Shown: positions 1 to 42,135 of the stretch, in pieces | How positions within the stretch are numbered: the stretch's first letter is position 1 | How the letters are laid out: each line of letters opens with the position of its first letter | Virus record (IMG/VR): IMGVR_UViG_3300045988_041082 | Source of the DNA: a virus | DNA length: 42,135 nucleotides | Direction: 5' to 3' (one strand) | The notes under the pieces: generated by a model | Databases searched by the model: none | What the model was told of the DNA's origin: nothing | Seen by the model: the letters and a program-made list of their open reading frames with translations, nothing else | Made by a program: the position numbers and the translations under genes

Positions 1-55
1 TTTTGAAAAACCTATTGACAAACAAAAATGGACTTGCTATAATAAAGACAGTTCA
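1..55. repeat. Terminal direct repeat: 1-55 is identical to 42081-42135. Taken as the overlap of a circular assembly, giving a unique genome length of about 42,080 bp.
   Basis: Exact 55-nt identity between the two ends of the window. Confidence 0.9.
15..43 (+). promoter_or_regulatory. Early (lytic) sigma-A promoter TTGACA-17-TATAAT reading into the SprT-like gene. A second copy lies at 42095-42123 in the terminal repeat.
   Basis: TTGACA at 15-20, 17-nt spacer, TATAAT at 38-43; SD AAAGGGG at 84-90; ATG at 100. Confidence 0.55.
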
Positions 56-99
56 AGAAGCTGAACCAAGAGAAGAACAATAGAAAGGGGAACTTGAAC

Positions 100-725
100 A
101 TGGCAATCACAAAAAAAATACTTGTTCAATCCAAACAGTAGTTAATCAGCTTGAAGGGCTTTTTGATACCTTCAATGCACATTTCTTCAATAATGAACTT
201 CAGAAGCCTGTTATCACTGTAAACCCTGATGTTACAAAAGGTGCTTATGGTTGGTGTACTTCATGGAAGGCTTGGAAGCGTAATGAAGAAGATGAAGGAC
301 AATATGAAATTAACCTTTGTGCTGAACACCTTAACAGACCATTTGAACAGATTGCAGAAACTCTTATTCATGAAATGGTGCATCTTCTGAATCTTCAAAA
401 TGAAGTGCAAGATACAAGCAGAAGTGGTATGTATCACAATAAAAAGTTTAAGGAAGTTGCAGAAAAACATGGGCTTATTGTTGAAAAGGATTCCAAGTAT
501 GGTTACTGCATTACAAAACTGAATGAAGCTTCAACGGCTTTTGTATCTGCTATGAATGGTGAACCCTTTGAAATGTATAGAACAAAGATGGCTAAGATTT
601 CTGTTAGCAAGGGTTCTTCTTCAAGAAAGTATGTATGCCCTTGTTGTGGAACTATTGTAAGGGCTACAAAGGAAGTAAGAATTATCTGTTCTGATTGTGG
701 TGTTGAATTCCAAGAAGAAATGTAA
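100..725 (+). CDS. SprT-like zinc metallopeptidase (HExxH plus a C-terminal Cys4 zinc ribbon). The reading frame is interrupted: ATG 100 is in frame 1, and the SprT domain is in frame 0 with no start codon before 375. The two frames join at the A8 tract 111-118 (-1 shift or homopolymer error).
   Basis: LIHEMVHL motif; CPCCG...CSDCG ribbon; good SD upstream of ATG 100; frame 0 opens after TAG 81-83 with no ATG/GTG/TTG until 375. Confidence 0.55.
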
Positions 726-737
726 GGGGGTGAAATT

Positions 738-923
738 ATGAAGAAAATCCTTGCTGCTTGCATCAAGCAGATAATTCAGTTTGATTCTGAAGCTGAATAT
801 GAAGCATTCGTGAATAAGCTGATAGGTAATTACTATGTTGTTAGTAAGAATGTTTCCAGGGATGGAACAGTTATTGTGGAAATAAACAGAAACTACAATA
901 ACAGTAAACTGATTGAGAACTAA
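738..923 (+). CDS. Hypothetical protein (61 aa).
   Basis: ORF with SD AAGGGGGTGA upstream of ATG 738. Confidence 0.5.
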   Translation: MKKILAACIKQIIQFDSEAEYEAFVNKLIGNYYVVSKNVSRDGTVIVEINRNYNNSKLIEN

Positions 924-941
924 GAAAGGAAGTGTAATAAA

Positions 942-1169
942 ATGTTTGATTATTCTAAGTTGCGTGGTGCGATTCGTGAAAAGTATGGTACACAGGAAGC
1001 CTTTGCAAAGGCTATGGGGTTCAGCACTGCTACATTGTCTGATAAGCTGAACAATAAGGTTCAGTGGAATCAGAAAGAAATTGATAAGGCGGTTGAACTG
1101 CTTGAAATTTCCAAAGAAGATATTCCTGTTTATTTTTTTAGTGAAAAATTTCAGCTTCTTGAACAGTAA
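942..1169 (+). CDS. Cro-like DNA-binding protein, DUF739 family (putative lytic-switch regulator).
   Basis: MFDYSKLRGAIREKYGTQEAFAKAMGFS...LSDKLNNK pattern typical of DUF739 Cro-like proteins of lactococcal and streptococcal phages; SD AAGGAAGTG. Confidence 0.6.
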   Translation: MFDYSKLRGAIREKYGTQEAFAKAMGFSTATLSDKLNNKVQWNQKEIDKAVELLEISKEDIPVYFFSEKFQLLEQ

Positions 1170-1184
1170 GAAAGGATTTTGGTA

Positions 1185-1793
1185 ATGGATAATTCAAAGA
1201 AAATTATCCTTGACCTATGCGGGGGAACTGGTTCATGGAGCAAGCCATATAAAGAAGCTGGATATGATGTAAGGCTTATAACACTTCCTGAACATGATGT
1301 TCTTACCTATGAACCCCCAATTGGGGGGGGGAATAAGGTTCATGGCATAATTGCAGCCCCGCCTTGCACACACTTCAGCATTGCTTGTAATAGGTTATGG
1401 GATATGAAAGATAAGGATGGAAGAACCATTGAAGGTTTGGCGGTTCTAATAGCGTGTTTGCGTATTATTGCAAAGGCAAGCCCTGAATGGTGGGTTATTG
1501 AAAACCCAATTGGAAGAATGAAGCGGTTTATGGGAAACCCTGATTACAAATTTCAGTTTACTGATTTTGGCTTTCCTTGCAAGAAAACTTCCCTTCTTTG
1601 GGGGAACTTCAATCATCCAATCAAACAAAAACATAACTATGAAAGAATTTACAAGCTGGAAGAAATTGATTACAAGATGCCTGAATTGTATCAGGTGGAA
1701 GGTATTATTGAAACAGACCATTCAAGAAGGGCAGCAGTTAGAAGCATAACCCCTGAAGGATTTGCAAGGGCTTTCTTTGAAGCAAACCCATAA
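1185..1793 (+). CDS. Truncated DNA C5-cytosine methyltransferase-like protein, about 200 aa. Motifs I, IV and VI are present, there is no recognisable target-recognition domain, and motif IV reads PCT instead of PCQ.
   Basis: LDLCGGTGSW (motif I FxGxGG-like), APPCTHFS (motif IV), ENPIG (motif VI ENV-like); ATG 1185 with SD AAAGGA. Confidence 0.5.
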   Translation: MDNSKKIILDLCGGTGSWSKPYKEAGYDVRLITLPEHDVLTYEPPIGGGNKVHGIIAAPPCTHFSIACNRLWDMKDKDGRTIEGLAVLIACLRIIAKASPEWWVIENPIGRMKRFMGNPDYKFQFTDFGFPCKKTSLLWGNFNHPIKQKHNYERIYKLEEIDYKMPELYQVEGIIETDHSRRAAVRSITPEGFARAFFEANP

Positions 1794-1803
1794 TAAGAAG
1801 GTG

Positions 1804-2049
1804 ATGCTGATGAAAAATAAAATAACCCCAAAAGATGTTGCAGATGCTTTGGGGATAAGTGTTCAAGCAGTAAGGGTTGGACTTCAACAAGGAAGATTCC
1901 CTTTTGGAACTGCAATAAAAACTTCAGAAGCTAAATTTACTTATGCGATATACCCCAAAGCTTTTGAAGAATATGTTGGAAGGATGGTGAACCAGGGTGG
2001 AAACAATCAAATGGATGAAGCATCAGAAGGATGTTCTGAAGCAAACTGA
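1804..2049 (+). CDS. Small HTH DNA-binding protein (MerR/excisionase-like helix-turn-helix).
   Basis: ITPKDVADALGISVQAVRVGLQQG HTH motif; ATG 1804; overlaps the helicase start. Confidence 0.5.
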   Translation: MLMKNKITPKDVADALGISVQAVRVGLQQGRFPFGTAIKTSEAKFTYAIYPKAFEEYVGRMVNQGGNNQMDEASEGCSEAN

Positions 2050-3289
2050 AAAATTCAACAGGGTTGCTTATTATCTTGATATGGGTTTGGGGAAAACCTT
2101 TATTGGTGCTGAAAAAATGATTCGTTTCCATACTGAAGAAAACCTTCTGATTTGCCAAAAATCCAAAATCAAAGATTGGCGGGAACATTTTGCAAAGTAT
2201 TACAAATATGATATTTCCGCTTATGACTTGACAGACAAAAAACAATGGGCTGATTTTTGGAACAATCCTTGTAATTTTCGGTTCAGGGTTGGAATCATCA
2301 ATTATGAACTTGCTTGGAGAAGGAAAGACCTTCAAAACCTTTCAGATTTTACACTAATGCTTGATGAATCTTCCCTAATTCAAAATGAATCTGCAAAGCG
2401 TTCAAAGTTTATCCTGAAGATGAAACCAAAGAATGTAGTTCTTCTTTCAGGAACACCAACAGGCGGGAAGTATGAAAATCTTTATTCACAGCTTCAGCTT
2501 CTTGGTTGGACTATTTCAAAAGAACTTTACTGGAAGCAATACATTGAAACTGAATGGGTTGAACAGGATGGGTTCTTTAGAAAAGATGTGATAGGTTACA
2601 AGAATGTTGAAAGGCTAAAACAGAAGCTTGCTGCACATGGGGCAATCTTCATGAAAATTGAAGAAGCTGGAATAAGCCTTCCTGAAGCAACTGTTATTCC
2701 AGTAAGGTTGAAAACAACCAAGGAATATAAGCAGTTCATGAAAAAGCGGGTTATCACAATTGATGGAAAAGAATTAGTTGGTGATTCAGCTTTAACACAA
2801 ATGCTATATGCAAGAATGCTTTGTGGGCAGTACAACCAGGATAAGCTTGAAGCCTTCAAGGATTTGCTTGAATCGTCTGATGATAGGTTTGTGGTGTTCT
2901 ATAACTTCACAGCAGAACTTGTGGAACTGGAAGCCATAGCACACGAATTAAACAGACCCTTTAGCTTGGTTACTGGTGCTTGTAAAAGGCTTGATGAATA
3001 TGAACAATTCAACAATTCCATTACCTTTGTTCAATATCAAGCTGGTGCAATGGGGCTGAATCTTCAGAAAGCAAACAAAACCATTTATTTTACCCTTCCA
3101 CAAGCTTCAGAACTGTTTGAACAAAGCAAAAAGAGAACCAACAGAATTGGGCAAGAAAGACCATGTTTTTATTATTACCTACTTTGCAATGATAGTGTTG
3201 AAGAAGATGTTCTTGCAACACTGGAAATGAGAAAGGATTATACAGATGAATTATTCAAGAAGTATGAAAAGAAGAAAGGATTATGCTAA
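1997..3289 (+). CDS. SNF2-family DNA helicase.
   Basis: LDMGLGKT (motif I), LMLDESS (DExx), LLSGTP (motif III), QSKKRTNRIGQ (motif VI). The start is GTG 1997 or ATG 2015. Confidence 0.8.
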   Translation: METIKWMKHQKDVLKQTEKFNRVAYYLDMGLGKTFIGAEKMIRFHTEENLLICQKSKIKDWREHFAKYYKYDISAYDLTDKKQWADFWNNPCNFRFRVGIINYELAWRRKDLQNLSDFTLMLDESSLIQNESAKRSKFILKMKPKNVVLLSGTPTGGKYENLYSQLQLLGWTISKELYWKQYIETEWVEQDGFFRKDVIGYKNVERLKQKLAAHGAIFMKIEEAGISLPEATVIPVRLKTTKEYKQFMKKRVITIDGKELVGDSALTQMLYARMLCGQYNQDKLEAFKDLLESSDDRFVVFYNFTAELVELEAIAHELNRPFSLVTGACKRLDEYEQFNNSITFVQYQAGAMGLNLQKANKTIYFTLPQASELFEQSKKRTNRIGQERPCFYYYLLCNDSVEEDVLATLEMRKDYTDELFKKYEKKKGLC

Positions 3290-3428
3290 AAGAATCATGA
3301 TTTCCTGGGTGATTATGTTCCTACTTGGAATGCTTCTTGGTGTAGGAACTGGAATACTTATAGGAAAGGCAACCACTAAAGAAATAATCAATGTTGAAGA
3401 ATCAGCAACCCCAACAATTTTTTTTTAG
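3246..3428 (+). CDS. N-terminal membrane-anchor segment (basic N-region plus one TM helix). It is probably the 5' part of the following 3D-domain gene, separated from it by the T9 tract at 3418-3426.
   Basis: MKRRKDYAKRIMISWVIMFLLGMLLGVGTGILIG; the ORF ends in the T9 homopolymer; removing one T fuses it in frame to the 3391 ORF. Confidence 0.4.
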   Translation: MNYSRSMKRRKDYAKRIMISWVIMFLLGMLLGVGTGILIGKATTKEIINVEESATPTIFF

Positions 3429-3834
3429 TGATGAAGTTCAGGAAATAGAACCTACAACCACTGAAACGGTGGTAGAACCTGAAGAAGCTGAACCAGTAAG
3501 CTTGGGGGTTTATCGGATAACTGCTTATTGTGCTTGTGAAAAGTGTTGTGGTGAATGGGCTAAGAACAGACCTAATGGAATTGTTAAAGGTGCTGCTGGT
3601 ATTGCATTAACCCCTGGTTATTCGGCAGCTTCCCCTTTGCCTTTTGGAACTGAACTTTACATAGAAGGTTATGGGGATGTAGTAATTCAAGATAGAACTG
3701 CACAATGGGTTGTTGATAAGTATGAAGGCAAGATAGTTGATATTTACTTTGATAACCATGATGAAGCTTTGGAATTCGGTTGTAAATGGCTAAATGTGTA
3801 TCAAAAAGAAAGTGAGGATATAAACAATAATTAA
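3391..3834 (+). CDS. 3D-domain (YuiC/MltA-like, double-psi beta-barrel) cell-wall-binding/lytic protein. It probably continues from the 3246 ORF.
   Basis: VYRITAYCACEKCCG...GAAGIAL...PFGT motif pattern typical of 3D domains. Confidence 0.6.
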   Translation: MLKNQQPQQFFFSDEVQEIEPTTTETVVEPEEAEPVSLGVYRITAYCACEKCCGEWAKNRPNGIVKGAAGIALTPGYSAASPLPFGTELYIEGYGDVVIQDRTAQWVVDKYEGKIVDIYFDNHDEALEFGCKWLNVYQKESEDINNN

Positions 3835-3889
3835 ATGCAAAACTGAATGCCCTGTTGGGAAGTTTGAAGGATGCTGCTTCTTTTGTGAA

Positions 3890-4276
3890 GTGAAAGGTTG
3901 CAAAGATAAATGCACAAAAGTCCCTTCAGATTGTGAAGATGCAATTACTGTTGATGATGAAGCAGTAAATGAAGAAAAAGCCCTTGAAGCGTTTAAGGGA
4001 AATCAGCTTACTGTTCTTGAACAGATTTCTAACCTGATTATTCAGAAGAAAGAAATTGAAAAGGCTGAAGCAGATTTGAAAGTTAAGCTTCAAGAAGCTA
4101 TGGAACAGTACGGAATCAAGAAGTTTACCAGTGATGTTCTGAATATTACCTATGTAGCAGCAACCACTTCCACTTCTATTGATTCTGCAAAGCTGAAGAA
4201 ACTGCATCCTGATATTGCTGCTGAATGTTCTAAGACTTCAAGCAAGAAAGCATATATCAAGATTGAAGTGAAATGA
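3890..4276 (+). CDS. Coiled-coil phage protein, possibly of the siphovirus Gp157 family.
   Basis: GTG start; N-terminal coiled coil followed by a GIKKF..LNIT...ID..KLKK pattern that resembles Gp157-like proteins found in phage recombination modules. Confidence 0.35.
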   Translation: MKGCKDKCTKVPSDCEDAITVDDEAVNEEKALEAFKGNQLTVLEQISNLIIQKKEIEKAEADLKVKLQEAMEQYGIKKFTSDVLNITYVAATTSTSIDSAKLKKLHPDIAAECSKTSSKKAYIKIEVK

Positions 4277-4313
4277 AAAAGCTAACTTGCAAGGATTGTA
4301 AGCGGTTCAGATA

Positions 4314-4790
4314 TTGCTTGGAATCTTCAAGAATGTACCCTTGCACAAGCTTTGTAAGAAAGGAAGTGATAAACAATTGGCTGGTGAAAAAACCTTCGAA
4401 AACCAAGTGAAAAAGTGGTTGCATAACCAGGGGATTTATGCAGCGGGAACACCTAAAGACAAAATGGAAACATCCCCTGTTGGTTGGTTCTTTAAGGTTT
4501 GGGGCGGTGGTTATCAGAAAAGCGGAATCCCTGATTTGCTGATTTGTGTGAACGGATTCTTCATAGCTTGTGAATTAAAAGCTGATAATGGCAAGCCTTC
4601 AGACCTTCAGGAAAAGAATATTAAGATGATTAACCAGGGAAACGGAATTGGAATAATCCTTTATCCAAAAGGATTTGAACAGTTCAAAGAAATTGTAAAG
4701 GGGGTGAAGAAATGCAATATTCACATTCAAGGGTTGAATGCTTTGAAACTTGTGCATTCAAGTACAAAATGCGTTATCTTGATGGAATAA
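4314..4790 (+). CDS. VRR-NUC domain nuclease (PD-(D/E)xK fold).
   Basis: GIPDLLICVNGFFIACELK catalytic motif. The start is uncertain: TTG 4314, or TTG 4377 with the better SD AAAGGAAGTGA. Confidence 0.65.
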   Translation: MLGIFKNVPLHKLCKKGSDKQLAGEKTFENQVKKWLHNQGIYAAGTPKDKMETSPVGWFFKVWGGGYQKSGIPDLLICVNGFFIACELKADNGKPSDLQEKNIKMINQGNGIGIILYPKGFEQFKEIVKGVKKCNIHIQGLNALKLVHSSTKCVILME

Positions 4791-6394
4791 AAACCATTCC
4801 TGATACTGAAGCAACAAATGCTTTGATTCTTGGAACTGCTTTACACACAGGAATTGAAGAAGGGCTTGAAGCTGGCATTCAGTATTACATCAATGCTTTT
4901 CCAATTATATCTGATGCCCACATCAATGAAATGATAAAGCTTGAACATTGGATTCCAAAGGTGCGTGAAATGCTCCCTGAAGGAATATATGAACAAGCTA
5001 TAACTGGTTCAGATTTTATAGGATTTGCAGATTTACTTGTTCCAGTAGAAAGTTCAGGCAGAACCAAAGTATTTGATTTATATGATTTCAAGTATTCAAG
5101 CAATCAGAAATCATATATGGAATCAGGACAGCTACACGAATACAAGTATTTCATAGAAAAGACCCATCCAGGATGGAAGATAAGAAATATGTTCTTTGTC
5201 TTTGTTCCCAAAGTTAGCATCAAGCAGAAGAAAACAGAAAGCTTGATGGACTTCAGGGAAAGAATTCAAGAACAGCTTAATAAAGAATCAGTTCAGATTG
5301 TTCCAATTGAATACAACCCAAACAAAGTGGTTGAATTTGCAATGAACATCAAAACGATTCTTGAAACAAAGGACTTCCCCAAAGAAAAAAGTTTTCTTTG
5401 CGGTTGGTGTGAATACCAAGAATTTTGTGAAAGTGAGGTAGATTATATGTTACTCCCAAAGAATGAAAGAAGAAACATTGAAACGATTGATAAAAAGGTG
5501 GTTTGGCTTTATGGTGTACCCTTCAGCGGTAAAACCTTTCTTGCAAACAAGTTCCCTGACCCTATCATGTTGAACACTGATGGAAACATCAAGTTTGTTG
5601 ATGCCCCTTATGTTTCCATCAAGGATGAAGTTAAGAATGATGGCAGCAGAAACCCTAAAAGAACGCTTGCTTGGGCAAACTTCAAGGATGTTATCACTGA
5701 ACTTGAAAAGAAGGATAATACCTTTAAGACAGTAGTTGTTGACCTTTTAGAAGATTGCTATGAACATTGCAGAATCTATATGTATGACAAGCTTAACATT
5801 ACCCATGAATCTGATGATTCCTTTAGTGCCTGGGATAAGGTAAGAACTGAATTTCTTTCCACACTGAAACGCTTGATGAACATGGACTATGAAAACATCA
5901 TTCTTATCAGCCATGAGGACAGAAGCAAAGATATTACCCGCAAGGGCGGTGATAAGATTACTGCAATCAAACCTAACCTTCCTGATAAGGTAGCAAATAA
6001 GATTGCTGGTATGGTTGATATTGTGGCAAGGGTGGTTGCTGATGGTGATGAAAGAACACTTTCATTCAAAACCAATGAAGTTATCTTTGGCGGTGGTAGA
6101 TTGACAGTTACCAAGAAGGAAATCCCGCTTGATTATGATGATTTTATGGCGGTGTATGATGAAGCCAACGGAAAAGCAGTAAGGGCAACAAGAAGCACTT
6201 CCAAGAAGCAACCTATTGAAACCCCGTCTACTGTAAATACTGAAGAAGTTTCTGATAGCGGTTCTGAAGATGATTCTGTTGCTGAAGCTTCAACTGCTGA
6301 TTCTTTAGCCCCTGAAGTTCAGGAAGCAGAACCAGTTAAGGAAGAAAAGGCTGAAGAACCTAAACCCCGCACAAGAAAGAAGCGTGGTGAATAA
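4712..6394 (+). CDS. Fusion protein: N-terminal Cas4-like/RecB-family PD-(D/E)xK exonuclease with an Fe-S cysteine cluster, C-terminal Sak4-like AAA_24 RecA-fold ATPase, and an acidic/basic tail.
   Basis: N-terminus: YSHSRVECFETCAFKYKMRYL, GFADLL...DLYDFK (D...ExK), QLHEYKY (QxxxY), CGWCEYQEFC. C-terminus: LYGVPFSGKTFLA Walker A, VVVDLLED Walker B. SD AAGGGGGTGA before ATG 4712. Confidence 0.7.
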   Translation: MQYSHSRVECFETCAFKYKMRYLDGIKTIPDTEATNALILGTALHTGIEEGLEAGIQYYINAFPIISDAHINEMIKLEHWIPKVREMLPEGIYEQAITGSDFIGFADLLVPVESSGRTKVFDLYDFKYSSNQKSYMESGQLHEYKYFIEKTHPGWKIRNMFFVFVPKVSIKQKKTESLMDFRERIQEQLNKESVQIVPIEYNPNKVVEFAMNIKTILETKDFPKEKSFLCGWCEYQEFCESEVDYMLLPKNERRNIETIDKKVVWLYGVPFSGKTFLANKFPDPIMLNTDGNIKFVDAPYVSIKDEVKNDGSRNPKRTLAWANFKDVITELEKKDNTFKTVVVDLLEDCYEHCRIYMYDKLNITHESDDSFSAWDKVRTEFLSTLKRLMNMDYENIILISHEDRSKDITRKGGDKITAIKPNLPDKVANKIAGMVDIVARVVADGDERTLSFKTNEVIFGGGRLTVTKKEIPLDYDDFMAVYDEANGKAVRATRSTSKKQPIETPSTVNTEEVSDSGSEDDSVAEASTADSLAPEVQEAEPVKEEKAEEPKPRTRKKRGE

Positions 6395-6729
6395 TGCCTG
6401 ATGTGATAATGATAAGGGATAAGCCTGAAACAATCTTTGATGCAAGGGATTTTGAATACCACATTGAAAAGTGCATGGGATATGAAGCAAGTTCTTACTT
6501 CAGAAAGTTATTTGAAGAAGCTGAAGCAGAAGTTGAATCTGCAAAGCGTGGTGAAAATACAGACCTTGCTTCTTATGAAGCTTCCCTTGAATCAAATACA
6601 AGAGCATTTCAGGATATTCTTGAAATCTTAACTTCAATGGAAGATGTGCTTTACAAGCAAAGAGTTAATAAGGTTAAAATTGCTGAACAGATTTCAGCAA
6701 TCAGAAAAACAATAAATAATCAAATATGA
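6394..6729 (+). CDS. Hypothetical protein (111 aa), in the recombination module.
   Basis: ORF overlapping the previous stop (TAATG). Confidence 0.5.
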   Translation: MPDVIMIRDKPETIFDARDFEYHIEKCMGYEASSYFRKLFEEAEAEVESAKRGENTDLASYEASLESNTRAFQDILEILTSMEDVLYKQRVNKVKIAEQISAIRKTINNQI

Positions 6730-6749
6730 AAGGTAAAAGGTGAAATATT

Positions 6750-7208
6750 ATGGCTAACATTTGGGATAAGTTTAATGATGCGTATGATGTAAAGAGTTTG
6801 GCAGATGAAGTTGCTGAAGCAGAAGCTAACGGTGAAACAGGCGGTTATGATGAAGTTCCACATGGTACTTATGATGTAGAAATCAATAAGATGGAACTGA
6901 AGCTTTCCAAGAACAATAACCCTATGCTTTCTGTATGGTTCAAGGTTCTTGCTGGTGAAGAAAAGGGCAGACTGATTTTCATGAATCAGGTTGTAACGCA
7001 GAAGTTCCAGGTTCACATTTGCAATGATTTCCTTCGTTCTTTGGATAGTGGTATTGATGTTAAGTTTGTTGATTTTGGACAGTATGAGCAGCTTATCATG
7101 GATATTCATGAAGCCATTGATGGTAAGTTGGAATATGGTTTGAAGTACGGTGTAACTAAGAAGGGATTCAATACCTTTGAAATTACAGATGTGTATGAAG
7201 CAGAATAA
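6750..7208 (+). CDS. DUF669-family phage protein, which commonly accompanies Sak4/AAA_24.
   Basis: MANIWDKFNDAYDVKSLADEV...GGYDEVPHGTYDVEI N-terminal pattern typical of DUF669; SD AAAGGTGA. Confidence 0.7.
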   Translation: MANIWDKFNDAYDVKSLADEVAEAEANGETGGYDEVPHGTYDVEINKMELKLSKNNNPMLSVWFKVLAGEEKGRLIFMNQVVTQKFQVHICNDFLRSLDSGIDVKFVDFGQYEQLIMDIHEAIDGKLEYGLKYGVTKKGFNTFEITDVYEAE

Positions 7209-7218
7209 TTGACCATAA

Positions 7219-7250
7219 GAGGGGGTAAGGATTAAACCCCTTACCCCCTT
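7219..7250 (+). terminator. Perfect 10-12 bp GC-rich stem-loop (GGGGGTAAGG / CCTTACCCCC) between the DUF669 gene and polB. It may be an intrinsic terminator or attenuator, but the U-tract is weak.
   Basis: Inverted repeat 7221-7230 / 7239-7248 with an 8-nt loop, followed by TT. Confidence 0.4.
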
Positions 7251-7280
7251 GAAAATTTACCAAGAAAGGAAGTGAAATCA

Positions 7281-9053
7281 ATGCTGTTCTATGATTTTGA
7301 GGTATTCAAAGAAGATTGGTTGGTTGTAATTATGGATATGACCAATAAGAAAGAACACATCATTATCAATGATGCTGACAAGCTGGAAGCGGTATATAAA
7401 GCTAATAAGCATGATATTTGGGTTGGTTATAATTCAAGAAATTATGACCAGTATATTTTGAAAGGAATCCTTTGCGGATTCAACCCAAAAGAATTGAATG
7501 ATTTCATCATTGTTGAAGGTAAGAAAGGTTGGCAGTATTCAAGCCTTTTCAGAAAGTTCCCATTGAACAATTATGATGTGATTCTAACCAATGATGGTGG
7601 TTTGAAATCCTTAGAAGGTTTTATGGGGAACAGCATCAAGGAAACATCAGTTCCATTCGATATTGATAGAAAGCTGACAGAAGAAGAACTGCAAGAAACA
7701 GTGAAATACTGTAAGCATGATGTGGAACAAACAATTGAAGTTTTTATTCTTAGAAAAGAAGAATTTGAATCCCATCTTTCTTTGATAAAGGCTTTCAAAC
7801 TTCCCCTTTCTTATATCAGTAAGACAAAAGCACAGCTTGCAGCCATTATTCTTGGGGCTAACAAGCAAAGGCATGATGATGAATTTGAAATTGAGTTGCC
7901 CCCAACACTGAAGGTTGAAAAGTATAAGCACATTGTTAATTGGTACAAGAACCCTTTGAACAGAGATTATAGCAAGGTTCTTGAAACTGATGTTGCTGGT
8001 GTTCCTCATGTATTCGCCTGGGGCGGTTTGCATGGTGCAAGGGTTCAATACGCTGGTGAAGGTTATTATATCAATGTGGATGTTGCTTCTTACTATCCAG
8101 CTTTGATGATTGAATATGATTGGCTTTCAAGAAATGTTGCAGACCGTTCAAAATATAGAAACATCAGAGATACCCGCCTAAAGCTAAAAGCGGAAAAGAA
8201 CCCAATGCAGCAGCCTTATAAGATTGTTCTTAATTCTACTTATGGTGCTATGAAGGATGCCCAAAATGCAATGTATGACCCAAGACAAGCAAATAATGTT
8301 TGTGTTGGTGGGCAACTTCTTCTGCTTGACCTGATAGAAAAGTTGGAAGGGTTTTGTGAAATCATTCAATCCAATACAGATGGTATTCTTATCAAGATGC
8401 CTGAAGGAAATGATGAAGCAACTTGGTTTGATAAGGTTGATGATGTTTGCTTTGAGTGGGAACAAAGAACCAGGATGCAGCTTGAATTTGATGAATTCAG
8501 GAAAGTTTATCAGAAAGATGTAAACAACTATGTTATTGTTACTGCTTCAGGAAAGTACAAATGTAAAGGTGGATATGTGAAAAAACTGAATTCTCTTGAT
8601 TATGATTTACCAATTGTAAACAGGGCGGTTGTTGATTATCTGCTTCATGGAACTTCCCCTGAAGAAACTGTTGGAAACTGCACTGAACTGAAGGATTTTC
8701 AGAAGATTGTTAAGGTTAGTAGTAAATATTTATATGCACTGTATAAACCGAAAATCGAACAGAAGAAATTCAGGGATGAATCAGGCAGATTGAAAACAGC
8801 AAAAGTTTTTACTGGTGGTGAAAAGCAGAAGGAAAAGGCTTTCAGGGTATTTGCTTCAAAGCGTTCTACTGATGGTGGAATCTTCAAGGTGAAGAACGAA
8901 ACCAAGAACCCTGAAAAGTTTGCCAACAGCCCTGAAGTGTGTTTTATCATCAATGAATCAGTAAATGGAATGGAAATACCTGAACACCTTGATAAATCTT
9001 GGTATGTGAATTTTGCAAAGAAACGCTTACAAGATTTTGGTGTGTTTCTTTAG
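7281..9053 (+). CDS. Family-B DNA polymerase, compact at about 590 aa, with a 3'-5' exonuclease domain.
   Basis: Exo I FYDFEVF, Exo II YNSRNYDQY, Exo III YCKHDVEQ; motif A DVASYYPA; motif B KIVLNSTYG. Motif C is atypical (SNTDG). SD AAAGGAAGTGA before ATG 7281. Confidence 0.75.
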   Translation: MLFYDFEVFKEDWLVVIMDMTNKKEHIIINDADKLEAVYKANKHDIWVGYNSRNYDQYILKGILCGFNPKELNDFIIVEGKKGWQYSSLFRKFPLNNYDVILTNDGGLKSLEGFMGNSIKETSVPFDIDRKLTEEELQETVKYCKHDVEQTIEVFILRKEEFESHLSLIKAFKLPLSYISKTKAQLAAIILGANKQRHDDEFEIELPPTLKVEKYKHIVNWYKNPLNRDYSKVLETDVAGVPHVFAWGGLHGARVQYAGEGYYINVDVASYYPALMIEYDWLSRNVADRSKYRNIRDTRLKLKAEKNPMQQPYKIVLNSTYGAMKDAQNAMYDPRQANNVCVGGQLLLLDLIEKLEGFCEIIQSNTDGILIKMPEGNDEATWFDKVDDVCFEWEQRTRMQLEFDEFRKVYQKDVNNYVIVTASGKYKCKGGYVKKLNSLDYDLPIVNRAVVDYLLHGTSPEETVGNCTELKDFQKIVKVSSKYLYALYKPKIEQKKFRDESGRLKTAKVFTGGEKQKEKAFRVFASKRSTDGGIFKVKNETKNPEKFANSPEVCFIINESVNGMEIPEHLDKSWYVNFAKKRLQDFGVFL

Positions 9054-9068
9054 TTGGGGGGGGGGAGT

Positions 9069-10964
9069 ATGCAACTATTCAAAGGATATGTTCAAACTAA
9101 AAATAAAAAGTGCATAGAATCCTTTAAGGGCAGAACAGACTTGAAAACCCTTGACCAAGTAAAGGAACTTCCTGAATACGCTGGTATTCTTGCAGAAGAA
9201 ACAGTTTTGATTGATATTGATGATGCGGAAACATCAGAAATTCTTTTCAAAATTGTTCAAGATTTAGAATTGAAGTGTAGGGTTTACCAAACCACAAGGG
9301 GCAAGCATTTCTTGTTCAAAAACAGTGGTATGGAAAAGAACAAAACTGGATGCAAGCTTGCTATTTGCCTTCCTTCTGATATTAAACTTGGGTGCAACAA
9401 TTCTTATTCTATCCTGAAGTTCAATGGTGAAGATAGAAAAGTTCTGTATGATGTTCCTGAAGCTGAAATTCAAGAATGCCCAAAGTGGTTGTTTCCTGTT
9501 AAAACAACTACTGAATTTCTTGATATGGAAGCTGGGGATGGTAGAAACCAAAGCTTCTTCAACTACATACTTACTTTGCAAGCTTCTGATTTCACAGTGG
9601 AAGAAGCAAGGGAAACAATCAGCATTATTAACAAGTATGTTCTGAAGAACCCGCTTTCTGATAGGGAACTGAAAACCATTCTTAGGGATGATGCCTTTAA
9701 GAAGCCCATTTTCTTCAAGGGCAATACATTCTTGTTTGATAAATTTGCAACTTACATCAAGAACAACAACCACATCATCAGAATCAATGGAAGATTGCAC
9801 ATTTACAAAGATGGGGTTTATGTAAGTGCTGATAGTGAAATTGAATCCATGATGATTCAGCACATCAGCAACCTTAACAAGACCAAAAGAAAAGAAGTTC
9901 TTGCTTATCTTGAACTTCTGATAAGGGAAAACAAGAAAGAAGCAAGTTCCAACTTGATTGCTTTCAAAAATGGAATTTACAACATCCTGGATGATTCCTT
10001 TGTTCCCTTCAACCCTGAAATCATTATAACTAACCTGATTCCTTGGGATTACAACCCCGCTGCTGAAAATGAATTGGTGGATGCAACCCTTGATAAAATG
10101 GCTTGCTATGATGAACAGATTAGGGCATTGCTTGAAGAATGCGTTGGTTACTGCTTTTACAGAAGAAATGAACTTGGTAAAGCTTTCATTTTCACTGGTG
10201 AAGGTGCAAATGGTAAATCCACTTTCATTGATATGATTAAAACAATGCTTGGGGATGAAAACATTGCTTCCCTTGACCTGAAGGAACTTGGGGATAGATT
10301 CAAAACTGCTGAACTTTATGGAAAGCTTGCCAATGTTGGTGATGATATTGGTGATGAATTCATTGCTAATGCTTCAGTGTTCAAAAAACTTGTTACTGGT
10401 GAAAGGGTTAGTGTTGAACGAAAAGGACAAGACCCATTCGAATTCAACAACTATTCCAAGTTTCTGTTCAGTGCTAACAATATTCCAAGAATGCGTGATA
10501 AGACTGGTGCAGTTCAAAGAAGGCTTACAATCATTCCTTTTGAAGCTAAGTTTTCCAAGGAAGATGCTGATTATAGACCTTTCATAAAATATGATTTGCG
10601 GGAACAATCAGCAGTTGAAAGGCTTATTCTTCTTGGGATTGAAGGACTGAAGCGAGTTATTGCAAACAATGCCTTCACTAAGGCTGAAAAGGTTGATAAT
10701 GCCCTGAAGGAATATGAGGAAGAAAACAATTCTATCATCAGCTTTGTGAATGAATTTGGTGTTGAAAACATTGAAAATGAACCTACAAAAAATGTGTATG
10801 CTGCTTATTCAGAATTCTGTTTTGTAAATGGCTTGAAAGAAGCTTATTCCAATATCAGCTTCAGTAAGCAGATTCAAAAAAGATATGGGTTTGATATTGT
10901 ATCAACCCGCCTGAAAAGTGAAAACAACATGGTTTGTAGAGTGTTTAAGAAAAGGAAGGGTTAA
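9069..10964 (+). CDS. Primase-helicase: Prim-Pol-like N-terminal domain plus a D5/P4-alpha-type SF3 NTPase.
   Basis: LIDIDDAE...TTRGKHFLF (primase region); FTGEGANGKSTF Walker A; D5-like C-terminal domain. ATG 9069 is preceded by the G10 tract 9056-9065. Confidence 0.8.
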   Translation: MQLFKGYVQTKNKKCIESFKGRTDLKTLDQVKELPEYAGILAEETVLIDIDDAETSEILFKIVQDLELKCRVYQTTRGKHFLFKNSGMEKNKTGCKLAICLPSDIKLGCNNSYSILKFNGEDRKVLYDVPEAEIQECPKWLFPVKTTTEFLDMEAGDGRNQSFFNYILTLQASDFTVEEARETISIINKYVLKNPLSDRELKTILRDDAFKKPIFFKGNTFLFDKFATYIKNNNHIIRINGRLHIYKDGVYVSADSEIESMMIQHISNLNKTKRKEVLAYLELLIRENKKEASSNLIAFKNGIYNILDDSFVPFNPEIIITNLIPWDYNPAAENELVDATLDKMACYDEQIRALLEECVGYCFYRRNELGKAFIFTGEGANGKSTFIDMIKTMLGDENIASLDLKELGDRFKTAELYGKLANVGDDIGDEFIANASVFKKLVTGERVSVERKGQDPFEFNNYSKFLFSANNIPRMRDKTGAVQRRLTIIPFEAKFSKEDADYRPFIKYDLREQSAVERLILLGIEGLKRVIANNAFTKAEKVDNALKEYEEENNSIISFVNEFGVENIENEPTKNVYAAYSEFCFVNGLKEAYSNISFSKQIQKRYGFDIVSTRLKSENNMVCRVFKKRKG

Positions 10965-10967
10965 GTG

Positions 10968-11624
10968 ATGATTAAAGACAGTGGAAACAGAACCAACTTT
11001 GAAAGCGGTGCTGTTAGGGATATTCAAAGCGGAAAAGGAAGGTGTGATTTAATGCCCCTGGGTGTTGTTGCTAACCTTATTGATTCTGAAGAAATCAGGG
11101 GAATTTCCATTTTCAAAGATACTGGTGATACTGATTTTCTGTATGCTTGCCTGAAGGAATTCTGCAATGATTCCCCCTTTTTCAGTGCTTATACCATGCT
11201 GCTTGAAGTGGCAAAGCACTTTGAAGAAGGTGCTGAAAAGTATGGTGAAAACAATTGGCAGAAAGGAATTCCAGTTCACAGCTACATTGATTCTGCAATC
11301 AGGCATTTGCTTAGATACTGGAACAATGAAAATGATGAAAGGCATGATAGAGCTTTTTGCTGGAATATCCTTTGTGCAATTTGGACTTGTGAAAACAAGC
11401 CTGAACTGAATGATTTCAGTGTAAAGTGTGCTGAAGATGATTCTGATGATAGAACGGTATTTGAAGTGGTAAGGGCTATTGCAAAGGATTTGGGTATTGA
11501 AGTTCAGTTTGTAGAAGATTATTGCACTAAGTGCATCCACAATGACAAAGAACCAAAGGAATTCCCTTGCAGTGAATGCAGTTCCAAGTTTGATGAAATG
11601 CCTACTAAGTTTGAAAGGAAGTAA
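10968..11624 (+). CDS. Putative nucleotide pyrophosphohydrolase (resembling the phage dATP/dGTP diphosphohydrolase N-terminal domain) with a C-terminal zinc ribbon.
   Basis: GAEKYGENNWQKGIP...DSAIRHLLRYW motif pattern; CTKC...CSEC. The family assignment rests on recall and is tentative. Confidence 0.4.
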   Translation: MIKDSGNRTNFESGAVRDIQSGKGRCDLMPLGVVANLIDSEEIRGISIFKDTGDTDFLYACLKEFCNDSPFFSAYTMLLEVAKHFEEGAEKYGENNWQKGIPVHSYIDSAIRHLLRYWNNENDERHDRAFCWNILCAIWTCENKPELNDFSVKCAEDDSDDRTVFEVVRAIAKDLGIEVQFVEDYCTKCIHNDKEPKEFPCSECSSKFDEMPTKFERK

Positions 11625-11629
11625 TTGAT

Positions 11630-12256
11630 ATGAGAATTATTGAACCAAGTGTTGAAATCTTAACCCCTATTGATGGTGAAGCTATTCTTAAAATGCTTGA
11701 AGCGGTTGGAAGAACTTGTTATAAATCTGAAGATAAGATTCAGGAAGGTTCTGCTGAAAAGTTTATTTCCAACATTGTAAAGCGTGGGCATGAAGCAGTT
11801 ATTGAGCATTACAACATTACAGTAAAGTTTATTTGTGATAGAGGGGTTACACATGAAATTGTAAGGCACAGATTAGCTTCTTATTGCCAAGAATCAACCC
11901 GCTATTGCAATTATGCCAATGATAAATTCAATGGTGAAATCACAGTGATTAAGCCTATGTTCCTTGAAGTTGGAACAGATGGTTGGGAACTTTGGCATGA
12001 TGCTTGTGCTATGGCTGAAAAATTCTATTTTGATTTGCTTGATTTTGGATGTACCCCACAGGAAGCAAGGGCGGTTCTTCCGAACAGCTTAAAAACTGAA
12101 CTTGTTATGACTGCAAACATCAGAGAATTCAGGCACTTCTTCAATCTTAGATGTTCAAAGGCTGCACATCCTCAAATGCGTGAAGTTGCAAATATGCTTC
12201 TTAGAGAATTCAAAGAAAGGATTCCTGTTCTGTTTGATGATATTGAAGGGATGTGA
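11630..12256 (+). CDS. thyX: Flavin-dependent thymidylate synthase ThyX.
   Basis: ThyX signature RHRLASYCQES (RHRx7S); conserved ...NLRCSKAAHPQMREVA region; size about 208 aa. Confidence 0.8.
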   Translation: MRIIEPSVEILTPIDGEAILKMLEAVGRTCYKSEDKIQEGSAEKFISNIVKRGHEAVIEHYNITVKFICDRGVTHEIVRHRLASYCQESTRYCNYANDKFNGEITVIKPMFLEVGTDGWELWHDACAMAEKFYFDLLDFGCTPQEARAVLPNSLKTELVMTANIREFRHFFNLRCSKAAHPQMREVANMLLREFKERIPVLFDDIEGM

Positions 12257-12260
12257 TTAA

Positions 12261-12602
12261 ATGAATCGTTCCCAAAGAAGAAAGTTAGAAAAACAAGGCA
12301 TTAAGACCGAAAAAGAAAAGGTTATCAATATCAAAACTTCAGATGTTCAGAAGATTAAAGAAGATGCTGCACACAATGCAGCAGATACAGCATTTTTTTT
12401 AATGCTTGCTATTCCAGTAATGGTTATCCATGATAAATACCCAAGAATTATGAAGCGTGTTGAAGATGGAAAACCAAGGGAAGAAAGATTTGCTGATTTG
12501 TGTATTGATTTATATGATTCTTTTCAGAAGGGTTATGTTTCAATTGAGGATTTGCAGAAGTGCTTGTGGGAAGAAGCTGGTGTAAAGATAGAAAGGAAGT
12601 AA
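12261..12602 (+). CDS. Hypothetical protein (113 aa).
   Basis: ORF in an operon context. Confidence 0.45.
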   Translation: MNRSQRRKLEKQGIKTEKEKVINIKTSDVQKIKEDAAHNAADTAFFLMLAIPVMVIHDKYPRIMKRVEDGKPREERFADLCIDLYDSFQKGYVSIEDLQKCLWEEAGVKIERK

Positions 12603-12605
12603 GCT

Positions 12606-12821
12606 ATGGGAAATAAAGATAATCCAAGAAACAATTCTGAAGGGTATGCAGACCCCACAGCTTATGAAGGTACTAAGAACATCATCAGGGAAGAAAACCT
12701 TCAGCAGAAGCGAATTACTGAACTGATGAATGTTCTTAGATACATAATTGATAAGGCTGGGTTTGAATTGAAGTACAGAATTGTTTTCGTGGATAAGAAA
12801 ACAGGAAAGGAGTATAGGTAA
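12606..12821 (+). CDS. Hypothetical protein (71 aa).
   Basis: ORF in an operon context. Confidence 0.4.
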   Translation: MGNKDNPRNNSEGYADPTAYEGTKNIIREENLQQKRITELMNVLRYIIDKAGFELKYRIVFVDKKTGKEYR

Positions 12822-12826
12822 TTCTG

Positions 12827-13042
12827 ATGAATAATTTTAAGTTCAGAATGAACCTTCTTGAACAAGCTTTGCAAACAGATAACAGAAAGATAATTGTTCA
12901 AAGAAGCAAAGATGTTCTTGAAGCTTACAAGCAAGTAGGGGTTAATTTTCCTAATAGAAGCCTTTATGATGAAAGTAATTTGCAAACTATTGAAAAATAC
13001 AGAAAATTTAAGCTGTTGTTCAAACTTTTAGGATTTAAGTAA
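12827..13042 (+). CDS. Hypothetical protein (71 aa).
   Basis: ORF in an operon context. Confidence 0.4.
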   Translation: MNNFKFRMNLLEQALQTDNRKIIVQRSKDVLEAYKQVGVNFPNRSLYDESNLQTIEKYRKFKLLFKLLGFK

Positions 13043-13047
13043 GGAAG

Positions 13048-13251
13048 GTGATTCTGATGAAAAAGAAAAAGGTTGGATATTTTCTAATTATTGACCCGCA
13101 AAAGAATACCCTTAGAATCAGCACTGAAGATGAATGGCTGATTGAACAAGTGGTTAAAAACAATGCTAATATCAGGAAGCACAAAACCATTAAGGAATTG
13201 CTTGATGAAGTTAGGGATTATCTGAAAGGCGGTGGGCAAGATGATGAATAA
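13048..13251 (+). CDS. Hypothetical protein (67 aa).
   Basis: ORF in an operon context; SD GGAAGGTGA. Confidence 0.4.
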   Translation: MILMKKKKVGYFLIIDPQKNTLRISTEDEWLIEQVVKNNANIRKHKTIKELLDEVRDYLKGGGQDDE

Positions 13252-13807
13252 CGATTATGTGAAACTACAAGAACTGCTTGGGGATTATTGTACCCATGAA
13301 CTGATTGCTTTTCTGCATGAACATAATTATTTCACTTGTCCTGCTTCAGTGAAGCATCATGGAAATGAAACAGGTGGTTTGTTTGCCCATTCCATGGCAG
13401 TTGCAAAAACCCTGATTGATTTAACCAATAAGCTTGGGCTTGTTTGGCAGCGTGAGGAATCCCCCGCTATTATCGGTTTGTTCCATGATATGTGTAAAAC
13501 TGATGATTATGTGTATGTTGTAGATTCCCCTGGTAAGGAATTGTTTGGTGGTGCTGTTGTAAATGAAGTTGGGCATTGGGATTACAACCCTGAACCCATT
13601 CTGAAGGGGCATGGTGATAAATCTGTTCTGATGCTTTCAAGCATCCTTCAGCTTACAGAAGAAGAAATGTATTGCATCCGCTTTCACATGGGGGCTTTCA
13701 CTGATTCTTCTGAATGGAAGTTCTATACAAATGCTGTTCACAAGTTCAACAATGTTCTTTGGGTGCATCAGGCAGATATGATTGCAGCACACTGTTTGGG
13801 GGTGTAA
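13241..13807 (+). CDS. HD-domain phosphohydrolase.
   Basis: KHHGNETGGLFAHSMAVA and GLFHDMCK (H..HD motifs). ATG 13241 (alternative GTG 13232) with SD AAAGGCGGTG. Confidence 0.7.
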   Translation: MMNNDYVKLQELLGDYCTHELIAFLHEHNYFTCPASVKHHGNETGGLFAHSMAVAKTLIDLTNKLGLVWQREESPAIIGLFHDMCKTDDYVYVVDSPGKELFGGAVVNEVGHWDYNPEPILKGHGDKSVLMLSSILQLTEEEMYCIRFHMGAFTDSSEWKFYTNAVHKFNNVLWVHQADMIAAHCLGV

Positions 13808-13810
13808 GCT

Positions 13811-14104
13811 ATGCCCCCAAAAGACTTTATAAAGACAGAAGCAAAAGTGTTCCTGGATGGTAAGGAAGTTACAAATTTTTTTACTGAAGAAGTTCAGGTT
13901 ATTGGAACTGATGAATGTAATTCAGGGGAAGTTCTTAAACTGTATGATTCTTTCAGTGGAACAATTACCCTTTCAGGAAAACAAGCAAAGCGGTTTATCA
14001 AAGCAATGGTGAAAGCTGAAAGAAAGCACAAAATGCAGATTTTGAAAAGTAAGTTTCAAAATCTGTTCAAGGTTGTTGCAGATTTGTTCAAGGTTGGAAA
14101 GTGA
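13811..14104 (+). CDS. Hypothetical protein (97 aa).
   Basis: ORF in an operon context. Confidence 0.45.
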   Translation: MPPKDFIKTEAKVFLDGKEVTNFFTEEVQVIGTDECNSGEVLKLYDSFSGTITLSGKQAKRFIKAMVKAERKHKMQILKSKFQNLFKVVADLFKVGK

Positions 14105-14400
14105 ACCTTGAACAGCAGAAACCCTTGAAAACAAAGGCTTTTCAGTAGTGGTTGTTAAAGGTGTTCAAGATGTTCAAGGTAATATATTACTTAGAATATA
14201 AATTTGAATAAAAAAAAATTGAGTAAGAAAAAAATATTTTTTTTTTCTAAAATATATAAGTATATAGAAAATACCTTGAACACCTTGAACATTGAACAAG
14301 ATTTTGCCCTGAAACCCTTGAAAATAAAGGCTTTTTCCTTGTTCAAGGTTGAGAAGGGCAAAAATCAACCTTGAACAAGAATCTTGAACAAGAAAGAAGG
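14105..14400. repeat. Repeat-rich noncoding region A. It holds about 9 copies of (C)CTTGAACA(AG) in both orientations, where the full unit CTTG-NN-CAAG is palindromic. It also holds a GAAACCCTTGAAAACAAAGGCTTTT element, an inverted pair GTGTTCAAG/ATGTTCAAGG, and an A/T-tract core. It is about 80 percent homologous to region B (40925-41200). Candidate origin/iteron array or operator cluster.
   Basis: Motif copies at 14106, 14161(rc), 14170(rc), 14274, 14283, 14293, 14337 (palindrome CCTTGTTCAAGG), 14369 and 14383; A9/T10 tracts at 14210-14247. Confidence 0.7.
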
Positions 14401-14407
14401 TGTAAAC

Positions 14408-14848
14408 ATGAATGTAAAAGAGTATTTGAAGAAAGCTTATAGATTAGATAAGCTGATTAAATCCAATATGCGTGAGATAGAAGAACTAAAAGCTTTAGCT
14501 GAATGTGTTTCTTCTGTTCAAATTTCAGATATGCCAAGAAACCCTTCACATAGTAATGAAGCCCCATTTGTGAAGCCAATTCTAAAGATGTTAGAACTTC
14601 AGCAAACCATTGAAAACGAAATTACAGATTTTGTTGCAACCTTAACTGAAATCAGGGAAATCATTTATTCTATTGATAATCATGAACAGATTCTTTGCTT
14701 GAAGTGCAGATACTTAGAATTTATGAAATGGGAAGCTGTTGCAAATGAAATGGAACTTTCCCTGAAGCAAGTTCACAGAATTCATAATGAAGCATTGAAT
14801 TCCATAAAAATTAAGTATATGGAACGATTTGACACACTTTTGCCATAG
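14408..14848 (+). CDS. Putative late-gene transcriptional regulator, DUF1492-like with a sigma-70 region-4-like C-terminus.
   Basis: MNVKEYLKKAYRLDKLI...SDMPR...ILCLKCRYLEFMKWEAVANEMELSLKQVHRIHNEAL pattern; position immediately upstream of terS. ATG 14408 with SD AAGAAGGTG. The ORF-track TTG 14384 lies inside the repeats. Confidence 0.55.
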   Translation: MNVKEYLKKAYRLDKLIKSNMREIEELKALAECVSSVQISDMPRNPSHSNEAPFVKPILKMLELQQTIENEITDFVATLTEIREIIYSIDNHEQILCLKCRYLEFMKWEAVANEMELSLKQVHRIHNEALNSIKIKYMERFDTLLP

Positions 14849-14887
14849 AATGACACCAACAAAATCTGATATAATTATACTCGGAAA

Positions 14888-14918
14888 AGCACAAGCATAG
14901 GAAACTATTGCTTGTGCT
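14888..14918 (+). terminator. Stem-loop between the late-regulator gene and terS (AGCACAAGCA / TGCTTGTGCT). Either a leaky terminator or a 5'-UTR structure.
   Basis: Perfect 10-bp inverted repeat with an 11-nt loop, followed by TATTCTTGTAT. An extended -10 TGaTATAAT sits at 14867-14875 just upstream. Confidence 0.4.
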
Positions 14919-14959
14919 TATTCTTGTATAAAAATATACAGAAAGGAAGGTGAATTTCA

Positions 14960-15391
14960 TTGACTGATAAGCAAAGGAAGTTTTGTGATGAATACTTGAT
15001 TGATTGCAATGCAACCAGGGCTTATAAGGTTGCTTATCCTAATATCAAGAATGATAATGTGGCAAGTGCAGCGGGAACAAGACTGTTAGGAAATGTTAAG
15101 ATTAAAGCTTACATTGATACAAAGCTTGAAGAAATGAGTTCTGCAAAGGTTGCCAGTGCTGAAGAAGTAATGAAATACCTTACTTCTGTAATGCGTGGTG
15201 AATGCACTGAACAGATACCCCTTCTGATTGGTGAAGGGATTCAAAAGCTTGCTGATAAAGATATTGGTGCAAAGGAACGCTTGAAAGCTGCTGAATTGAT
15301 TGGTAAGCGTTATGGGCTATTCAGTGATAAGGTTAATTTTGAAGGAACTTTGCCAGTCATGATTGTGGGTGAAGATAACCTTGAAGAATAA
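14960..15391 (+). CDS. terS: Terminase small subunit (Terminase_2 family).
   Basis: DKQRKFCDEYLIDCNATRAYKVAYP...ASAAGTRLLGNVKIKAYID pattern; TTG start with SD AGGAAGGTGA. Confidence 0.8.
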   Translation: MTDKQRKFCDEYLIDCNATRAYKVAYPNIKNDNVASAAGTRLLGNVKIKAYIDTKLEEMSSAKVASAEEVMKYLTSVMRGECTEQIPLLIGEGIQKLADKDIGAKERLKAAELIGKRYGLFSDKVNFEGTLPVMIVGEDNLEE

Positions 15392-16643
15392 TGTGAATAT
15401 AGTAAGCCTTCCTAAAACGATTGGAAAAGGCTATAAGGATTATTGGAACTTCAAAGGAAGATACAGAGTTTGTAAAGGTTCAAGAGCATCTAAGAAATCA
15501 AAAACAACAGCACTTTGGTTCATTGTAAACATGATGAAATACCAAGGTGCTAATTTATTGGTTGTAAGAAAGGTTTTCAGAACCCTAAAGGATTCCTGTT
15601 TCACAGAACTGAAGTGGGCAATCAACAGGCTTGGTGTTCAAGCTTATTGGGAAGTTAAAGAATCCCCGCTTGAAATGACTTATAAACCAACAGGGCAAAA
15701 GATTTACTTCAGGGGATTGGATGACCCGCTAAAAGTTACTTCTATCACTGTTGAAGTTGGTGCTTTGTGTTGGATGTGGATTGAAGAAGCTTATGAAATC
15801 ATGAATGAAGCTGATTTTGATATGCTTGATGAATCCATTCGTGGTGAAGTTCCTGAAGGACTGTTCAAACAGATTACACTTACATTCAACCCTTGGAATG
15901 AAAAGCACTGGATGAAGAAACGCTTCTTTGATGTAGAAAACAACCCTGATATTATGGCTAAGACAACCAATTACCAATGTAATGAATGGTTGGATGAAGC
16001 GGATTTAAGGGTGTTTGAACAGATGAAAAAGAACAACCCAAGAAGATATAAGGTTGCTGGGCTTGGTGATTGGGGTATTGTTGAAGGCTTGATTTATGAA
16101 AATTGGGAAGAAAAAGCCTTTAATCATAAATCAGAAGAATTCCAAAAGGAACATCCCAATATAAAAAGTGCTTTTGGGCTTGACTTTGGTTATACCAATG
16201 ACCCTTCAGCTTTGTTTTGCGGATTGGTTGATTTGGATAAGGCTGAAATTTATGTGTTTGATGAAATGTATAAAAAAGCCCTTACCAATAAAGCAATCTT
16301 CCAAAACATTCAAGCTATGGGTTATGTGAAAGAGAAAATAAGGGCTGATTCTGCTGAACCTAAATCCATTGATGAACTTAGGGAACTTGGGTTGTATAAC
16401 ATCAGAGCAGCACGAAAAGGAAAAGACAGCATCAACAATGGTATTCAGTACATCCAGGGCTTTAAGATTTATGTGCATCCAAGGTGTGTGAACTTCCTTA
16501 CTGAAATAGGAAATTACACTTGGGATGTTGATAAAGCTGGAAGCAAGCTGAACAAGCCCATTGATGATTTTAACCATTTGCTTGATGCTATGAGATATGC
16601 CCTTGAAGATTTCTTGAAGGGTGAAACATTTAGCTTTGAATAA
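15381..16643 (+). CDS. terL: Terminase large subunit (PBSX/SPP1-type ATPase-nuclease).
   Basis: Walker A KGSRASKKSKT, typical TerL N-terminus, C-terminal RNase H-like nuclease region. The start is ambiguous (TTG 15381; the ORF track gives 15363). Confidence 0.85.
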   Translation: MKNNVNIVSLPKTIGKGYKDYWNFKGRYRVCKGSRASKKSKTTALWFIVNMMKYQGANLLVVRKVFRTLKDSCFTELKWAINRLGVQAYWEVKESPLEMTYKPTGQKIYFRGLDDPLKVTSITVEVGALCWMWIEEAYEIMNEADFDMLDESIRGEVPEGLFKQITLTFNPWNEKHWMKKRFFDVENNPDIMAKTTNYQCNEWLDEADLRVFEQMKKNNPRRYKVAGLGDWGIVEGLIYENWEEKAFNHKSEEFQKEHPNIKSAFGLDFGYTNDPSALFCGLVDLDKAEIYVFDEMYKKALTNKAIFQNIQAMGYVKEKIRADSAEPKSIDELRELGLYNIRAARKGKDSINNGIQYIQGFKIYVHPRCVNFLTEIGNYTWDVDKAGSKLNKPIDDFNHLLDAMRYALEDFLKGETFSFE

Positions 16644-16666
16644 TTTAGAAAGGTGGTGAAAATAGC

Positions 16667-18199
16667 GTGTTTGGTTTTTCAAAAGATAAGCACAATATGC
16701 TGAATCCTGAAGCAAGCCCTTCCCCTGATATGATGGCAAAGCAGATTGCAAAGAATATCAGTGAAAAGCAGTTCATTGAACTGGAACTGTTACGCTGGAA
16801 GAAAAGCCCTAAAAGAATTGCTATGCTTGAAGGTGAACGCTATTACCAGGGTGAGCATGATATTCTTTCAAGAAAAAGAACTGTAATTGGTAAAGATGGC
16901 AAGCTTCAGGAAGTTGATAATCTTCCCAATAACAAAATTGTTGATAATCAGTATGCTAAAATGGTTGACCAAAAGACCAATTACCTTTTGGGGCAACCCC
17001 TTACTTTTGATACTGAAGATGATGCTTATGAAGCTGCACTTTCTGAAGTATTCAATAAGCGTTTTCACAGAACCCTGAAAAATGTGGGTGAAAATGCTTT
17101 GAATTGCGGTATTGGTTGGATTTTCCCTTACTTTGATGAAGCTGGTGTGTTCCGCTTCATGCGTTTTGAACCATTTGAAATTCTTCCTTTTTGGAAGGAT
17201 GCTGAACACACTGTTTTAGATTTTGCAGCAAGGCTTTATCAAGTAGAAGTTTATGAAGGAACTACATACACTATTCAGGAAAAAGTTGAACTTTACTATT
17301 CTGATAGAATTGAAAAGTATGATTTTAATGATGGTGTTCTTGTTCCTGATGCGGATTCCCCTACTTCTGATTACATTACCTTTGAAGATGAAGATGGAAA
17401 CCCGCAAGGCTACAATTGGGGCAAAGTCCCCCTTGTTGCGTTCAAGTATAACAGTAGAGAAATCCCCCTTATCAGAAAAGTGAAATCCTTGCAGGATGGC
17501 ATTAACACAATGCTTTCTGATTTTGAAAATAATATGCAAGAGGATTCCAGGAATACCATTCTGATTGTGAAGAACTATGATGGGCAGAATTTAGCTGAAT
17601 TCAGGCACAACTTAGCTACATTTGGTGCAGTTAAGGTAAAAACCATTGATGGTTCTGAAGGTGGGGTTGATGCCCTTCAGGTTGAAGTGAATGCTGAAAA
17701 CTACAAAGCTATTCTTGAAGTGTTCAAAAAGGCACTGATTGAAAATGCTATGGGTTATGATGCAAAAGATGATAGGCTTGCTGGGAATCCAAACCAAATG
17801 AATATTCAAAGTATGTATTCTGATATTGATTTGGATGCAAACAGCATGGAAACTGAATTTCAGGCAAGCTTTGAAGAACTTCTTGAATTCGTTCACATCT
17901 ATTTCATCAATCAGGGCAAAGGTGATTTCACTGGTTCTGAAGTGAACATTATTTTCAACAGGGATATAATGTTGAATGAATCTGAAGTGATTGATAACTG
18001 TTCTAAATCGCTTGGAATTCTTTCTGATGAAACAATTATTTCCCAACATCCTTGGGTTACTGATGTTAAGGGTGAGATTGAACGCAAAAAGACAGAAAAG
18101 CAAGAAAATCTTGATGAATATGCTAATGCTTTCAATCCAGTAACCCCTACAACTGACCTTAACAACCTTGATGATGAAGGCGGTGAAGGTGATGAATAA
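16667..18199 (+). CDS. Portal protein, SPP1 gp6 family.
   Basis: ...RYYQGEHDI...VDNQYAKMVDQKTNYLLGQPLTF... aligns with the SPP1 gp6 N-terminal region; acidic C-terminus DDEGGEGDE; GTG 16667 with SD AAAGGTGGTGA. Confidence 0.9.
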   Translation: MFGFSKDKHNMLNPEASPSPDMMAKQIAKNISEKQFIELELLRWKKSPKRIAMLEGERYYQGEHDILSRKRTVIGKDGKLQEVDNLPNNKIVDNQYAKMVDQKTNYLLGQPLTFDTEDDAYEAALSEVFNKRFHRTLKNVGENALNCGIGWIFPYFDEAGVFRFMRFEPFEILPFWKDAEHTVLDFAARLYQVEVYEGTTYTIQEKVELYYSDRIEKYDFNDGVLVPDADSPTSDYITFEDEDGNPQGYNWGKVPLVAFKYNSREIPLIRKVKSLQDGINTMLSDFENNMQEDSRNTILIVKNYDGQNLAEFRHNLATFGAVKVKTIDGSEGGVDALQVEVNAENYKAILEVFKKALIENAMGYDAKDDRLAGNPNQMNIQSMYSDIDLDANSMETEFQASFEELLEFVHIYFINQGKGDFTGSEVNIIFNRDIMLNESEVIDNCSKSLGILSDETIISQHPWVTDVKGEIERKKTEKQENLDEYANAFNPVTPTTDLNNLDDEGGEGDE

Positions 18200-20147
18200 T
18201 AGCGATTACTGGAAGAAGCGGTTTGAAATTCTTGAACAATCGGCTGTTTCTAAAGGTGCAAGCTATTATTCTTCCCTTGAAAAAGAATATAGGGAAGCAA
18301 GCAGAAGAATTGAAAGTGAAATTTCAACTTGGTACACACGATTTGCAACCAACAATGGCATTACCCTTTCTGAAGCAAGAAAGGTTTTGAATTCTTCTGA
18401 ACTTGCTGAATTTAGGTGGACTGTTCAGGACTATATCAAGTTTGGTGAAGAAAATGCTTTGAATAGGCAGTGGATGAAACAGCTTGAAAACGCTTCTGCA
18501 AGGGTTCACATTTCCCGCCTTGAAGCTTTGAAAATTCAGATGCAACAGCAGATGGAAGTTCTGTATGGAAATCAAACAGATGGAATTGATATCCTTGCAA
18601 GGAAAATCTATTCTGATGGGTATTATCACACTGCTTTTGAGATTCAAAGGGGCTTTAATGTTGGATGGGATTTGCAAGGCTTGAATGAAAAGCAGCTTGA
18701 AAGGGTTCTTAATAAGCCTTGGACTGCTGACAACCAAACCTTCAGGGATAAGTGTTGGAAGCAGAAAACAGACCTTGTTTCAACTGTTTCTACTGAACTT
18801 ACACAGGCTATCATGCGGGGGGATTCCCCCGATAAAGCCGTTAAGACCATTTCAGAAAATTTCAATGTTGCAAAGAACAAAGCTGGAAGGTTGGTAATGA
18901 CAGAATCAGCCTACTTTGCTTCTGAAGCACAAAAGGACTGCTTCAATGAATTGGATGTAGAAAGATTTGAAATTGTTGCAACCCTTGATTCTCATACTTC
19001 AAAGATTTGTCAAGATTTAGATGGGAAAGTATTTGAAATGAAGGATTATCAAGCGGGTGTAACTGCTCCCCCTTTCCATCCTTGGTGTAGAACTACCACA
19101 GTTCCTTATTTTGAAGATAACTATACTGAAAGGGCTGCAAGGGATGCTGAAGGAAATACTTATTATGTTCCTTCCACAATGACCTATAAGGACTGGAAGA
19201 AAGCCTTTGTTGATGGCGGTTCTAAGGGTGATTTGAAAAAGGTTGATGCTTCTGATATAATTAAGATGGGTGATGTATCAGCACTGAAGGAAGCAATCTT
19301 TAACAAGAACAAAAGCTTCCTAAGTGATGCCCAACAGACAGAACTTCAAACAATCCTTGATGGTATGGATGATGGGCAACTAACCCTTTATGATAAGCTT
19401 TCTGAAAACTTCGCAAGAAATGATTATCATTACAAGGGCGGTGCTGCTTACTATCCTTGGGAAAGAAAAGTTAAAATGAACATTGATGCTAATTCTTGGG
19501 ATAAAGCAATTGGCAGTGGTTACACTGGTGCTTGGAATACAAAGTTCCATGAAGAATTTCATCAATTAGACCACATTTTAGCTTTGAATAAAACTAAGTT
19601 CGCAAGAACTGCAAGTGGAAGCTTTGCAGATAAGTTTACACATATTTCAACTGATTATGGCAAGCGGATGATTCAAGCCATTGATGATGATATTCTTACT
19701 GCTATCAATAAGGCGGTTGATTGGCGAAATGCTGAAAGGGTTGCAGATGGAATGGAAGCAACATTTAAGCACTTGAAGAACTTGGATAGAATTTCAGGTG
19801 ATGCTTCTGATTCCTTGGTGTATTGGCTGAAACAACATTATGGAACAGCTAAACAGAAAGCCCAAATTGATTTGTTTACTGATGCAGTTGGATTATCCAC
19901 AAAGAACAGAATCCCGCTTTACAGTAAAGGCTTTTGGGGGCATAAACCCGCCTACAATAAGGAAAGAGGTAAAAGCGGTGCTACAAGTGAAACTTGGGCA
20001 ACCTTTGCTTCTTTGTTCAATTGTGGGGATGCTGAAACTGTAAAGATTATTCAAGAATTGATGCCTTCAACATGGGAAACCTATTCTGATATTATGAAGG
20101 AAGTTCTTGAATACGCTGCTGATAATCCTTTGATATATCCAAAATAA
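18168..20147 (+). CDS. Minor head protein with a MuF/SPP1-gp7-like domain, plus a C-terminal extension of about 330 aa that contains an HEEFH motif.
   Basis: LVMTESAYFASEAQKDCFNELDVERFEIVATLDSHTSKICQDLDGKVFE (Phage_Mu_F core); C-terminal ...KFHEEFHQLDH.... The start is either 18168 or ATG 18192. Confidence 0.75.
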   Translation: MMMKAVKVMNNSDYWKKRFEILEQSAVSKGASYYSSLEKEYREASRRIESEISTWYTRFATNNGITLSEARKVLNSSELAEFRWTVQDYIKFGEENALNRQWMKQLENASARVHISRLEALKIQMQQQMEVLYGNQTDGIDILARKIYSDGYYHTAFEIQRGFNVGWDLQGLNEKQLERVLNKPWTADNQTFRDKCWKQKTDLVSTVSTELTQAIMRGDSPDKAVKTISENFNVAKNKAGRLVMTESAYFASEAQKDCFNELDVERFEIVATLDSHTSKICQDLDGKVFEMKDYQAGVTAPPFHPWCRTTTVPYFEDNYTERAARDAEGNTYYVPSTMTYKDWKKAFVDGGSKGDLKKVDASDIIKMGDVSALKEAIFNKNKSFLSDAQQTELQTILDGMDDGQLTLYDKLSENFARNDYHYKGGAAYYPWERKVKMNIDANSWDKAIGSGYTGAWNTKFHEEFHQLDHILALNKTKFARTASGSFADKFTHISTDYGKRMIQAIDDDILTAINKAVDWRNAERVADGMEATFKHLKNLDRISGDASDSLVYWLKQHYGTAKQKAQIDLFTDAVGLSTKNRIPLYSKGFWGHKPAYNKERGKSGATSETWATFASLFNCGDAETVKIIQELMPSTWETYSDIMKEVLEYAADNPLIYPK

Positions 20148-20159
20148 GGGGGTGCAATT

Positions 20160-20396
20160 ATGAAATTAACTGAAAAGGAAAAGAAGGTTCTTCAGGATGA
20201 TGAAGAACTTGCCTATCAGGAATACAATAAAAAAGTTGGTGGTGAACCCATAGGGCTTACAGTTCCTTTTGGTTATCCCCCTGGTGTTGAAGAAAAAGGT
20301 GGTGTAATTGCAGTTTATAAAGAGTGCATCAAAAAGGGTGTTACTTGGGAAAAGCTGCTTAATTACAACCCTGATGATGAAGGGGCTGATGTATGA
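20160..20396 (+). CDS. Hypothetical protein (78 aa).
   Basis: SD AAGGGGGTG before ATG 20160. Confidence 0.45.
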   Translation: MKLTEKEKKVLQDDEELAYQEYNKKVGGEPIGLTVPFGYPPGVEEKGGVIAVYKECIKKGVTWEKLLNYNPDDEGADV

Positions 20397-20617
20397 TGTT
20401 TTTCAAAAAGAAACCAAAGAAACCAAAGAAACTGAAGCAATCTGAAATCAATGCTATCAACAATAAGCTTGCTTATCCTGAAGCAATTGTGTTTTGCCCG
20501 AGATGCGGTAAGAAGCTTGAATATTTTCCTGTTGGAAATGCTGCTGAAGTAAGATGCACTTCAAAAGGGTGCATCAGGGGTAGTTCCAGGGGAATTTACA
20601 CTTATCTTAATGATTAA
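20393..20617 (+). CDS. Small zinc-ribbon protein (74 aa).
   Basis: CPRCG...C..KGC; lysine-rich N-terminus. Confidence 0.45.
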   Translation: MMFFKKKPKKPKKLKQSEINAINNKLAYPEAIVFCPRCGKKLEYFPVGNAAEVRCTSKGCIRGSSRGIYTYLND

Positions 20618-20663
20618 GGGTTAAAACACTTTTTCATACAAATTTCATAGGTATTCTGCTATT

Positions 20664-20714
20664 AAGCAACCTTTAATAATCGTTTATATGCGGTTATATA
20701 GGTTGCTTTTTTCG
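20664..20714 (+). terminator. Putative intrinsic terminator after the small head-module ORFs: 9-bp stem AAGCAACCT/AGGTTGCTT with a structured loop, followed by T6.
   Basis: Inverted repeat 20664-20672 / 20700-20708, then TTTTTT at 20707-20712. Confidence 0.45.
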
Positions 20715-20826
20715 TGGAATCCTTGAAAAATTCGCCATTTTGGTATTTTGGGCGGTAACTACAAAGACAAATTACAAGGATACGAACCTTGGAAAAAACG
20801 GAACAATTTGAAAGGTGGTAAAAATC

Positions 20827-21465
20827 ATGAACAAAGAAAAGCTTATTGAAATGGGTTTGACTGAAGAACTTGCAACCAGTGTAATGAAAGAACTGGATGG
20901 GAATTATGTACCCAAGGCAAGGTTCAATGAAGTTAATACCGAATTGAAACAGGCAAAAGACCAGGTAAAGGAACGAGATTCACAGCTTGAAACCTTGAAG
21001 AAGAATGTTGGTGATTCTGAAGAACTGAAGAAGCAGATTGAAGCCCTTCAGAATGACAACAAAACCAAGGATGAAGCCCATGCTGCTGAAATCAAGCAGA
21101 TTAAAATTGATGCTGCTGTTGATAAGGCATTGGCTGATGCAAAGGCTAAGAATCCCAAAGCTGTTAAGGCACTGTTGGACTTAGCAAAGGCTGAAATTTC
21201 TGATGATGGCACTATTAAGGGATTGGATGCACAGATTAAAACCCTTTCTGAAGCTGAAGATTCCAAATTCCTGTTTGATACTGACAACACACAGAATAAG
21301 AATCAGAATTCCAAAGGCTTTGTTCCTGGGCAGAAAAAAGATGGTGTTCCTGGTGCATCTTCTGAATACGAAACCCGCCTTGCTGAAGCAAGGAAAAACG
21401 GAAACACACTTGAAGCAATCAAAATCAAACAGGAAGCTGCTGCTGATGGTGTGGTTCTGCTTTAA
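20827..21465 (+). CDS. Scaffolding protein (Phage_GP20-like).
   Basis: MNKEKLIEMGLTEEL..., highly charged coiled coil, position before the capsid gene; SD AAAGGTGG. Confidence 0.7.
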   Translation: MNKEKLIEMGLTEELATSVMKELDGNYVPKARFNEVNTELKQAKDQVKERDSQLETLKKNVGDSEELKKQIEALQNDNKTKDEAHAAEIKQIKIDAAVDKALADAKAKNPKAVKALLDLAKAEISDDGTIKGLDAQIKTLSEAEDSKFLFDTDNTQNKNQNSKGFVPGQKKDGVPGASSEYETRLAEARKNGNTLEAIKIKQEAAADGVVLL

Positions 21466-21510
21466 GTAAAAACACAAACAATTTTTTATTTATGAAAGGA
21501 TGAATTGATT

Positions 21511-22485
21511 ATGGCTAATGTTACTGGTATTGGTACTACTTGGAATTTGCCCAACTATGCGGGTGAACTTTTTACTGCTGACCCTACACAGACCCCCCTG
21601 CTTTCCATGATTGGTGGGCTTACTGGTGGTAAGCAGACTGATAATTATGAATTTCCTACTGCTGTTCTTTTTGACTATCCTGATGCTGCACAGCCTTCTA
21701 TTTCTGAAAGTGCTTCTGCTACTGCTCCCGCTGCTTCTGCTATTGCAAGAACTCAGGAAAGCAATGTGGTTCAGATTCATCAGGAAGTTATTGATTTGAC
21801 TTATGCAAAACTTTCCAATGGCGGTAGAATGAGTGGAATTAACACTGCTGGGCAGAGTGCTAACCCCGCTGATGAAAAGGCTTGGCAGATTCAGCAGAAG
21901 CTTATTAAGATTGCAAGGGATGTTGAATATTCCTTCCTTCGTGGCACTTTCCAGAAGGCTACTGCTGCTAATGTGGCAAATAAAACCCGTGGTATGCTGG
22001 AACTTGCTAAAACTGTAAACACTATTTCTGCTGCTACTGGTGGAAGCGGTTCTGACCCTACCCCGCTTACTGTTGAAATGATTAAGAGCCTGATGCTTGA
22101 AATGGCTGATAATGGTGCTTACTTCAACAACATGATTCTGTTTGCTGGTGCAAAGCAGAAACAGGCTATTACTTCCCTTTATGAAAAGCAGCTTGGTTAC
22201 AACCAGGGTGCAGCAAGAAATGTGGGCGGTATGAATGTTACAGAGATTGAAACCGATTTCTGTAAGCTTGGTATTGTTTGGGATAGATTTATGCCTGATG
22301 ATTCTATTCTGATTGCTGATGTGGCACACATTGCCCCTGTTTTCCAGGCTGTTCCTGGTAAGGGTGTTCTGTTTGAGGAAGAACTTGCTAAGGTTGGTGC
22401 TTCTGATAGAATTCAGATTTATGGGCAGATTGGGCTTGCTCATGGTCCTGCATTCTTGCATGGTTGTATCACTGGACTTGCTTAA
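21511..22485 (+). CDS. Major capsid protein.
   Basis: Position after the scaffold gene; about 325 aa; strong SD AAAGGATGA. The antisense 323-aa ORF here is spurious. Confidence 0.8.
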   Translation: MANVTGIGTTWNLPNYAGELFTADPTQTPLLSMIGGLTGGKQTDNYEFPTAVLFDYPDAAQPSISESASATAPAASAIARTQESNVVQIHQEVIDLTYAKLSNGGRMSGINTAGQSANPADEKAWQIQQKLIKIARDVEYSFLRGTFQKATAANVANKTRGMLELAKTVNTISAATGGSGSDPTPLTVEMIKSLMLEMADNGAYFNNMILFAGAKQKQAITSLYEKQLGYNQGAARNVGGMNVTEIETDFCKLGIVWDRFMPDDSILIADVAHIAPVFQAVPGKGVLFEEELAKVGASDRIQIYGQIGLAHGPAFLHGCITGLA

Positions 22486-22506
22486 TTAGAAGGGATGGTG
22501 AACAGA

Positions 22507-22797
22507 ATGTTTAAGGTTACTGGAATGAAGGCTGGTATTCTTTGGGATGCCGAAAATGATAAGCCTATGGTTAAATTCGTTGATGGTGTAGCTGAAACGG
22601 ATAATGAAGCTATTGCTATTAAGCTTCGTGATATGGGTTATGCGGTTGAAGGTGATTTTATCCCTGATAACCCTTATAAGAAGATGAAGGTGGATGAACT
22701 GAAGGCTTATGCTTCTGAAAAGGGTATTGACCTTGGGGAAGCTTCCAGCAAAAAGGAAATCATTGCTAAGATTCAGGAAGCTGAAGCTAATGCTTAA
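22507..22797 (+). CDS. Head-associated protein with a Rho-N/HeH-like motif (possible decoration or DNA-binding protein).
   Basis: MKVDELKAYASEKGIDLGEASSKKEIIAKIQ. The start is ATG 22507 (alternative 22495). Confidence 0.45.
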   Translation: MFKVTGMKAGILWDAENDKPMVKFVDGVAETDNEAIAIKLRDMGYAVEGDFIPDNPYKKMKVDELKAYASEKGIDLGEASSKKEIIAKIQEAEANA

Positions 22798-22816
22798 TGA
22801 AAGGGATGGTTCAACT

Positions 22817-23206
22817 ATGATTGAAGATGTAATTGAAAGATTAGCTTCTTTTGGTTATGTGGCTACTGAAGCTGATACTTGGGTTCTGAAGTTTATCATT
22901 GATAAGACGGAAAACCACATCAAAAATAGTTGCAACATTTCTGAAATTCCTGATGGGCTATATCAAGTTGCAGTGGATATGGCTTGTGGTAACTTTTTGT
23001 ATGAAAAGAAAGCGGTTAACCCTGATAGTTTAGCGGGGTTTGATTTAGAAGTAGCAGTGAAATCAATTCAGGAAGGTGATACCAATGTAAGCTTTGCATT
23101 GGGTGAAGGTTCTTTAACACCTGAACAAAGGTTGGATGCCTTGATTTCTTACTTGATTACCTATGGTGAAAAGGATTTTGTTACTTATAGGTGTTTGAAA
23201 TGGTAA
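22817..23206 (+). CDS. Head-tail connector (gp6/gp15-like).
   Basis: Size, position and SD AAAGGGATGG before ATG 22817. The ORF-track upstream extension lacks an SD. Confidence 0.5.
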   Translation: MIEDVIERLASFGYVATEADTWVLKFIIDKTENHIKNSCNISEIPDGLYQVAVDMACGNFLYEKKAVNPDSLAGFDLEVAVKSIQEGDTNVSFALGEGSLTPEQRLDALISYLITYGEKDFVTYRCLKW

Positions 23207-23559
23207 AACAGAAGAAGGCTTTACAGCTTTTTTGGAAAGATTCTTGTTCTGTTTTCATCCAAAGTAAGAAACAGAATCTAACTACTAAAAGAACTGAATT
23301 TGATGAAATTGCTTTATTCGAAAATCAACCTTGTAAACTATCTTTTGAAACCTTAACTTCAACTTCAGAAACAGACCATGCCCCTTCTATCAGTCAGGGT
23401 GTAAAGCTGTTTTTGGATTCTGAACTTTCTGTTCCCGCTGGTTCAAAAGTTGTGGTTGTAAGAAATGGCAGAACCTTCACTTACAAGGCAAGCGGTGAAC
23501 CTGGTGTATTTACCAATCATCAGGAAATTCCACTTGAATTGTTTGAAAGCTGGGCTTAA
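23200..23559 (+). CDS. Head closure / head-tail joining protein.
   Basis: Position and size. Start is ATG 23200 (alternative GTG 23191). Confidence 0.45.
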   Translation: MVKQKKALQLFWKDSCSVFIQSKKQNLTTKRTEFDEIALFENQPCKLSFETLTSTSETDHAPSISQGVKLFLDSELSVPAGSKVVVVRNGRTFTYKASGEPGVFTNHQEIPLELFESWA

Positions 23560-23561
23560 TT

Positions 23562-24056
23562 ATGGCTAATTGGGGAAGGTGCGATTTCAAACAGCTTAAA
23601 GACCTTCAGGAACGAATACAGAAGTTAGAAGGTAATGATTTTGATGCTTTTTGTGAAGCTTGTGCTAAAGAGTTGGCTGCAAGACTTTTGGCAAAGGTTA
23701 TTAAAAGAACCCCTGTTGGTGATTATCCATCTTCCACAGGCAAAATGGGCGGTACATTAAGGCGGGGCTGGACTGCTAAAACGGAAGCAGAAGCTTCTTC
23801 AGGTGGTAAATCTGATGCTAAAGCTTATGCTGATGCTTTGCCCATAACAAAATCAGGAAGTATGATTCAGATTGAAATTATCAATCCTGTTCATTATGCT
23901 TCTTATGTTGAATTTGGGCATAGAACCCGCAACCACAAAGGATGGGTAAAGGGCAAGTTTATGTTGACAATTTCAGAACAGGAATTGCAATTACAAGCCC
24001 CTAAAATCCTTGAAAATAAACTTAAAAAATACTTGGGGGAATGTTTCAATGGTTAA
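23562..24056 (+). CDS. HK97 gp10-family tail-component protein.
   Basis: GGTLRRGW...YASYVEFGH motif typical of the HK97 gp10 family. Confidence 0.65.
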   Translation: MANWGRCDFKQLKDLQERIQKLEGNDFDAFCEACAKELAARLLAKVIKRTPVGDYPSSTGKMGGTLRRGWTAKTEAEASSGGKSDAKAYADALPITKSGSMIQIEIINPVHYASYVEFGHRTRNHKGWVKGKFMLTISEQELQLQAPKILENKLKKYLGECFNG

Positions 24057-24474
24057 TGAACTTTTGAATGGTATATCCATTAAGCTGAACCAAGTATTTG
24101 GTGATGGGTATGAAATATATGGTGATACTGATGTTGTGCAAGGTTTGAAAGAACCTTGCTTCTTTATTGCTATTTTGAACCCTTCACAAACCAAACTGAT
24201 AGGGCAAAGATATTTTAGGGAACATCCATTTGATGTTCAGTTTTTTCCTACTAAATCAGGTGATAATGTTGAACTTCAGGAAGTTGCTTCTGAACTGTTC
24301 CTTGCCCTGGAATATATAACCCTTCTGAATGGTGATTTGGTTCATGGAACATCAATGAATTATGAAAATGTTGATGGTGTTCTTCATTTCAAAGTGAACT
24401 ACAATATGTTCCTTCGGAAAGTTGAACCTAAAGACAACATGGAAGATATTTCTATTGATGAAAACACAATTTAA
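24049..24474 (+). CDS. Tail completion / tail terminator-like protein.
   Basis: Position before the sheath gene. ATG 24049 with SD GGGGGA, overlapping the previous gene by 8 nt. Confidence 0.45.
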   Translation: MVNELLNGISIKLNQVFGDGYEIYGDTDVVQGLKEPCFFIAILNPSQTKLIGQRYFREHPFDVQFFPTKSGDNVELQEVASELFLALEYITLLNGDLVHGTSMNYENVDGVLHFKVNYNMFLRKVEPKDNMEDISIDENTI

Positions 24475-24489
24475 GGAAGGTGAATCTAT

Positions 24490-24678
24490 ATGGCTAAAGC
24501 TGATACTGCTGAAGTAAAGGCTACTAAGGTAACTTTTGCAAAGGCAAAGATTCTTACATTCCAGCGTTATAGAAATAGGGTTGACCTTTTAACTGTATTG
24601 CTGGATGAAAACAAAGCTTATACCACTGATGAAGTGGATGCTTTGATTGAAAAATTTATGAAAGGTAAGGTGAAATAA
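24490..24678 (+). CDS. Hypothetical protein (62 aa).
   Basis: ORF with SD AAGGAAGGTGA. Confidence 0.4.
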   Translation: MAKADTAEVKATKVTFAKAKILTFQRYRNRVDLLTVLLDENKAYTTDEVDALIEKFMKGKVK

Positions 24679-24680
24679 GA

Positions 24681-26021
24681 ATGGCACTTGGTGGCGGTGT
24701 GTTTGTTACACAGAATAAAGTTCTTCCTGGTTCTTACATTAACTTTGTAAGTGCTTCTGCTGCTTCTGCAACCCTTTCTGATAGGGGTGTTGCTGCATTC
24801 CCCATTGTTCTTTCTTGGGGTGCAGATGGCAAGGTATTTACTGTTACTGCTGAAGAATTTCAGAAGGATTCTTTGAAAATTTTTGGCTATCCTTATACTG
24901 CTGATGAACTGGCTGGGCTTCGTGATTTGTTCCTGAATATCAAAGCTTGCCATTTCTACAAGCTGAACAGTGGTGGTGCAAAGGCTTCTTGTACTTTTGC
25001 AACTGCTAAACATCCTGGTGTTCGTGGTAATACTATCATGATTGCCATTTCTGCAAGTGAGGGAAGCACTGCTGAAAAACCTATTTGGGATGTTGTTACA
25101 TTCTTTGATGGTGTTCAGGTAGATGAACAGCTTGCAATTGAAAATGCTGCTGACCTTCAGGATAATGATTATGTGGTTTGGGTTGATACTGCAACCCTTG
25201 CTACTACTGCGGGAACTTATTGCAGTGGTGGCACTGATGGTAATACCCTTGATGCCAACTATCAAAGCTTTCTTGATGCAATTGAAAGCTATTCCTTCAA
25301 CACTGTTGGAACTATTTCTAAGGATGATACCATTAAACAGCTTTTCGCAACTTGGACTAAAAGAATGCGTGATGAAGTTGGTATTAAGTTCCAGTGTGTT
25401 CTTTACAAGTATGCTGATGCAGATTTTGAAGGTGTTATTTCTGTTGAAAACAAGCTGGTTGGTGAAGTTGATGCAGAGGAAGGCAACACTGAAACTGCAA
25501 GCCTTGTATATTGGGTAACTGGTGCTGAAGCTGGTTGTGAAGTGAATAAGAGTTTGACCAATGCAACCTATACTGGTGAATTTGATGTTGATGTTTCTTA
25601 TACACAGATGCAACTTGAAGCAGCTATTAAGGCTGGTAAGCTTATCTTCCATCAGGTAAATGATACTGTTAGAATCCTTGAAGATATTAACACCTTCATT
25701 TCCGTTACTGATGGCAAGAGTGCTGATTTTAGTTCCAATCAGACCATGCGAGTTCTTGACCAAATTGGAAATGATATTGCTTCCCTGTTCAATACTAAGT
25801 ATTTGGGCAAAGTTCCTAATGATAATGCTGGTAGAATTTCCTTGTGGAATGATATTGTGAAGCATCACCAAGAACTTGAAGCAATCAGAGCAATTGAGAA
25901 CTTCGAACCTGACAGATTGACTGTTGTAAAGGGTGATACCAAAAAGGCGGTTGTGGTTACAGACTATGTAACCCCTATTAATGCTATGGCACAGCTTTAT
26001 ATGACAGTTATTGTTGAGTAA
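24681..26021 (+). CDS. Contractile tail sheath protein (XkdK-like).
   Basis: MALGGGVFVTQNKVLPGSYINFVSA N-terminus typical of Firmicutes myophage sheaths; 446 aa. The antisense 530-aa ORF is spurious. Confidence 0.85.
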   Translation: MALGGGVFVTQNKVLPGSYINFVSASAASATLSDRGVAAFPIVLSWGADGKVFTVTAEEFQKDSLKIFGYPYTADELAGLRDLFLNIKACHFYKLNSGGAKASCTFATAKHPGVRGNTIMIAISASEGSTAEKPIWDVVTFFDGVQVDEQLAIENAADLQDNDYVVWVDTATLATTAGTYCSGGTDGNTLDANYQSFLDAIESYSFNTVGTISKDDTIKQLFATWTKRMRDEVGIKFQCVLYKYADADFEGVISVENKLVGEVDAEEGNTETASLVYWVTGAEAGCEVNKSLTNATYTGEFDVDVSYTQMQLEAAIKAGKLIFHQVNDTVRILEDINTFISVTDGKSADFSSNQTMRVLDQIGNDIASLFNTKYLGKVPNDNAGRISLWNDIVKHHQELEAIRAIENFEPDRLTVVKGDTKKAVVVTDYVTPINAMAQLYMTVIVE

Positions 26022-26040
26022 AGAAAGGGGGATTAAGTAA

Positions 26041-26511
26041 ATGAACAATGTTATGAATGCAAAAGATGCTGTTTCTGCTTCTTTGGCTGAATGCTTTGTA
26101 ACCATTGAAGGGAACAGATATTGTTTCATGCAAGCCATTAACCTTGAAGCTTCCTTTGAGAAAAACAAAAGTGAAGTTCCCATTCTTGGCAAGACTGGTA
26201 AGGGAAACAAAACTACTGGTTGGAAGGGAACTGGTTCTGCAACCTTCCATTACAACACTTCCATCTTCAGGGAATTGATGCTTCGCTATAAGAATACTGG
26301 TGAAGATGTTTACTTTGATATTCAGGTAACTAATGAGGATGCAACTTCTTCTGTTGGTAGGCAGACTGTTATTCTGAAGGATTGCAACATTGATGGCGGT
26401 ATTCTTACAAAGTTTGATGCAGATGCAGAATATCTTGATGAAGATATGGATTTCACCTTTGAGGATTTTGAAATTCCTGAAAAGTTCAGTATGCTTAATG
26501 GCATGATGTAA
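26041..26511 (+). CDS. Tail tube protein (XkdM-like).
   Basis: Position after the sheath gene; 156 aa; SD AAAGGGGGA. Confidence 0.75.
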   Translation: MNNVMNAKDAVSASLAECFVTIEGNRYCFMQAINLEASFEKNKSEVPILGKTGKGNKTTGWKGTGSATFHYNTSIFRELMLRYKNTGEDVYFDIQVTNEDATSSVGRQTVILKDCNIDGGILTKFDADAEYLDEDMDFTFEDFEIPEKFSMLNGMM

Positions 26512-26522
26512 GAAAAATATGT

Positions 26523-26555
26523 GGGGGATTCCTTTGATTGCTGAAGGAATCCCCC
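26523..26555 (+). other. Perfect 12-bp stem-loop GGGGGATTCCTT/AAGGAATCCCCC between the tube gene and xkdN. It may be a partial terminator or attenuator that sets the ratio of tube to chaperone and tape-measure expression.
   Basis: Inverted repeat 26523-26534 / 26544-26555 with a 9-nt loop, followed by TAACTTTT. Confidence 0.45.
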
Positions 26556-26580
26556 TAACTTTTGAAAGGATGGTTAAATT

Positions 26581-27009
26581 ATGGGAAATCTTTCTGCATT
26601 TCTTGCTGAAAATGCACTAAAAGTTGAAAACATTAAACATATTGTTTCCAAACGATTTGTTGATGAAGATAAGAAACCTATTGAATGGGAAATTGCTTGT
26701 ATTACATCCAGTGAGGATGAAAAGCTTAGAAAGGACTGCACTAAAAGAATTCCTGTTCCTGGGAAGCGTAATCAGTTTACTATGGAAACTGATTATAACC
26801 TTTACCTTGGTAAGCTTGCTGCAAAATGTACTGTATTCCCCAATTTGGATGATGCAGAACTTCAGAATTCTTATGGGGTTATGGGTGCTGATGCCTTGCT
26901 GAAGGTTATGCTTACCCCTGGTGAATATGCAGATTACCTTACTAAGATTCAGGAAGTAAACGGTTTTGATATTTCCTTTGATGAAAAGGTGGATGAAGTA
27001 AAAAACTAA
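26581..27009 (+). CDS. Tail assembly chaperone, XkdN-like (gpG analogue).
   Basis: LSAFLAENALKVENIKHIVSKRFVDEDKKPIEWEIACITSSEDEKLRKDCTK matches the Phage_XkdN family. Confidence 0.8.
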   Translation: MGNLSAFLAENALKVENIKHIVSKRFVDEDKKPIEWEIACITSSEDEKLRKDCTKRIPVPGKRNQFTMETDYNLYLGKLAAKCTVFPNLDDAELQNSYGVMGADALLKVMLTPGEYADYLTKIQEVNGFDISFDEKVDEVKN

Positions 27010-27011
27010 TT

Positions 27012-27194
27012 CGTGAAGGTGATACTGAAGCAACTGTTGCTTATTATTGCCTTCACAAGTTTAATATGCTTCCTTCACAGTTTCTTAATCTTCCAAGAAA
27101 TGAAAGGGCTTTTATCGTTGCTTCCATTCAATTAAAAGTTGAACACGATAAGGAAGAAGAAAAGAAGATAAAAGCTAAATCTAAGAAACGCTGA
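27012..27194 (+). CDS. The -1 frame extension of the chaperone (gpGT analogue). It is reached by a programmed -1 frameshift at the A_AAA_AAC heptamer 27000-27006.
   Basis: An open -1 frame of 61 codons follows the xkdN stop (REGDTEATVAYYCLHKFNMLPSQFLNLPRNERAFIVASIQLKVEHDKEEEKKIKAKSKKR); the slippery heptamer is canonical and lies 1 nt before the stop. Confidence 0.55.
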   Translation, partial: REGDTEATVAYYCLHKFNMLPSQFLNLPRNERAFIVASIQLKVEHDKEEEKKIKAKSKKR

Positions 27195-27211
27195 TGGGGG
27201 ATTATTGCAAA

Positions 27212-27248
27212 GGAATTTGTGATAATTCCCTATTTTTTTTTTATTTTT
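27212..27248 (+). other. Short hairpin (GGAATT-TGTGAT-AATTCC) followed by a T10/T5 tract, between the chaperone ORFs and the tape-measure gene. Possibly a weak terminator/attenuator.
   Basis: 6-bp inverted repeat plus TTTTTTTTTTATTTTT. Confidence 0.3.
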
Positions 27249-27270
27249 ACAGAAAGGAAGGTGAAAATGA

Positions 27271-29391
27271 TTGGCTACAATTAGAACTTCAATCCAGTTG
27301 TATGATGCTATGTCCCCCGCTTTGCGTTCTATGAATAAAGCCCTGAATGTAGTGCTGAACAGTTTTGAAGCTATGCAAAGTGCATCTTCCAGCCCTGTTG
27401 ATAGTTCAGAAATCAGGCAAGCAAGGGATGAACTTGCAAGGGTAGAAACCCAACTGGATTCTGTTGAACAGAACATTAGACAAGGCAATGAACGGCAAAG
27501 GCAGTTCAATGATTCCATTAGGAATGGTTCAAATGCTGCTTCTGATTTGAAATCTAAGTTCATGGGAATTGTTGGTGTAATTGGCGGTATGATGGGCTTG
27601 AAAAAAGTATTCGATTTATCGGATGAACTAACCCAAACAACCGCAAGATTGAACATGATGAATGATGGACTTCAAACCACTGAAGAATTGCAAAATATGA
27701 TTTTTGCTTCTGCACAGCGTTCAAGGGGTGCTTATCAGGCAACTGCTGATGCAGTTTCCAAAATGGGCATTATGGCGGGTGATGTGTTCAATAGCAATGC
27801 AGAACTGGTTGCCTTTGTGGAACAGCTTAATAAGCAGTTTACCATTGCGGGTACATCCCAAGAAGGTGTTTCTGCTGCTATGCTTCAGCTTACACAGGCT
27901 ATGGGTTCAGGTGTATTGAGGGGTGAAGAACTGAATTCAGTGTTTGAGCAAGCCCCTACAATCATTCAGGCGATTGCAGATTATTTGGATGTTCCTATTG
28001 GGCAGATTCGAGCAATGGCACAAGAAGGGCAGCTTTCAGCAGATGTTGTAAAGAATGCAATGCTTAGTGCTGCTGATGAAACAAATGCTAAGTTTGAATC
28101 TATGCCTAAGACTATTGGGCAAGTATGGCAATCCATCAAGAATCAAGCCCTTATGGAATTTCAGCCCATTCTTCAGAAAATCAATGAGATTGTGAACACA
28201 GACAAGTTCAATAATCTTGTTGATGGGGCAATTGGTGCAATTACAACCCTTGCTTCCCTTGCAACTGCTGCTTTTACAGCCCTTGCTTCTGTTGCGGGGT
28301 TTGTGTATGACAATTGGAGTTGGATTGAACCTATCATTTGGGCGGTTATAGCTGCTTTCATTGCTTACAATGCAGTTTCCTTGATAACAAATGGAATTCT
28401 TGCAGCACAAGCACTGGCACAAGGTGTTAAGGCTGCTGCTGATACCATGCAAGCGGGAACAACCTTTGCTGCTACTGTTGCCCAACATGGCTTAAATGCT
28501 GCTTTGCTTGCTTGTCCTTTAACCTGGATTATTCTTCTGATTATTGCGGTAATTGCAGCTATTATTGGTGTTTGTCAGTGGATTGCAAAAACAACTGGTG
28601 TTGCTAACAGCTTCTTTGGTGTTATCGTTGGTGGAATCAATGTAGCAATTCATGCGGTAAAGAATGCGGGTTTGTTTATTGCAAATGTTGCTTTGGGCAT
28701 TTGGGAAGCGTTGGGTGCTTGTGTTTCCAACATTGGAACTGCTTTTCATAATGTGATTGCAAACATTAAGGGTTGGTTCTTTGGTTTGCTTTCTACTGCT
28801 TTAACAGTGGTTGAAGGAATTTGTGCTGCATTGAACAAGCTTCCATTTGTGGAATTCGATTATTCAGGAATCAGTGCAAAGGCTGATGAATATGCTGCAA
28901 AATCTGCTGAAGCGTATGGAAGCACTGAAGAATACAAAAGTATTGGTGATGCTTTCAGTAAAGGCTTCAACACTTTTGATGCTTTTGAAAGTGGTTGGGC
29001 TTCTGATGCTTTCAATGCTGGTGCTGCTTGGGGTGATGGCATTACTGATAAAGTAAGCGGGTTATTTAGTGGTGGTGAAGGTTCTGATGGTACATTGGAT
29101 GCCTTTAATAACGCAACCACACTTGATGGAATTTATCAGAATACTGGTGATACTGCTGGTAGCACTGCTGCAATGGCAGATTCTATGGATGCAATGGAAG
29201 ATTCTGTTGAATACATGAAGGATATTGCAGAGCGTGAAACAATCAACAGATTTACCACTGCTGAAATCAGTGTGGAAATGAAGAACGAAAATCATATCAA
29301 TTCTGATATGGATATTGATGGAGTGGTTGAAGCACTTGGAAACAAGGTGTATGAAACCATGTTGATTTCTGCGGAAGGGGTGCATGAATAA
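27271..29391 (+). CDS. Tail tape measure protein (TP901-type core).
   Basis: 706 aa, coiled-coil N-terminus, hydrophobic glycine-rich central segments. TTG 27271 with SD AGGAAGGTGA; ATG 27267 gives only a 5-codon ORF. Confidence 0.85.
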   Translation: MATIRTSIQLYDAMSPALRSMNKALNVVLNSFEAMQSASSSPVDSSEIRQARDELARVETQLDSVEQNIRQGNERQRQFNDSIRNGSNAASDLKSKFMGIVGVIGGMMGLKKVFDLSDELTQTTARLNMMNDGLQTTEELQNMIFASAQRSRGAYQATADAVSKMGIMAGDVFNSNAELVAFVEQLNKQFTIAGTSQEGVSAAMLQLTQAMGSGVLRGEELNSVFEQAPTIIQAIADYLDVPIGQIRAMAQEGQLSADVVKNAMLSAADETNAKFESMPKTIGQVWQSIKNQALMEFQPILQKINEIVNTDKFNNLVDGAIGAITTLASLATAAFTALASVAGFVYDNWSWIEPIIWAVIAAFIAYNAVSLITNGILAAQALAQGVKAAADTMQAGTTFAATVAQHGLNAALLACPLTWIILLIIAVIAAIIGVCQWIAKTTGVANSFFGVIVGGINVAIHAVKNAGLFIANVALGIWEALGACVSNIGTAFHNVIANIKGWFFGLLSTALTVVEGICAALNKLPFVEFDYSGISAKADEYAAKSAEAYGSTEEYKSIGDAFSKGFNTFDAFESGWASDAFNAGAAWGDGITDKVSGLFSGGEGSDGTLDAFNNATTLDGIYQNTGDTAGSTAAMADSMDAMEDSVEYMKDIAERETINRFTTAEISVEMKNENHINSDMDIDGVVEALGNKVYETMLISAEGVHE

Positions 29392-30044
29392 TGGCATATA
29401 CATTTTATTTGGATGGTGTTAGGCTTCCTGTTACCCCTTCCAAGCTTGATACAAAAATCAAGAGCAATAACAAAACAATCAACCTTATCAATGAAGGTGA
29501 TGTGAATGTTCTGAAGCTTCCTGGGCTTACAGAATTAAGCTTTGAAGCATTGATTCCACAAGTGAAATATCCTTTTGCATCTACTACTTACAATGCTTCT
29601 TACTATCTTAGCAAGCTGGAAGGACTGAAATCTTCTAAAAAGCCCTTCCAGTTCATTGTTATCAGAACAAACCCTTCAGGAAGAATGCTTTTCAACACTA
29701 ACATCAAGGTTAGCTTGGAAGATTACACGATTTCTGAAGATGCTAAGAATGGGCTTGATTTGAAAGTTACCATTAAGCTGAAACAGTACAAAGCATATTC
29801 AACCAAAACTGTTAAGGTGGTTGTGAAGCAAGAAACCCCAAAAGCAACTGTTCAAACAGAAAGACCCGCTGAAACAGCCCCTAAGAAGAAAACTTACACT
29901 GTTAAAGCTGGTGATTGTCTTTGGAACATTGCAAAGAAATATCTTGGAAATGGTGCTAAGTACACTGAAATTTACAATCTGAACAAAGATAAGATTAAGA
30001 ACCCTAATTTAATTTATGTTGGGCAAGTTCTTACTTTGCCATAA
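29391..30044 (+). CDS. XkdP-like tail protein with a C-terminal LysM domain.
   Basis: YTVKAGDCLWNIAKKYLGNGAKYTEIYNLNKDKIKNPNLIYVGQVLTLP (LysM). Confidence 0.75.
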   Translation: MAYTFYLDGVRLPVTPSKLDTKIKSNNKTINLINEGDVNVLKLPGLTELSFEALIPQVKYPFASTTYNASYYLSKLEGLKSSKKPFQFIVIRTNPSGRMLFNTNIKVSLEDYTISEDAKNGLDLKVTIKLKQYKAYSTKTVKVVVKQETPKATVQTERPAETAPKKKTYTVKAGDCLWNIAKKYLGNGAKYTEIYNLNKDKIKNPNLIYVGQVLTLP

Positions 30045-30062
30045 CAGAAAGGGGGTTCTTCT

Positions 30063-31022
30063 ATGTCTTATGAACTTTTGATTCAACATGGAAGCAAAGT
30101 TTATCAACCCATTGTAACTGGTGAAATCCAATGGCAAACAGAAAGAAAAGGTGTTTCAGGAAGCTTATCTTTCAAAGTAGTGAAAGATGCAACCTTAAAC
30201 TTTACTGAAGGTGATGCTGTTAGATTGAAGGTTGATGGGCAAAAAGTTTTTTATGGCTTTGTGTTCCAAAAGAAAAGGGATAAGCAAGGCATTATTACTG
30301 TTACTGCTTATGACCAGTTGCGGTATTTGAAAAATAAAGATACTTATGCTTATTCCAACAAAACTGCTTCTGAAGTAGTTCAGATGGTTGCAAAGGATTT
30401 CAATTTGCAGTGTGGCACTTTGGAAGATACAAAATTTAAGATTGAATCTAAAATTGAGGATAACCAAGCGTTATTTGACATTATCCAAAATGCCTTGGAT
30501 TTGACCTTAACAAGTAAAAAAGAAATGTATGTTTTGTATGATGATTTTGGAAAGCTTACTCTGAAGAATATTGGGAATATGAAGGTTGGAATCCTGATTG
30601 ATGAAGATACTGGTGAAAACTTTGATTACACTTCCAGTATTGATGGGGAAACTTACAACAAAATCAAACTGGTTTATGAGAATGAAGAAACAGGCAAAAG
30701 AGAAATTTATATTGCCCAAGATGGTTCACACATCAATCAATGGGGTGTTCTTCAGTATTTTGAAACCATTGATGAAAAGACAAACGGAAAAGCCAAAGCG
30801 GATGCCTTACTTAGCCTTTACAATCAAAAAACCCGCAACCTTTCCATTAAGGGTGCTTTTGGTGATGTAAGAGTTAGGGCAGGAACGCTGGTAGCAGTTT
30901 CCTTGAACCTGGGTGATATTATTGCTAATTCCTTCTTACTTGTAGAAAAGGCAACGCATACTTTCAGTGAAAGCTTACACACAATGGATTTAACTTTAAG
31001 AGGGGGTGAATTTATTGCCTAA
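30063..31022 (+). CDS. XkdQ/YqbQ-like tail/baseplate hub protein.
   Basis: Position after the LysM protein and size of 319 aa, as in the PBSX-like tail module. Confidence 0.65.
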   Translation: MSYELLIQHGSKVYQPIVTGEIQWQTERKGVSGSLSFKVVKDATLNFTEGDAVRLKVDGQKVFYGFVFQKKRDKQGIITVTAYDQLRYLKNKDTYAYSNKTASEVVQMVAKDFNLQCGTLEDTKFKIESKIEDNQALFDIIQNALDLTLTSKKEMYVLYDDFGKLTLKNIGNMKVGILIDEDTGENFDYTSSIDGETYNKIKLVYENEETGKREIYIAQDGSHINQWGVLQYFETIDEKTNGKAKADALLSLYNQKTRNLSIKGAFGDVRVRAGTLVAVSLNLGDIIANSFLLVEKATHTFSESLHTMDLTLRGGEFIA

Positions 31023-31392
31023 TCTAAATGAAGTATTAAAACAATTAGCTTTAGAAACTTATGTTGCAACACAGCCTTCAGGCATTTATTTTGGAACAGT
31101 AATAAGTTCATCCCCCTTGAAGATTTCTGTTGACCAAAAATTAACCCTTACAGAAAAACATTTGATTCTTACTACACTGGTTCAAGATTTTTCTGTAAAT
31201 ATGACAGTAGACCACAAAACAGAAAATAAAAGCGGTGGAAGTGGTGATTCTTCCTTTGCGTCCCATAATCATGATTATAAAGGCACAAAATCCTTCAGGG
31301 TGCATCTTGCTTTGAAAGTTGGTGAAAAGGTTATGCTTATCAGGGTTCAAGGTGGGCAGAAATATATTGTGTTAGATAGAATTAGGGGGTGA
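31006..31392 (+). CDS. XkdR-like small baseplate protein.
   Basis: Position and size of 128 aa; GTG/TTG start. Confidence 0.5.
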   Translation: MNLLPNLNEVLKQLALETYVATQPSGIYFGTVISSSPLKISVDQKLTLTEKHLILTTLVQDFSVNMTVDHKTENKSGGSGDSSFASHNHDYKGTKSFRVHLALKVGEKVMLIRVQGGQKYIVLDRIRG

Positions 31393-31802
31393 TTAGTATG
31401 ATTCCAAATAACCCTGAAAATGAACTGATAAATGATTTTGAGTTTGAGGAAAGACCAACTAACACCTTCAAGCTAAACGATTCATATAATCAGTTATATG
31501 GGTTCACAGATGGGTTGGAAGCAATGAAGCAAGCGATTTACTTGATTCTAAACATTGAAAGGTATGAATACCTGATTTTCAGTTGGAACTATGGTATAGA
31601 ACTTGCTGATTTGTTTGGGCAGCCCATTTCTTATGTTATGGCTGAACTTGAAAGAAGAATCAGTGAAGCACTTCTTCAGGATAGCAGAATAACAAGCGTG
31701 GAAAACTTTGAATTCGATTATAAGAAGAACAAGGTTTTCTGTAAATTTACAGTGGTAACTATTTTTGGTGAAACTGAAATTGAAAAGGTGGTGAATGTGT
31801 AA
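31389..31802 (+). CDS. XkdS-like baseplate protein (DUF2634).
   Basis: Position and size of 137 aa; translationally coupled to its neighbours. Confidence 0.6.
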   Translation: MISMIPNNPENELINDFEFEERPTNTFKLNDSYNQLYGFTDGLEAMKQAIYLILNIERYEYLIFSWNYGIELADLFGQPISYVMAELERRISEALLQDSRITSVENFEFDYKKNKVFCKFTVVTIFGETEIEKVVNV

Positions 31803-32878
31803 TGTATGAAAATGTAACCTATGAAGTGATTCTTGATAGAATGCTTGATAGAGTGCTTGCACAAAATCCAAACATTGATACAAGAGAAGGAAGCATTATT
31901 TATAATGCCCTTGCCCCCGCTGCGGTTGAACTTCAGAATATGTATATTCAGCTTGATACAATCCTGAATGAATCTTTTGCAGATACCCAAACAAGGGATT
32001 ACCTGATTAAAAGGTGTGCTGAAAGGGGTGTAAATGTTGAACCCGCAACCTATGCAATCAGGCAAGGTGAATTTACCCCTTCCACAGTGGAAATTGGAAT
32101 TGGGGCAAGATTTTCTTTGAACCTTTTGAATTATGTTGTAGTTGAAAAAATCAGTGATGGTGTTTACAAGCTTCAGTGTGAAACTGCTGGTTATGATGGC
32201 AATGTGGAAAGCGGTACACTTATCCCCATTGAATACATTGAAGGCTTGCAAACTGCAACACTTACTGAAGTGCTTGTTCCTGGTGAAGATGAAGAAGATA
32301 CAGAGCATTTAAGGCAGCGTTATTTTGATTCACTGGATTCACAAGCCTTTTGTGGAAATATCAAGGACTACAAGGAAAAGACCAATTCCCTCGATGGTGT
32401 TGGTGGTGTGAAGGTTTACCCTGTTTGGAATGGTGGCGGTACAGTTAAACTTGTAATTATCAATTCTGATTTTGACAAGCCTTCTGATGTTCTTATCAAC
32501 AGTGTTCAAACTGCTATTGACCCAACAGGAAATCAGGGAACTGGTGTTGGTATTGCCCCCATTGGGCATATTGTAACAGTGGTTGGATGCGGTGAAACTT
32601 CAGTTGATGTAGCAACTAAGATTACATTCCAAGAAGGTTGGGATTGGGAAGCACTGAAACCTTATGCAGAACAGGCAATTGATGATTATTTCAAGGAACT
32701 TGCTTCTGATTGGGCTTCCCTGGATAACATCATTGTTAGAATCAGTCAAATTGAAATTCGTTTACTGAACCTTACTGGGGTTTTGGATATTGCAGATACA
32801 ACCCTGAATGGTATTGCACATAACCTTACCATTGATGCTGACAATATCCCAATAAGGGGGGAAGTAAGCAATGTATGA
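31802..32878 (+). CDS. Baseplate J-like protein (XkdT-like).
   Basis: 358 aa in the baseplate cluster; N-terminal conserved region typical of the Baseplate_J family. Confidence 0.75.
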   Translation: MYENVTYEVILDRMLDRVLAQNPNIDTREGSIIYNALAPAAVELQNMYIQLDTILNESFADTQTRDYLIKRCAERGVNVEPATYAIRQGEFTPSTVEIGIGARFSLNLLNYVVVEKISDGVYKLQCETAGYDGNVESGTLIPIEYIEGLQTATLTEVLVPGEDEEDTEHLRQRYFDSLDSQAFCGNIKDYKEKTNSLDGVGGVKVYPVWNGGGTVKLVIINSDFDKPSDVLINSVQTAIDPTGNQGTGVGIAPIGHIVTVVGCGETSVDVATKITFQEGWDWEALKPYAEQAIDDYFKELASDWASLDNIIVRISQIEIRLLNLTGVLDIADTTLNGIAHNLTIDADNIPIRGEVSNV

Positions 32879-33425
32879 AAGAACACTGATTGAATATCTC
32901 CCCCACATCATCAGGGATGTAAGAGAATACAAGGCAATTATGAATGATGCTGAACAGCCTGAAATGGTAGATGTTTGGCAAGCGGTTGATGATGCCTTGA
33001 ATGACCAATTCATTGTTGATGCAACTGAAAATGGTGTTTCCAGGTGGGAAAAAATCTTGGGGATTGTTCCACAAGCAACCCTTACTTTGGAAGAAAGAAA
33101 GTTTACCATTCTTACAAGAATCAATGAACAGCTTCCTTTCACTATAAGAACTTTGGAAGAATCCCTAAAATCTTTGTGTGGTGCTGAAGGGTATGTGGTT
33201 CAGCTTCAAGCAAATGAATATATCCTAATTGTAAAGGTTGCATTGGTAGCAAAGCACAATTTTGATGATGTTCAAAGACTGCTTGAAAGAATTGTTCCAG
33301 CTAACATGATTATTCAGCTTAGTATTATCTACAATACCCATGAAGTTCTTGGGGGCTATACCCATCAGGAACTTCACAGATATACACATTATGAATTAAG
33401 AAATGAGGTGCTAACACATGAGTAA
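32871..33425 (+). CDS. XkdU-like tail protein (DUF2313, tail protein I-like).
   Basis: LP..I.......AI...E.........VSRWEKILGI pattern. Confidence 0.65.
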   Translation: MYERTLIEYLPHIIRDVREYKAIMNDAEQPEMVDVWQAVDDALNDQFIVDATENGVSRWEKILGIVPQATLTLEERKFTILTRINEQLPFTIRTLEESLKSLCGAEGYVVQLQANEYILIVKVALVAKHNFDDVQRLLERIVPANMIIQLSIIYNTHEVLGGYTHQELHRYTHYELRNEVLTHE

Positions 33426-35676
33426 AACCCCAAATTACAATTTGAACAAACCCGCACAAACTGATTTTTATGATGTGGATGTTCAAAATGAAAACATGGA
33501 TAAGATTGATACAGCTTTAGCTAATAAAGTTGATAAGGTTGTTGGAAAAGGCTTATCCACAAATGATTACAATGCAACAGACAAAGGAAAAGTTGATAAT
33601 CTTCCTACTGATACTAACACTGAACTTGGTAAGAAAGTTAATAATCAGACCTTTGACAACCATAAGAATGATACTAACATTCATACCACTTCTGCTGAAA
33701 AAGAAAAGTGGAACAAGGGTGTTCAGAAGGTAACTGGTGCTACTACTGGAAATTTATCCGTTTTTGATTCTGAAGGTGGAATTGTTGATTCCAACAAAAA
33801 GCCTTCTGATTTCCTTGGTTCTGCACATGGAACTGCAACCATTATTGGTGAACCTGGGCTTCATGGAATCCGCTATTGGAATGAAAAGCTGGAAGTTCTT
33901 GTTGATGGTGCTTGGAAACAGGCAAGCAGCGGTGTTGGTATTGAAGTTGATGTAACTGTTCCAACTGGTTCTGTTGTTACTGCTACTGATGGTGAAAATG
34001 TGGTAACTGGAACAGCAGTAAACAATGCCCTTAAAGTGGCACTTCCTAACTATGGAAGCTGGGTATTTTCCGCAACCCTTGATGGTGAAACAAGTAATAC
34101 TGTTACCCTGAATTGTGATACTTCCAAGGTTTACAGTGTTACCCTTACTTATTTCACTGCAACAATCAAGGTAACTGCTAAAAGCGGTTCTGTTGTAACC
34201 ATTAAGAAGGGTTCTGTTGTTCAGACTGCTACAAGCACTGGAACTGCAACCTTCACTGTTAAGGAAGCTGGAACATATTCTGTTTATGCTACTTATGATG
34301 GTGTAAATTCCAACACTGTAATTGTAAATGCAACTACAAGCGGTGGAAGCTATACTGCAAGTGTTTCCTTTATTACCCTTACTGTTTCCATCAAAACTGG
34401 TTCAACTGTTGTTGTAACTAAGGGTTCTTATTCTTACAGTAAGGTAAGCACTGGAACAGCAGTGTTCTATTTGCCTGAAACTGGAACTTGGAGTGTAACA
34501 GCTTCGCTTTCAGGTGATACGGCAACTGGAACTATCAGTTGTTCTTCCTACACTGCTTATAGCATTACCCTGAATTACTTCAAAATCTTTGGTGTAAGCA
34601 TTGACCTTACCAATTCTGACCCCGCTTCAGCAGTTACTTACACTGATGATGCTGTTGGAATGACTGCTGGGGGTTCTGCTTGGGATTCTGAACCCATCTT
34701 CAAGGATATTAAGCCTTGCTTGCTTTTGAATGGTGTGGTTCAGAAATACCTTAACAAGAACAACTTTGCACAAGATGAAGATGGGAACAGTGCTGATATT
34801 ACAAGTGGTTCTGCTGGTGATGTAATGGTTGAAATTCCTAAGTGTGGTGTTAAAATTGCTACTTCAGGAAACACATTAACTATTAAGATTACAGATAATC
34901 CAAATGCTACTGCTGATGGCTTCCATTATTATGCACATACAAGGGCAACTGAAGGTGATTGTGATAAGCTTTATATTGGTGCTTATGTTGGTTACAGTTC
35001 CAGTAGTAAGCTTAGAAGTTTAAGCGGAAAATCCCCTACTGTTGATAAGACCATTGGGGCATTTAGAACATTGGCACAAGCTAATGGTGATGGATATGAC
35101 CAAATTTCCTTCTATCCTTTGACCTTGCTTCAGTGCTTGTTCCTTATCCGTTATAAGAACAGGAATTCCCAAACTGCACTTGGTAGGGGTTATGTTGATG
35201 GTTCTGCAAAAACTAACACTGGTGCAACCAATGCAAATGGTATGTACTATGGCAGCACTTCAGGAACAACCCATGTTAAGTTTGCTGGTATTGAAGATTT
35301 TTGGGGGAATATTTTCTATTTCATTGATGGTATTTACAGTGATTCCAGCAGAAATATTCTTACTGCTTTTGATAACTTCAACGATACTGGCAGCGGTTAC
35401 ACAAGTAGAGGACAGGGGGCAACTTCTAATATTGGTAACTATATGAGTAAGCCCCAAGGCACAACTGAAACAGGCTTTATTGCAAAAGAAGTTAATGGTT
35501 CTTCCACAACTCACTTCTGCGATTACGCTACTTTGAACGCTTCCCGCGTGGCTTATTTCGGTGGCTATTGGAATTATGGTGATGTTGCGGGTGCTTTTCG
35601 GCTTGGTGTGTATCTTTCGGCTTCGAGTTCGAGTTCGTATTATGGCGGTCGGCTGATGTATTTGAAGGCATCCTAA
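33418..35676 (+). CDS. Tail fibre / receptor-binding protein and DGR target. It has a conserved phage-fibre N-terminus, repeated beta-sandwich modules, and a C-terminal CLec-like domain that carries the variable repeat.
   Basis: MSKTPNYNLNKPAQTDFYDVDVQNENMDKID N-terminus; internal roughly 40-aa TGT/SGS-rich repeats. The last 149 nt before the stop are homologous to the downstream TR, with A-specific differences. Confidence 0.85.
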   Translation: MSKTPNYNLNKPAQTDFYDVDVQNENMDKIDTALANKVDKVVGKGLSTNDYNATDKGKVDNLPTDTNTELGKKVNNQTFDNHKNDTNIHTTSAEKEKWNKGVQKVTGATTGNLSVFDSEGGIVDSNKKPSDFLGSAHGTATIIGEPGLHGIRYWNEKLEVLVDGAWKQASSGVGIEVDVTVPTGSVVTATDGENVVTGTAVNNALKVALPNYGSWVFSATLDGETSNTVTLNCDTSKVYSVTLTYFTATIKVTAKSGSVVTIKKGSVVQTATSTGTATFTVKEAGTYSVYATYDGVNSNTVIVNATTSGGSYTASVSFITLTVSIKTGSTVVVTKGSYSYSKVSTGTAVFYLPETGTWSVTASLSGDTATGTISCSSYTAYSITLNYFKIFGVSIDLTNSDPASAVTYTDDAVGMTAGGSAWDSEPIFKDIKPCLLLNGVVQKYLNKNNFAQDEDGNSADITSGSAGDVMVEIPKCGVKIATSGNTLTIKITDNPNATADGFHYYAHTRATEGDCDKLYIGAYVGYSSSSKLRSLSGKSPTVDKTIGAFRTLAQANGDGYDQISFYPLTLLQCLFLIRYKNRNSQTALGRGYVDGSAKTNTGATNANGMYYGSTSGTTHVKFAGIEDFWGNIFYFIDGIYSDSSRNILTAFDNFNDTGSGYTSRGQGATSNIGNYMSKPQGTTETGFIAKEVNGSSTTHFCDYATLNASRVAYFGGYWNYGDVAGAFRLGVYLSASSSSSYYGGRLMYLKAS
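35517..35665 (+). repeat. DGR variable repeat (VR) at the 3' end of the tail-fibre gene.
   Basis: 149-bp gap-free alignment to 35722-35870 with a constant offset of 205 bp; 32 mismatches, 29 of them where the TR has A. Confidence 0.8.
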
Positions 35677-35721
35677 AGCACTAAATTAACAAATATTGGC
35701 AACTAAAGATTAGGAAAGTAC

Positions 35722-35870
35722 AAACGATAACACTAATTTGAACACTTCCCACTTGGCTAATTTCAGTGGCAATTGGAATAATGGTGATAATGCAGGTACT
35801 TTTCAGCTTAATGTGAATCATTCAGCTTCGAATTCGAATTCGAATTATGGCAGTCAGCAAATGTTTCTGA
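35722..35870 (+). repeat. DGR template repeat (TR), rich in A and AAY codons. The 61-aa ORF 35738..35923 is the TR, not a gene.
   Basis: See VR. The TR retains A at all 29 positions where the VR differs. Its 3' end diverges from the VR (IMH versus IMH*-like). Confidence 0.8.
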
Positions 35871-35872
35871 TT

Positions 35873-35900
35873 GATTGCCCCCGCCTTCCATTAGGGCGGG
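35873..35900 (+). other. GC-rich hairpin (GCCCCCGCC / GGCGGGGGC) immediately 3' of the TR, in the TR-RT spacer. Possibly a structural element of the DGR RNA.
   Basis: 9-bp GC inverted repeat with an 8-nt loop in otherwise AT-rich DNA. Confidence 0.45.
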
Positions 35901-36041
35901 GGCTTCAATATAAATTGCCTTAGTTGCCATGCCCCTTGGCAAAATATAAAAACCTTTTACACTGTATTAGTAGACCTTGCCCATTCGCAAGGGTTGAAAG
36001 TTCGGTATTAAAAAACATCAAAAGAAAGTTCAGGTGAAACA

Positions 36042-37106
36042 TTGAAAAGATACGGAAACATATATGAAAAAATCTATGATATGGAAAACCTGAAGGAAGC
36101 ACATAGAAACGCAAGGAAAGATAAGCTGTTTTATAAAGAAGTGAAAATGGTTGATTCAAACCCTGAATTTTATCTTACCCAAATTCAGCAGATGCTAAAG
36201 GATAAAACTTACAAGGTAAGCCCTTACACTGTTCAGAAGATATGGGATAAGGACAAAGAAAGGGAATTGATGAAGCTTCCTTACTTCCCTGATAGAATTA
36301 TTCAATGGGCGGTAATGATTCAGATTGAAGATGTATTTCATGAAGTGTTCACAGATTTCACTTGTGCATCCTTAAGGAATCGTGGAATCCATAAAGCTTC
36401 TAAACTGCTTACCAAGTACATGAAGGATGTACCAGGAACAACATACTGTTTGAAGATTGATGTTTCTAAATTTTATCCGAACATCAACCATTGTGTATTG
36501 AAGAAGCTTCTTAGAAAGAAATTCAAGGATGCAGATTTGCTTGAATTGTTGGATTTAATCATTGATAGCATCCCTGGTGAAGTAGGTGTTCCAATTGGTT
36601 CATACCTTTCACAATATCTTGCAAACTTTTATCTTTCCTACTTTGACCACTGGTTAAAAGAAGAAATGGGTGTTAAGTATGTAGTAAGATACATGGATGA
36701 TATTGTAATTCTTCATCATTCTAAGGAATTTCTGCATTGGCTGAAAGATAGAATGGATGAATACCTTCAGGGAAACTTGAAGCTGAAAATCAAAGATAAT
36801 TGGCAAGTGTTCCCCACTAATTCAAGGGGTGTTGATTTTGTTGGTTATCGTCATTTTTTCGGTTTTAAGCTTTTGAGAAAGAAAACTTATAAACGCTTCA
36901 GGAAGCGGATGCTTTCTATTGCAAGAAAGATAAGAAAAGGAACATCAATCAGTTATAAAGATTGGTGTTCCTTTAATTCTTACAAAGGTTGGTTAGATTG
37001 GTGTGATTCCTTCAGATTGAAAATGAAGTATGTTGTTCCAATTCAAGCTGCTATGGATGAATATTATCTTTCAAAAATTAAAAGAAAGGCGGTAATGCAA
37101 ACATGA
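36042..37106 (+). CDS. Diversity-generating retroelement reverse transcriptase (Brt-like).
   Basis: N-terminus MKRYGNIYEKIYDMENLKEA parallels BPP-1 Brt; RT motifs PYFPDRIIQWAV, SKFYPNINH, the DGR-specific VGVPIGSYLSQYLANFYL (IGxxxSQ), RYMDDIVIL and NSRGVDFVGYRHF. No maturase or endonuclease domain. TTG start with SD AGGTGA. Confidence 0.9.
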   Translation: MKRYGNIYEKIYDMENLKEAHRNARKDKLFYKEVKMVDSNPEFYLTQIQQMLKDKTYKVSPYTVQKIWDKDKERELMKLPYFPDRIIQWAVMIQIEDVFHEVFTDFTCASLRNRGIHKASKLLTKYMKDVPGTTYCLKIDVSKFYPNINHCVLKKLLRKKFKDADLLELLDLIIDSIPGEVGVPIGSYLSQYLANFYLSYFDHWLKEEMGVKYVVRYMDDIVILHHSKEFLHWLKDRMDEYLQGNLKLKIKDNWQVFPTNSRGVDFVGYRHFFGFKLLRKKTYKRFRKRMLSIARKIRKGTSISYKDWCSFNSYKGWLDWCDSFRLKMKYVVPIQAAMDEYYLSKIKRKAVMQT

Positions 37107-37348
37107 AAGATGTTGGTTATGTAACTGGCAGTGCTGCACAAGCACAAGAATTGGTTATTGGAACTGATGTGGTGTATGTTCATTCTGAAATTACATTGGT
37201 TGAACCTAAAGAGGGTGAAGAAAGACCTTCCCCAATTTACCGTTACCATGAAATTCAGTATGAAAAGAATGAATACATCAAACTGATGGCTGAACAGAAT
37301 AAGGAACTTTCAAACCTTATGAATACTATGTTGGGGGTGAATGAATAA
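37103..37348 (+). CDS. Hypothetical protein (81 aa), in the XkdW/XkdX position.
   Basis: ORF with an ATGA overlap onto the RT stop. Confidence 0.45.
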   Translation: MKDVGYVTGSAAQAQELVIGTDVVYVHSEITLVEPKEGEERPSPIYRYHEIQYEKNEYIKLMAEQNKELSNLMNTMLGVNE

Positions 37349-37776
37349 TGGCAGATAAAGAACTTGTTGCAAAGCAGATGAACAGATTTTTTCAAATTAT
37401 GGCACAGCAAATGAACCTTGATGATGAAACTGCAATGGAAATTGCTGATTTGTATGAACCTTGGGAAGTTGGTAAATCTTATGCTGTTGGAAAAATTGTA
37501 AAGTATGGAACTAATGCTGATGGTGAAACACAGCTTTATTCTGTACTTCAAGCACACACTTCACAATTTGATTGGCTTCCTGACCTTACCCCTTCGCTTT
37601 ATAAAAAAGTTGGATTTGATGATTCAGGCATTCCAATTTGGACACAGCCCCTTGGTGCATCAGATGCTTATGCTAAAGGTGATGTTGTAACCCATAACAA
37701 CAAAACCTGGGTAAGTGATGTTGATGCTAATGTATGGGAACCTGGTGTTTATGGTTGGACTGAACAAGCATCTTAA
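37348..37776 (+). CDS. Hypothetical protein (142 aa), in the post-fibre position.
   Basis: SD GGGGGTGA before ATG 37348. Confidence 0.45.
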   Translation: MADKELVAKQMNRFFQIMAQQMNLDDETAMEIADLYEPWEVGKSYAVGKIVKYGTNADGETQLYSVLQAHTSQFDWLPDLTPSLYKKVGFDDSGIPIWTQPLGASDAYAKGDVVTHNNKTWVSDVDANVWEPGVYGWTEQAS

Positions 37777-37794
37777 AGAAAGGAAGGTGAAGCT

Positions 37795-38088
37795 ATGACT
37801 GTTGAAATTGGGGTTGTCATTTCCGTAATTTCATTGATTATTTCTATTGTTGTTGGGGTTAGCGGTATGAAAAGAAATGCAAGAAATGATGATAAGAAGG
37901 ATGCTTCAGAATTAACTACTGTAATTGTGAAGCTTGAAAATATCGGCAGTGATATTAAGGACATTAAAACGGATTTGCGTGATGTAAAGCAAGATATTCA
38001 GCATCATGCAGAAAAGCTTGTTAAGCTGGAACAGCAAGTAAAAGTGTTGAACAAAACTGTTTTTCACAGTGATAATTCAGATGAATAA
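37795..38088 (+). CDS. Small membrane protein with an N-terminal TM helix and a coiled coil (XhlA-like, lysis-associated).
   Basis: IGVVISVISLIISIVVGV TM segment, then a charged coiled coil; SD AAAGGAAGGTGA. Confidence 0.4.
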   Translation: MTVEIGVVISVISLIISIVVGVSGMKRNARNDDKKDASELTTVIVKLENIGSDIKDIKTDLRDVKQDIQHHAEKLVKLEQQVKVLNKTVFHSDNSDE

Positions 38089-38455
38089 GAAGAATAAAGA
38101 ATATTCCAAAAGAATTTTATTTTGGGCTATGCTTATCTTCTGCATCAATTTGTTTTGTTCCCTTCTGTTTAGTTGGTATGGGAAAGATACATCAATTTTC
38201 ATGTATTCCATACCAACAACAGGGGGAATTTTTGGTTCAGCAATTGTGTTCTATCTTAACAAGGCAAAGCTGGAAAATGTGTGTAAAGGGAAAATTCAAT
38301 TCTTCAAGTTCAAAATGAAATGGCTTGAAAAACATCCTGAACATCAAATTCAAATTGAAAATGAACTTTCAAACATTGATTCAGCACTAACAAGCAAGAT
38401 TGATTCAGAAATGGAAGCTGCTATTTCTGAAGAAATAACAATTCAAAATTATTGA
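38081..38455 (+). CDS. Membrane protein with two predicted TM helices (holin or antiholin candidate).
   Basis: ILFWAMLIFCINLFCSLLF and SIPTTGGIFGSAIVFYL hydrophobic segments. The start is ATG 38081. Confidence 0.4.
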   Translation: MNKKNKEYSKRILFWAMLIFCINLFCSLLFSWYGKDTSIFMYSIPTTGGIFGSAIVFYLNKAKLENVCKGKIQFFKFKMKWLEKHPEHQIQIENELSNIDSALTSKIDSEMEAAISEEITIQNY

Positions 38456-38471
38456 AAGGTAGGTACTTAGT

Positions 38472-38693
38472 ATGAAAATCAATTGGAAACAGAAATTAAC
38501 CAGTAGAAAATTTTGGGCAGCGGTTGTTGGTTTTGTAACAGCTATTTTGGTTGCCTTTGGTGTTGGTGATTTAGAGATTGAACAAGTGGTAGCTGTTATT
38601 ACTGCTTCTGCAACTCTTATTGCTTACATTATCGGTGAAGGTATGGTTGATGCTGCAAGAATCAATAACGAAAATGAAAGTGAAGGTGAATAA
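38472..38693 (+). CDS. Holin, phage_holin_4_1-like.
   Basis: MKINWKQKLTSRKFWAAVVGFVTAILVAFG... N-terminal pattern typical of this holin family; sits immediately upstream of the endolysin. Confidence 0.65.
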   Translation: MKINWKQKLTSRKFWAAVVGFVTAILVAFGVGDLEIEQVVAVITASATLIAYIIGEGMVDAARINNENESEGE

Positions 38694-38695
38694 AT

Positions 38696-39712
38696 ATGGC
38701 TTACACAAACAGCCCCCTTGTTTCATACACTAAAATTTCCCCAAACAAAACTATCAACAGAAACAAGGCTATTGATAGAATTACCCCACATTGTGTTGTA
38801 GGGCAGTGCAGTGTTGAAACCTTGGGTAATATATTTGCCCCTACAAGTAGACAAGCTTCTTGCCAATATGGAATCGGTGTTGATGGTAGGGTTGGAATGT
38901 ATTGTGAAGAAAAAGACCGTTCTTGGTGTTCTTCCAGTGGTGCAAATGACCATAGAGCAATTACCATTGAATGTGCTTCAGATACAAAACATCCCTATGC
39001 TATGAATGATAAGGTTTACAACACCTTGATTGAACTTTGTGTTGATATTTGCAAGCGAAACGGAAAAAGCAAACTTATTTGGTTTGGTGATAAGGAAAAA
39101 ACCCTTGCTTACAAGCCTAAATCTGATGAAATGATTATTACAGTTCATAGATGGTTTGCTAATAAGTCTTGCCCTGGTGATTGGTTGTATGAACGATTAT
39201 ATGACCTTGCAAGCAAGGTAACTGAAAGGCTTAGTAAATCTTCAACAGAAAGCGGAAAGCCCCAAATAAACGAAAATATGACCACACAGAAGCTTTATAA
39301 GGTTCAAACTGGCGCATTCACTGTAAAAGCTAATGCAACAGCCCTTCAGAACAAGCTTAAAGCAAAGGGATTTGATACTTACATTGTTCAAGTTGGGAAG
39401 TATTATAAAGTTCAGGTTGGGGCTTACAAGGTTAAAACCAATGCTGAAGCTATGCTGAAGAAACTGAAAGAAGCTGGTTATGCTGATTCCTTTATTACCT
39501 ACACTGATTCAACTGAAAAAGAAAGTTCAAGTTCTGAAATCAAAGTTGGTGATAAAGTAAAAGTTTTGGTTGCAAAAACCTACACTGGAAAAGCCTTCAA
39601 ATTATATTATTCAAAATATGATGTGATTGAAGTTAATGGTGATAGGATTGTAATTGGCATTGGTAAAACTGTTACTGCTGCTGTTCATAAGGACAATCTG
39701 AAGAAGATTTAA
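38696..39712 (+). CDS. Endolysin: N-acetylmuramoyl-L-alanine amidase domain with two SPOR-like repeats and a C-terminal beta-rich (SH3-like) segment.
   Basis: ITPHCVVGQ...QASCQYGIGVDGRV...NDHRAITIECA (amidase_2-like); tandem KVQTGAF.VKANA..L..KLK..GF and KVQVGAYKVKTNAEAMLKKLKEAGY (SPOR). Confidence 0.75.
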   Translation: MAYTNSPLVSYTKISPNKTINRNKAIDRITPHCVVGQCSVETLGNIFAPTSRQASCQYGIGVDGRVGMYCEEKDRSWCSSSGANDHRAITIECASDTKHPYAMNDKVYNTLIELCVDICKRNGKSKLIWFGDKEKTLAYKPKSDEMIITVHRWFANKSCPGDWLYERLYDLASKVTERLSKSSTESGKPQINENMTTQKLYKVQTGAFTVKANATALQNKLKAKGFDTYIVQVGKYYKVQVGAYKVKTNAEAMLKKLKEAGYADSFITYTDSTEKESSSSEIKVGDKVKVLVAKTYTGKAFKLYYSKYDVIEVNGDRIVIGIGKTVTAAVHKDNLKKI

Positions 39713-39724
39713 GCATCAGAAATC

Positions 39725-39748
39725 TGTTACTAACCTGTTACTAACGCT
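39725..39748. repeat. 24-bp direct repeat, copy 1 (tandem TGTTACTAAC decamers). Candidate integrase arm-type site or attP element.
   Basis: TGTTACTAACCTGTTACTAACGCT; 23 of 24 identical to 39899-39922. Confidence 0.6.
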
Positions 39749-39817
39749 GATGATTTTAGGGTGTTTTTGACGGTTCAAGAACTTGAAGAACCCCTGAAAA
39801 CACTGAATTTACTGCAC

Positions 39818-39846
39818 TTGAAAAACTAACAGATTTATGGTATAAT
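39818..39846 (+). promoter_or_regulatory. Near-consensus sigma-A promoter with an extended -10 (TTGAAA-17-TGgTATAAT), inside the candidate attP. It faces the terminator 39859-39896, predicting a transcript of about 45 nt.
   Basis: TTGAAA 39818-39823, 17-nt spacer, TG 39838-39839, TATAAT 39841-39846. Confidence 0.45.
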
Positions 39847-39858
39847 ATTTCTAACTAA

Positions 39859-39896
39859 GCCCCAAACCTTTGATTTACAAGGGTTTGGGGCTTTTT
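39859..39896 (+). terminator. Intrinsic terminator: 10-bp GC stem GCCCCAAACC/GGTTTGGGGC followed by T5.
   Basis: Inverted repeat 39859-39868 / 39882-39891, loop of 13 nt, TTTTT 39892-39896. Confidence 0.7.
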
Positions 39897-39898
39897 CT

Positions 39899-39922
39899 TG
39901 TTACTAACTTGTTACTAACGCT
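39899..39922. repeat. 24-bp direct repeat, copy 2. It overlaps the last codons and stop of int.
   Basis: TGTTACTAACTTGTTACTAACGCT; the int C-terminal codons ...LVTS-stop are encoded by its reverse complement. Confidence 0.6.
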
Positions 39923-40923
39923 AAAGCATTTTGAAGTTCTTCAAGCGTTTTATGGGTGTAAACCCTTTCACCTACTTCATGGGATTTATGCCCCATCATT
40001 AAATCAATACAAACTTTATTTGCCCCCGCTGAATCAAGCCTACTTCTGAAAGTATGTCTGCATTCGTGGGGTGTGTGTTCCTGGTTCAGCTTCTTCATAA
40101 ATTGATTCCAAATGATGTAGTATTGGCTATTTGAAATTTTCTTTCCATTAACGGAAATCAAATATTTGTTTCCTTCTTGAACCCTTGCTTTGACAAAATC
40201 CAAAATCAAAGGGTGGATTGGAACAATTCTATCTTTACCAGCTTTTGTTTTAACCCCGCCTTTAAAGTAAGGTATATCTTCCAGGTTAATCTTTGCAGTT
40301 TCCAAAGAAAGAAGTTCACTGATTCTAAATCCTGAATAAAGCAAAATTAAAATTGTATCTGCATCAGGTTCATCTTTCAGCTTCCAAACATCCTTTATTT
40401 CATCTTCAGTGAAAGGCTTTTTGCTTGAAGGTGGAATTGGTGCTGCATGAATCAGCATTGAATTCATCTTTGTTATTATATCAAGTTCCATAGCGTATTT
40501 ATCAAGTTGCCCCCATAGGTTCTTGATTGCCCCTTGGGTAGAATAACCTTTTCCACAATTATCAATTGATTCTTGCATCATATAAGCCTTGATTTTCTTA
40601 TAGGGCATATCCCAAAGCAACTTGCAGTGATTCATTGCTGATTTGAAGCTGGATGCACTTGATTTAGATATTTTTGGGAAATCCCTTTCAGACCATCTTT
40701 CATACAGTTCTTTCATTGTTATCTTGGATAAATCAATATCATAGGGATTTCTATTGTATTCAGCAAGGGCAATCATTGCTTCTTGCCTTGTTTTGTAATA
40801 TCCAACTGGTTTATAGATTGGTTGCCCTTTTTCATTCCATCCAACTGTTTTTCTTGCACAGAAGGGATTTCTTCTATTACCTGAAAGCTTTACAACTGAA
40901 CCATACCCATTAGGATTTTTCAA
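39904..40923 (-). CDS. int: Tyrosine integrase (phage integrase family, AP2-like N-terminal arm-binding domain).
   Basis: N-terminal NPNGYGSVVKLSGNRRNPFCARKTV...YYKTRQEAMIALAEYN; catalytic HECRHTFRS...GH..H...Y (R-H-R-Y family). Likely TTG start at 40923 with SD AAGAAGGGA. The ORF-track start 40977 lies inside the CTTGAACAA repeats. Confidence 0.9.
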   Translation of the reverse strand: MKNPNGYGSVVKLSGNRRNPFCARKTVGWNEKGQPIYKPVGYYKTRQEAMIALAEYNRNPYDIDLSKITMKELYERWSERDFPKISKSSASSFKSAMNHCKLLWDMPYKKIKAYMMQESIDNCGKGYSTQGAIKNLWGQLDKYAMELDIITKMNSMLIHAAPIPPSSKKPFTEDEIKDVWKLKDEPDADTILILLYSGFRISELLSLETAKINLEDIPYFKGGVKTKAGKDRIVPIHPLILDFVKARVQEGNKYLISVNGKKISNSQYYIIWNQFMKKLNQEHTPHECRHTFRSRLDSAGANKVCIDLMMGHKSHEVGERVYTHKTLEELQNALALVTS

Positions 40924-40924
40924 G

Positions 40925-41200
40925 AAATCACATCCCTTCTTTAACTTGCTTGAACAACCTTGAACAACCTTGAACAAGCTTTTTAGTTCTGAAAACCCTT
41001 GAAAACCCTTGAAAACAAAGGCTTTTTTAAGTTGCTGCTAACTTGCTTGTTTAAGATGTTCAAGGTGTTACGCATTTTCTATTTACTCAAATATTTTGAT
41101 GTAATCTAAAAAAAAAATATAAGAAGAAAAAAAATCTAAAATATTTAAGTATAAGGAAATACCTTGAACATCTTAAACACCTTGAACAAATTACAGAGTA
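40925..41200. repeat. Repeat-rich noncoding region B, homologous to region A. It holds three tandem CTTGAACAAC decamers (10-bp period) abutting the int start, two tandem AAAACCCTTG units plus AAAACAAAGGCTTTTTT, an inverted GATGTTCAAGGTGTT, an A-tract core, and two CCTTGAACA copies at its right end.
   Basis: The block 41106-41190 aligns with 14247-14300 (CTAAAATAT.TAAGTATA.AG.AAATACCTTGAACA...CCTTGAACA). The block 40996-41032 aligns with 14120-14146. Confidence 0.7.
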
Positions 41201-41598
41201 ATAGAACCTGAAGAAATGTTGGTTCTGATTTCATCAAAGAACTTTCTTCCAGTAGAATCAACAGACCAAAAAGCAAGATATTTGGATTCACCTGAAGAAC
41301 TGGTGTAACTTACAACAGAAAACCACTTAACCCCCATCTTAGCTGTTGAAACAGGGTTATTGTGATACTTACCCATAAAGTTTACTTCAGGCATATAATC
41401 AATACTTTGGATTTGGGCAAATGGCAGCTTAACAGTTCCATTGTTTTCATTGGTGAAAATGATGCAAGAATCATCCACATCAGCCTTGCAAGGGAAATCT
41501 TGCCTGAAACCTTGTAAACCTTCATAGTGCATCAGGGTAGTTCTTGAATCTTTCTTTTTCTTTGAAAATAACATTTCAATCATCCTTTCTAAAATCAA
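41191..41598 (-). CDS. Hypothetical protein (135 aa) between the repressor and int; candidate lysogeny-expressed gene.
   Basis: ORF transcribed in the same direction as cI; no recognisable domain. Confidence 0.5.
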   Translation of the reverse strand: MILERMIEMLFSKKKKDSRTTLMHYEGLQGFRQDFPCKADVDDSCIIFTNENNGTVKLPFAQIQSIDYMPEVNFMGKYHNNPVSTAKMGVKWFSVVSYTSSSGESKYLAFWSVDSTGRKFFDEIRTNISSGSITL

Positions 41599-41613
41599 TA
41601 TAAATTATATTTC

Positions 41614-41997
41614 CTACGCGTTTGATAATTCTTTTTTCACATCATACTTTTCATCAGTTAAGCGGTATGCAATCCATTTGAACAGTTCATTTTTATCAAG
41701 TGCATCAAGTTTATGGTACATATCAAGAAGTTCCTTTTCTTCCTTTGATACCACAGTTTTGATTTCTTCAACCCTTTGAATTGGAACATTATACCCCATC
41801 AACCAGGCTTCAGATACATTAAGAGCCTTTGCAATCTTATGAATTGCAACTTGCTTTGGTTCATACTTACCCGAAATGTATTGGCTTATTGCAGATTTAC
41901 CTATTCCAGTTGCCTGAACTAAATCAACAGCTTTCATTCCCCTAAGTTCCATTCCCTGACGGATTCGCCTGAAACAAGCTTCTTTCTGTTCATTCAT
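41614..41997 (-). CDS. cI-like repressor (XRE-family HTH, no peptidase S24 domain).
   Basis: MNEQKEACFRRIRQGMELRGMKAVDLVQATGIGKSAISQYISGKYEPKQVAIHKIAKALNVSEAWL HTH. ATG 41997 with SD AGAAAGGAAGGTG. The ORF-track start 42027 would overlap the -10 box. Confidence 0.8.
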   Translation of the reverse strand: MNEQKEACFRRIRQGMELRGMKAVDLVQATGIGKSAISQYISGKYEPKQVAIHKIAKALNVSEAWLMGYNVPIQRVEEIKTVVSKEEKELLDMYHKLDALDKNELFKWIAYRLTDEKYDVKKELSNA

Positions 41998-42026
41998 AAG
42001 AACACCTTCCTTTCTAATACGATTCA

Positions 42027-42055
42027 ATTATATCACTAAGTTCAAGAAAAATCAA
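42027..42055 (-). promoter_or_regulatory. Repressor (maintenance) promoter on the - strand, TTGATT-17-TATAAT, diverging from the early promoter 40 bp away.
   Basis: Reverse complement of 42050-42055 gives TTGATT; 17-nt spacer; reverse complement of 42027-42032 gives TATAAT. The 14-bp palindrome AAAATCAAGATTTT (42047-42060) overlaps the -35. Confidence 0.5.
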
Positions 42056-42080
42056 GATTTTCCGAAAAAAGCTCAAGAAA

Positions 42081-42135
42081 TTTTGAAAAACCTATTGACA
42101 AACAAAAATGGACTTGCTATAATAAAGACAGTTCA
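42081..42135. repeat. Copy 2 of the 55-bp terminal repeat (identical to 1-55). It contains the second copy of the early promoter -35/-10 (42095-42123).
   Basis: Exact identity to the window start. Confidence 0.9.

Follow-up and report, generated by a model that had tools for sequence, protein, structure and literature searches.

This locus raises the question of what purpose is served by a block of short repeats around an A+T-rich core that lies, in an uncultured gut temperate phage, between the replication genes and a regulator gene. The first-pass annotation had offered an origin with an iteron array, an operator cluster for a dimeric HTH protein, or both. The window, meaning the whole 42,135 bp stretch analysed, is a circularly closed 42,080 bp contig with bases 1–55 repeated exactly at 42081–42135, and its layout is that of a temperate siphophage. 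The int gene (39904–40977), an ORF of unknown function (41191–41598) and a cI-type HTH gene (41614–42027) are all on the minus strand, and a consensus rightward promoter is predicted at 42095–42123. The early operon encodes an SNF2 helicase, a PD-(D/E)XK/AAA_24 protein, a DUF669 protein, a polymerase-like ORF for which all matches to family-B DNA polymerases were sub-threshold, a D5-type primase-helicase and ThyX. The primase-helicase gene (9054–10964, plus strand) has Pfam matches to D5_N, the DUF5906 SF3 helicase and the Pox_D5 C-terminal region.

The gene directly 3′ of the block (14408–14848, plus strand), with terminase genes near it, encodes a regulator of the sigma-70-region-4/DUF1492-like kind. 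It had been listed as a DUF1492 gene, and its product clearly matches the transcriptional regulators of phrog_36 in PHROGs (2e-19), though the Pfam match to DUF1492 itself is weak (E 0.0047, below the cut-off; Sigma70_r4 7e-4). The host is probably a member of the gut Lachnospiraceae, judging from terminase genes that weakly resemble those of a Dorea phage and of human-faecal phage records, and from an exact 23-mer, described below, that is present in Blautia MAGs.

Organization of block A

When both strands of the whole window were searched for CTTGAACA, 26 exact matches were found, where 3.21 ± 1.91 were expected and the largest number in a shuffled sequence was 8. Ten of the 26 are in 14064–14390, here called block A, and six are in 40948–41188, beside int, here called block B. 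The motif is thus not equally dense elsewhere and is clustered far beyond chance, which is consistent with an origin. At least nine copies in both orientations had been reported for block A, in line with the ten exact matches and with the 12 iterons that were mapped when up to one mismatch to CCTTGAACA was allowed. Two extra matches in the one-mismatch scan fall within the boxes described below.

The functional unit is the asymmetric 9 bp sequence TGTTCAAGG and not the CTTG-NN-CAAG palindrome that had been proposed as the site. As only four copies carry the CAAG extension, the palindrome is incidental. The longer version CCTTGTTCAAGG was found at 14337–14348, and CTTGAACAAG at 14370 and 14383.

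Three outer iterons lie at the left end of block A (14064–14114), namely TGTTCAAGG at 14064–14072 and 14085–14093, both on the minus strand and overlapping the 3′ end of the ORF at 13811–14104, and CCTTGAACA at 14106–14114 on the plus strand. They are followed by box 1, a 25 bp quasi-palindrome (GAAACCCTTGAAAACAAAGGCTTTT, 14118–14142, plus strand), and by the inner-left set (14153–14179), which consists of three head-to-tail 9 bp iterons on the minus strand that start at 14153 (TGTTAAAGG), 14162 (TGTTCAAGA) and 14171 (TGTTCAAGG). The core, from 14180 to 14273, is 94 bp of approximately 89% A+T in a genome of 62.6% A+T, includes an A9 run (14210–14218), an A7 run (14228–14234) and a T10 run (14237–14246), and is the proposed DNA-unwinding region. 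On its other side, the inner-right set (14274–14298) has the opposed orientation, with plus-strand iterons at 14274 (CCTTGAACA), 14283 (CCTTGAACA) and 14290 (CATTGAACA). Box 2 (GAAACCCTTGAAAATAAAGGCTTTT, 14311–14335, plus strand) and the outer-right iterons (14340–14390), at 14340–14348 (minus), 14369–14377 (plus) and 14382–14390 (plus), complete the block, and the last of these stops 3 nt short of the ribosome-binding site of the DUF1492-like gene.

Tandem iterons are spaced at 9 bp in the inner sets (14153, 14162 and 14171; 14274 and 14283), at 13 bp in the outer-right pair (14369 and 14382) and at 10 bp in block B (40948, 40958 and 40968). The 12 bp version of the motif, the spacing of about 9–10 bp and the A9/T10 core had all been described and are all present. 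The extent given for the block, 14105–14400, was too short, as the array starts at 14064 within the upstream ORF, and an inventory that had captured the repeats and the core had missed both boxes and the two iterons inside that ORF.

Conservation of the array and the proposed initiator

In a set of 80 IMG/VR relatives whose primase-helicases are 65–97% identical, a classifiable array of the same kind was found in 63, as well as in the window itself, and the block is kept in every close relative with the same replication genes. The array, a single one per locus, is found 1.3–3.8 kb 3′ of the primase-helicase gene and is immediately followed by a DUF1492-like gene. In the window, eight ORFs (3.1 kb) separate the primase-helicase gene from block A. 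Six iteron types with a common GTTnnA core were distinguished (TGTTCAAGG, GGTTCAAGGT, GGTTCAAGATG, ATCTGTTCC, ATGTTGAAGG and ATCTGTTAC). The iterons of the relatives are likewise asymmetric and occupy the same positions with a different sequence, as for ATCTGTTCC, ATGTTGAAGG, ATCTGTTAC and GGTTCAAGATG. For types C and D, the 9 bp iteron is essentially confined to the array, with no other cluster in the 10 kb either side of the primase-helicase gene.

Co-variation of the block with its neighbours had been suggested as a way to separate the two readings, and the iteron type does co-vary with the primase-helicase, not with the DUF1492-like regulator. At 62 of the 64 loci it agrees with the class to which the primase-helicase belongs by its last approximately 40 residues, and the C-terminus is the stretch of this protein that diverges most between types; types C and D share an identity of 0.54–0.78 there and 0.83–0.99 elsewhere. 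As the iteron types are largely clades, the association is inflated by linkage and shared descent. In the two discordant loci, L071 and L118, the iterons of one type are combined with a C-terminus that belongs to another, and no alternative protein that follows the iteron type was found within 10 kb. Both are from one large co-assembly and may be chimeras.

The window and L040 and L041 have iterons in common, yet their regulators are only 32–34% identical, and the regulator genes of L063 and L071 agree over their first ~190 nt, yet the iterons of the two differ. The block is directly preceded by an ORF that forms a variable cassette and occurs with several iteron types. As both vary independently of the iteron type, the DUF1492-like regulator and the upstream ORF were rejected as the iteron-binding protein. 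The same comparisons bear on the notion that the block serves a late activator of the DUF1492/ArpU type as its binding region or promoter, or else encodes a structured RNA. Its place immediately before the regulator gene, with the terminase genes close by, would suit this. An activator site of this kind is hard to reconcile with regulators that differ where iterons are identical and agree where iterons differ, or with the arrays of L016 and L024, which have no such gene beside them. Single strands of the inverted iterons are able to fold, with z scores of −3 to −4, but no Rfam family matched the block or the box, the box alone is unfolded (z about 0), and direct tandem repeats at 9–10 bp spacing suit protein binding better than stems. 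We therefore regard an activator site or a structured RNA as very improbable.

The primase-helicase matched PriRep5 of SaPI5 (PDB 7OLA) with an E value of 7.5e-40, residues 248–608 aligning with 383–743 of PriRep5, so that the alignment extends into the PriRep5 C-terminal domain. It also matched the putative primase of Streptococcus thermophilus phage Sfi21 (E 9e-33). Its closest cultured relatives are those of Paenibacillus phage Wanderer (52% identity), Staphylococcus epidermidis PI-Sepi-HH2 (45%) and Bacillus phage BMBtp15 (42%). We propose this protein as the initiator, with its C-terminal ~90 residues (about 546–636) as a putative iteron-binding winged helix. In a predicted model of residues 501–636 (pLDDT 78, with 80–93 at residues ~560–636 and above 80 in the last 70), helix-helix-helix-beta-hairpin is the order of elements. 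The best Foldseek matches of this model were the winged helices of Orc1/Cdc6, ORC and the ASFV PrimPol, none of them significant (E ≥ 0.2), and the winged-helix fold predicted for the C-terminus is weakly supported.

The 25 bp box and block B

The box consensus is the quasi-palindrome AAAAsCCTTG-N5-nnAGGsTTTT, with arms that can be written AAsCCTT-N7-AAGGCTT and that are perfect in L121. Three copies at 96–100% identity (repeat family D15) are present in the window. The box pattern stands at fixed positions in 48 of the 52 distinct arrays that belong to the primase-helicase family, and in the 63 relatives it is 41-fold denser within the arrays than outside them. When the box alone was used as a BLAST query, it was 92% identical over 24–25 nt to the box of the annotated Sfi21/Sfi19 origin. 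It is also present in a Streptococcus satellite that carries few genes, and is near-identical across phages of Streptococcus, Staphylococcus, Bacillus, Paenibacillus and gut Clostridia, while the surrounding iterons vary freely.

An exact 23 bp match to the box (AACCCTTGAAAAYAAAGGCTTTT) was found in 24 IMG/VR stretches that belong to about eight unrelated families, and in several of these it sits in arrays of unlike repeats. The repeats are GGAACAT 3′ of a gene for a VapE-type helicase, GGTGACGAGG 3′ of one of the D5 type and GTAACAAAA 5′ of a DUF1492 gene. Exact copies also occur outside arrays, behind tRNA-Trp in Blautia/Eubacteriales (4 nt behind it in Blautia MAGs) and upstream of HU genes in Bacillus. 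In Bacillus halotolerans (L027), the 23 bp sequence adjoins an integrase fragment and is flanked by TGGTCAAA repeats, and in L014 it adjoins a serine recombinase. Pfam searches of the neighbours of these scattered copies were uninformative.

Several simple roles for the box were tried and rejected. As a terminator or hairpin, its single strands fold at just −1 to −3 kcal/mol. As a sigma-70 −35 element it has no −10 hexamer at 16–18 bp in any copy, as judged by eye. It is not a conserved host attB, as its 15 genome matches are scattered over no single locus. A literature search with the box sequence returned unrelated primers only, and no discussion of the box was found. The position of the box between the outer and inner iterons, together with its presence in a gene-poor satellite, leads us to suggest that it helps to build the initiation complex, most likely as a bend or docking point. 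Its partner would be either a host protein or a region of the helicase, conserved in either case.

A second copy of the array, the shorter block B, lies in the interval from the 5′ end of int to the stop codon of the ORF at 41191–41598. It comprises plus-strand iterons at 40948, 40958 and 40968, a tandem box at 40990–41026, a minus-strand iteron at 41057, a 96 bp core of ~82% A+T (41066–41161) and plus-strand iterons at 41162 and 41180, which amounts to three outer, one or two left inner and two or three right inner iterons. It is colinear with block A over the left two thirds of the latter, in agreement with the duplication beside int noted in the first-pass annotation, and contains every part of a minimal SaPI-type origin. 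Block B and its iterons are kept in all three of the contigs that carry a relative of this integrase. No second array was found within 10 kb in type B–E relatives, and the whole genomes of Wanderer and BMBtp15 each have one iteron cluster and no second. From these single arrays, we conclude that block B is a lineage-specific duplication. Its iterons are ~30 bp upstream of the likely int start, so binding there could affect int expression.

The proximity of block B to int might instead suggest that both blocks are attP-type recombination sites, with the box as a 7-N7-7 core, the repeats as arm-type sites and A and B as partners. The quasi-palindromic box, with its perfect arms in L121, fits this proposal, as do the 23 bp matches beside an integrase fragment, a serine recombinase and tRNA-Trp. 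However, arrays of the block A type lie within or after the replication modules of many phages, including Sfi19, which is virulent according to the title of a cited paper. The integrase is found in only three contigs, against 63 of 80 relatives with a classifiable array, and the iterons track the primase-helicase and not int. Integration at block B would also split int from cI, the matches of the box in host genomes define no conserved attB locus, and a more conventional candidate for attP is available 3′ of int, where TGTTACTAAC doublets surround a promoter and a terminator (39725–39931). We consider a role in site-specific recombination to be most unlikely.

Comparison with characterized origins

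Searches with the whole block found no useful DNA similarity to cultured phages, and it was the short box query alone that led to Sfi21. The 302 bp origin of Sfi21/Sfi19, with its phage-encoded-resistance (PER) phenotype, is attributed to Foley et al. (1998). In GenBank, it is annotated as an origin of replication, 302 bp non-coding region and phage inhibitory sequence in the Sfi21 entry (AF115103) and as a 'rep_origin' in the Sfi19 entry (AF077306). According to PMC6356513, the Sfi21 element behaves as an origin that is activated by infection and that, when present in many copies, inhibits phages in a copy-number-dependent way.

Both Sfi21 and the window have a non-coding, A+T-rich block of direct and inverted repeats that ends the replication module, ahead of the ribosome-binding site of the gene that follows. 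The two also agree in the order of their parts, the A+T core lying between opposed sets of inner iterons, two or three of them in the first set, with a box beyond each set and outer iterons beyond each box. The boxes are nearly identical (AAAACCCATTGAAAATAAAGGGTTT in Sfi21 and GAAACCCTTGAAAATAAAGGCTTTT here), whereas the iterons (GTTACT/GGTTAC in Sfi21 and TGTTCAAGG here) differ, as is expected with a different initiator. The outer iterons of Sfi21 run into the 3′ end of its primase gene; in the window, the 3.1 kb with eight ORFs intervenes. The host group also differs, and the second copy next to int belongs to the lineage of the window and not to Sfi21.

The same architecture, with recognizable boxes, was found directly 3′ of the primase gene in Wanderer, BMBtp15, PI-Sepi-HH2 and the Streptococcus satellite. 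The iterons of the cultured relatives are each different (GTAACAGAT, ATAAGACA and GGTTACAG), and an A+T-rich core lies between opposed iterons in Wanderer, BMBtp15 and PI-Sepi-HH2, as in Sfi21.

The SaPIs provide the comparison for the protein. PMC9371898 describes SaPI Reps as initiator-helicases in which a C-terminal winged helix reads short iterons, and gives as a rule an A+T-rich centre, 3′ of rep, that is surrounded by 6–12 iterons, of which at least two stand on either side in opposite orientation. Apart from its distance from the gene, block A has this arrangement, with 12 iterons of which three (minus) are on the left and three (plus) on the right of the 94 bp core and the others lie outside these. 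PriRep5 and the protein of the window share a primase and an SF3 helicase in one chain with a C-terminal DNA-binding region, here a predicted one, and in both cases each element has an iteron sequence of its own. The iterons of SaPIs are penta- or hexanucleotides immediately 3′ of rep, while those of the window are 9 bp long and 3.1 kb away. On account of this gap, block A is classed as working like a SaPI origin and not as a SaPI origin. The window has boxes, and no box is mentioned for SaPI origins in the passages of PMC9371898 consulted. The SaPIs are satellites, whereas the window is a complete temperate phage, and it has two arrays.

Against this background, the suggestion that the blocks are operator clusters for the cI-like protein, the Cro-like protein or ORF135, controlling the DUF1492-like gene from block A and int from block B while replication starts elsewhere, can be weighed. 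The ends of the iteron arrays close to the DUF1492-like ribosome-binding site and to the likely int start are what operators would be expected to show, and block B lies within the lysogeny module. Three GTTCAAGAA boxes surround the divergent cI and early-operon promoters and are kept in L040 and L041; they resemble the iteron, so a repressor could also touch the arrays. The same architecture is nevertheless the annotated origin of Sfi21/Sfi19, and it lies 3′ of the primase gene in satellites and phages whose regulators are unrelated. Moreover, no sigma-70-type promoter was predicted on the plus strand of block A, the iterons are asymmetric, with the palindrome in four copies only, and their type tracks the C-terminus of the primase-helicase and not the DUF1492-like regulator. 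The confinement of the type C and D iterons to the array, within 10 kb of the primase-helicase gene, also argues against operators. Operator clusters for a dimeric HTH protein, one of the first-pass proposals, are therefore unlikely to be what the blocks are, although we hold them to be somewhat less remote than the activator or recombination sites considered above.

The origin proposed as the other possibility has fared well. Four lines of evidence lead to it: the PriRep5 match, the box and anatomy shared with Sfi21, the architecture found in the cultured relatives and the arrays of the IMG/VR relatives. With the homology of the initiator, a DNA architecture like that of the experimentally studied Sfi21 and SaPI origins and conservation in relatives in agreement, we consider it highly likely, from sequence comparison, that block A is the iteron-type replication origin of this phage and block B a second copy of it. 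The 3.1 kb gap counts against this conclusion, as the array immediately adjoins the gene in the SaPIs, Sfi21, Wanderer and BMBtp15.

At such an origin, the primase-helicase encoded at 9054–10964, one of the SF3 helicases and a homologue of both PriRep5 of SaPI5 and the primase of Sfi21, would act as the initiator and would read the 9 bp iterons (TGTTCAAGG) via its winged-helix-like C-terminal domain. It would assemble on the two opposed inner iteron sets, melt the 94 bp A+T-rich core between them, load itself as the replicative helicase and prime synthesis. The outer iterons would help to build the complex.

Phage P4 is a precedent for two iteron clusters. Its ori and crr, both served by the alpha primase-helicase, are kilobases apart, one near int and the other after the replication gene, crr is needed in cis, and the type I iteron is TGTTCACC. 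The alpha protein combines primase, SF3 helicase and a C-terminal winged helix in one polypeptide (PMC2777425). The window likewise has two separate clusters of the same iteron on one replicon, and TGTTCACC resembles TGTTCAAGG; the likeness is one of layout and organization, and the primase of P4 alpha is of the DnaG type, unlike that of the window. By analogy, block B could be a second origin or a helper like crr, and could fire or assist accordingly. Both clusters are conserved in the lineage of the window, while Wanderer and BMBtp15 manage with one.

Two broader proposals, that the box is a so far undescribed universal module of Bacillota SF3 primase-helicase origins and that blocks A and B together form an ori/crr pair like that of P4, are possible but doubtful. 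As a universal module, the box may be a docking or bending site for a conserved host protein or a conserved helicase domain, or else a melt-prone palindrome like the SV40 early palindrome.

Origins of this type are already known from experiments on Sfi21 and the SaPIs (staphylococcal pathogenicity islands), and the block is mostly an ordinary example of the Sfi21/SaPI-type iteron origin; what is modestly novel is the box shared across genera and the second copy next to int. The analysis allows the origin of a temperate phage from the gut, itself uncultured, to be called with confidence. It also provides a simple rule for finding such origins in many Bacillota phages and satellites, by which a gene for a PriRep-type primase-helicase has, downstream of it, an A+T core between opposed iterons and a box to either side. 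The six iteron types and the C-terminal variants of one protein are a natural series for a winged-helix recognition code, and the box could be a lead to a host factor, or to a step in helicase self-loading, that these origins have in common. Elements such as these are candidate phage-encoded-resistance decoys and candidate plasmid or phagemid vectors for gut Firmicutes.

Occurrence of the box outside origin arrays

Paenibacillus phage Wanderer (MH431930) carries a second intergenic array 5' of the primase gene, at about 36200-36450 (5540-5790 in the compared locus, L122). It is made up of TGAAGG-N5-CCTTCA inverted pairs and one copy (AAACCCTTGATATGACTGGTTTTG) of the box, the conserved 25 bp quasi-palindrome found between the outer and inner iterons. 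The box therefore also accompanies repeats other than origin iterons, within a single phage.

The exact 23-mer of the box was also found in bacterial genomes. In Blautia/Eubacteriales MAGs (L030, L034, L035 and L036), it is part of a conserved tRNA-Trp unit that lies in varying genomic contexts and is present twice in one MAG. This unit starts with a promoter and tRNA-Trp(CCA), continues with the 23-mer 4 nt further on and GGTAATCA-type repeats, and closes with a terminator. The 23-mer is also located 100-190 bp 5' of HU-family genes in L025, L031 and L037, of which two are Bacillus genomes and the other is an unrelated MAG.

Discordant relatives

Two contigs, L071 (14930-15140) and L118 (11600-11900), each differ from otherwise near-identical phages of iteron type C by the exchange of one module. 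The module exchanged in L071 is a type D origin cassette, while in L118 it is a type D C-terminus of the primase-helicase. Either these contigs are natural recombinants, in which the origin and the initiator do not match, or they are chimeras that arose in the assembly of sample 3300045988. A further related phage, L043, contains an ORF-internal tandem array of 12 units of 15 nt (GAACAGCGGTGATTC / GAACAGCGGTAATCG) at 2465-2650.

The int and reverse transcriptase regions

Just 3' of int, TGTTACTAAC doublets at 39725-39757 and 39899-39931 bracket a consensus promoter (TTGAAA-17-TATAAT; 39818-39846) that is followed, after 10 bp, by a terminator with a 16 bp stem (39857-39893). The segment from 39725 to 39931 is a candidate for attP with arm-type sites, or for a tiny RNA gene.

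An ORF of 752 aa (33418-35676) precedes an RT-17 RNA (Rfam RF03020; 63 bits, E = 4e-10; within 35925-37106) that lies directly 5' of a reverse transcriptase ORF (36042-37106; RVT_1 match, 5e-19). This arrangement looks like a diversity-generating retroelement cassette of the tail region.

Contig ends and the switch region

The window begins and ends with an exact 55 bp direct repeat (1-55 and 42081-42135), and the contig, of 42,080 bp, forms a closed circle or has redundant termini. Hence, block B, the shorter second copy of the proposed origin, and the cI/early-promoter region run on into position 1. The interval that separates cI from the early operon (42040-42135 and 1-100) has divergent promoters with three GTTCAAGAA boxes around them, and these boxes are retained in the related loci L040 and L041. 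They are similar to the origin iteron TGTTCAAGG; the likeness may be coincidental, or it may reflect a link between immunity and replication.

Follow-up and report, generated by a model that had tools for sequence, protein, structure and literature searches.

The stretch of viral DNA analysed here (42,135 nt at its full length, hereafter the window) very probably carries a functional diversity-generating retroelement (DGR), in the order target gene with its variable repeat (VR), template repeat (TR), spacer RNA and reverse transcriptase (RT), without an accessory gene. The carrier is a temperate, contractile-tailed phage of ~42 kb from the human gut, and population genomes show that its VR has been rewritten recently. 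The system is of a known kind and is a clean example from the less-studied branch of DGRs that do without the Avd helper protein. Among at least 50 related loci the VR-TR-RT order was common to all, with mismatches that were nearly adenine-only; contigs and loci of the same phage or its relatives that we compared with the window carry L-numbers (L001, L104 and so on). The repeats and coding parts of the cassette are as follows:

33418–35676, plus strand: target gene, a 752-aa tail fibre/receptor-binding protein (open reading frame; phrog_5302 'tail protein', 1.1e-69)
34735–35673, plus strand: C-terminal domain of the target (about aa 440–752), common to the DGR targets of the lineage
35520–35665, plus strand: VR, delimited by repeat alignment and strain comparison
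35645–35665, plus strand: putative IMH at the 3′ end of the VR, without variation in any allele read
35725–35870, plus strand: TR, with IMH* at about 35850–35870
36042–37106, plus strand: DGR reverse transcriptase of 354 aa; the start codon is TTG, preceded by AGGTG

The VR and TR form an ungapped direct repeat with an offset of 205 nt and 80% identity. A gap-free alignment and a concentration of mismatches at template adenines had both been proposed by the sequence-only reading, and both were borne out on realignment and tabulation: over a 149-nt span (35517–35665 against 35722–35870), 29 of 32 mismatches have A in the TR, whose adenine content is 47/149 nt (binomial p = 4.9e-12), and at these 29 sites the VR carries 17 G, 10 T and 2 C. 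The first three positions of that span (35517–35519) probably lie outside the true repeat. The three remaining mismatches had been placed together at the 3′ end, which is correct for 35660 and 35662 and incorrect for 35548, an internal position with G in the VR and T in the TR; this mismatch is specific to the window strain, as L001, L104 and L105 have T. The VR makes up the last ~50 fibre codons and ends 11 nt before the fibre stop codon (35674–35676), while the TR starts 48 nt past that stop and not 57 nt as first given (45 nt on that reading's own coordinates). The variable TR codons had been described as mostly AAT or AAC. The copied TR tract has 13 AAY codons; of its 37 adenines, 35 fall on codon positions 1 and 2, and no adenine substitution within it can give rise to a stop codon. 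The TR also retains adenines at scaffold codons that have G in every VR, a hint that either TR/VR divergence has a function under selection or each event carries a large hidden cost.

Three contigs from other human-gut samples (L104, L105 and L106) are 99.3–99.8% identical to the window and differ from it essentially only at TR-adenine positions of the VR, in keeping with the earlier description of the cassette as active. Their substitutions relative to the window fall inside the VR in 13/14, 17/17 and 10/10 cases, respectively, with 12, 15 and 9 of these at TR-adenine sites (36/40 in all; Fisher p = 5e-23 and 7e-28 for the substitution pattern of L104–L106), and only 1 substitution was seen outside the VR in about 20 kb compared. 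The TR was unchanged in L001, L002 and L103–L106, whose VRs, that of L103 excepted, differ from the window's; across 7 independent contigs the TR is identical while the VR differs, making the TR an invariant non-coding store. L001 and L002, at 93–94% nucleotide identity overall, still have the same TR, and 14/15 of their VR differences lie at TR-adenine sites. Within the 90% cluster of the fibre (97 members), the VR was read in 15, and all 15 VR peptides were distinct, with as many as 8 different residues at an AAY position and hypervariability located at the 13 AAY codons of the TR. At AAY sites the alleles have A in 48%, T in 30%, G in 18% and C in 4% of cases, a spectrum close to that of bRT in vitro, where 52% misincorporation yields sense-strand T 22%, G 18% and C 12% (PMC7826257). 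Many contigs of this phage and its relatives (L105, L106, L107, L007, L008, L011, L013, L014, L028 and L044) end inside the VR, which would fit heterogeneity of the VR within samples.

The tract that varies between strains spans 35524–35642 (aa 703–742), with 35642 as the last variable position, and aa 743–751 are constant in 15/15 alleles. A putative IMH, so assigned by comparison with BPP-1 (PMC5758913), occupies the final ~21 nt of the VR and differs from the TR at 6/21 positions. Four TR-adenine mismatches (35647, 35651, 35654 and 35655) sit in the codons of aa 744–746, and since these codons are constant in all 15 alleles, the four mismatches reflect a fixed IMH/IMH* difference and not ongoing mutagenesis.

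The fibre gene lies directly behind genes for baseplate J (31802–32878) and a Mu gp48-like protein (32871–33425), and together with the PHROG tail protein match this upholds the earlier assignment of the target to the fibre of a contractile-tailed phage. No Pfam family matched the fibre protein; a CBM_5_12 carbohydrate-binding protein is encoded among the downstream genes. When 12 diverse targets were combined into a profile, the only PDB match was 5vf4_A (TaqVP, from a Thermus aquaticus prophage; E = 1.2e-10), a collinear match that covers TaqVP's C-terminal VR and the motif GGxWxxGxxAG...GxR; similarity between the target and Mtd of BPP-1 was weak and confined to the VR. TaqVP folds as an FGE-type CLec domain and carries its VR at the extreme C-terminus (PMC6328139), and profile homology to it suggests that the target tip may share this fold. 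For the CLec-like tip proposed in the sequence-only reading, support comes from this profile homology; both AlphaFold2 models gave pLDDT below 50 over the C-terminal domain. TaqVP itself is a 381-aa single-domain protein of low identity to the target and belongs to a DGR with Avd, whereas the window fibre has 752 aa with long N-terminal beta-rich repeats.

The RT carries IGSYLSQ at aa 185–191, corresponding to the DGR RT signature [I/V/L]GxxxSQ (PMC7826257) and not to QGxxxSP, and YMDD at aa 217–220. It matches RVT_1 (5e-19, aa 72–270), its open reading frame ends about 85 aa beyond that match, and no maturase or endonuclease domain was found on it, in agreement with the original description of this 354-aa protein. 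Its kinship to Brt was likewise confirmed: Brt (8ub7_A) is the best PDB match at E = 1.7e-35, where group II RTs reach 4e-18, with 32% identity over the full length (E = 8e-41) and conservation of the residues equivalent to K29, R74, I181 and Q187. It also matches phrog_1423 (5.5e-121), and the RT is 100% identical in 13 contigs. An NCBIfam scan of the RT gave no match at any family cutoff. We considered and rejected a group II intron (TIGR04416 scored 115 bits where the cutoff is 300, and Rfam gave no RNA of this kind at the gathering score) and a retron or antiviral RT (retron St85, 48 bits against 235; Drt3a, 71 against 200; Drt2, 48 against 390; no retron RNA in the Rfam scan).

Could these patterns be the fossils of a DGR that once worked and is now inactive in the window? 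Decay does occur in this lineage, as the RT of L130, L132 and L155 is truncated or lost while their TRs still show A-only mismatches, L122, L124, L126, L137 and L168 show the fibre followed by p81 without TR or RT, and Avd was not detected in the window. Against this, the RT frame is intact with all catalytic motifs and identical across its 13 contigs, and 10–17 substitutions inside the VR against 0–1 outside over 5–9 kb require very recent events, which makes a relic very unlikely. Still less credible, to the point of being nearly negligible, is diversity arising without reverse transcription, through recombination between alleles or mutation under diversifying selection, with the RT belonging to some other system. 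Diversifying selection is common on receptor-binding tips, and the RT does have the sub-threshold NCBIfam matches given above (group II RT/maturase, Drt3a and retron St85); however, neither selection nor recombination would restrict changes to the adenine positions of a nearby non-coding copy or vary the VR while that copy stays invariant. The RT, moreover, favours Brt over group II RTs by about 17 orders of magnitude in E-value, has neither a match at family cutoff nor an accompanying group II or retron RNA, and is found alongside A-biased VR/TR pairs throughout the lineage.

An active DGR might also diversify a tip that binds mucus glycans or another non-host surface, with no switching of tropism. 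The function of the target was assigned from gene position, with no Pfam family to identify it, and the carbohydrate-binding CBM_5_12 protein is encoded downstream. We nevertheless consider this improbable, given the place of the gene in a contractile-tail module, its match to a PHROG tail protein family and the relationship of its variable domain to TaqVP and Mtd, both variable proteins of phage or prophage DGRs. A functional DGR acting on a receptor-binding fibre is thus the reading we retain, with tropism switching or another effect on host range as the presumed result of variation at the fibre tip.

Around the TR lie several RNA elements:

35697–35706, plus strand: upstream duplex strand TGGCAACTAA, pairing with 35920–35929
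35877–35903, plus strand: GC-rich 9-bp stem-loop directly after the TR (−15.8 kcal/mol, z = −4.97)
35914–35919, plus strand: candidate primer strand AUUGCC, pairing with TR 35849–35854 (GGCAGU)
35920–35929, plus strand: downstream duplex strand TTAGTTGCCA, directly adjoining the P1 stem-loop
35925–36025, plus strand: structured spacer RNA, Rfam RF03020 (RT-17), at 63 bits (gathering score 40.4)

The TR-bracketing duplex was compared across 26 loci, where cognate strands formed helices of 10.4 bp on average and non-cognate strands 5.5 bp; this covarying long-range duplex may by analogy correspond to the cPRT Stop of BPP-1. The spacer RNA consists of a short stem-loop, an A-rich single strand and a stem-loop whose UAGUA and GAA loops are conserved; RT-17 was also matched in 7 relatives, and across 24 loci compensatory changes were seen at 10/12 predicted pairs. 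The stems of the post-TR stem-loop covary in L003, L015, L020, L021, L035 and L045, the hairpin is absent in other relatives, and a terminator scan did not call it a terminator. Pairing of the candidate primer strand keeps the same register with compensatory changes in 7 close relatives and agrees with where variation stops on the 3′ side (TR 35847 is copied, 35852 is not), which is suggestive of a priming role; a template:primer duplex across the whole lineage was unsupported (cognate 5.4 against non-cognate 4.8 bp). A GC-rich inverted repeat lies downstream of the VR/IMH in 34% of DGRs. None was found after the VR here, where 35640–35725 folds no better than shuffles (z = +1.25).

Avd is present in 74% of DGRs and is essential in BPP-1. 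We detected no Avd-like family among the window ORFs (Pfam, NCBIfam), phmmer with BPP-1 Avd against the window reached a best E of only 0.17, and the 48 nt from fibre stop to TR leave no room for it in the cassette. The earlier description of the cassette as complete needs qualification because no Avd was detected; the arrangement corresponds to a known TR-RT architecture. Avd is not universal among DGRs (PMC5758913): Wu et al. 2018 counted 75/372 DGRs with no accessory gene, an adjacent upstream target and a TR-RT core, found one RT lineage without avd, and proposed Avd-independent mutagenic homing (PMC5758913). By architecture, the window cassette resembles these Avd-lacking (Architecture A1) DGRs in its TR-RT core and upstream target, while the RNA elements seen here are not described in that survey (PMC5758913).

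Since Avd is essential in BPP-1 and was not found here, the biochemical model is carried over from BPP-1 as no more than an analogy. The transcribed RNA would span at least 35697–36025, and the duplex of 35697–35706 with 35920–35929 would close the TR into a loop beside the RT-17 structure, to which the RT would bind. The RT would then copy the TR from about 35848 toward its 5′ end, misincorporating only opposite adenines; cis-priming and this exact cDNA start are among the parts we infer. Retrohoming would follow, with the cDNA replacing VR 35524–35642 within the fibre gene and the IMH (35645–35665) setting the 3′ limit. The outcome would be new receptor-binding tips at the 13 Asn-coded (AAY) positions and a few single-adenine codons, about 10^20 peptides being possible. 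The RNA layout follows that of BPP-1 (upstream strand, TR, stem-loop, primer strand and Stop duplex, then a short stem-loop with adenosines, a single strand and an RT-binding stem-loop), and it is possible, if on balance doubtful, that in this Avd-less lineage RNA does the work of BPP-1 Avd in mutagenic retrohoming. If true, one RT and one RNA would make up a protein-minimal DGR core, defined by RT-17, because no Avd was detected.

In its overall design the cassette is similar to that of BPP-1 (mtd-avd-TR-brt): the VR lies at the 3′ end of a receptor-binding tail protein gene and the TR shortly before the RT, the mismatch pattern is adenine-specific with an AAY codon design of the TR, the RT shares IGxxxSQ and YMDD with Brt, and in both phages the cassette sits between tail fibre genes and lysis genes. 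Both also have a structured TR-RT spacer RNA, though of different Rfam families (RF03022 in BPP-1, RF03020 here). BPP-1, in contrast, has a 387-nt avd where only the short stop-to-TR interval is found here, and the window has a GC hairpin after the TR instead of a GC-rich inverted repeat after the VR. The hosts and virions differ as well: BPP-1 is a podovirus of Bordetella, the window phage a myovirus whose host is a low-GC gut bacterium, probably of the Clostridia. Weinberg et al. 2017 placed the RT-10 motif in the BPP-1 TR-RT spacer and speculated that other DGRs might be served by further RT motifs (PMC5737381). The RF03022 Phage_DGR match falls at that same site, and we found RT-17 and RT-18 (RF03021) in the TR-RT spacer of DGRs with A-biased VR/TR pairs. 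The published RT-17 motif covers 35925–36025 only, whereas the partner strand at 35697–35706, across the TR, lies outside the Rfam model.

Among isolated phages in the collection, the closest RT (55% identity) is that of Psychrobacillus phage Perkons (MT325768; ORF176/ORF175), whose record annotates the RT and not a DGR. Perkons differs in being a 137-kb phage from Antarctic soil with a target of only 354 aa, yet it shares the VR-TR-RT order, has 32/32 mismatches at TR adenines and carries a 16-bp duplex bracketing the TR.

The window's tail-fibre gene ends in a sequence that recurs, as a direct repeat, just beyond its stop codon and upstream of a reverse transcriptase (RT) gene. The elements of this locus are as follows.

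35520-35665, + strand: upstream copy, or variable repeat (VR), the last ~50 codons of a 752-aa fibre ORF (33418-35676)
35725-35870, + strand: downstream copy, or template repeat (TR), in non-coding DNA and starting 48 nt past the fibre stop codon
35877-35903: strong GC stem-loop of 9 bp directly 3' of the TR, with none 3' of the VR
36042-37106, + strand: RT ORF, 354 aa, TTG start
37103-37348: acidic 81-aa ORF (pI 4.7; phrog_18126) overlapping the RT stop codon

The two copies align without gaps at an offset of 205 nt (80% identity). A sequence-only reading of this DNA had described a diversity-generating retroelement (DGR) with a gapless 149-nt VR/TR alignment and adenine-specific mismatches, and realignment reproduced that pattern: 29 of the 32 mismatches over the 149 nt fall where the TR carries adenine (VR base G at 17, T at 10 and C at 2), and adenine occupies 47 of the 149 TR positions (binomial probability of the bias, 4.9e-12). 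Some details required correction. The first 3 positions of the 149-nt span probably lie outside the repeat, and the measured distance from the fibre stop codon to the repeat is the 48 nt listed here rather than 57 nt. The three non-adenine mismatches had been placed at the extreme 3' end; one of them (35548) is instead internal and private to the window strain, with relatives carrying the TR base. Searches with the exact TR returned no further copies in the metagenome collection, and in IMG/VR only the 3 already found.

The RT had likewise been called Brt-like from its N-terminus, with IGSYLSQ and YMDD noted as motifs, and profile and PDB-sequence searches agree. Its best PDB-sequence match was 8ub7_A (E = 1.7e-35, full length), which is Brt of Bordetella phage BPP-1 (100% identity by tblastn), with group II RTs at 4e-18 or worse; direct comparison with Brt gave 32% identity (E = 8e-41). 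RVT_1 was the sole Pfam match, and no NCBIfam family reached its cutoff (group II RT/maturase, 115 bits vs a cutoff of 300; Drt3a, retron St85 and others also sub-threshold). An Rfam scan of the window found no group II intron or retron RNA. IGSYLSQ (aa 185-191) has the form of the DGR RT signature, [I/V/L]GxxxSQ (PMC7826257), and YMDD lies at aa 217-220. The equivalents of bRT K29, R74, I181 and Q187 are kept in the alignment, two of which, R74 and I181, have a demonstrated role in promoting adenine mutagenesis (PMC7826257). In genomes, the closest relatives of the RT (71% or less) come from Clostridia, Christensenellaceae and Oscillospiraceae MAGs.

Public gut metagenomes contain the same phage with different VRs. 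The exact RT protein is present on 13 contigs from human-gut metagenomes; one of these loci (L103) shows no difference from the window across its full 9,065 nt, and 3 others are 99.3-99.8% identical. Substitutions between the window and three loci of the same phage were distributed as follows.

Substitutions relative to the window in three loci of the same phage
L104: 14 over ~9 kb; 13 in the 149-nt VR; 12 at TR-adenine sites
L105: 17; 17 in the 149-nt VR; 15 at TR-adenine sites
L106: 10; 10 in the 149-nt VR; 9 at TR-adenine sites

The TR is the same as the window's in all three, and the concentration of changes in the VR gave Fisher p values of 5e-23 (L104) and 7e-28 (L105). Two IMG/VR contigs with 93-94% overall nucleotide identity also have an identical TR, and of the 15 positions at which their VR departs from the window's, 14 are TR-adenine sites. 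The 90%-identity cluster of the fibre protein has 97 members, and all 15 that we read carried distinct VR peptides. Among these 15 alleles, the 13 positions encoded by AAT or AAC (AAY) in the TR take up to 8 residues each, and what variation the other 699 residues show is mostly biallelic. Bases inferred at the AAY positions were A 48%, T 30%, G 18% and C 4%, a spectrum resembling that of BPP-1 bRT in vitro (52% misincorporation; sense-strand T 22%, G 18%, C 12%; PMC7826257). Several contigs end inside the VR, both from the same phage (L105, L106, L107) and from relatives (L007, L008, L011, L013, L014, L028, L044), as an assembler would be expected to behave were several VR alleles present per sample. 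Taken with the repeat bias and the affinity of the RT, this strain variation supports the overall DGR interpretation: this gut phage carries a functional DGR whose architecture is already known, and the element is evidently active, the population data being direct evidence of that activity.

Across the alleles read, VR variation spans aa 703-742 (35524-35642). Residues 743-751 are the same in every allele despite 6 DNA differences from the TR in this stretch, 4 of them at TR adenines, so 35645-35665 behaves as an IMH, an element marking the 3' limit of mutagenesis, and its TR counterpart as IMH* (concept: PMC5758913). In some TRs the IMH* part even encodes a stop codon. The copied TR tract holds 37 adenines, 35 of them at codon positions 1 or 2; adenine substitution there cannot create a stop codon, and the theoretical repertoire computed from it is ~10^20.7 peptides. 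Six scaffold codons also contain TR adenine (ACT, ACT, CAC, AGT, ACT and CAG at aa 704, 708, 710, 715, 726 and 728), and at these the VR alleles have G in all or nearly all cases, giving Ala, Ala, Arg, Gly, Ala and Arg. This pattern of adenine in the TR and G in the VR persists in relatives (loci L003-L108) down to 55% RT identity. Since G makes up only ~18% of bases at freely varying sites, most retrohoming products should be non-functional, and a functional scaffold would be regained in roughly 1 in 10^3 to 10^4.5 events.

Baseplate J and a Mu gp48-like gene precede the fibre gene, and the window also encodes tail sheath, tube, an XkdN-like chaperone, tape measure, portal, terminase, lysis genes and an integrase; given this contractile-tail gene set, the earlier description of a PBSX-like myophage is fair. 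The alignment with a related contig (L003) wraps around from end to start, so the window appears to be an entire circularly permuted genome; it looks like that of a complete temperate phage, and sister contigs are 42.1-42.9 kb. The fibre had also been assigned a CLec-like tip. Pfam found no family on the fibre or on 10 diverse homologues, and the alignment between its VR and that of Mtd, the BPP-1 target, is weak. A profile of 12 DGR targets of the lineage matched a single PDB sequence, 5vf4_A (E = 1.2e-10), in a collinear alignment that takes in the C-terminal variable region; 5VF4 is TaqVP, the variable protein of a Thermus prophage DGR, which has an FGE-type CLec fold (PMC6328139). AlphaFold2 models of the fibre had mean pLDDT of 59 (A3, 30 sequences) and 40 (A6, 38 sequences), with the VR region below 50, so it is profile homology to TaqVP, and not the predicted structure, that argues for the CLec-like tip.

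The TR-RT spacer contains the sole Rfam match in the window, RT-17 (RF03020; 35925-36025). Relatives with RT identity of ~57% or more also match RT-17, and one more distant relative matches RT-18; the BPP-1 spacer matches RF03022 (Phage_DGR) at the same position. Weinberg et al. assigned their RT-10 motif to the spacer of BPP-1 and speculated that further RT motifs belong to other DGRs (PMC5737381), which the window locus and its relatives bear out for RT-17. Across 24 loci, 10 of the 12 predicted RT-17 pairs show compensatory changes. Immediately 5' of the first stem-loop, a 10-nt strand (35920-35929) pairs across the TR with 35697-35706, and the resulting duplex brackets the TR and goes beyond the Rfam model; in 26 loci this helix averaged 10.4 contiguous pairs for cognate strands vs 5.5 for non-cognate ones. 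The predicted RNA thus comprises, in order, the upstream strand, TR, GC stem-loop, a short segment, the downstream strand, a 4-bp stem-loop, an adenosine run, a single-stranded stretch and a stem-loop. This order mirrors that in the cryo-EM structure of the BPP-1 DGR RNA (avd:Sp 'cPRT Stop' duplex, stem-loop, A-minor adenosines, Thumb Ring and bRT-binding stem-loop; bioRxiv 10.1101/2023.10.23.563531), though no Avd, the BPP-1 accessory protein, was detected in the window; the conservation analysis in that study started from 278 DGRs with Avd homologues. A 16-bp duplex brackets the TR of Psychrobacillus phage Perkons (L108; MT325768), an isolated 137-kb phage whose ORF176/ORF175 form an unannotated DGR with 32/32 VR/TR mismatches at TR adenines and an RT 55% identical to the window's.

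Hairpin placement is the reverse of the BPP-1 DNA rule, with the hairpin after the TR and not after the VR; folding found no GC-rich inverted repeat after the VR, a feature downstream of the VR in only 34% of DGRs (PMC5758913). The 35877-35903 hairpin, which only some relatives have, sits where Avd-containing DGR RNAs carry the Avd-binding stem-loop, and a terminator scan made no call for it as an intrinsic terminator. A candidate template:primer duplex between TR 35849-35854 and 35914-35919 fits the 3' limit of variation, and its register is consistent and covarying only in the closest subfamily. As a lineage-wide feature it is unsupported: pairing between the TR 3' end and the spacer, searched across the lineage, was no better than in shuffles or non-cognate pairs.

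No Avd-like family was found among the window ORFs by Pfam or NCBIfam, phmmer with BPP-1 Avd matched none of them, and the cassette is too tight to house an Avd gene. As a fourth ground, >50 related loci are arranged just as tightly in the order VR-TR-RT, with mismatches almost exclusively at adenines. This TR-RT arrangement without an accessory gene matches Architecture A of Wu et al. (75/372 DGRs), whose survey also noted an RT lineage lacking avd and raised the possibility of homing without Avd (PMC5758913). The 81-aa ORF, which comes after the RT in most relatives, was considered as an accessory factor. It has no similarity to BPP-1 bbp4 and no match in isolated phages, and in five relatives that have neither TR nor RT (L122, L124, L126, L137, L168) it comes directly after the fibre gene; it thus belongs to the fibre module rather than to the DGR. 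The fibre of these five retains the same C-terminal domain, and decaying DGRs in other related phages (L130, L132, L155, L121, L162, L128) have a TR with A-only mismatches and an RT reduced to a stub or lost. Together, these loci show that TR, spacer and RT form a ~1.4-kb module that is gained or lost at the site between the fibre gene and the next gene downstream.

Tail fibres diversified by DGRs are well established in gut phages, and the window case is otherwise ordinary for phage biology. Its added value is modest and lies in the population evidence of activity, the placement of RT-17, an orphan Rfam motif that gains biological context as a DGR spacer RNA, and a BPP-1-like RNA layout without detectable Avd. 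To our knowledge, the mechanism of the DGR branch without detectable Avd has not been studied. Since the BPP-1 element order is kept here without a detectable Avd, this compact, evidently active DGR (TR, spacer and RT together span ~1.4 kb), for which public gut metagenomes already offer many natural VR alleles, is a good candidate for asking what Avd does and for a smaller engineered diversification tool.

Elsewhere in the window, a 530-aa stop-free ORF (24618-26210, - strand) lies antisense to the tail sheath gene (24681-26021, + strand); it matched no family and probably does not represent a gene, though it is unusually long for a 37% GC genome. A protein whose N-terminal domain is of the dATP/dGTP diphosphohydrolase type (PF18909, 1.7e-17) adjoins ThyX at 10965-11624 and 11630-12256. 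A link from this dGTP_diPhyd_N ORF to a Z-genome (2-aminoadenine) was considered; none of the window ORFs matched a PurZ-like family, and there is thus no indication of a modified-base pathway. Two 10-nt indels (40949-40958 and 40990-40999) separate L104 and L105 from the window; they fall at the 5' end of the integrase gene (39904-40977, - strand) or just past it, and the integrase is called at 383 aa in these two loci and at 339 aa in L103 and L106.

Follow-up and report, generated by a model that had tools for sequence, protein, structure and literature searches.

A structured TR-RT spacer RNA in a putatively Avd-independent DGR of a Clostridia-type prophage

We describe a compact DGR from a phage genome, and focus on the spacer between its TR and its reverse transcriptase (RT) gene. 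The spacer occupies positions 35871-36041 of the window, which is the whole 42-kb stretch of DNA that was analysed; all features described below lie on its plus strand. Our preferred reading, to which we give a probability of roughly 0.6, is that this is the spacer of a minimal, Avd-independent DGR, that it takes part in a four-part structured RNA, and that a conspicuous GC-rich hairpin within it is a dispensable insertion. The anatomy of the cassette, the covariation of the RNA pairings, the absence of Avd and the position at which the A-type differences between TR and VR end are direct observations; from the sequences we infer the priming chemistry, the binding of the RT and the role of the hairpin. 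The value of the locus is in its RNA anatomy. Mechanistic work on DGR RNA has all come from one element, which is Avd-dependent.

The cassette, its relatives and the search for Avd

The window is a prophage, with genes for terminase, capsid, sheath and tube, baseplate proteins, a tail fibre, a lysis module and an integrase. The phage is a myovirus-like prophage of Clostridia type, and the DGR is located at the right end of the window. The target gene (33418-35676) encodes a 752-aa tail fibre or receptor-binding protein that matches PHROG 5302 ('tail protein') at 1e-69 and hosts the VR at its C-terminus. The VR (35520-35665) covers the final ~50 codons of this gene, whose stop codon lies at 35674-35676. 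At this end DGR targets encode a ligand-binding domain with a C-type-lectin fold, for which the C-terminus of the fibre would be a candidate. Comparison of the repeats places the TR at 35725-35870, with 80% identity to the VR at an offset of 205 nt. The A-type differences extend up to 35860. Between 35725 and 35860 of the TR, 26 of the 27 mismatches with the VR fall at TR adenines, and 26 of the 42 As differ, i.e. the TR/VR differences are confined to TR adenines in the manner that identifies a DGR.

The second hallmark of a DGR is an RT of the appropriate type next to the TR. Here the RT gene (36042-37106; 354 aa) begins 171 nt after the TR end, with a TTG start and an AGGTGA Shine-Dalgarno sequence upstream. 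The protein matches RVT_1 at 5e-19 and PHROG 1423 at 5e-121, and it carries the motifs IGSYLSQ and YMDD. The pattern [I/L/V]GxxxSQ in RT motif 4 is specific to DGRs.

Target gene (VR), TR and RT follow one another on a single strand and no accessory gene is present, which is the order of Architecture A1. This Avd-less layout is an already described class. Wu et al. 2018 (PMC5758913) surveyed DGRs and found 26% of them to be without avd, as is lineage 3; 29% belong to Architecture A (TG-TR-RT). A good example is the DGR of crAssphage LMMB, a lineage 3 element organized as TG-VR(IMH)-TR(IMH*)-RT with no avd. Our cassette shares with the Architecture A1/lineage 3 DGRs (LMMB) the gene order, the lack of an avd, HRDC, MSL or CH1 gene, and a phage tail-fibre protein with a C-terminal VR as the target. 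The RT is 37% identical to that of LMMB and 44-47% identical to the RTs of other crAss-like phages, which hints, indirectly, at a possible membership of lineage 3. The clade of the window differs from LMMB-type DGRs in its distribution, as it is found in prophages of Clostridia/Bacillota and not in Bacteroides or crAss-like phages. The RNA architecture that we report is also absent from the descriptions of Architecture A1.

Has an Avd been overlooked? A profile search of the 10 ORFs around the RT, from the VR to the endolysin, gave no Avd-family match at E<=1. No Avd was among the matches listed when 147 ORFs of 55-230 aa from both strands were compared with Pfam and NCBIfam, a scan of the whole window in which matches weaker than about 1e-3 would escape the families listed. 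Likewise, a phmmer query with the BPP-1 Avd found no match in the six-frame translation of the window, and no bAvd match was found among 138 small ORFs from 28 related loci. As a positive control, the BPP-1 Avd matches Pfam PF22296 (bAvd) at 7e-36, so the test works. The cassette thus lacks the avd gene that belongs to the BPP-1 type (Architecture B), with no match to bAvd or PF05635 in the window and its relatives. Among more distant relatives, the basic ORFs of ~99 aa located 3' of the RT have no match in Pfam. These searches, which were carried out on ORFs of both strands of the window and on 28 relatives, bear out the first-pass annotation, which had claimed that no Avd-like ORF exists between the VR and the RT or just after the RT.

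The spacing of the repeats is also informative. The distance from the end of the VR homology to the TR start is about 57-59 nt, in agreement with an earlier value of 57 nt, and no ORF is contained in this gap. We compared the cassette with 79 viral and 20 genomic relatives. In about 60 related loci the TR follows the VR, on the same strand, at a distance of 49-180 nt, and the VR/TR mismatches are nearly all at TR-A. A comparison with other DGRs had been suggested beforehand, and its outcome is that the tight VR-TR spacing of the related loci leaves no space for avd. The closest genomes are those of Clostridia (Evtepia, Christensenella, Ihubacter), with an RT identity of at most 71%. The related avd-less elements look active, judging by their repeats: in the close relative L001, for example, the TR end is identical to that of the window and the VR differs from the window's at A-sites. 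Given an Avd-less cassette, and relatives that have the adenine-specific pattern, Avd-independent operation is the best reading, and a well supported one. The suggestion of 'an Avd-independent or trans-complemented DGR' that departs from the paradigm is upheld for its first part, Avd independence; as a departure it is less novel than proposed, since the layout has already been catalogued.

An alternative is that another protein has taken the place of Avd. The start of ORF81 (37103-37348), which encodes an acidic 81-aa protein with a pI of 4.7, overlaps the RT stop (ATGA), and it could be argued that this translationally coupled gene is a new accessory. ORF81 homologues follow the RT in most relatives. 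They are found directly after it down to 48% RT identity, and the next phage genes are kept only in the closest relatives. An unbiased survey with ORF81's own motif returned 78 loci, 67 of which have an RT immediately upstream. However, in 10 ORF81 loci that lack an RT or TR the gene directly follows a homologue of the target C-terminal region, and in 3 loci it is found beside decayed RT remnants only. The RT-less loci imply that ORF81 belongs with the fibre gene and that the TR-RT cassette was inserted between them. The protein itself matches PHROG 18126, a family of unknown function, and its AF2 model (pLDDT 82) shows three strands and one long helix, with no PDB match by sequence or fold. 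This acidic beta-plus-helix protein contrasts with the basic, four-helix Avd. The candidacy of ORF81 as a divergent Avd or a new accessory was rejected on its fold, its charge and the RT-less loci; we judge that its genetic link is probably with the fibre gene and not with the RT, and consider an accessory role improbable. The ORF that follows (37348-37776) has a pI of 4.3, and neither it nor ORF81 has an Avd match, in keeping with their initial description as acidic and not Avd-like.

Modules of the spacer RNA

Most of the spacer is accounted for by a known RNA family. The Rfam model RT-17 (RF03020) matches 35925-36025 with 63 bits, compared with a gathering score of 40.4; the match spans model positions 1-95 of 95 and stops 16 nt short of the RT gene. 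RT-17 or RT-18 (RF03021) is found at the equivalent position between TR and RT in 12 of 18 relatives. The match contains four short helices: P1 (35930-33 with 35938-41), which is closed by a CCUU tetraloop and followed by an A-run at 35942-45, P2 (35961-64 with 36003-06), P2' (35966-68 with 35999-36001) and P3 (35975-80 with 35987-92). RNAalifold predicts 13 pairs from 38 relatives, 10 of them with compensatory changes, and P1, P2 and P3 are supported. A promoter-like sequence, TTGGCA-N16-TACACT (35936-35963), overlaps the conserved P1 strand; matches of this kind are at chance level (16 found, 18.8 expected), and it was set aside.

Beyond the RT-17 and RT-18 models, the flanks of the element pair with outside sequences, and so add two longer-range pairings. 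The first of these we call the clamp. Its 5' arm, UGGCAACUAA (35697-35706), is located in the VR-TR gap and is complementary at 10 of 10 positions to the 3' arm, UUAGUUGCCA (35920-35929), which abuts P1. In 36 relatives the mean Watson-Crick run between cognate arms is 8.19, compared with 5.39 +/- 0.20 when partners are permuted (p<5e-5). None of 20,000 permutations reached the observed value, and many different sequences contribute to it.

The second pairing joins the TR 3' end to the tail of the spacer. The strand X, AUGUUU (35861-35866), pairs with X', AAACAU (36013-36018), forming a proposed template:primer duplex with a candidate priming site in X'. The duplex is just 6 bp in the window, and it is the covariation among relatives that makes the case: the mean run is 6.46, compared with 4.85 +/- 0.18 for permuted partners (p<5e-5), where this test and that of the clamp rest on about 35 relatives. 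There are at least 10 covarying sequence classes, e.g. CUUUGUGAU/AUCACAAAG, GCUUAUU/AAUAAGC, UUGUCUG/CAGACAA and UUUAAUCUU/AAGAUUAAA. These results were obtained from ungapped Watson-Crick runs with permutation, which replaced an unconstrained RNAduplex comparison of TR ends with tails; the latter allows large loops and did not separate cognate from non-cognate partners (-16.5 versus -15.8 kcal/mol).

The boundary of the A-type differences coincides with this duplex. In 34 DGRs, the TR-A differences from the VR end exactly at the 5' edge of X:X'. At position -1, 26 of 28 As differ from the VR, and at position 0 none of 15 do. Differences at bases other than A start at +2 in these DGRs and at 35865 in the window. 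The differences closest to the duplex have a character of their own: over the 13 nt next to X, ~96% of the TR-As have a different base in the VR, and the replacement is invariably the same one (CAC to CGC, NAA to NTG). Farther upstream about 57% differ, close to the ~50% density reported for active DGRs. Fixed differences of the IMH/IMH* type may fit this proximal pattern better than random mutagenesis does. In that case the effective boundary of transfer might be ~13 nt farther upstream than the start that we propose.

How might these modules work together? We propose that the spacer would fold together with the stretch that immediately precedes the TR into a single structured RNA. The 10-bp clamp duplex (35697-706/35920-29) would hold the TR and mark the far end of the template. 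It would run directly into the 4-bp NCUU-tetraloop hairpin P1 and then AAAA, followed by a single strand and the long interrupted stem-loop P2/P3, which together with the P1 module constitutes RT-17. The tail (36013-18) would fold back on the TR 3' end (35861-66), and cDNA synthesis could then start in cis from a tail nucleotide, with 35860 as the adjacent template base. By analogy with BPP-1, the clamp/P1 element may halt cDNA synthesis, which is the role of the cPRT Stop.

The BPP-1 RNA offers a convenient standard for comparison (Handa et al. 2018; Handa et al. 2024 preprint). In that RNA the 2'-OH of Sp A56 primes on TR G117 beside a 7-bp TR:Sp duplex, and an avd:Sp duplex, a short UNCG stem-loop and A80/A81 constitute the cPRT Stop, which leads into a single-stranded 'thumb ring' and then an interrupted stem-loop bound by the RT. 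Avd binds an 11-bp stem-loop, Sp 3-33, that directly follows the TR. The window has a counterpart for each of these modules. It has a duplex between TR 3' end and spacer next to the first templated base, and this duplex covaries. The cPRT Stop is paralleled by a duplex of upstream-of-TR sequence with the spacer, a short tetraloop stem-loop and unpaired adenosines, with the clamp 5' arm corresponding to the avd-side strand. Both RNAs also have a long interrupted stem-loop downstream of the stop module and a further stem-loop that directly follows the TR. This match of modules argues for Avd-independent cis-priming, and it would mean that an Avd-less clade retains the TR clamp, the stop module and the TR-end priming duplex.

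There are differences as well. No Avd is found in the window, and the stem-loop after the TR is optional in the clade. The primer strand of the window is at the spacer 3' end, after the interrupted stem-loop, whereas that of BPP-1 is 2 nt before the stop-duplex arm, so that the TR-end pairing of the window would cross the clamp in a pseudoknot topology. The BPP-1 order was also considered for our clade, in the form of a primer strand just 5' of the clamp 3' arm paired with the TR GGC region, and was rejected as a clade-wide feature (p = 0.17; restricted, p = 0.10). This pairing reaches 4-5 bp in a subset (the window, L005, L009, L010, L029, L045 and L081) and may hold for a sub-clade. Finally, the first template base of the window is an A, where BPP-1 has a G in a GC-rich block. 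An IMH/IMH* pair consists of imperfect repeats 3' of the mutagenised zone and usually opens with a GC-rich block. The window has neither the 14-bp GC-only IMH nor the inverted repeat after the VR, and fixed A-versus-G/T differences are found at 35852-35860.

Retron msr-msd RNAs provide a more remote analogy. Their inverted repeats place an internal nucleotide beside the start of the template, where its 2'-OH primes in cis, much as we envisage for the window. Retrons differ in belonging to another RT clade; the cassette has no msr/msd organization, and what it copies, with adenine-specific errors, is a protein-coding repeat.

These results are of some importance for RNA annotation. When the RT-associated motifs were published, RT-10 alone was linked to a DGR (BPP-1), and the links of the others were speculative (Weinberg et al. 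2017). The window matches RT-17 from end to end just upstream of its RT gene, the placement described for the family, and the orphan families RT-17 and RT-18 can now be assigned a probable role in DGRs. A comparative survey of DGR RNA elements was limited to Avd-containing DGRs (Handa preprint), and our literature search found no description of RNA elements in Avd-less DGRs. The region offers a compact system of an RT and an RNA of ~350 nt that should work without a second protein, an appealing property for reconstitution and for the engineering of targeted mutagenesis.

The GC hairpin after the TR

The linker that joins the TR end to the clamp 3' arm contains a GC hairpin (35877-35903). As RNA it consists of an 11-bp stem (35877-87/35893-903) with a 5-nt loop, and an outer helix of 5 bp (35870-74/35905-09). 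The stem is built on a perfect GC inverted repeat, GCCCCCGCC/GGCGGGGGC, at 35877-35885 and 35895-35903. As DNA it folds with -15.8 kcal/mol (z = -4.4), and it is the sole perfect 9-bp stem with at least 7 GC pairs in a window of 37% GC; no such stem was found in 200 shuffles. The first-pass annotation had described it as the only GC-rich inverted repeat, placed directly after the TR at 35873-35900. Its uniqueness and its position after the TR are correct, and the coordinates are 3-4 nt off.

The same annotation stated that nothing comparable follows the VR. We looked for such a hairpin and none folds: the region 35640-35735 after the VR is unstructured (-2.9 kcal/mol, z = +1.25). The GC inverted repeat downstream of the VR/IMH that belongs to Architecture B is consequently missing from the window. 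That said, DGRs without a hairpin after the VR have also been catalogued; in the survey of Wu et al. (2018, PMC5758913), no more than 34% of the elements had a GC inverted repeat after the IMH.

Relatives of the window show how variable this element is. We surveyed 41 non-redundant relatives and counted hairpins of at most -10 kcal/mol as strong. A linker hairpin between TR and spacer is present in 13 of the 41, a hairpin lies after the VR instead in 6, both positions are occupied in 2, and at least 20 have none. Hairpin stems are unrelated in sequence between sub-lineages, with no conserved loop or bulged bases evident, and relatives with ~70% identical RTs (L004-L013, L019) lack the linker hairpin. 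Within the window's own lineage the flanks of the hairpin are invariant and the stem varies with compensation. Two C-G pairs are exchanged for A-U in L003, one exchange is accompanied by a mismatch in L182, and a bulge is found in L001. A pattern scan of metagenomes for hairpin variants found 7 loci, 2 of which are the same element and carry one identical variant.

With a linker hairpin in 13 of 41 relatives, one after the VR in 6 and none in at least 20, the hairpin is best regarded as a dispensable insertion and not as a recognition cue. In our interpretation of these comparisons it is a lineage-specific insertion with a structure that is under selection. What might it do? Several relatives have linker hairpins with a tail of U (UUUU), resembling terminators. 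The stem in the window would qualify as that of an intrinsic terminator, but its tail, CUUCAAUAU, has 4 U in 8 nt, and a terminator was not called. The fibre-linked ORF81 lies downstream, which makes efficient termination at the hairpin unlikely and a strong terminator costly. Most likely it works as RNA, either attenuating transcription in the manner of a weak terminator or stabilising the 3' end or the folding of the fibre-TR transcript. An attenuator, a stabiliser or an optional grapple are all possible; a conserved target-recognition cue is not.

The last of these had been the original proposal, namely that the placement of the hairpin implies target-recognition cues different from those of the paradigm. 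It does not survive the survey, in which the hairpin is missing from at least 20 of 41 relatives and changes position. It also started from an outdated premise, a paradigm with no hairpin after the TR, as Sp 3-33 of BPP-1 is a stem-loop directly 3' of the TR. In its specific form, the proposal would have the hairpin extrude as a DNA cruciform that marks the recipient or the donor. A GC-rich inverted repeat 3' of the VR does promote homing in BPP-1, and the repeat in the window folds well as DNA too. However, it follows the donor (TR) and not the recipient, and a recipient mark in this place would steer mutagenesis into the TR. The variable position, the absence from most relatives and the fact that just 34% of all DGRs have such a repeat also speak against this explanation, which we regard as highly improbable.

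If the hairpin is the true counterpart of the BPP-1 stem-loop, an Avd supplied in trans from the host chromosome or another prophage might bind it. The topology is suggestive: the 11-bp stem starts 11 nt after the strand of the TR end, which is the position of Sp 3-33, and a stem-loop of this kind is found in 207 of 278 Avd-containing DGRs (Handa preprint). Yet relatives that have no hairpin show the same A-mutagenesis signature, others carry it after the VR, and no Avd was found in either the window or the 28 related phage loci. For avd-less DGRs, the profile searches of Wu et al. (PMC5758913) did not turn up an avd in other parts of the genomes. Reliance on a host Avd would, moreover, cost a temperate phage its tropism switching at each change of host. 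We consider trans-complementation quite improbable.

A somewhat better case can be made for the hairpin as an element of the RNP, i.e. a grapple that would engage the RT itself or an RNA-binding protein of the host and be needed for processive reverse transcription in the lineages that carry it. It occupies the position of the Avd grapple of BPP-1, its pairing is kept by compensatory changes between invariant flanks, and several sub-lineages have non-homologous hairpins at this very point of the linker. An essential contact is difficult to reconcile with its absence beside RTs that are ~70% identical, and with stems that share neither sequence nor evident loop or bulge features between lineages. 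A grapple of this type is unlikely in our view, and the preferred reading of the hairpin is still that of a dispensable insertion.

Complementarity of the spacer tail to the VR

How a DGR finds its target is the least understood step of retrohoming, and the tail of the spacer provides a testable idea on this. Tentatively, the spacer RNA of the Avd-less RT-17/RT-18 clade might have two functions, priming cDNA synthesis and reading the target by base-pairing; we see this as a possibility worth raising rather than as an expectation. The RNA, or the 5' end of an RNA-linked cDNA, would select the 3' homing junction through pairing with the VR end. If true, tail-VR pairing would replace the GC-rich IMH, the DNA cruciform and the Avd of the BPP-1 paradigm, and would explain the fixed A-versus-G/T differences between the ends of TR and VR.

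The comparative data concern the 2-3 tail nucleotides 3' of the primer strand. With these the VR forms 74 of 102 possible pairs, compared with 33 +/- 5 for permuted loci, and the TR forms 22. At position -1 the tail pairs with the VR in 28 of 34 loci and with the TR in none of the 34. The TR always has a non-complementary base, usually A, at the tail-pairing positions that flank the start.

The window conforms to this pattern. In the 3' extension of X' (CAA, 36019-36021) the complementarity is to the VR, not the TR. The VR sequence TGATGT (35654-35659), which includes two positions with As in the TR, is complementary to ACAUCA in the tail (36015-36020), and over the longer stretch of 35654-35666 against 36008-36020 the two are complementary at 11 of 13 positions.

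Sequence variation at the TR end

A comparison of 34 related DGRs shows that differences between adenines of the TR and the VR fall into two regimes. Of the TR adenines that lie no more than 13 nt from the TR-end duplex, the proposed pairing of the TR 3′ end (35861-35866) with the spacer tail (36013-36018), about 96% differ from the VR, always to the same base; the corresponding zone in the window is 35848-35860, against VR 35643-35655. These proximal differences are located in conserved G-x-R-L-M codons. Further upstream the proportion that differs is about 57%. This suggests that either the proximal zone is not transferred, or that selection is very strong there.

The tail that lies just 3′ of the proposed primer strand (36019-36021) shows complementarity to the flank of the start site as it reads in the VR (35653-35655), and not as it reads in the TR. 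This complementarity covaries between sequence classes, with 74 of 102 pairs matching, compared with 33 ± 5 when permuted.

The spacer RNA and the clamp around the TR

The TR-RT spacer of the window hosts the Rfam family RT-17. Among less closely related DGRs of this clade the spacer is filled by a related family, RT-18 (RF03021; L062:3917-3995 and L067:3920-3994), therefore RT-17 and RT-18 look like variants of a single DGR spacer RNA. The RT-18 model gives a match in the window as well, at a sub-threshold 31 bits.

Just 5′ of P1, the tetraloop hairpin that adjoins the 3′ arm of the clamp, are tandem copies of UUGCC (35915-35919 and 35924-35928). Since either copy can pair with GGCAA (35698-35702) in the 5′ arm of the clamp, this duplex could adopt an alternative register. 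Several relatives also carry (U)GCC-like motifs ahead of the clamp arm.

Small genes downstream of the RT

In six more distant, Bacteroidota-type relatives the RT stop is overlapped by an ORF of approximately 96-101 aa (L046:4947-5243, L051:2450-2746, L054:4950-5243, L061:4947-5249, L066:5022-5318 and L047:5056-5343). These ORFs share the motifs FTGS and PF.TTI and look beta-rich from their sequences. Five of the six are basic, with pI 8.5-9.7, and the one in L047 is close to neutral at pI 6.6; a Pfam search with them returned no match. They may represent an undescribed accessory gene that is coupled to the RT in Avd-less DGRs.

In the window this position is occupied by ORF81 (37103-37348), a member of a conserved family of acidic, 77-92 aa proteins (PHROG 18126; e.g. 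L109:3001-3252) with the motif DTVYVH...YxYHExQYxKDEYI. The family is always found immediately 3′ of this type of fibre gene, or of an RT inserted behind that gene. The structure model of ORF81 predicts a beta-plus-helix fold, for which no structural relatives were found. ORF81 is probably an assembly or accessory protein of the fibre.

The acidic 142-aa ORF that follows (37348-37776) carries a carbohydrate-binding domain (CBM_5_12, 8e-13). Only the closest relatives conserve it, and its product, probably a tail or lysis-associated phage protein, would have no connection with the DGR.

Three phage contigs have kept the fibre gene and ORF81 while the RT is reduced to fragments (residues 315-354 only in L117 and L120, residues 2-84 only in L151); these are examples of DGR decay within this phage group.
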